From: a virus | Lineage: Duplodnaviria > Heunggongvirae > Uroviricota > Caudoviricetes | Length of the DNA stretch: 11,723 bases | IMG/VR virus record: IMGVR_UViG_2713896789_000019 | Coordinates: 1 to 11,723 of that record | Direction: 5' to 3' (one strand) | Shown here: positions 1 through 11,723 of the stretch, piece by piece | Numbering within the stretch: position 1 is the first letter of the stretch | Layout of the letters: the number at the start of each line of letters is the position of its first letter | Program-made: the position numbers and the translations under genes | Notes under the pieces: model-generated | Told to the model about the DNA's origin: nothing | The model's input: the letters and a program-made list of their open reading frames with translations, nothing else | The model's database searches: none

Positions 1-906
1 CTAGTCTCCTCTGTTTGCTTGAGAGGTAGTGTGACGGTAATGGACCAGATATTTACTAACAACAGCATCCCTGCACTGAGATATAACTTCACGAAGGGTA
101 ATATTCAGAGCATCGCATTTCAGGTTAAGCGGAATAGCAAGTTTTGAACCGGTTTTTTCCTGAGTAATGTGCAACATGTCGTCCCATATATCAGAGAATT
201 TCAAATTGCAGATATCGCCTAAACGTTGTCCAGTAACAAGAGCAAGTAGCATGCCGCATTTTAAATAGGGCTGCCGTCTGCTTACGCTTTCAAATATTGC
301 CTGCCATTCGAGCAGTGACAATCTTTGGCGGTTTACTCGATTTCGCGGTTGTTTTGTTGCCTGCGCAGGGTTAAATCCTGGCGGAACATGTCCTGCGTGT
401 TGTGCTTCTTTGAAGACGTCGATCAACACCATTCTCACGACTTGCGCCATCCTGTTATGACCTTCAGCCTTTACAGCATCAATTATTTCGGCAATATCAA
501 GTGCGGTAATATCCTTGAGGTGTTGCATTCCACAATGCTCACGGAAAAGACGAATGGGTTTGCCTTTTTGCCGATAGGAGTTGGGTCTTAGTTCATTATG
601 TTGCAGCCTGTCCTCCTGGATAGAAATATATTTATCAAGCCATTCTGTCACCGTAATGTCTGAGCGCCTGCCTTTCATTCTTTCCAGACGCTCATTGACG
701 CTTAATATTTGTCTGGTACGTTGTTCAGCAATAATGGTATTTGCTTCAGTAGCAACTTGTTTTGCTTCATTCTCATCAGTTCCTAAGCTATGAAAACGAC
801 CGGATAGTGGATGTTTGTATTGCCAATATACCTTTCCGGTTCGCTTATCTAATTTGCAATATAAATTGGGTATAGAGATTTTGTGAGATCGGGGTCTAGC
901 AGCCAT
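1..906 (-). CDS. intD: Prophage tyrosine integrase (lambda Int family); the ORF ends about 70 aa before the expected catalytic His-x-x-Arg / His / Tyr region, so it is probably truncated or continues out of frame beyond the window edge
   Basis: 301-aa ORF with ATG at 904-906 (minus). The translation aligns by eye with lambda Int through the Arg box (LALVTGQRLGDI vs lambda LAVVTGQRVGDL) and Lys box (QEKTGSKLAIP vs QSKTGVKIAIP). It ends at ...HYRHTTSQANRGD before any HxLR or catalytic Tyr. The stop codon TAG (rc of 1-3) sits exactly at the window edge. Symbol inferred from DLP12 context (emrE/ybcK downstream), not verified. Confidence 0.8.
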   Translation of the reverse strand: MAARPRSHKISIPNLYCKLDKRTGKVYWQYKHPLSGRFHSLGTDENEAKQVATEANTIIAEQRTRQILSVNERLERMKGRRSDITVTEWLDKYISIQEDRLQHNELRPNSYRQKGKPIRLFREHCGMQHLKDITALDIAEIIDAVKAEGHNRMAQVVRMVLIDVFKEAQHAGHVPPGFNPAQATKQPRNRVNRQRLSLLEWQAIFESVSRRQPYLKCGMLLALVTGQRLGDICNLKFSDIWDDMLHITQEKTGSKLAIPLNLKCDALNITLREVISQCRDAVVSKYLVHYRHTTSQANRGD

Positions 907-1132
907 CAGCGATTATCCGTTGGAGTTTTGGGTTTGCGTTTATTGGGAGTTGCGGTTCTGCAAGCGTTCCTACAAAACGGGAATTTCGGTCAATCATCCA
1001 GTAGCGACCAACTTTTATAGCGGGTGGGGCCATCATTTTCCCTTGCGCGTATTTTTTCAGAACTCGCTCACTTGGTGCTAAGTCCCCAAATTCTTCTTTA
1101 GCCCAGTCCTGTAAAGTGATTAGTCGAGACAT
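896..1132 (-). CDS. xis: Excisionase (lambda Xis-like)
   Basis: 78-aa ORF immediately upstream of int, overlapping the int start by 11 nt as in lambda xis-int. Strong SD AGGAGG 4 nt upstream of the ATG at 1130-1132 (minus). N-terminus MSRLITLQDWAKEE...PPAIKVGRYWM resembles lambda Xis (MYLTLQEWNAR...PPPVKDGREYLF). Confidence 0.8.
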   Translation of the reverse strand: MSRLITLQDWAKEEFGDLAPSERVLKKYAQGKMMAPPAIKVGRYWMIDRNSRFVGTLAEPQLPINANPKLQRIIADGC

Positions 1133-1271
1133 TTGTCCTCCTCTTAGCTGCTGAGGGAGTTTGTGACCGATATATCTGACATGATATTAAGCTCATGGCA
1201 GGTACATCTCTTGACTGGTCATAGAGATAAATTTAATGCTGAGTAATGCAGTATTGAATTTATCAATTTTT

Positions 1272-1511
1272 CTATTTCCTGCGTATGGCACGTAACTTCT
1301 TAATGTGTTCTGCCGTTTCGATCTCTTCTGCTATTCGATCTGCATCAGCTTTATTCACAGGTTCAAAGTCATGATTAAAGCGGAACATGCTGGCGATACA
1401 TGTTCTGCCTTTTCGGATGTAGTGAACTTTGTTGTGGGTAGAACGCAGGATTTTGCAGGGAGTGCCGTGGTGGTCGACGTACCAGGTGTTAGGAAAAATG
1501 ATTCTGAACAT
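1272..1511 (-). CDS. Hypothetical small basic protein (79 aa), His/Cys-containing; function unknown
   Basis: ORF with a good SD (GAGGTG, 5-nt spacer) before the ATG at 1509-1511 (minus). Same orientation as the upstream cargo genes and xis-int. No family recognised by eye. Confidence 0.45.
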   Translation of the reverse strand: MFRIIFPNTWYVDHHGTPCKILRSTHNKVHYIRKGRTCIASMFRFNHDFEPVNKADADRIAEEIETAEHIKKLRAIRRK

Positions 1512-1558
1512 TTTTACACCTCAGTTGGACGATGTTGAAATTTGCTGCTTTGAAGCCA

Positions 1559-1792
1559 TCACAGTCCCCATTGTTTGTTCTTAAGTTCGATCTCCTCCTG
1601 GCAACTTGCACAAGTCCGACAACCCTGAACGGCCAGGCGTCTTCGTTCATCTATNNNNNNNNNNNNNNNNNNNNNNNNNNNNNNNNNNNNNNNNNNNNNN
1701 NNNNTGAATTGTTGGTTAATACGCTTGAGGGTGAATGCGAATAATAAAAAAGGAGCCTGTAGCTCCATGATGATTTTGTTTTTCATGCTCAC
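1559..1792 (-). CDS. Hypothetical ORF interrupted by the N-gap; frame continuity and true length unknown
   Basis: ATG at 1784-1786 (minus) with AAGGAA 8 nt upstream, about 50 nt downstream of the DGQHR gene stop. The reading frame runs into the N run at 1655-1704. The C-terminal piece contains a CxxCxxC cluster (QGCRTCASCQEE). Confidence 0.25.
   Translation of the reverse strand: MSMKNKIIMELQAPFLLFAFTLKRINQQFXXXXXXXXXXXXXXXXXIDERRRLAVQGCRTCASCQEEIELKNKQWGL
1655..1704. other. Run of 50 N: assembly/scaffold gap or masked sequence of unknown true length
   Basis: Directly visible in the sequence. Confidence 0.99.
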
Positions 1793-1843
1793 CGTTCCTT
1801 AAAGACGCCGTACAGCATGCTGATATGAGACAATGTTGATTCA

Positions 1844-2908
1844 TTAAGTTGTTTCCAGACTTCCTTTGGTAAAAGCTTGTATCAGTCTGTTTGCTGCTGC
1901 TTTCTGCGCTGCCACATTGGCAATAACAGATAGTTTTTCCTGGCTGGCTTTCGTGCAGATCCCCGCCCAGTTATCCATCAGAAAAAAATCCTCTCTTTCT
2001 GCAGAGCTGGTAGTTGCACATAGTTTTTCGATCATAGAAGTTATTTCTGCGATGGAATGATTAACCATCATCTGTTGAACCGCAAAACCGAAAGCGTTAA
2101 TCATTACTCCATGGAACTGAATATAATCGCGCTTGTACGTAGCGTGGTGTACACCATGTCGGATTGAGTCAATCTGAGTTAGTGTAATCCATGCCTCCCA
2201 GACAGATTCTATATATCCCATTTCAAGTTGTTGATTGCCGTTCCTAGCGAACTTTGACGTTGCATCAGTGAGTGCCTTGAAACTCACCCACATATTACTT
2301 TTTAATGGCACTACGTTGTGTTCAAAATCGGTTATATCGGCAAATACAGTATGTTGGGTCAGGAAGGATATCATTCCCTGAGCAATATCATCCCGGCCGT
2401 TATACGCCATATTGATGGTCGCTGATGGCTTAGAAACGTTGTTATTTATGTCCGAAAAGAACTGCTGCCGGGTTTTTAGCGGCAGATTCATTGTAAGCAT
2501 CATGGGAACCATGAGCGTTGATGGGGAACTTCGGCAAAATATCTCAATGCCAGCTGCACGATGTTGACCATCAAAAAGTTTTATTTCGGCGTCGAGGGGA
2601 ATTCTGGCTATACCAACATTTGTGTTGCCAAACGGTACAAATTCTATATTCGAATCACAGTTACCTACGAGAGGGGGAATGATAAAAGGCTCATTTCTTG
2701 AGTCTGCGTTAGTGAGATAATTTAAAAATTTTCGTACTCGATTTGGATTAATTTCTCGCTGAGAGCGTTCCAGTGTATGGCCGTAATTATCTGAAGCGAG
2801 GAAACGAGCCAGCGATCTTCCTGGTATGGTAAGGAAGAGTGTAACAGTACCACCCTGTACACCTTGCGATGCCGGAAATTCGAATGAATGATTACCAACC
2901 TGACTCAT
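1844..2908 (-). CDS. DGQHR-motif protein, DndB-like (ParB/sulfiredoxin-type) family; standalone, no dndCDE-like genes nearby
   Basis: 354-aa ORF with a strong SD (AGGAGG, 4-nt spacer) before the ATG at 2906-2908 (minus). Contains the literal motif ...EIKLFDGQHRAAGIE... that names the DGQHR domain of DndB-type proteins. GC is visibly lower than the flanking lambda-like O/P genes. Confidence 0.8.
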   Translation of the reverse strand: MSQVGNHSFEFPASQGVQGGTVTLFLTIPGRSLARFLASDNYGHTLERSQREINPNRVRKFLNYLTNADSRNEPFIIPPLVGNCDSNIEFVPFGNTNVGIARIPLDAEIKLFDGQHRAAGIEIFCRSSPSTLMVPMMLTMNLPLKTRQQFFSDINNNVSKPSATINMAYNGRDDIAQGMISFLTQHTVFADITDFEHNVVPLKSNMWVSFKALTDATSKFARNGNQQLEMGYIESVWEAWITLTQIDSIRHGVHHATYKRDYIQFHGVMINAFGFAVQQMMVNHSIAEITSMIEKLCATTSSAEREDFFLMDNWAGICTKASQEKLSVIANVAAQKAAANRLIQAFTKGSLETT

Positions 2909-3016
2909 ATATCCTCCTGTTTGTTATTTATCTTCTCAGCCAGCCGCTGTGCTTTCAGTGGATTTCTGATAACAGAAAGGCCGGGAAATACCCAGCCTCG
3001 CTTTGTAATGGAGTAG

Positions 3017-3271
3017 ACGAAAGTGATCGCGCCTAACGATATCCGTCTGATGCGTGAACGTGATGGACGTAACCACCGCGACATGTGTGTACTGTTCCGC
3101 TGGGCCTGCCAGGACAACTTCTGGTCCGGTAACGTGCTGAGTCCGGCCAAACTCCGCGACAAGTGGACCCAGCTCGAAATCAACCGGAACAAGCAACAGG
3201 CTGGCGTGACAGTCGGCAAACCAAAACTCGACCTGACAAACACTGACTGGATTTACGGGGTGGATCTATGA
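3017..3271 (+). pseudogene. O: Replication initiator protein O, C-terminal fragment only (N-terminal origin-binding part absent)
   Basis: The frame opens after a TAG at 3014-3016. The translation ends ...SPAKLRDKWTQLEINRNKQQAGVTVGKPKLDLTNTDWIYGVDL, which matches the C-terminus of lambda O as I recall it. Its stop overlaps the P start (ATGA) as in lambda. Confidence 0.75.
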
Positions 3272-3969
3272 AAAACATCGCCGCACAGATGGTTAACTTT
3301 GACCGTGAGCAGATGCGTCGGATCGCCAACAACATGCCGGAACAGTACGACGAAAAGCCACAGGTACAGCAGGTAGCGCAGATCATCAACGGTGTGTTCA
3401 GCCAGTTACTGGCAACTTTCCCGGCGAGCCTGGCTAACCGTGACCAGAATGAACTGAACGAAATCCGCCGCCAGTGGGTGCTGGCTTTTCGGGAAAACGG
3501 GATCACCACAATGGAACAGGTTAACGCTGGAATGCGCGTAGCCCGTCGGCAGAATCGACCATTCCTGCCATCACCCGGGCAGTTTGTCGCCTGGTGCCGG
3601 GAAGAAGCATCCGTTACCGCCGGGCTGCCAAACGCCAGCGAGCTGGTTGATATGGTTTACGAGTATTGCCGGAAGCGCGGGCTGTATCCGGATGCAGAGT
3701 CTTATCCGTGGAAATCAAACGCGCACTACTGGCTGGTTACCAACCTGTATCAGAACATGCGGGCCAATGCGTTGACTGACGCGGAATTACGGCGCAAGGC
3801 TGCCGATGAACTGTCCTGTATGACCGCACGAATTAACCGTGGTGAGGCTATACCTGAACCAGTAAAACAACTTCCTGTCATGGGCGGTAGACCTCTAAAT
3901 CGTGCACAGGCTCTGGCGAAGATCGCAGAAATCAAAGCTAAGTTTGGGCTGAAAGGAGCAAGGGTATGA
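3268..3969 (+). CDS. P: Replication protein P (DnaB helicase loader), lambda-type, apparently full length (233 aa)
   Basis: The translation MKNIAAQMVNFDREQMRRIANNMPEQYDEKPQVQQVAQIINGVFSQLL...KAKFGLKGARV is near-identical to lambda P as recalled. Same O-P-ren synteny and overlapping stops/starts. Confidence 0.9.
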   Translation: MKNIAAQMVNFDREQMRRIANNMPEQYDEKPQVQQVAQIINGVFSQLLATFPASLANRDQNELNEIRRQWVLAFRENGITTMEQVNAGMRVARRQNRPFLPSPGQFVAWCREEASVTAGLPNASELVDMVYEYCRKRGLYPDAESYPWKSNAHYWLVTNLYQNMRANALTDAELRRKAADELSCMTARINRGEAIPEPVKQLPVMGGRPLNRAQALAKIAEIKAKFGLKGARV

Positions 3970-4268
3970 CGGGCAAAGAGTCAATTATTCATTACCTGGG
4001 GACTCATAAGAAATTCTGTGCGCAGGACGTTGCCGCGGTAACAGGCGCAACGGTAACCAGCATAAATCAGGCTGCGGCTAAAATGGCGCGGGCAGGAATC
4101 CTAGTCGTTGATGGTAAGGTCTGGCGAACGGTGTATTATCGGTTCGCTACCAGAGAAGAATGGGAAGGAAAGGTGAGCACGAATTTGATTTTTAAGGAGT
4201 GTCGCCAGAGTGCCGCGATGAAACGGGTATTGAGGGTATATAAAAGAACATCAATGGGTACACAATGA
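3966..4268 (+). CDS. ren: Ren protein (lambda ren-like, Rex-exclusion escape)
   Basis: 100-aa ORF MTGKESIIHYLGTHKKFCAQDVAAVTGATVTSINQAAAKMARAGILVVDGKVWRTVYYRFATREE..., closely similar to lambda Ren. Start overlaps the P stop (GTATGA). Confidence 0.85.
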   Translation: MTGKESIIHYLGTHKKFCAQDVAAVTGATVTSINQAAAKMARAGILVVDGKVWRTVYYRFATREEWEGKVSTNLIFKECRQSAAMKRVLRVYKRTSMGTQ

Positions 4269-4335
4269 TGAAACAGGTGAGTTGAGTTCAAACTGTAGTA
4301 CAATTCTCTCCAGTTTGAACAGGAAAGAATATGCT

Positions 4336-4668
4336 ATGAATCCTTATATTTATCTTGGTGGTGCAATACTTGCAGAGGTCATTGGTACAACCTTAATGAA
4401 GTTTTCAGAAGGTTTTACACGGTTATGGCCATCTGTTGGTACAATTATTTGTTATTGTGCATCATTCTGGTTATTAGCTCAGACGCTGGCTTATATTCCT
4501 ACAGGGATTGCTTATGCTATCTGGTCAGGAGTCGGTATTGTCCTGATTAGCTTACTATCATGGGGATTTTTCGGCCAACGGTTGGACCTGCCAGCCATTA
4601 TAGGCATGATGTTGATTTGTGCCGGTGTGTTGGTTATTAATTTATTGTCACGAAGCACACCACATTAA
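4336..4668 (+). CDS. emrE: Small multidrug resistance (SMR) family efflux transporter EmrE
   Basis: 110-aa product MNPYIYLGGAILAEVIGTTLMKFSEGFTRLWPSVGTIICYCASFWLLAQTLAYIPTGIAYAIWSGVGIVLISLLSWGFFGQRLDLPAIIGMMLICAGVLVINLLSRSTPH matches E. coli EmrE, including the essential Glu14 context and four TM segments. The ORF-track start at 4282 is an upstream in-frame extension; the real start is the ATG at 4336. Confidence 0.95.
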   Translation: MNPYIYLGGAILAEVIGTTLMKFSEGFTRLWPSVGTIICYCASFWLLAQTLAYIPTGIAYAIWSGVGIVLISLLSWGFFGQRLDLPAIIGMMLICAGVLVINLLSRSTPH

Positions 4669-4698
4669 AAATAATTTGTTTTTAAACGACTAAAATAT

Positions 4699-4737
4699 GG
4701 AGGCTCGTATATTTATATGGGCCTCGTTTTATGCTTT
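4699..4737 (+). terminator. Possible weak intrinsic terminator downstream of emrE
   Basis: Short GC stem (GAGGC ... GCCTC) followed by TTTTATGCTTTTT. The stem is short and the loop large, so this is weak. Confidence 0.3.
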
Positions 4738-4923
4738 TTGTTAATGTCTTTAGTTTTTATTCATTCTTTTGTGCTTTCAAGATTATGGTGTAAGAAAATT
4801 GCAATACGATTATTGTTGTATATTCAAGATAATGTGACCTTAATTGTCTTTTTAAATAAAAATTAAACAAAAATCATATCTCACCACTAAGGTTTATAAA
4901 AGCATACTTTAGCAGGTGTCACC

Positions 4924-6450
4924 ATGAAAAAAGCCATAGCATATATGCGATTTTCATCACCAAGTCAGATGTCTGGTGATTCATTAAACCGCCAGAGAAG
5001 GCTTATTACTGAATGGCTAAAGGTAAATAGTGATTATTACCTTGATACCGTAACGTATGAAGATTTGGGGTTAAGCGCATTCAATGGAAAGCATGCACAA
5101 TCAGGAGCTTTTTCGGAATTTTTAGATGCTATAGAACATGGTTATATATTGCCAGGGACTACATTGTTAGTTGAAAGTCTGGACAGACTTTCAAGAGAAA
5201 AAGTCGGTGAGGCGATTGAGCGTCTGAAATTGATTTTGAATCACGGTATTGATGTTATAACTCTTTGCGATAATACAGTCTATAATATTGACTCATTGAA
5301 TGAGCCATATTCATTAATAAAAGCCATACTTATAGCACAAAGGGCAAATGAAGAAAGCGAGATAAAGTCAAGTCGGGTTAAATTATCATGGAAGAAAAAA
5401 CGGCAGGATGCACTGGAGTCAGGCACGATTATGACGGCGTCTTGTCCGAGATGGCTCTCATTGGATGACAAAAGAACGGCTTTTGTTCCAGACCCCGACA
5501 GGGTGAAAACTATTGAGCTAATTTTTAAACTCAGGATGGAAAGGCGCTCATTGAATGCAATAGCCAAGTATTTAAATGATCATGCTGTAAAGAATTTCTC
5601 AGGAAAAGAAAGTGCATGGGGACCTTCTGTAATTGAAAAATTATTAGCGAATAAAGCTCTGATAGGTATATGCGTACCTTCATATCGTGCAAGAGGTAAA
5701 GGAATAAGTGAAATCGCTGGCTATTATCCCAGAGTCATATCAGATGATTTGTTTTACGCTGTGCAGGAAATTCGGTTGGCACCTTTTGGTATTAGCAATA
5801 GTAGCAAAAATCCTATGTTGATAAATCTACTTCGAACAGTTATGAAGTGCGAGGCTTGTGGTAATACCATGATTGTTCATGCGGTATCTGGAAGTTTGCA
5901 TGGCTATTATGTTTGTCCGATGAGAAGACTGCATCGATGTGACAGGCCATCAATAAAGAGAGATTTGGTTGATTATAATATCATTAATGAGTTGCTTTTT
6001 AATTGTAGTAAAATCCAACCAGTTGAAAACAAGAAAGATGCTAATGAAACTTTAGAGTTGAAAATTATTGAGCTCCAGATGAAAATTAATAATTTAATTG
6101 CTGCATTATCTGTTGCGCCTGAAGTTACCGCTATAGCAGAAAAAATCAGAGTATTAGATAAGGAATTACGAAGGGCTTCTGTATCATTAAAAACTTTGAA
6201 GAGTAAAGCGGTGAGTTCACTTGGTGATTTTCATGCTATTGACTTAACCAGTAAAAATGGGCGAGAGCTATGTCGTACACTTGCCTATAAAACATTCGAA
6301 AAAATCATAATCAATACAGATAATAAAACCTGTGATATCTATTTTATGAATGGCATTGTTTTTAAACACTATCCTTTAATGAAAACAATATCCGCCCAGC
6401 AGGCGATAAGTACTCTCAAATATATGGTTGATGGTGAGGTTTATTTTTGA
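4924..6450 (+). CDS. ybcK: Large serine recombinase (resolvase/invertase-type catalytic domain plus recombinase and zinc-ribbon domains)
   Basis: 508-aa ORF with SD AGGTG 5 nt upstream. N-terminus AIAYMRFSSPSQ fits the serine-recombinase catalytic motif (R-x-S-x-x-x-Q). A Cys cluster CEACGN...YYVCP...HRCD fits the zinc ribbon of large serine recombinases, and a coiled-coil-like segment follows. AT-rich gene next to emrE, as in DLP12. Confidence 0.85.
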   Translation: MKKAIAYMRFSSPSQMSGDSLNRQRRLITEWLKVNSDYYLDTVTYEDLGLSAFNGKHAQSGAFSEFLDAIEHGYILPGTTLLVESLDRLSREKVGEAIERLKLILNHGIDVITLCDNTVYNIDSLNEPYSLIKAILIAQRANEESEIKSSRVKLSWKKKRQDALESGTIMTASCPRWLSLDDKRTAFVPDPDRVKTIELIFKLRMERRSLNAIAKYLNDHAVKNFSGKESAWGPSVIEKLLANKALIGICVPSYRARGKGISEIAGYYPRVISDDLFYAVQEIRLAPFGISNSSKNPMLINLLRTVMKCEACGNTMIVHAVSGSLHGYYVCPMRRLHRCDRPSIKRDLVDYNIINELLFNCSKIQPVENKKDANETLELKIIELQMKINNLIAALSVAPEVTAIAEKIRVLDKELRRASVSLKTLKSKAVSSLGDFHAIDLTSKNGRELCRTLAYKTFEKIIINTDNKTCDIYFMNGIVFKHYPLMKTISAQQAISTLKYMVDGEVYF

Positions 6451-6561
6451 GTAATAATCACTTTTTCAACCGTGCTATAGTAAGAAAGTTAGGTAAGTAC
6501 AATAAAATTATCTATCCTGAACGAAGCGTCCTGAGCTATGGTTTTACTATAGGGACTGCCA

Positions 6562-6861
6562 ATGGATGCTGGCGTTCTCGTTCTAGCAGTTCAACAATAC
6601 CCAATCACAAAACAATTCACTGATAACAAACTTTGTGCACGTGCTTGGTTATGGCGAGCAGGTGATGTGATGTTAACTGCCTGCCAGAACGTTACTCCAC
6701 TACTTCAGGTTGCGGAGCACCGCGAAGCCGGCCGCTTTACTTCTATCGAGCAAGAATATCCCCAGATACTCAACAGAGCGCGAGCAATCCTCGCCAGAGA
6801 AACGGCACATGTAAAATTCCAGCCGTGGCTGGATGATAAGTGGAGTCGAGTGTTACCATAA
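6562..6861 (+). CDS. Hypothetical protein (99 aa), unknown function
   Basis: ORF followed by a hairpin plus T-tract terminator. No convincing SD before the ATG at 6562 and no recognisable family, so it may be a gene remnant. Confidence 0.4.
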   Translation: MDAGVLVLAVQQYPITKQFTDNKLCARAWLWRAGDVMLTACQNVTPLLQVAEHREAGRFTSIEQEYPQILNRARAILARETAHVKFQPWLDDKWSRVLP

Positions 6862-6904
6862 TTCCGTCAGAATCTGTTCCAATAAAGTCACTAGTTAGAA
6901 ATAC

Positions 6905-6943
6905 TGCCAGCATTCTACGATGACGGAAGTGCTGGCATTTTTT
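6905..6943 (+). terminator. Rho-independent terminator downstream of the 99-aa ORF
   Basis: Perfect 8-bp stem TGCCAGCA (6905-6912) / TGCTGGCA (6930-6937) followed by TTTTTT (6938-6943). Confidence 0.5.
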
Positions 6944-7061
6944 GGGTAATATGCGAGTCCATTTCATAAAATACGGGTGCTGTAAACTGGACGATATAAT
7001 CTAAAATATACCATTACCAGTAGCGTTCAAATCGCTATGTGCCGATACGGATAAAATTATA

Positions 7062-7090
7062 TTGATTGTGCACATACCTTATTGGATATT
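7062..7090 (+). promoter_or_regulatory. Putative sigma70 promoter for the 169-aa ORF
   Basis: TTGATT (7062-7067), 17-nt spacer, GATATT (7085-7090), about 30 nt upstream of the ORF. The -10 is imperfect; by-eye call only. Confidence 0.3.
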
Positions 7091-7119
7091 ACTGAGGGGT
7101 ATTTATATAAGGTGTAACG

Positions 7120-7629
7120 ATGATGTGGAACTTTGACAGTGCCGACTTAAGTGCAATAGCAGCAGGTATTTCTGCGTTTGGCACATTAGCCGCAGCGGGG
7201 TCGGCGCTTGCAAGTTGGTACACGTCAAAAAAAGCGCTGCAGCTACAAAATAGAGTTTACCTTTATGAGTCTTTAAAGGCTTGCGCTGAGAGAGCCAATT
7301 CATCAGCTAAAGATAAGCGCGGATCTGAATGGAGCGTTAATGATGCAGCGGATATCATCAGGTGCCTAGTACGGGCGATGGAGATCATCAAGCAGGATAG
7401 CCAGCAGAAAGAAGGTAATCAGGCATTAATGTTGAAACAGTACTTTGTTAATCTGCTAATAATGGAACTGTACGAGGAAGTTCATAACGGTGATGCGGCT
7501 GATTCTGTTTTTAAAAGTACGGAACCTACACAAGTACTTGATAACTTATGGAGCAAATGGCAGGAGGCTATAGCTTTTTTTGATATTTGGAATTACCCAG
7601 TTGCGACTGAGGAAGACTTGGCAGACTAA
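7120..7629 (+). CDS. Hypothetical protein with N-terminal membrane anchor (169 aa); orphan prophage cargo
   Basis: SD AAGGTG 5 nt before the ATG at 7120. Residues about 10-33 (LSAIAAGISAFGTLAAAGSALASWY) form a hydrophobic helix followed by a charged soluble domain. Located in an AT-rich block between its own upstream terminator and the NinB-like fragment. Confidence 0.6.
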   Translation: MMWNFDSADLSAIAAGISAFGTLAAAGSALASWYTSKKALQLQNRVYLYESLKACAERANSSAKDKRGSEWSVNDAADIIRCLVRAMEIIKQDSQQKEGNQALMLKQYFVNLLIMELYEEVHNGDAADSVFKSTEPTQVLDNLWSKWQEAIAFFDIWNYPVATEEDLAD

Positions 7630-7823
7630 TTTTCAGCACATTTGATTTCCAATAATCAACCAGCCATAATCATGCCATTGGGGCCTGAACAACTCCGGTG
7701 ACTTCTGCGCTAAACGGGGACGTTTATGCGCACATACAATCCAACCTCTCTTCTCCATTCACAGATGCAGAAATGCACCTGCGATATTTTGCATCCAGCG
7801 TTTGATCTCTGCGGAGGTGAAGC

Positions 7824-8078
7824 GTGAACCTCCCACAAGATGGTATCAAATTGCATCGCGGTAACTTCACCGCTATCGGTCGGCAGATCCAGCCTTATCT
7901 GGAGGACGGCAAATGCTTTCGCATGGTGCTTAAACCGTGGCGCGAGAGACGCAGTCTTTCCCAGAATGCACTCAGCCACATGTGGTACAGCGAAATCAGT
8001 GAATACCTCATCAGCAAGGGTAAAACGTTCGCCACTCCAGCTTGGGTATCCGCACCGGCGGGCGCGTGCTGGCGGTAA
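7824..8078 (+). pseudogene. ybcN: NinB-like (Orf-family recombination mediator) gene, 5' fragment only; reading frame continues out of frame into J-derived sequence
   Basis: GTG start with GGAGGTG SD. The translation carries the R-x-RSL-SQN-x-x-x-H-x-W signature (RERRSLSQNALSHMW), comparable to lambda NinB (ERNRSLDQNRKLWACL). After about 74 aa the frame reads [11 protein letters not shown], which is J sequence in the wrong frame. Symbol by position in a DLP12-like layout, unverified. Confidence 0.55.
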
Positions 8079-8872
8079 ACAGCCAGACCCGGACGCTGAC
8101 GCTCGACCGTGAAATCACGCTGCCATCTTCCGGCACCACGCTGATAAGCCTGGTTGACGGGCAGGGGAGTCCGGTCAGCGTGGAGGTTCAGTCCGTCACC
8201 GACGGCGTGAAGGTGAAAGTGAGCCGTGTTCCTGACGGCGTTGCTGAATACAGCGTATGGGGGCTGAAGCTGCCGACGTTGCGCCAGCGCCTGTTCCGCT
8301 GCGTGAGTATCCGTGAGAACGACGACGGCACGTATGCCATCACCGCCGTGCAGCATGTACCGGAAAAAGAGGCCATCGTGGATATTGAGAACACCCCTGA
8401 CGGCATGCAGAGTCAGGTGCTGCTGGCGGCGGACAGGATTGCGATGGTTAATCCTGCGAATGGCAACACAAAACCGATGTTTGTTGGTCAGGGCGATCAG
8501 ATATTCATGAACGACGTGTTCCTGAAACGCCTGACGGCCCCCACCATTACCAGCGGTGGAAATCCACCGGCATTTTCCCTGACACCGGACGGAAAGCTGA
8601 CCGCTAAAAATGCGGATATCAGTGGCAGTGTGAATGCGAACGCCGGGACGCTCAACAATGTCACGGTAAATGAAAACTGTACGATTAAGGGCATGCTGGA
8701 GGCGACTCAGGTCAGAGGTGACTTCGTTAAAGCTGTATCCAAATCATTCCCGAAACAGGCTGGTACGTGGGGTAATACGGAAACACCAAACGGGACGGTT
8801 ACAGTCACCATCAGCGATGATCATAACTTTGACCGTCAAATCATTATTCCGCCCATTATCTTTAACGGAATA
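8024..8872 (+). pseudogene. J: Tail tip / host specificity protein J, 3' fragment (lambda J-like), lacking the N-terminal part and probably an internal segment
   Basis: The frame opens after a TAA at 8021-8023. The translation [31 protein letters not shown]...[53 protein letters not shown] and later [48 protein letters not shown] closely match two parts of lambda J as recalled. Homology ends near 8870 and the frame then reads stf sequence out of frame until a stop at 9010. Confidence 0.8.
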
Positions 8873-8873
8873 G

Positions 8874-11723
8874 CGTATAGCGATCCGGGAAGTGGTAATA
8901 ACCGATGCTGCAGGCTCAGCACGTGCCGCCAGCACGTCAGCCGGACAGGCCGCGTCGTCGGCTCAGTCAGCGTCTTCCAGCGCAGGAACGGCATCGACAA
9001 AGGCCCGTGAAGCAGCAAAAAGTGCTGCTGCTGCAGAGTCCTCAAAAAGCGCGGCAGCTACCAGTGCCGGTGCGGCGAAAACGTCAGAAACGAATGCGGC
9101 AGCGTCACAACAATCAGCAGCCACTTCTGCATCCGCCGCGACCACGAAGGCGTCAGAAGCAGCCACCTCAGCCCGGGATGCGGCGGCCTCAAAAGAGGCA
9201 GCGAAATCATCAGAAACGAACGCATCATCAAGCGCCAGTAGTGCCGCTTCCTCGGCAACGGCGGCAGGCAATTCCGCGAAGGCGGCAAAGACGTCTGAGA
9301 CAAACGCCAGGTCTTCTGAAACGGCAGCGGGACAGAGCGCCTCGGCTGCGGCAGGCTCAAAAACAGCGGCTGCGTCGTCTGCCAGTGCCGCGTCAACAAG
9401 TGCCGGGCAGGCCTCAGCCAGTGCCACCGCCGCCGGAAAATCGGCAGAAAGCGCCGCATCGTCTGCTTCAACAGCCACAACGAAGGCTGGCGAAGCCGCT
9501 GAACAGGCCAGCGCAGCAGCGAGGTCTGCATCCGCAGCGAAGACATCCGAAACGAACGCGAAAGCCTCGGAAACCAGTGCAGAATCCTCAAAAATGGCAG
9601 CTGCATCGTCCGCCAGTTCGGCGGCGTCATCGGCATCATCTGCGTCTGCTTCAAAAGATGAGGCGAGCAGACAGGCATCAGCAGCGAAAGGCAGCGCCAC
9701 GACAGCATCCACGAAGGCGACAGAGGCAGCTGGCAGTGCGACGGCGGCATCTCAGAGCAAAACTACTGCTGAATCCGCTGCGACCCGTGCGGAAGCTGCT
9801 GCTGATCGTGCTGAAGAGATTGCCGGTGCAGTTGCGATGGAAGACGCAAGCCTTACAACTAAAGGTGTTGTGAAACTTAGCAGTGCTGTTGATAGCACCA
9901 GTGAATCGCTGGCCGCAACGCCAAAAGCAGTTAAAGCAGCCAATGACAATGCGAATAGCAGGGTGCCATCTAACCGAAAAGTTAACGGAAAAGCACTGAC
10001 TGCGGATATAACATTAACGCCGAAAGATATTGGTACTTTAAATTCAGTAACGATGTCTTTCTCTGGCGGGGCTGGGTGGTTCAAACTGGCTACGGTTACC
10101 ATGCCACAAGCGAGTTCCATCGTTTACATCGCATTGATTGGTGGCGCTGGTTACAACGTCGGTTCCCCACATCAGGCAGGCATTTCAGAACTGGTTCTAC
10201 GAGCAGGCAATGGAAACCCCAAAGGAATTACCGGGGCTTTGTGGAAGCGTACAGCCGTCGGATTAACGAATTTCGCCTGGATCAACACATCCGGCGATAC
10301 ATATGATATTTACGTTGAGATTGGCAATTATGCGACGAGTGTAAATATCCATTGGGATTGTACTGCAAATGCGTCAGTTTCTGTTTATACCTCGCCAACA
10401 TATTCAGCGAGTAAGCCTTCCAGCGTTACCTATGGTGTTGTTTATACGATGTATAGCTCACATCAGAAACCTACACCATCAGATATTGGAGCACTGCCAA
10501 CAACCGGAGGAACAGTTTCAGGTCCGTTGTCTGTTACAGGTGGATTAACTGGTTCATTGAATGGTAATGCAAGTACAGCCACGAAATTGCAGACGGCAAG
10601 ATCTATCGGTGGAGTTGTTTTCGACGGTTCTGCAAATATTAACCTTCCAGGTGTAAACACTACGGGTAATCAGAACACCACTGGTAATGCTGCAACTGCT
10701 ACAAAACTCCAGACTGCAAGAAAAATATCCGGTGTTCCATTTGATGGTTCCAAAGATATTACTTTAACCGCCGCGCATGTGGCTGCTTTTGCCAGAAGGG
10801 CAACGGATACATATGCCGATGCGGATGGTGGCGTTCCCTGGAATGCCGAATCAGGCGCTTACAATGTCACCCGCTCTGGCGACAGCTATATTCTGGTTAA
10901 CTTCTATACCGGAGTCGGAAGTTGCCGGACCCTGCAGATGAAGGCGCATTACAGAAATGGTGGTCTGTTCTACCGTTCTTCAAGAGACGGTTATGGTTTT
11001 GAGGAAGGCTGGGCAGAAGTTTATACCTCGAAAAATCTTCCACCAGAAAGCTACCCAGTCGGCGCACCAATCCCGTGGCCATCAGATACCGTTCCGTCTG
11101 GTTATGCCCTGATGCAGGGGCAGACTTTTGACAAATCTGCTTACCCGAAACTTGCAGCCGCTTATCCGTCAGGCGTGATCCCTGATATGCGTGGCTGGAC
11201 GATTAAGGGCAAACCTGCCAGTGGTCGGGCCGTATTGTCTCAGGAACAGGACGGCATTAAATCGCACACCCACAGCGCCAGCGCATCCAGTACGGATTTG
11301 GGGACGAAAACCACATCGTCGTTTGATTACGGAACCAAATCCACGAATAACACCGGGGCGCATACCCATAGTATTAGCGGGACCGCAAATAGTGCCGGTG
11401 CGCACCAACACAAGAGTTCCGGTGCATTTGGTGGCACGAACACGAGCATTTTCCCTAATGGTTATACCGCGATTTCAAATCTAAGCGCGGGGATTATGAG
11501 CACAACAAGCGGTAGTGGCCAGACTCGTAATGCAGGGAAGACATCATCAGATGGTGCTCATACCCACTCGCTGTCCGGCACTGCTGCAAGCGCAGGCGCA
11601 CATGCACATACTGTCGGTATTGGTGCTCATACGCACTCCGTTGCGATTGGCTCACACGGACACACCATCACCGTTAACGCTGCTGGTAACGCGGAAAACA
11701 CCGTCAAAAACATCGCATTTAAC
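8874..11723 (+). CDS. stf: Side tail fibre protein (lambda Stf / StfR-like), 5'-truncated and running off the 3' end of the window
   Basis: The frame opens after a TAG at 8871-8873 and stays open to the window end (950 codons). The translation ...[21 protein letters not shown]...[21 protein letters not shown]...LAATPKAVK... and the C-terminal [71 protein letters not shown]...[25 protein letters not shown] matches lambda/Rac side tail fibre including the His-rich GAHxHS repeats. The first possible start is the GTG at 8892. Not in the ORF track because there is no in-window stop. Confidence 0.85.
9000..9760 (+). repeat. Low-complexity Ala/Ser/Thr-rich coding repeats within stf (at least four copies of K-[TS]-SETNA plus degenerate ASxASxA units)
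   Basis: Repeated nucleotide units such as aaaacgtcagaaacgaatgcggc / aaatcatcagaaacgaacgcatc / aagacgtctgagacaaacgccag / aagacatccgaaacgaacgcgaa. GC-rich GCN/TCN codon runs create long stop-free frames on both strands. Confidence 0.7.
10560..10770 (+). repeat. Two tandem copies of a roughly 36-aa tail-fibre repeat unit (GN[AS][10 protein letters not shown].I.GV.FDGS..I.L) inside stf
   Basis: Translation [29 protein letters not shown] ... [29 protein letters not shown]; the nucleotide units are about 120 bp apart. Confidence 0.6.

Follow-up and report, generated by a model that had tools for sequence, protein, structure and literature searches.

In lambda and the Stx phages, the exo-xis region (orf60a-orf63-orf61-orf73-ea22 and onward) is the closest described counterpart of the locus analyzed here, and in an intact lambdoid phage genes of this kind all lie within the long pL early-left transcript (PMC4195576, PMC9239242). 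Two elements predicted in this region, the terminator t2 and the promoter p1, have indirect support from lambda and phi24B expression data, which in lambda showed lower mRNA downstream of t2 (PMC4195576). For lambda Orf73, binding to RNA polymerase and inhibition of rRNA promoters were shown both in vitro and in vivo (PMC9239242). In proteins of the Orf73/TraR type an acidic N-terminal DxxDxA motif reaches the active site of the polymerase. The QR, DGQHR and FxxxN motifs were defined, and DGQHR was placed in the ParB/Srx fold, in PMC4619093, while a DndB-like protein has been reported to bind ATP and GTP (bioRxiv 2025.10.10.680097). In the DUF4222 family, the activation of type III secretion by RgdR of EHEC O157:H7 was found to need its RGD tripeptide (PMC3378721).

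The window, which is the whole stretch of 11,723 nucleotides that was analyzed, comes from a virus record of IMG/VR (IMGVR_UViG_2713896789_000019). An earlier note on this sequence had proposed that three minus-strand genes, encoding a DGQHR protein, a cysteine-cluster protein and a basic 79-aa protein, form a cargo operon. The comparisons described below lead to a different reading. We consider it likely, at a probability of roughly 0.8, that the segment from 1272 to 3035 belongs to a decayed lambda-like E. coli prophage of the type adjoining icd, of which it is the exo-xis accessory region, and that it holds no three-gene system.

Comparison with the lambda exo-xis region

The features of the segment and its surroundings are collected in Table 1. 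The two outer ORFs of the earlier note, encoding the DGQHR protein and the DUF4222 protein, are real as it described them, and both have the Shine-Dalgarno sites it reported (AGGAGG 5′ of the DGQHR ATG and GAGG 5′ of the DUF4222 ATG). Their minus-strand orientation, shared with xis and int, was also borne out, and co-transcription with xis-int is plausible because all these genes lie in the pL early-left transcript of an intact phage.

Table 1. Features in and around the exo-xis segment (window coordinates)
Feature	Position	Strand	Basis or remark
Integrase (int), lambda-type	1-906	minus	PF09003 and PF00589; 301 aa owing to a nonsense codon at 1-3
Excisionase (xis)	896-1132	minus	PF07825 Exc, E 6.7e-06
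DUF4222 protein, 79 aa	1272-1511	minus	PF13973, E 1.4e-19 over residues 3-53
orf73 orthologue, 3′ end	1559-1654	minus	last 31 codons and stop; ATG and first 41 codons in the gap
Assembly gap, 50 N	1655-1704		stands for 137 nt in near-identical E. coli genomes
Terminator-like hairpin GGAGCTACAGGCTCC, then T-run (1752-1766)	1741-1773	minus	hairpin scan
DGQHR-domain (DndB-like) protein, 354 aa	1844-2908	minus	PF14072 DndB, TIGR03187 DGQHR, phrog_7901
orf60a remnant (orf60a′, DUF1317)	2905-3035	minus	first 28 nt absent
Hairpin t1	2977-2999		inside orf60a′; hairpin scan; corresponds to published prediction (PMC4195576)
Deletion junction	3034-3035		orf60a′ abuts C-terminal fragment of plus-strand replication gene O

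The segment was almost identical to the genome of E. coli FORC 064, with 99.88% identity over window 1-1654 and 100% over 1705-3035. There the gene order is exo-DUF1317-DGQHR-TraR-DUF4222-xis-int, with the DUF1317 gene at L001 7860-8018 and a 380-aa int gene that adjoins icd. The int of the window is shorter, as its stop codon TAG replaces a CAG of FORC 064 (CTA versus CTG at window 1-3), while xis is 100% identical to the FORC 064 protein WP_000088653.1, annotated as excisionase. The location between exo and xis, as seen in FORC 064, the presence of both orf60a and orf73 with nucleotide homology of 92-94% to the lambda genes, and the conserved hairpins all correspond to an exo-xis region. Position and strand are the same as in the lambda and Stx phages, the flanking orf60a (92% at the nucleotide level) and orf73 (90% at the protein level) are shared, and so are the predicted t1, t2 and p1. 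Two parts differ: one DGQHR gene stands in place of lambda orf63 and orf61, and a DUF4222 gene in place of ea22, ea8.5 and orf55. Some part of the segment was found in 3430 of 5426 complete E. coli genomes.

Unlike in lambda, exo, pL and the remainder of the early-left operon are deleted from the window; pL and all the early-left genes upstream are absent, and N and exo are among the losses. The blastn alignment placed window 1705-3035 at L001 6660-7990 of FORC 064 and window 3034-3366 at L001 8668-9000, so that 677 bp, comprising exo and the 5′ end of orf60a, are missing relative to that genome. This junction was not present in one piece among the listed matches in complete E. coli genomes. 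What is left of orf60a is 92-98% identical to its counterparts in lambda and other prophages (blastn), and its stop codon overlaps the ATG of the DGQHR gene (ATGA). The order along minus-strand transcription is orf60a′, DGQHR, the block with t2 and p1, orf73, DUF4222, xis and the nonsense-truncated int, which an intact phage would read from pL, with N antitermination, as one long early transcript.

The middle gene and the assembly gap

The middle ORF of the earlier note (1559-1792, 77 aa, interrupted by the gap) is not one gene, as reading through the gap had fused the tail of orf73 to noncoding DNA. The whole block is present in FORC 064 and 262 other genomes at 99.7-99.9% identity, and in these genomes 137 nt and a 72-aa TraR/DksA gene are found at this place. 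The alignment with FORC 064 (blastn) showed that the 137 nt, at L001 6523-6659, consist of 123 nt of orf73 5′ coding sequence and 14 nt upstream of it. The stretch from 1705 to 1792, which had been taken for the N-terminal half of the protein, is located upstream of the real orf73 ATG and is noncoding, as is all of 1705-1843. The earlier note had itself allowed that the gap might break the middle ORF, and indeed the true ATG of the shorter gene lies there. Between the DGQHR stop and the ATG that follows it there are 153 nt rather than the approximately 50 nt given before, with a terminator-like hairpin among them, while 47 nt separate the orf73 stop from the DUF4222 start.

The complete orf73 orthologue of FORC 064 (72 aa, L001 6427-6645) encodes a product with 65 of 72 residues identical to lambda Orf73 (90%), which matches phrog_54 "DksA-like zinc-finger protein" with an E value of 1.2e-25. 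The fragment in the window scored 23.0 bits against zf-dskA_traR, slightly below the cut-off of 24.9, because it is truncated. The full FORC 064 protein scored 54.4 bits against TIGR02419, which is below the cut-off of 59.7. In the FORC 064 copy the zinc finger has the expected CxxC-x17-CxxC form (C35-x2-C38-x17-C56-x2-C59), and the DxxDxA N-terminus is present as D3-I-I-D6-S-A8; the corresponding positions of the window are inside the gap. This N-terminus (D3, D6, A8), the C4 zinc finger and two extra cysteines are common to lambda Orf73 and the FORC 064 copy, while about eight C-terminal residues differ between lambda Orf73 and the middle gene (…EEIELKNKQWGL versus …EDLELISKQRGSK). For a comparison with TraR of the F plasmid and lambda Orf73, the window itself offers residues 42-72, in which the readable cysteines are C53, C56 and C59. 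The reported CxxCxxC cluster consists of these cysteines, which are the second CxxC of the C4 zinc finger and one member of the extra cysteine pair described in lambda Orf73 (PMC9239242). Judged by its 90% identity to the studied lambda protein, the middle gene belongs to the TraR/Orf73 family. On the strength of the same identity, its product would bind the secondary channel of RNA polymerase and shut off rRNA and ribosomal-protein promoters, favoring phage production. The proposal that the cysteine-cluster protein is a nucleic-acid-binding partner does not agree with this assignment, as proteins of the Orf73 type bind RNA polymerase. In PADLOC, Orf73 also matched a model of a type II methyl-directed REase (E 0.005), which we took for noise.

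The gap could alternatively hide an insertion sequence or a rearrangement that disrupts orf73 in this particular genome. IS3 and IS1 insertions were seen in two relatives (H1 and H22), and a deletion in this genome is also conceivable. However, on both sides the sequence is identical to that of FORC 064 as far as the gap itself, and orf73 is repeated, matching up to seven places per genome, which is a sufficient cause of a break in a short-read assembly. The run of exactly 50 N also resembles a placeholder of unknown length. A disrupted orf73 is therefore improbable, and the gap probably covers the 5′ part of the gene.

The hairpin located between DGQHR and orf73 corresponds to the predicted terminator t2 of lambda and phi24B, with one mismatch to the sequence in Table 3/4 of PMC4195576, and the predicted promoter p1 (-35 TCATCA, -10 TTTTATTAT) overlaps it. 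The surrounding block upstream of orf73 (window 1705-1824) is 92.5% identical to lambda. In a promoter scan, sigma-70-like sites were no more frequent than in shuffled sequence, and none was found upstream of DGQHR. Because pL, N and exo are deleted in the window, the DGQHR gene here is left with no native promoter that could be recognized and is probably expressed weakly or not at all, while orf73, DUF4222 and xis could still be transcribed from p1, if this predicted promoter is real.

Linkage of the three genes

Where the alignments with lambda and other prophages of E. coli break off (blastn), the segment falls into three independent mosaic blocks. Homology to lambda covers window 1582-1654 and 1705-1824, skips 1825-2905, and resumes at 2906-3035. 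The skipped part, from about 1825 to 2905, is the DGQHR cassette, which is the sole variable cassette of the segment and an exact single-gene replacement of lambda orf63-orf61. In APEC IMT5155 and 2003-3014 the same slot contains DUF1382 and a small gene, and in 2012C-4431 a Dam methyltransferase and a small gene. Foreign base composition of the cassette was considered and dismissed, as its GC content of 42-44% is no different from that of the AT-rich orf73, DUF4222 and xis (exo has 52-54%). The description of the three genes as cargo hence holds for DGQHR, which is a swapped-in cassette, but not for orf73 and DUF4222, which are common backbone genes.

The idea that the DGQHR, cysteine-cluster and basic 79-aa proteins make up one dedicated multi-component operon appears to draw on their adjacency. 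Of the 284 E. coli genomes positive for DGQHR, 263 indeed have the three genes side by side in the same orientation, and in two further prophages of Enterobacteriaceae (L011 and L012) homologues of orf73 and DUF4222 lie 2.2-3.6 kb downstream of the DGQHR homologue, with other genes in between. However, because no E. coli copy falls below 99% identity, this linkage represents a single inherited block and not independent co-occurrence. The co-occurrence check suggested with the operon proposal turned out negative: the identical E. coli allele is the sole case in which DGQHR is immediately followed by orf73 and DUF4222, against none of the 31 other loci, which are the DGQHR homologues excluding the window and FORC 064; apart from L011 and L012, both genes are absent from these loci. 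Conversely, about 2000 or more genomes have orf73 and DUF4222 but no DGQHR. The mosaic breakpoints coincide with the boundaries between the three genes, APEC IMT5155 has an inserted ASCH gene that parts orf73 from DUF4222, and the t2/p1 block separates DGQHR from orf73. Moreover, Orf73 has an established target of its own, RNA polymerase (PMC9239242). Taken together, these data make a three-gene cargo unit or multi-component system extremely unlikely, and comparison at the sequence level indicates that DGQHR, orf73 and DUF4222 are three independently exchangeable modules of an exo-xis region.

DUF4222 itself belongs to the backbone of this region, in the part next to xis, and 43% of the complete E. 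coli genomes (2347 of 5426) carry it. Its predicted fold is an SH3/Tudor-like barrel with a C-terminal helix. RgdR (ECs1581) matches the same Pfam family, PF13973, with an E value of 2.1e-23, and both proteins are small, basic and prophage-encoded. The two differ in that their identity is 30% over just 47 residues, and that RgdR is located on a P4-like element, outside any exo-xis region. The RGD tripeptide is absent from the window protein, where P7-N8-T9 is opposite the RGD of RgdR (20-22) in the BLASTP alignment, in which residue 24 of RgdR aligns with residue 11. As a small basic protein of the same family as RgdR, with its predicted SH3/Tudor-like fold, DUF4222 might modulate host transcription, a role suggested weakly by this likeness. 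PADLOC gave no defense-model match for DUF4222 and DUF1317.

The DGQHR protein and its possible role

The DGQHR protein, which has the accession WP_000084449.1, matched PF14072 DndB with 158.2 bits (E 3.8e-46, cut-off 29.1), TIGR03187 DGQHR with 188.8 bits (cut-off 58.85), and phrog_7901 with an E value of 7e-216. Its motifs QR (Q50-R51), DGQHR (D113-R117) and FSDIN (F151-N155, corresponding to FxxxN) were invariant in 34 homologues. The same three motifs are common to DndB of dnd phosphorothioation and to the DGQHR/DUF262 ParB-Srx NTPases (DpdB, GmrS and the SspE N-domain). A sequence search of the PDB with the single protein and with the 34-sequence profile gave no meaningful match, and Foldseek gave no match in the PDB at E <= 0.001.

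The similarity to DndB raises the question whether this is a true DndB, which would regulate a host dnd phosphorothioation cluster elsewhere or serve the phage to mis-regulate the host dnd operon. DndB binds DNA and regulates how much phosphorothioate modification is made (PMC4507180), a repressor role was also described for it (bioRxiv 2025.10.10.680097), and the DndB models of both Pfam, as given above, and PADLOC (E 4.3e-37) match the protein. The Pfam match covers residues 11-286, and the match to the NCBIfam DndB equivalog TIGR03233 covers residues 8-302 and extends into the helical half. On the other hand, this equivalog match scored 106.9 bits against a cut-off of 328. There is no dndC, dndD or dndE in the window or beside homologues of at least 30% identity, and dnd genes were lacking at 30 of the 31 loci, the exception being a 25%-identical Halobacteriovorax protein (L030) beside a DndC-like gene. 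Unlike DndB of dnd clusters, the DGQHR protein has its gene on temperate phages, or on conjugative plasmids in the case of a 40%-identical branch, and this gene travels with these elements rather than with dnd clusters. A true DndB is thus a very improbable identity for this protein, which we regard instead as a stand-alone DGQHR protein.

The distribution of the family is informative about its context. DGQHR was found in 284 of 5426 complete E. coli genomes (5%), with all copies at least 99% identical, while the neighbors of its homologues vary across the 31 loci. An MT-A70 methyltransferase adjoins the homologue in SPN1S, SPN1S_0033, and in three further loci (L016, L019 and L038) and is one gene away in L012, and a C5 methyltransferase adjoins it in a Vibrio phage. 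These neighborhoods recall the pairings of ParB-fold proteins with methyltransferases and are consistent with reports that ParB-fold-methyltransferase fusions are enriched in prophages (bioRxiv 2025.10.10.680097), and that methyltransferases are enriched in anti-defense islands. In contrast to such fusions, the DGQHR domain of the window is a separate protein with no methyltransferase adjacent. An obligate methyltransferase partner was considered and rejected, as one is adjacent in only four to five of about 19 close loci, and none is beside the E. coli allele or in the 84-kb Vibrio phages. Homologues of the DGQHR family were found on 1071 plasmids, of which 885 are conjugative, and in 44 phage records. 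The subfamily of about 40% identity is located between ArdA and PsiA/KlcA, and on IncL/M pCTXM360 the homologue has antirestriction and ssb genes nearby. On conjugative elements the homologues are thus placed among ArdA, KlcA, PsiA and ssb, which resembles the setting of orphan methyltransferases in plasmid leading regions. In the literature on DGQHR, DndB-like and DUF4222 proteins we found no account of the DGQHR subfamily of phages or plasmids; Samuel et al. 2024 include a seven-member DGQHR family in their supplements but make no claim about it.

A gene of this family could also serve as an anti-phage defense or abortive-infection gene of the prophage, with a ParB-like NTPase sensor fused to a HEPN-like effector, as a relative of DUF262/GmrSD, BrxU and SspE. 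DndB was described as a ParB-like protein with a HEPN domain, and its family was tied to Abi genes (Makarova et al. 2013, PMC3632139), while the DGQHR and DGQQR motifs are common to GmrS/DUF262 restriction proteins (PMC4619093). The C-terminal half is all-helical and contains the stretch K259-R260-x5-H266, with H266 invariant, and the gene stays intact in decayed prophages. No HEPN Pfam match was found in the protein, in which R260-x5-H266 lies in the helical half, and position 260 is R in 26 of the 34 homologues but K in the other eight. The protein differs from its DndB-type and DUF262 relatives in having no nuclease domain such as DUF1524/HNH; no nuclease domain was recognizable at all, and among the PADLOC models DndB alone matched. 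Furthermore, the gene belongs to the pL early-left operon, and since lysogens repress this operon, the slot is not one expressed in the lysogen; its plasmid neighbors, which are antirestriction, SOS-inhibition and ssb genes, form an anti-defense rather than a defense context. Hence, a defense function seems unlikely, although it is a more credible role for this protein than that of a true DndB.

Our best guess is that the DGQHR protein is an early-expressed DNA-binding NTPase of the ParB/Srx fold that aids incoming mobile DNA. As a stand-alone protein of this fold with all the domain motifs, it would most likely bind NTP and DNA early after entry or induction. It would help the DNA of the element to escape host restriction, alone or with a methyltransferase, as the gene neighborhoods suggest. 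More tentatively, stand-alone DGQHR proteins of mobile elements might form a widespread, so far unrecognized class of early establishment or counter-defense factors with the E. coli cassette as a member, a possibility that we favor less than its opposite. Its members would belong to the early-left operons of temperate phages of enterobacteria and Vibrio, where an orphan methyltransferase is often the neighbor, and to leading-region-like anti-defense islands of conjugative plasmids, IncL/M included. They could act by NTP-dependent loading on the incoming DNA, which would either shield this DNA or recruit a methyltransferase.

The region itself is textbook lambda biology, in which adjacency within one clonal prophage block had been mistaken for a system, and it is a caution against ORFs that are read across N gaps. 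The DGQHR family, on the other hand, recurs where phages and plasmids keep their anti-restriction genes. If the protein is a counter-defense or DNA-modification helper, it would bring a new ParB-fold mechanism into the entry toolkit of mobile elements, and, if this is true, that toolkit would include plasmid families that spread carbapenemases.

The middle gene of the region

The window segment 1133-3022 was compared by megablast with 5426 complete E. coli genomes. The data showed that the whole block was present in 263 of them, with 99.7-99.9% identity among the matches listed. In FORC 064, a near-identical E. coli reference genome, the annotated gene order is icd / int - xis - DUF4222 - TraR/DksA regulator (72 aa) - DGQHR - DUF1317 - lambda exonuclease. 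Alignment to this genome gave 99.88% identity for window positions 1-1654 and 100% for positions 1705-3035, and 137 nt were found in FORC 064 where the window has 50 N. An earlier note had proposed that the DGQHR gene, a gap-interrupted Cys-cluster ORF and a 79-aa basic ORF form a three-gene cargo operon. Both flanking ORFs are real genes, as seen from their PF14072 and PF13973 matches, and the genes are co-oriented within one phage early operon, while the 77-aa middle ORF (1559-1792) is an artefact of the gap. The 72-aa TraR/DksA gene ends at window position 1559 and starts within the gap, so that positions 1705-1843 are located upstream of its ATG and are non-coding; the 77-aa ORF fuses the final 31 codons of the gene with non-coding DNA.

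Coordinates of genes and sequence modules in the window
Feature	Position	Strand	Match or identity
int	1-906	minus	
xis	896-1132	minus	
79-aa ORF, DUF4222	1272-1511	minus	PF13973, E 1.4e-19
Block common only to DUF4222-carrying prophages	1282-1654		blastn
orf73 + upstream region	1705-1824 plus 1582-1654		92-94% to lambda (blastn)
Run of 50 N	1655-1704		
354-aa ORF, DGQHR	1844-2908	minus	PF14072 DndB, E 3.8e-46
orf60a	2906-3035		92-98% to compared prophages (blastn)

The 72-aa protein is identical at 65 of 72 residues to the product of lambda orf73, which is unannotated in lambda. The cysteines previously described as a CxxCxxC cluster are C53, C56 and C59 of the orf73 protein. Lambda Orf73 is a TraR homologue with six cysteines, four of which form a CxxC-x17-CxxC finger; its effects are inhibition of rrnB P1 (IC50 ~50 nM) and rpsT P2 in vitro, slower growth of the host, and a 3-4 fold higher phage yield (PMC9239242).

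Modular organization and co-occurrence

Sequence comparison identifies the locus as a lambdoid exo-xis region made up of separate modules. The order in lambda is exo - orf60a (DUF1317) - orf63 (DUF1382) - orf61 - orf73 - ea22 - ea8.5 - orf55 - xis - int (PMC8614690). When the window was compared by blastn with lambda and with three further E. coli prophages, sharp breakpoints were seen between the modules, and positions 1825-2905, which are approximately the DGQHR ORF alone, had no counterpart in any of these four. The slot filled here by DGQHR contains orf63 and orf61 in lambda, DUF1382 and a small gene in APEC IMT5155 and strain 2003-3014, and a Dam-family methyltransferase with a small gene in strain 2012C-4431, while APEC IMT5155 also has an inserted ASCH gene that separates orf73 from DUF4222. 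The start codon of DGQHR and the stop codon of orf60a overlap (ATGA), and the alternative slot genes overlap orf60a likewise. A hairpin scan against published predictions (PMC4195576) showed that the hairpin at 2977-2999 corresponds to the predicted terminator t1 of lambda and phi24B, and that at 1752-1766, with one mismatch, to the predicted terminator t2, which is overlapped by the predicted promoter p1 (-35 TCATCA, -10 TTTTATTAT). Because t2 and the overlapping p1 match these predictions, a conserved regulatory block sets DGQHR apart from orf73. The mRNA level is reported to be lower for the lambda genes downstream of t2 (PMC4195576).

Some part of the segment was found in 3430 of the 5426 E. 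coli genomes, the DUF4222 gene in 2347, and the DGQHR gene in 284, every copy being at least 99% identical. The three genes were adjacent in 263 of the 284 DGQHR-positive genomes, which, given this identity, reflects one recently spread block and not repeated independent association. The co-occurrence analysis suggested in the earlier note was extended to 31 loci with DGQHR homologues beyond the E. coli allele; 22 loci were taken from species-representative genomes, 3 from phages and 7 from exact-protein look-ups, and locus L009, counted among the 22, is itself the E. coli allele. In none of the 31 (0/31) did orf73 and DUF4222 homologues directly follow DGQHR, and in two (L011 and L012) they were located 2.2-3.6 kb downstream, with other genes between. 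Hence, the proposed three-gene cargo system is not supported by the co-occurrence analysis. In Superficieibacter (L013) the DGQHR gene directly abuts xis-int, six loci have DUF1317 as upstream neighbour, and an MT-A70 methyltransferase adjoins the homologue in SPN1S, L016, L019 and L038, and is one gene off in L012. Other immediate neighbours were Ea22, DUF550, an HNH-like protein, a dATP/dGTP pyrophosphohydrolase with Lar, and uncharacterised small genes.

Several Klebsiella and Salmonella prophages (loci L004 and L032-L036) have a 260-346-aa HTH_ParB (Spo0J-like) protein just upstream of the DGQHR homologue, which places two different ParB-fold proteins side by side. L009 (JAEWTL010000063.1, a 5.5-kb contig of a "Bacillota bacterium" MAG) carries exo-orf60a-DGQHR-orf73-DUF4222 with 98-100% identity to E. 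coli, and most likely derives from E. coli and was placed in this MAG by a binning error.

State of the prophage copy

A blastn comparison with FORC 064 shows a 677-bp deletion in the window, which removed exo together with the first 28 nt of orf60a and left the orf60a remnant fused at 3034-3035 to a C-terminal fragment of gene O on the opposite strand. The complete genomes listed did not contain this deletion junction in one piece. Neither pL, N nor the rest of the early-left operon is present in the window, and a promoter scan of it found no sigma-70-like site ahead of DGQHR, so the DGQHR cassette is intact but probably poorly expressed, while the predicted p1 promoter is still present for orf73, DUF4222 and xis. 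A nonsense codon at window 1-3 (TAG versus CAG in the 99.9%-identical FORC 064) shortens int to 301 aa from 380 aa. The shortened integrase should lack its C-terminal catalytic part, so that the prophage can probably no longer excise.

A single prophage has decayed in two different ways in the window and in FORC 064. Both have the inversion-type junction of exo/orf60a to the O fragment, but 8.2 kb that separate the P fragment from the tail-fibre fragment in the window (3367-11615) are missing from FORC 064; the tail-fibre fragment (11616-11723) corresponds to 8997-9104 of the FORC 064 locus. Positions 3658-6489 (3' part of P, ren, emrE, ybcK serine recombinase) are 94-96% identical to the DLP12 cryptic prophage of K-12, where renD is split by an IS3 that the window lacks, while the left arm carries the integrase type that adjoins icd in FORC 064. 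The element resembles a hybrid between prophages of the e14-site and DLP12 types. The deletion junction also gave rise to a 112-aa minus-strand ORF (2905-3243), which runs antisense to the O fragment and on into what is left of orf60a; this ORF is almost certainly no real gene. On the plus strand an open frame of >940 codons (~8900-11723) runs off the window end; its Ala/Ser-rich and HxH repeats are of the kind usual in side tail fibres. Over ~8900-9870 each of the three forward frames and some reverse frames are open, which gives many spurious ORFs there.

The DUF4222 and DGQHR proteins

In the AF2 model of the DUF4222 protein (pLDDT 87.9), five strands form an SH3/Tudor-like barrel, and a long helix comes after it. 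Within this family only RgdR of EHEC has been studied; it is encoded by a prophage, regulates type III secretion and motility, and binds DNA weakly and non-specifically (PMC3378721). The window protein is 30% identical to RgdR across 47 residues and lacks its RGD motif; it may plausibly modulate host transcription.

The 354-aa protein belongs to the DGQHR-domain family (NCBIfam TIGR03187, 188.8 bits versus a cut-off of 58.85) and to phrog_7901 (E 7e-216), a family without assigned function in PHROGs. The QR, DGQHR and FxxxN motifs, which define the domain (PMC4619093), are invariant across 34 homologues of 52-73% identity, while a candidate R-x5-H motif is only partially conserved among them. 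In the AF2 model (pLDDT 78.8) the N-terminal half is mixed alpha/beta and the C-terminal half all-helical; searches of the PDB by sequence and by Foldseek gave no meaningful match. The domain has been placed in the ParB/Srx fold (PMC4619093), and DndB has been described as combining a ParB-like with a HEPN domain (PMC3632139). A DndB-like protein binds ATP and GTP (bioRxiv 2025.10.10.680097). DndB regulates phosphorothioation (PMC4507180; bioRxiv 2025.10.10.680097), and the PF14072 match is to DndB, but the protein scored far under the DndB equivalog model TIGR03233 (106.9 bits versus a cut-off of 328), and a true DndB regulator is very improbable.

The best clue to the role of DGQHR is its gene context. 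Close homologues are always located in the early-left arm of temperate phages, several adjoin MT-A70 or C5 methyltransferases, and a Dam methyltransferase can occupy the same slot. In Buttiauxella, Dryocola and Pseudescherichia elements, a ~40%-identical branch of 438 aa is flanked by ArdA and PsiA, and KlcA/ArdB follows at a greater distance downstream. Homologues were found by tblastn on 1071 plasmids, 885 of them conjugative, and in IncL/M pCTXM360 (L040) the gene is in a run with JAB/RadC, DUF4942, Hha, an antirestriction protein and ssb; such islands are rich in anti-defence genes and orphan methyltransferases (PMC11541004). Because of this context (early-left arm, methyltransferases, antirestriction islands), we tentatively favour, with a probability of about 0.35, that DGQHR may be an early-acting, NTP-dependent DNA-binding factor helping incoming DNA to escape restriction. 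A defence or Abi role is unlikely.

The plasmid gene is 42% identical and occurs on hundreds of conjugative enterobacterial plasmids (matches H170-H182 being 63.4-115 kb Klebsiella/Enterobacter plasmids); IS1B splits it in many of ~63.6 kb, while it is intact (427 aa) in pCTXM360.

The region as a whole is known biology, and its only lead is the DGQHR cassette gene, which is already annotated.

Follow-up and report, generated by a model that had tools for sequence, protein, structure and literature searches.

We find that the gene at positions 1844 to 2908 of the window (the whole 11,723-nt stretch of DNA analysed here) is intact and specifies a full-length protein of the ParB/sulfiredoxin superfamily, in its DGQHR/DndB branch. 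The protein falls in PHROG 7901, which forms a separate clade carried by phages, independent of dnd, and is optional cargo of the early-left (pL) accessory region in temperate phages of the Enterobacterales. Our composite reading is of a phage-borne DndB-type protein, carried as pL-early exo-xis cargo, that would act as an NTP-gated DNA-binding switch made early. We judge this composite to be moderately probable as a whole; its identity and context parts are near certain, and the chances of its mechanistic part are about even. To our knowledge, the only DGQHR proteins known so far are DndB proteins, which repress the operon for DNA phosphorothioation. What was known before consists of generic RefSeq and PHROG annotation and of the occurrence of orphan ParB-fold proteins on mobile elements, and a search of the literature on DGQHR, DndB-like, prophage DndB, SPN1S, and ParB-like orphan proteins found no study of the PHROG 7901 clade. 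New here is a DndB-type protein that has no tie to phosphorothioation and whose gene resides in an early operon of phages.

The 354-aa open reading frame starts with ATG and lies on the minus strand. A reading of this DNA made from the letters alone (hereafter the sequence-only reading) had correctly located it between xis and a remnant of the replication gene O; the same interval holds three more genes, encoding a DUF4222 protein, a TraR/DksA-like protein, and a DUF1317 fusion ORF. The features of this part of the window are the following.

Positions 1 to 906, minus strand: lambda-type tyrosine integrase, cut by the window edge (Arm-DNA-bind_1 and Phage_integrase).
Positions 896 to 1132, minus strand: excisionase (PF07825; annotation in relatives).
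Positions 1272 to 1511, minus strand: DUF4222 gene, 79 aa (PF13973, E=1.4e-19).
Positions 1559 to 1704, minus strand: TraR/DksA-type zinc-finger gene, analogue of lambda orf73 (PF01258; WP_000763364.1 in related E. coli loci).
Positions 1742 to 1766, minus strand: intrinsic-terminator-like hairpin, GGAGCTACAGGCTCC then TTTTTTATTA (consensus scan; same sequence in NCTC9100).
Positions 1844 to 2908, minus strand: DGQHR/DndB-family gene, 354 aa, with an N-terminal ParB/Srx-fold domain and a C-terminal helical domain.
Positions 2905 to 3084, minus strand: DUF1317 (lambda orf60a-like) fusion ORF, 59 aa (PF07026, 80.3 bits, profile positions 8-49).
Positions 2913 to 2918, minus strand: Shine-Dalgarno sequence AGGAGG, 4 nt 5' of the ATG of the DGQHR gene (read from the sequence).
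Positions 3034 to 3035, no strand: deletion junction (blastn of the window against E. coli NCTC9100).
Positions 3035 to 3271, plus strand: remnant of replication protein O, C-terminal part (annotated as incomplete replication protein in NCTC9100 and RM10410).
Positions 3268 to 3969, plus strand: P, intact (PF06992).
Positions 3966 to 4268, plus strand: ren, 3' of P.

The literal sequence FDGQHRAAGIE is present, with DGQHR at residues 113-117, and the motif, length, and strong Shine-Dalgarno sequence described in the sequence-only reading are all borne out. Profile-HMM searches establish that the match is genuine rather than spurious, with scores well past the cut-offs for Pfam DndB (PF14072; E=3.8e-46, 158.2 bits against a cut-off of 29.1), the TIGR03187 DGQHR domain (188.8 bits against 58.85), and PHROG 7901 (E=7e-216, residues 1-353 aligned to profile positions 1-353 of 355). 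The DndB model of PADLOC, which is classed there as a modification module, also matches (4e-37). An identical protein, WP_000084449.1, is annotated in hundreds of E. coli genomes under the RefSeq name "DGQHR domain-containing protein". This entry and PHROG 7901, which is labelled as unknown function, represent the window protein's own family, from which it shows no difference, and neither carries a function label.

DndB (DptB of Salmonella enterica Cerro 87 and DndB of E. coli) has both PF14072 and TIGR03187 in common with the phage protein, is 361 aa long compared to 354 aa, and is collinear with it across residues 5-284, the range over which BLASTP against DndB of the E. coli dndBCDE island reports 23% identity (E=8e-26). 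R-x-Q-R, D-G-Q-H-R, and Q-x-F-x-D-x-N motifs occur in both proteins, and the residues invariant across the phage clade and canonical E. coli DndB are Q18, R48, Q50, R51, Y64, D113, Q115, R117, Q149, F151, D153, N155, and Y169. However, the phage protein differs from DndB in this low level of identity, in missing the cut-off of the DndB equivalog model TIGR03233 (106.9 bits compared to 328), and in being encoded in a phage early operon; its gene was not found beside dndCDE in the loci examined. DndB is a DNA-binding repressor of dndBCDE with the operator TACGN10CGTA (PMC4507180), a sequence with 0 matches in the window.

The name DndB in Pfam and PADLOC favours a displaced regulator of a dnd operon encoded elsewhere in the genome, and the ParB-like fold favours an ordinary partition ParB. 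The sequence-only reading had named both as outcomes that would overturn it, and we consider them extremely improbable. Of 5,426 complete E. coli genomes, 284 carry the DGQHR gene, 207 carry dndCD, and 481 carry one or both (counted with a chimeric query), so that 10 genomes have both compared to 10.8 expected. Thus 274 of the 284 carriers are without dndCD, and there is neither enrichment nor avoidance in this set of genomes, which are not phylogenetically independent and in which dnd variants within about 80% identity are detected. Phage genomes of 38-44 kb carry the DGQHR gene without dnd genes in their annotated records. The displaced-regulator explanation was rejected on this chance-level co-occurrence and on the small phage genomes that carry the gene alone, and the TIGR03233 result also counts against it. 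Consistent with this, no dnd genes were found near the DGQHR gene in about 130 loci by annotation, recurrent-neighbour clustering, or BLASTP; the BLASTP searches with E. coli DndC/D/E and DptFGH covered 40 genome loci, and the IMG/VR loci were covered by clustered, named recurrent neighbours. Against a partition function, the protein has no ParBc or HTH_ParB domain and no parA lies in the window. When the other ORFs of the window were scanned with PADLOC and Pfam, no dnd, dpd, restriction, parA, or defence genes were found, in agreement with the sequence-only reading, which had seen no dnd, dpd, or restriction partner in the 11.7 kb.

The same reading had placed the gene in the slot of the lambda immunity/recombination region, and this assignment was wrong. 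The window is 99.9-100% identical to E. coli chromosomes, and in the closest genomes, NCTC9100 and FORC 064, the element adjoins icd, the e14 attachment site, and has the order int-xis-DUF4222-TraR/DksA-DGQHR-DUF1317-exo, abutting a truncated O that is followed by P, ren, emrE, and a ybcK-like recombinase gene. Nearly all of 28 IMG/VR prophage loci with a 99-100% identical gene have the order bet-exo-DUF1317-DGQHR-TraR, with a DUF4222 or Ea22-like gene downstream of TraR and, on contigs that extend far enough, xis and int beyond it. Where the lambdoid prophage is intact and its copy 99-100% identical, bet and exo lie immediately upstream. Lambda orf60a is annotated as DUF1317 on the lambda reference map, orf73 is TraR-like, and the exo-xis genes are expressed early from pL (PMC8614690). 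Because it is flanked by orf60a-like DUF1317 and orf73/TraR-like genes, the slot of the DGQHR gene is in the exo-xis region of lambda, at the position of orf63 and orf61; the gene lies between exo/orf60a and xis on the strand transcribed from pL, as exo-xis cargo does. It replaces none of exo/bet/gam, N, or cI/cro. The suggestion that the gene is variable cargo was upheld when related prophages were compared, since among 65 prophage loci that have a related exo gene it is present in just 3.

The window copy is stranded in a defective e14-like prophage that is without pL, N, the immunity region, bet, and exo. Loss of the immunity region is a separate deletion of this defective prophage and not a replacement by the DGQHR gene. 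Relative to NCTC9100, 677 bp are absent, comprising the lambda-type exo and the first 9 codons of DUF1317, and the deletion has fused what is left of DUF1317 to O-remnant sequence in antisense. RM10410 has an identical junction, and there the DUF1317 fusion ORF, whose N-terminus is new sequence made by the deletion, is annotated as WP_045148846.1. The 5' part of the TraR/DksA-like gene is hidden by a run of Ns at positions 1655-1704, in which 50 Ns stand for 137 real bases. Base composition adds little to the history of the gene. The GC content of the DGQHR gene (0.429) is indeed low compared to that of the O remnant and P (0.55), as had been pointed out in the sequence-only reading, but the case for a separate acquisition made from it fails because the entire int-xis arm is equally low (int 0.43, DUF4222 0.446).

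The start codon of the DGQHR gene overlaps the stop codon of the upstream DUF1317 fusion ORF in an ATGA, and the gene is, to judge from this arrangement, translationally coupled to its neighbour. A consensus scan of the window, which may miss internal promoters, found no sigma-70-like promoter upstream of the gene on the coding strand. The terminator-like hairpin (1766-1752 plus a T-run) lies about 80 nt past the DGQHR stop codon and ahead of the TraR-like gene. The coupling, the lack of a promoter of its own, and the terminator after the gene fit an antiterminated pL transcript in intact phages, and the gene order points to expression during infection or induction rather than in a quiescent lysogen. 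This position in an early operon, together with the lack of its own promoter, weighs against a classical prophage-encoded exclusion function.

The window copy itself may be silent, as pL is gone and no promoter was seen. One interpretation is that it is a silent relic, still intact because the defective prophage is young and of no use to the host, which we regard as possible but doubtful. The deletion of pL, N, the immunity region, and exo and the lack of a promoter-like site upstream on the coding strand favour this interpretation, and because every one of the 284 E. coli copies is at least 99% identical, intactness says little about selection here. On the other hand, at least 80% of the gene is covered in 282 of the 284 copies, a CDS product name is present on all 59 of the 59 full-length copies among the matches listed, and the strong Shine-Dalgarno sequence and the coupling to the DUF1317 fusion ORF have been kept; in addition, read-through from the antisense of O and P is possible. 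The silent-relic question bears on expression of the window copy and not on the function of the family.

An AlphaFold2 model of the protein (mean pLDDT 81) is composed of an alpha/beta domain at the N-terminus and a helical one at the C-terminus. The N-terminal domain has a predicted ParB/Srx fold with a GxxR-type nucleotide pocket, and Foldseek agrees. The most conserved loop, residues 156-169 (NNNVSKPSAxINMAY), falls in a low-confidence region of the model. Solved structures searched by sequence with the DGQHR protein gave no match, the C-terminal helical domain had no convincing match among solved structures, and the ParB-like phrog_1033 was matched with E=0.011 only. Pfam detects DndB alone in the protein and no nuclease (HNH/DUF1524), HTH_ParB (PF17762), or ParBc (PF02195) domain, and in ten longer relatives (430-661 aa) it likewise shows a DndB domain without a fused domain. 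The sequence-only reading had called the protein ParB/Srx-type or nuclease-like; the first description agrees with the predicted fold, and the second finds no nuclease domain in Pfam. ParB-CTPase-fold switches such as ParB, KorB, and PadC differ from the DGQHR protein, for which Pfam gives no ParBc/HTH_ParB match and which lacks a ParA-binding motif context as well as parA and parS.

The ParB/Srx NTPase module with a D-G-Q-x-R motif is also found in the DUF262-type proteins SspE, DndI, BrxU, and GmrSD and in DpdB. This likeness bears on the possibility, raised in the sequence-only reading as phage exclusion, that the gene serves prophage exclusion or defence, as a lysogen-made ParB/DUF262-type NTPase that senses or attacks phage DNA in the manner of SspE, DndI, BrxU, and GmrSD. 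Those four proteins carry DGQQR and a C-terminal HNH/DUF1524 nuclease, whereas the DGQHR protein has neither; it has no other nuclease domain, its sole PADLOC match is the DndB modification-module model, its gene is coupled inside an early operon with no promoter of its own, and phages competent for the lytic cycle have the gene at the same operon position. We therefore consider an exclusion or defence role improbable, and the protein is not a type IV-like enzyme of the GmrSD/SspE/DndI/BrxU kind. DpdB resembles it in being without a C-terminal nuclease but has DGQQR, with dpdA and dpdC adjacent, and is an ATPase needed for DpdA (PMC10164549), whereas the phage protein has DGQHR and no dpdA partner. 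No TGT-like gene was found near the DGQHR gene in the window or the IMG/VR loci, and by motif and gene context the protein is not a DpdB.

The family extends well beyond E. coli. A word-indexed search found 247 clusters, the best 120 of which are 53-73% identical to the window protein; these 120 come from Escherichia, Salmonella, Klebsiella, Enterobacter, Citrobacter, Serratia, Cronobacter, Hafnia, Erwinia, and other genera, and those with names are all labelled "DGQHR domain-containing protein". For example, Salmonella phages SPN1S, SPN9TCW, and SPC32H/N carry a homologue with 65% identity, and several Klebsiella phages carry one with 62% identity. An exhaustive profile search of 1.84 billion representatives gave 816 clusters at E<=1e-3, with about a dozen strong full-length matches. 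Relatives at 30-60% identity occur in Pluralibacter, Xenorhabdus, Buttiauxella, Vibrio, Shewanella, Rheinheimera, and Aeromonas, where they sit in runs of small same-strand genes, several with integrases, and none adjoins DndC, DndD, DndE, or DptFGH. The prophage surroundings of the more distant relatives in Xenorhabdus, Vibrio, Shewanella, and Rheinheimera are comparable to those of the clade. Where synonymous divergence is unsaturated, dN/dS is 0.07-0.10, a substitution pattern that indicates strong purifying selection on the family.

No universal partner gene of the family was found, and neighbours vary between sub-lineages (DUF1317, an HTH_ParB protein, DUF3560, PerC-like, HTH proteins, and DUF550). 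In 19 of the 41 distinct members with enough flanking sequence, a DNA methyltransferase gene belonging to one of four unrelated families is found no more than two genes downstream, compared to 0 with such a gene upstream, and in SPN1S an MT-A70 gene overlaps the DGQHR stop codon. These observations, along with the requirement of DpdA for the ATPase DpdB (PMC10164549), favour a model in which the DGQHR protein assists or targets a DNA-modifying enzyme such as a phage DNA methyltransferase. However, in a control set of related prophage loci without a DGQHR gene, 42 of 62 have such a methyltransferase in the exo-int interval; the adjacency is thus a property of the region, and a specific link was rejected. 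The E. coli type, including the window and all 284 copies, has no adjacent methyltransferase, and the motif of DpdB is DGQQR rather than DGQHR. We consider an accessory role of this kind to be very unlikely.

Alternatively, the protein could act in anti-defence by mimicking DndB, binding the host dndBCDE operator or the Dnd/Ssp proteins and disarming phosphorothioate-based immunity. The near full-length homology to DndB and an early-operon position like that of lambda Ral and Gam are in keeping with mimicry, and a target exists in hosts, with Dnd in 207 of 5,426 E. coli genomes and in Salmonella (PMC4507180). Nonetheless, 23% identity and a score far under the DndB equivalog cut-off, the lack of TACGN10CGTA in the window, and the co-occurrence with dndCD of 10 compared to 10.8 expected (in genomes related by descent) speak against it, and repressing the modification genes would presumably not relieve DndFGH restriction within one infection cycle. 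We find mimicry of DndB hard to favour, with little chance of being correct.

The composite reading, in which the protein is an early, NTP-gated DNA-binding switch, can be set out as a series of proposed steps. Homology to DndB at 23% identity and the monomer model suggest that the protein would form a dimer. By analogy with DndB and other ParB-fold switches, this dimer would bind ATP or GTP through a pocket formed by the DGQHR, RSQRE, and QxFxDxN motifs, and it would bind DNA in a manner gated by its nucleotide state. As summarized in PMC11662687, which cites Xia 2019, ATP modulates DNA binding and regulation by DndB. A survey of ParB-fold proteins reported that a DndB-like protein binds ATP and GTP and noted that prophages and plasmids commonly carry orphan ParB-like genes (PNAS 2025; PMC12704722 / bioRxiv 2025.10.10.680097). 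In an intact phage, the pL transcript would yield the protein within minutes after infection or induction. Its target may then be DNA itself or a host factor bound to DNA, and its role may be that of an early accessory in regulation or counter-restriction, not that of an exclusion protein expressed in the lysogen.

The lambda exo-xis genes (orf60a, orf63, orf61, orf73, and ea22) share the slot with the DGQHR gene and presumably the same pL-early expression. They have no sequence relationship to it, and with 354 aa its product is far larger than those of the 60-70-aa lambda ORFs whose position it occupies. Because the exo-xis region is known for modulating the lysis-lysogeny decision (PMC8614690), a role for the DGQHR protein as a developmental regulator is plausible by analogy. 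More speculatively, the clade could represent a captured DndB-type NTP switch, cut loose from phosphorothioation, that serves as an early effector on host DNA-based immunity or on host or phage transcription through nucleotide-gated DNA binding. We put this forward as a tentative and rather unlikely proposal; if true, the ParB/DndB fold would prove to underlie a new class of phage proteins for counter-defence or developmental regulation.

The DGQHR protein is neither a dnd-operon regulator nor a partition ParB nor a nuclease of the GmrSD/SspE type, and we regard its gene as a reasonable candidate for experiments rather than as a surprise. For annotation, a label such as "DndB" or "DNA sulfur modification protein" on phage genes of this kind is not evidence of phosphorothioation. 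The analysis delimits a separate phage-borne clade within the poorly understood exo-xis early region of lambdoid phages. Defining its activity would add a function to that region and widen the range of ParB-fold nucleotide switches on mobile elements, and might bring to light either a phage weapon against immunity based on DNA modification or a regulator of such immunity.

Relative to E. coli NCTC9100, the window lacks 677 bp, and four further features lie to the right of this deletion junction:

3034-3035, deletion junction, 677 bp absent relative to E. coli NCTC9100
4282-6450, low-GC block (GC 0.37-0.41), holding the SMR efflux gene emrE and a gene, annotated ybcK, for a large serine recombinase of 508 aa
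7120-7629, ORF of 169 aa, hypothetical according to the annotation of related genomes
8900-9750, both strands, GC-rich stretch (GC 0.61) of long overlapping ORFs inside the tail-fibre region
8963-9712, minus strand, 249-aa Ala/Asp-rich ORF within the GC-rich stretch, hypothetical in RefSeq

The missing sequence comprises exo together with codons 1-9 of DUF1317, the lambda orf60a-like gene. As a result of this loss, DUF1317 is left as a 59-aa fusion ORF, the N-terminus of which is antisense to the O remnant. An identical junction was found in RM10410. The window also contains a run of 50 Ns (1655-1704) in place of 137 bases of real sequence (7652-7788 of L004, the NCTC9100 locus), and the lambda orf73-like gene of the TraR/DksA type begins within these bases. 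Because 50 Ns stand for 137 bases, positions to the left of the run are offset by 87 bases from the real genome.

Ren and the tail-fibre remnants flank the low-GC block, which is part of a mosaic assembled from different prophages. No match to the 169-aa ORF was found in Pfam or by PADLOC, and no tandem repeats were detected in the GC-rich stretch. Beyond the right end of the window, the copies of this e14-like element at icd in the closest genomes include an AAA-family ATPase and McrC (L004 19452-22525), a McrBC-like type IV restriction pair, directly following the tail-fibre assembly gene.

Among 62 lambdoid prophage loci from IMG/VR with a related exo (L095-L173), about two-thirds (42) carry an orphan DNA methyltransferase between exo and int. 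These enzymes are of the MT-A70, phage Dam (PF05869), N6_N4 or C5 type, and several loci have two in tandem.

Genes related to DndB occur in other settings as well. A second DGQHR gene lies within the dndBCDE-dptFGH island of E. coli, between dndE and dptH (L013 8108-9268); it is apparently split in two, with pieces annotated as "DGQHR domain-containing protein" and "DndB". Vibrio phage PS14A.1 and about 20 related Vibrio phages of 83-85 kb encode a 490-aa protein (L006 6989-8461) in which an N-terminal DGQHR domain (33% identity) is extended at the C-terminus by some 200 aa. Pfam identified nothing besides the DndB domain in this protein, nor in many metagenomic relatives that are 430-660 aa long. 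A distant DndB-like gene (31% identity) in Pseudoalteromonas phage KB12-38 (L007 1-8553) is accompanied by two PAPS-reductase-like genes, a ligase and two methyltransferases (one of the C5 type), a group that may constitute a phage DNA-modification cluster.

Follow-up and report, generated by a model that had tools for sequence, protein, structure and literature searches.

The region examined lies in a decayed DLP12-like lambdoid prophage of E. coli, short and with heavy deletions, which is represented here by a single stretch of 11,723 nucleotides (the window). Strain NCTC9100 is 100% identical to the window, and several poultry isolates are 99.9% identical. The window carries, in order, int, xis, a DndB-like gene, a 3′ fragment of O, P and ren. 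After ren come emrE, ybcK (encoding a large serine recombinase), a 99-residue rha/antirepressor remnant and the gene studied here, ORF169, which is followed by the ylcH–ybcN (ninB) leader and a cut-off ninB joined to tail-tip and tail-fibre genes. The rha remnant (6562–6861, plus strand) retains a P22AR C-terminal domain (Pfam PF10548, E = 9e-13) and is a decaying upstream neighbour, which we place outside the ORF169 unit; the rha gene has its full length of 249 codons in phage PhiR5_1 and 202 codons in PhiR26_1.

ORF169 occupies a slot with ybcK on its left and ninB/ybcN on its right, confirming an initial annotation made from the sequence alone (hereafter the first-pass annotation), which had placed it between the recombinase block and the nin region. 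In K-12, DLP12 carries ybcL–ybcM instead of ORF169 between ybcK and ylcH–ybcN, while the ren–ninB gap of lambda measures only 73 bp and also lacks the gene; for these reasons we regard the position as a true cargo slot. The right-hand junction of the cargo is sharp, with homology to ybcM–ylcH–ybcN of K-12 beginning about 12 nt past the ORF169 stop codon. The ninB/ybcN leader (7641–7823, plus strand) forms this right boundary; it is common to K-12 DLP12 and lies outside the cargo. A search of positions 6400–8100 against Rfam returned no match. The put RNA of phage HK022, which its published description presents as two bulged stem-loops (~70 nt), the first making a short triple helix (PMC9378689), was set beside the leader on the strength of that description and considered as a possible model for it, purely by analogy.

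ORF169 (7120–7629, plus strand) encodes a protein of 169 residues and ends in a TAA stop codon. The product is WP_000990013.1, labelled a hypothetical protein in RefSeq. Read off the sequence, a Shine–Dalgarno motif, AAGGTG (7109–7114, plus strand), stands 5 nt before the ATG at 7120, in agreement with the good ribosome-binding site noted at first pass, and relatives have motifs of the GAGG or AGGAG type at the same place. In phage PhiR5_1 the first ATG is changed to ATA, so that the second one (7123) suffices. Across seven loci with 45–64% amino-acid identity, pN was 0.21–0.36 and pS 0.78–0.96, and synonymous sites are saturated between relatives. ORF169 is therefore a real gene under purifying selection. 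The reading frame is unbroken in 46 of the 47 IMG/VR loci and intact in inducible phages. The heavily deleted state of the window prophage might suggest that ORF169 is itself a non-functional leftover of a decaying element, but this explanation is at odds with its preservation and with strong purifying selection across genera; the pN and pS values effectively refute it, and we give it next to no weight.

The gene has also stayed intact while its surroundings decayed. In the O104:H4 lineage, emrE, ybcK, rha, rusA and a terminase gene are all pseudogenes, and ORF169 is intact; the window likewise pairs an intact ORF169 with a ninB that has been cut short and fused to a tail gene. Across 39 E. 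coli-type IMG/VR loci the rha reading frame has lengths of 249, 202, 107, 99 or 79 codons, and ORF169 always has 169. This pattern is suggestive of selection in the host, although it is not conclusive, because the alleles concerned are very recent.

A candidate promoter of the sigma-70 type lies upstream of the gene (7062–7090, plus strand). It consists of a −35 element, TTGATT (7062–7067), a 17-nt spacer and a −10 element, GATATT (7085–7090), and the sequence predicts a transcription start within a run of G residues at about 7096–7098. A generic promoter scan had missed this candidate because just 8 of its 12 positions agree with the consensus. TTGNTT-N17-GATATT was matched a single time in the window and never in 200 shuffled sequences. 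Similar elements, of the form TTG(A/C)T(T/A)-17-GATATT, stand just upstream of the gene in PhiR26_1 and at loci L005, L006 (Scandinavium), L008, L029, L069, L071/72 and L075/76, with TTGCCT as a −35 variant in L006. The recurrent element is followed by a G-rich start region, a Shine–Dalgarno motif and the ATG. It has been kept in at least eight lineages despite unlike upstream genes and saturated synonymous sites, and an alignment of six loci whose upstream genes differ shows no variation in TTG or GATATT. On this in silico evidence, ORF169 is predicted to have its own promoter, and the putative promoter of the first-pass annotation is borne out to that extent.

A second group of alleles, comprising L011 (Enterobacter), L012 (Phytobacter) and L080 (E. 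coli), is organised differently upstream of the gene, with a TATAAT followed by a CCCCTC…GAGGGG hairpin. In L011 and L080 the hairpin is followed by a U-run that abuts the ATG; in L012 the U-run is missing and the ATG is about 17 nt more distant. Two other readings of the promoter region were discarded. A lambda CII box was rejected on inspection, as there is no second TTGC repeat, and an inverted repeat that brackets the −10 element of the window is not significant as an RNA structure (z = −0.58).

Upstream of the promoter, past the stop codon of the rha remnant, we found an intrinsic terminator (6905–6943, plus strand) composed of a hairpin (6905–6937) and a run of six U residues (6938–6943). 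Its folding energy is −18.1 kcal/mol (z = −2.9), equalled by 2 of 200 shuffled sequences, and a terminator scan had overlooked it because its loop exceeds 8 nt. The clean terminator that had been described as insulating ORF169 from the preceding gene is thus present. Downstream of the gene, loci L072, L027, L019 and L025 have strong intrinsic terminators about 15–45 nt past the stop codon (−11 to −19 kcal/mol; z = −2.4 to −4.7), and in L071, L072 and L076 the conserved ninB leader follows immediately 3′ of the terminator. The window copy has no downstream terminator of its own, and the ninB leader starts about 12 nt past its stop codon.

The base composition of the gene is unlike that of the neighbouring core genes, with a G+C content of 0.42–0.46 over ORF169 versus 0.51–0.64 in ninB and the tail genes downstream. 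The gene is present between conserved genes in some phages and absent, with sharp junctions, from close relatives. These are the hallmarks of a moron, a concept that reportedly goes back to Juhala/Hendrix, and by its sequence ORF169 would have the textbook arrangement of such an accessory cassette: a predicted promoter and a reading frame, joined by a terminator in the relatives only. We conclude that ORF169 is a functional accessory gene of DLP12/lambda-like prophages, predicted from its sequence context to be independently transcribed.

At a coverage cut-off of 80% or more, this allele was found in 180 of 5,426 complete E. coli genomes, including O104:H4. A divergent allele occupies the same slot in 26 further E. 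coli genomes; judged from L011, an allele that closely resembles it, its protein would be about 49% identical. The family gene is thus carried by about 4%, or roughly 1 in 25, of complete E. coli genomes, among them an outbreak lineage. Elsewhere it is rare. It occurs in 2 of 50,697 deposited phage genomes (PhiR26_1 and PhiR5_1), in 47 IMG/VR contigs and in 3 of 185,579 species-representative genomes (a Scandinavium, Enterobacter cloacae and a Phytobacter).

In close relatives (at least 45% identity) the gene follows the replication genes and stands a short way upstream of a ninB-type gene, which is NinB or, in the equivalent position, DUF1367. At most loci it is the last gene before the ninB-type gene; one or two small reading frames intervene in L027 and L029. 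The upstream neighbours vary and include Rha, DUF551, Ea8.5 and unknowns, so that the equivalent site in other prophages is, as first proposed, a variable slot before ninB whose contents differ. The more distant relatives (the ‘MSWHxGDW’ group) are found on the other arm, between N/cI and xis–int, on the pL side. In two of three of these distant contexts a homologue of the DNA polymerase III theta subunit lies directly upstream, in one case with a 4-nt overlap and translational coupling. The family is confined to the early regions of lambdoid prophages, and the gene is always co-oriented with the early operon.

As its distant members are found within early operons on the pL side and its orientation never varies, the family may act in lytic growth. 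ORF169 could then be an early accessory that serves the phage itself, in counter-defence, anti-exclusion or host takeover, its membrane helix and acidic tail (described below) binding and neutralising a membrane-associated protein of the host or of a resident prophage. The product of the adjacent gene, Ren, is said to be an anti-exclusion factor against Rex. Such a role would suit a gene that is last before ninB in the pR operon and whose distant members directly follow the theta homologue in two of three contexts, but an operon gene would not need the dedicated promoter kept in at least eight lineages, nor flanking terminators, and the reading frame is intact in prophage remnants that are incapable of lytic growth. 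We consider this explanation unlikely, though it is the chief rival to the preferred reading given below.

The slot also receives known and candidate defence genes. SNIPE/PD-lambda-1 is found in it in PhiR26_1 and in E. coli strain 118UI, and the PADLOC candidate PDC-S31 lies two genes upstream of the family gene in L031. SNIPE is a validated membrane-bound DUF4041 nuclease that cuts phage DNA during injection (PMC13190303). ORF169 shares with it the ren–ninB cargo slot; SNIPE differs in its size (about 500 residues), its nuclease domain and its location on the opposite strand, whereas ORF169 has neither a nuclease nor any other recognisable domain and no match in PADLOC.

Asking whether the protein belongs to a described family, we compared it with sequence, profile and structure collections. 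It matches PHROG 1779 over its full length (E = 1.2e-102; residues 1–169 against profile positions 1–169 of 169), a family that has no assigned function and is small, with 15 clusters at 90% identity. Neither Pfam nor NCBIfam gave a match to ORF169, PADLOC-DB v2 returned 0 families at E ≤ 1, and when all 31 family members were run against Pfam, only scattered sub-threshold noise resulted. With the family profile, a sequence search of the PDB retrieved only a designed transmembrane coiled coil (E = 6.5). Foldseek found nothing at E ≤ 0.001 among viral structures, and the structure searches, which included the PDB, gave generic helical matches only and no fold relative. Among 1.84 billion representatives, searched exhaustively by HMM, 35 proteins were recovered, nearly all of about 150–180 residues or shorter fragments; none is fused to an informative domain, and P0042 is the sole longer match. 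Literature searches by accession, PHROG number and UniProt identifier found nothing.

These results uphold the earlier statement that the product matches no recognisable family, PHROG 1779 excepted, and the remote-homology searches and helical structure model add no specific relative to it. The suggested likeness to lambda SieB and P22 SieA did not hold as homology. When P22 SieA, P22 SieB and lambda SieB were aligned to the 31-sequence family profile, hhalign probabilities were 0.05–0.14%, and what is shared is limited to position and architecture.

The protein begins with an Ala/Gly/Ser-rich hydrophobic helix at codons 10–32 (7147–7215, plus strand), which hydropathy and flanking charges predict to be a transmembrane anchor with the N-terminus out and the C-terminus in. 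A hydrophobic segment at about residues 10–32 occupies the same position in all 31 family members, with Kyte–Doolittle means over 19 residues of 1.5–2.5. The window allele is at the low end of this range (1.59; Hessa scale sum of +2.7 kcal/mol), so its membrane insertion is plausible yet marginal. Many relatives are clearly hydrophobic at the same position, with Kyte–Doolittle values of up to 2.5 and Hessa sums below 0.

The flank on the N-terminal side is acidic and contains no Lys or Arg in 27 of 31 members, whereas the C-terminal flank has a charge of +1 to +5 in 28 and of 0 or −1 in the other three. By the positive-inside rule, these charges predict that the short N-terminal tail is outside and the rest of the protein cytoplasmic. 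A cleaved signal peptide was considered and rejected: positive charge is absent from the N-region, and the residue that would occupy position −1, just ahead of the invariant S32, varies in size and in the alignment is often large. With one helix of about 20 residues, positive-inside charges and no signal-peptide features, the ORF169 product is probably a bitopic inner-membrane protein of putative N-out/C-in topology, the window allele being a marginal case. One N-terminal hydrophobic helix followed by a charged domain, as the first-pass annotation described it, is therefore a family-wide trait, the domain being acidic.

The features of the helix also bear on a different account, in which ORF169 is not integrated into the membrane and the Ala-rich helix serves a cytoplasmic protein as a soluble coiled-coil or oligomerisation element, or inserts only conditionally. 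The low Kyte–Doolittle and high Hessa values of the window allele would fit this account. So would the heptad-like a/d spacing of the large residues at positions 20, 23, 27 and 30 and the AlphaFold2 model, in which residues 7–63 form one continuous helix. The clear hydrophobicity of many relatives is hard to reconcile with it, as are the Lys/Arg-free N-flank and the basic C-flank seen throughout the family and the three extra N-terminal hydrophobic segments that are fused to the family sequence in P0042 (288 residues). We find it highly doubtful, and membrane integration remains the reading adopted below.

The remainder of the protein is an acidic, all-helical domain of about 135 residues with a net charge of −8. 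AlphaFold2, run with the 31-sequence alignment, gave a model with a pLDDT of 82.9, in which the long N-terminal helix is followed by a helical bundle to residue 154 and then a loop and tail. The transmembrane helix is the best-conserved long region of the family (mean entropy 1.74 bits), and only the seven-residue C-terminal tail is lower (1.45 bits). Small residues are fixed in the helix at positions 18, 19, 21, 22, 24–26, 28, 29 and 32, and large residues at 20, 23, 27 and 30. This strict small-residue pattern suggests that the helix does more than anchor the protein passively and probably offers a surface for helix packing.

The acidic tail, T-E-E-D-L-A-D (codons 163–169; 7606–7626, plus strand), has the lowest column entropy of any region. 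Alignment of the close relatives shows no variation at T163, E165, D166, L167 and D169, giving the pattern T-[DE]-E-D-L-x-D; most of the distant members keep the tail, and most family members end in D-E-D-L-x-D. Near-invariant residues elsewhere are S32, Q43, L52, A56, N60, W71, A86, I90, F109, L113 and W147. The family alignment contains no conserved pattern resembling a catalytic site, which, together with the acidic tail, would suit a binder or decoy such as the lytic-growth role discussed above implies.

Lambdoid morons are known to encode small inner-membrane exclusion proteins, HK97 gp15 being an example. Like these, ORF169 is a single small gene with its own predicted promoter and, in relatives, a terminator, inserted between conserved phage genes; it has a lower G+C content, an N-terminal membrane helix and plausible expression from the prophage. 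It differs in having no sequence relation to them, in its larger size with a cytoplasmic domain of about 135 residues, and in its location in the early region before ninB, the gp15-type morons lying among tail genes. P22 SieA, P22 SieB and lambda SieB resemble it in being prophage-encoded, about 160–190 residues long and membrane-associated by annotation, and P22 sieA and sieB have annotated promoters of their own. Unlike ORF169, which falls outside these families, they are located in the immI and pL regions. The helix itself recalls those of SAR/pinholin-type proteins and glycine zippers, which are dominated by Gly, Ala, Ser and Thr, weakly hydrophobic and marked by a regular stripe of small residues. 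ORF169 has a comparable small-residue stripe and weak hydrophobicity, but its charges predict the opposite arrangement to that of SAR/pinholin proteins, with the large domain cytoplasmic, and it lies outside any lysis cassette. Elements of this sort, lambdoid morons whose product is a small membrane protein and a candidate for phage exclusion, are familiar; the ORF169 family itself is uncharacterised and, as judged from sequence comparison, unrelated to known exclusion or defence proteins.

We put at roughly 35–40% the probability that ORF169 acts at the inner membrane to exclude phages, either barring their entry or causing a membrane-damaging abortive infection. This is an inference, which we prefer because of the moron design, the retention of the gene in dead prophages, the constrained transmembrane helix and the defence genes found nearby (SNIPE and PDC-S31). 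Under such a mechanism ORF169 would be expressed in the lysogen, and its product would insert into the inner membrane in the manner of a Pf3-coat-type protein, leaving an acidic N-tail of about nine residues in the periplasm, one Ala/Gly/Ser-rich helix in the membrane and the acidic helical domain in the cytoplasm. The membrane helix could self-associate or bind a host membrane protein. Exclusion could then operate in either of two ways. The protein might interfere with the entry of other phages' genomes through an inner-membrane channel, or the cytoplasmic domain might sense a phage product, upon which the membrane helices would assemble and damage the membrane, aborting the infection.

The first-pass annotation had proposed ORF169 as single-gene exclusion or abortive-infection cargo. 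The cargo part of that proposal stands, in that predicted promoter, terminators, lower G+C content and the junction about 12 nt past the stop codon all point to an autonomous single gene in a variable slot. The exclusion part found no support from homology to P22 SieA, P22 SieB or lambda SieB or from a match to a PADLOC defence model, and both of these results count against it. In the window copy, the marginal hydrophobicity of the allele and the missing downstream terminator are further points against exclusion. So are the unvarying orientation with the early operon, the pL-side setting of the distant members, and the choice of the depositors of the PhiR26_1 genome, who annotated its PD-lambda-1 gene and left its copy of ORF169 as ‘hypothetical’. 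A more specific version, in which PHROG 1779 would be an unrecognised single-gene anti-phage system with the membrane helix as effector (forming a pore or blocking a channel) and the domain and D-E-D-L-x-D tail as sensor or regulator, is speculative, and we would not bet on it.

Moron architecture and retention in decayed prophages would also fit a lysogenic-conversion factor, acting outside conflicts between phages by altering the envelope physiology or stress tolerance of the host. Bor and Lom are conversion factors of this kind, for serum resistance and adhesion. The neighbouring cargo, which includes the drug efflux gene emrE, is in keeping with such a function. Surface-acting factors are, however, unlike a protein whose bulk is predicted to be cytoplasmic with only about nine residues outside, and the confinement of the family to lambdoid prophage early regions also speaks against the idea, which we regard as distinctly unlikely.

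Should exclusion or abortive infection at the inner membrane prove correct, ORF169 would be a new defence gene of very compact size, unrelated to any known system, and it would support the ren–ninB slot as a lambdoid defence hotspot alongside SNIPE. If the protein instead serves the phage, it would add to the few membrane-anchored factors known, to our knowledge, for counter-defence or takeover. As it stands, ORF169 is an uncharacterised moron of a common type and a reasonable candidate for a defence screen. In either role, the conserved pattern of the membrane helix and the acidic tail would offer direct mutational handles.

Downstream of the ORF for the predicted membrane-anchored 169-aa protein, the interval between its stop codon and the GTG start codon of ninB/ybcN at 7824 (7641–7823, + strand) is a strongly conserved, non-coding leader. 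A query containing this leader hit ~2,950 of the 5,426 E. coli genomes searched, probably through the leader itself, which also occurs in Klebsiella and Enterobacter phages. An annotated 33-aa ylcH-type ORF (7726–7827) overlaps the element, and an Rfam search of positions 6400–8100 returned no match.

The leader opens at its 5′ start with a promoter-like element, TTGATT-17-CATAAT (7642–7670, + strand), which contains the palindrome TTGATT-N7-AATCAA. Two hairpins begin approximately at the predicted transcription start, followed on the 3′ side by a third. The loop of hairpin 1, CCUGAAC(A/U)(A/C), is almost invariant and that of hairpin 2 is GGGA, while the stems of both vary in sequence among lineages with pairing always kept. 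In the phi80 annotation hairpin 2 is recorded simply as ‘IR4’. Two stem-loops placed behind a promoter recall HK022 putL, a likeness of layout only. One possibility is that the leader acts as a regulatory RNA; another is that it serves the nin region as an antitermination or termination element.

A different arrangement precedes the family gene in the divergent second allele group, represented by loci from Enterobacter (L011, 5900–5940), Phytobacter (L012, 5960–6000) and E. coli (L080, 4815–4856). All three carry a perfect TATAAT and, after it, a CCCCTC...GAGGGG hairpin whose 3′ arm also serves as the ribosome-binding site. The Enterobacter and E. coli alleles carry a U-run after the hairpin that directly adjoins the ATG; the Phytobacter allele is without the U-run, and its ATG lies ~17 nt further downstream. 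In the U-run alleles, a read-through transcript would either end prematurely or carry a masked ribosome-binding site, while transcripts from the gene’s own promoter would escape this. The hairpin and U-run are a candidate built-in insulator.

Upstream of the ORF, the rha/antirepressor gene (6562–6861, + strand) and its equivalents in the related loci L032–L077 are at strain-dependent stages of decay, encoding 249, 202, 107, 99 or 79 aa, and the O104:H4 copy has an internal stop. Despite this decay, the rha terminator and the downstream ORF are retained in the window and in these loci. In one lineage, a block of three genes encoding 267, 213 and 282 aa lies immediately upstream of the ORF (L074, 599–2929; L027, 2599–4929). 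This block, without a match in Pfam or PADLOC, adds unexplained cargo to the slot that holds the ORF. In the early-left region of other prophages, distant family members (L022, 6160–6875; L025, 6762–7540) come immediately after a gene for DNA polymerase III theta (HOT-like), with a 4-nt overlap between the two genes in L025.

The ninB/ybcN frame itself ends after ~70 codons, at ~8040 (+ strand), where it runs on into lambda J-like tail-tip protein sequence; RefSeq labels both fragments partial. This junction points to loss by deletion of the remaining nin, Q, lysis and head/tail regions.

Close to int-xis lies a solitary gene for a 354-aa DndB-like, DGQHR-domain protein (1844–2908, − strand; Pfam DndB, E = 4e-46; PADLOC DndB, E = 4e-37), and the window holds no further dnd genes. 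At ~1650–1700 there is a short stretch of masked bases, translated as X. Matching genomes align in three pieces and are ~760 bp longer across the same span, which indicates that sequence was masked or removed here.
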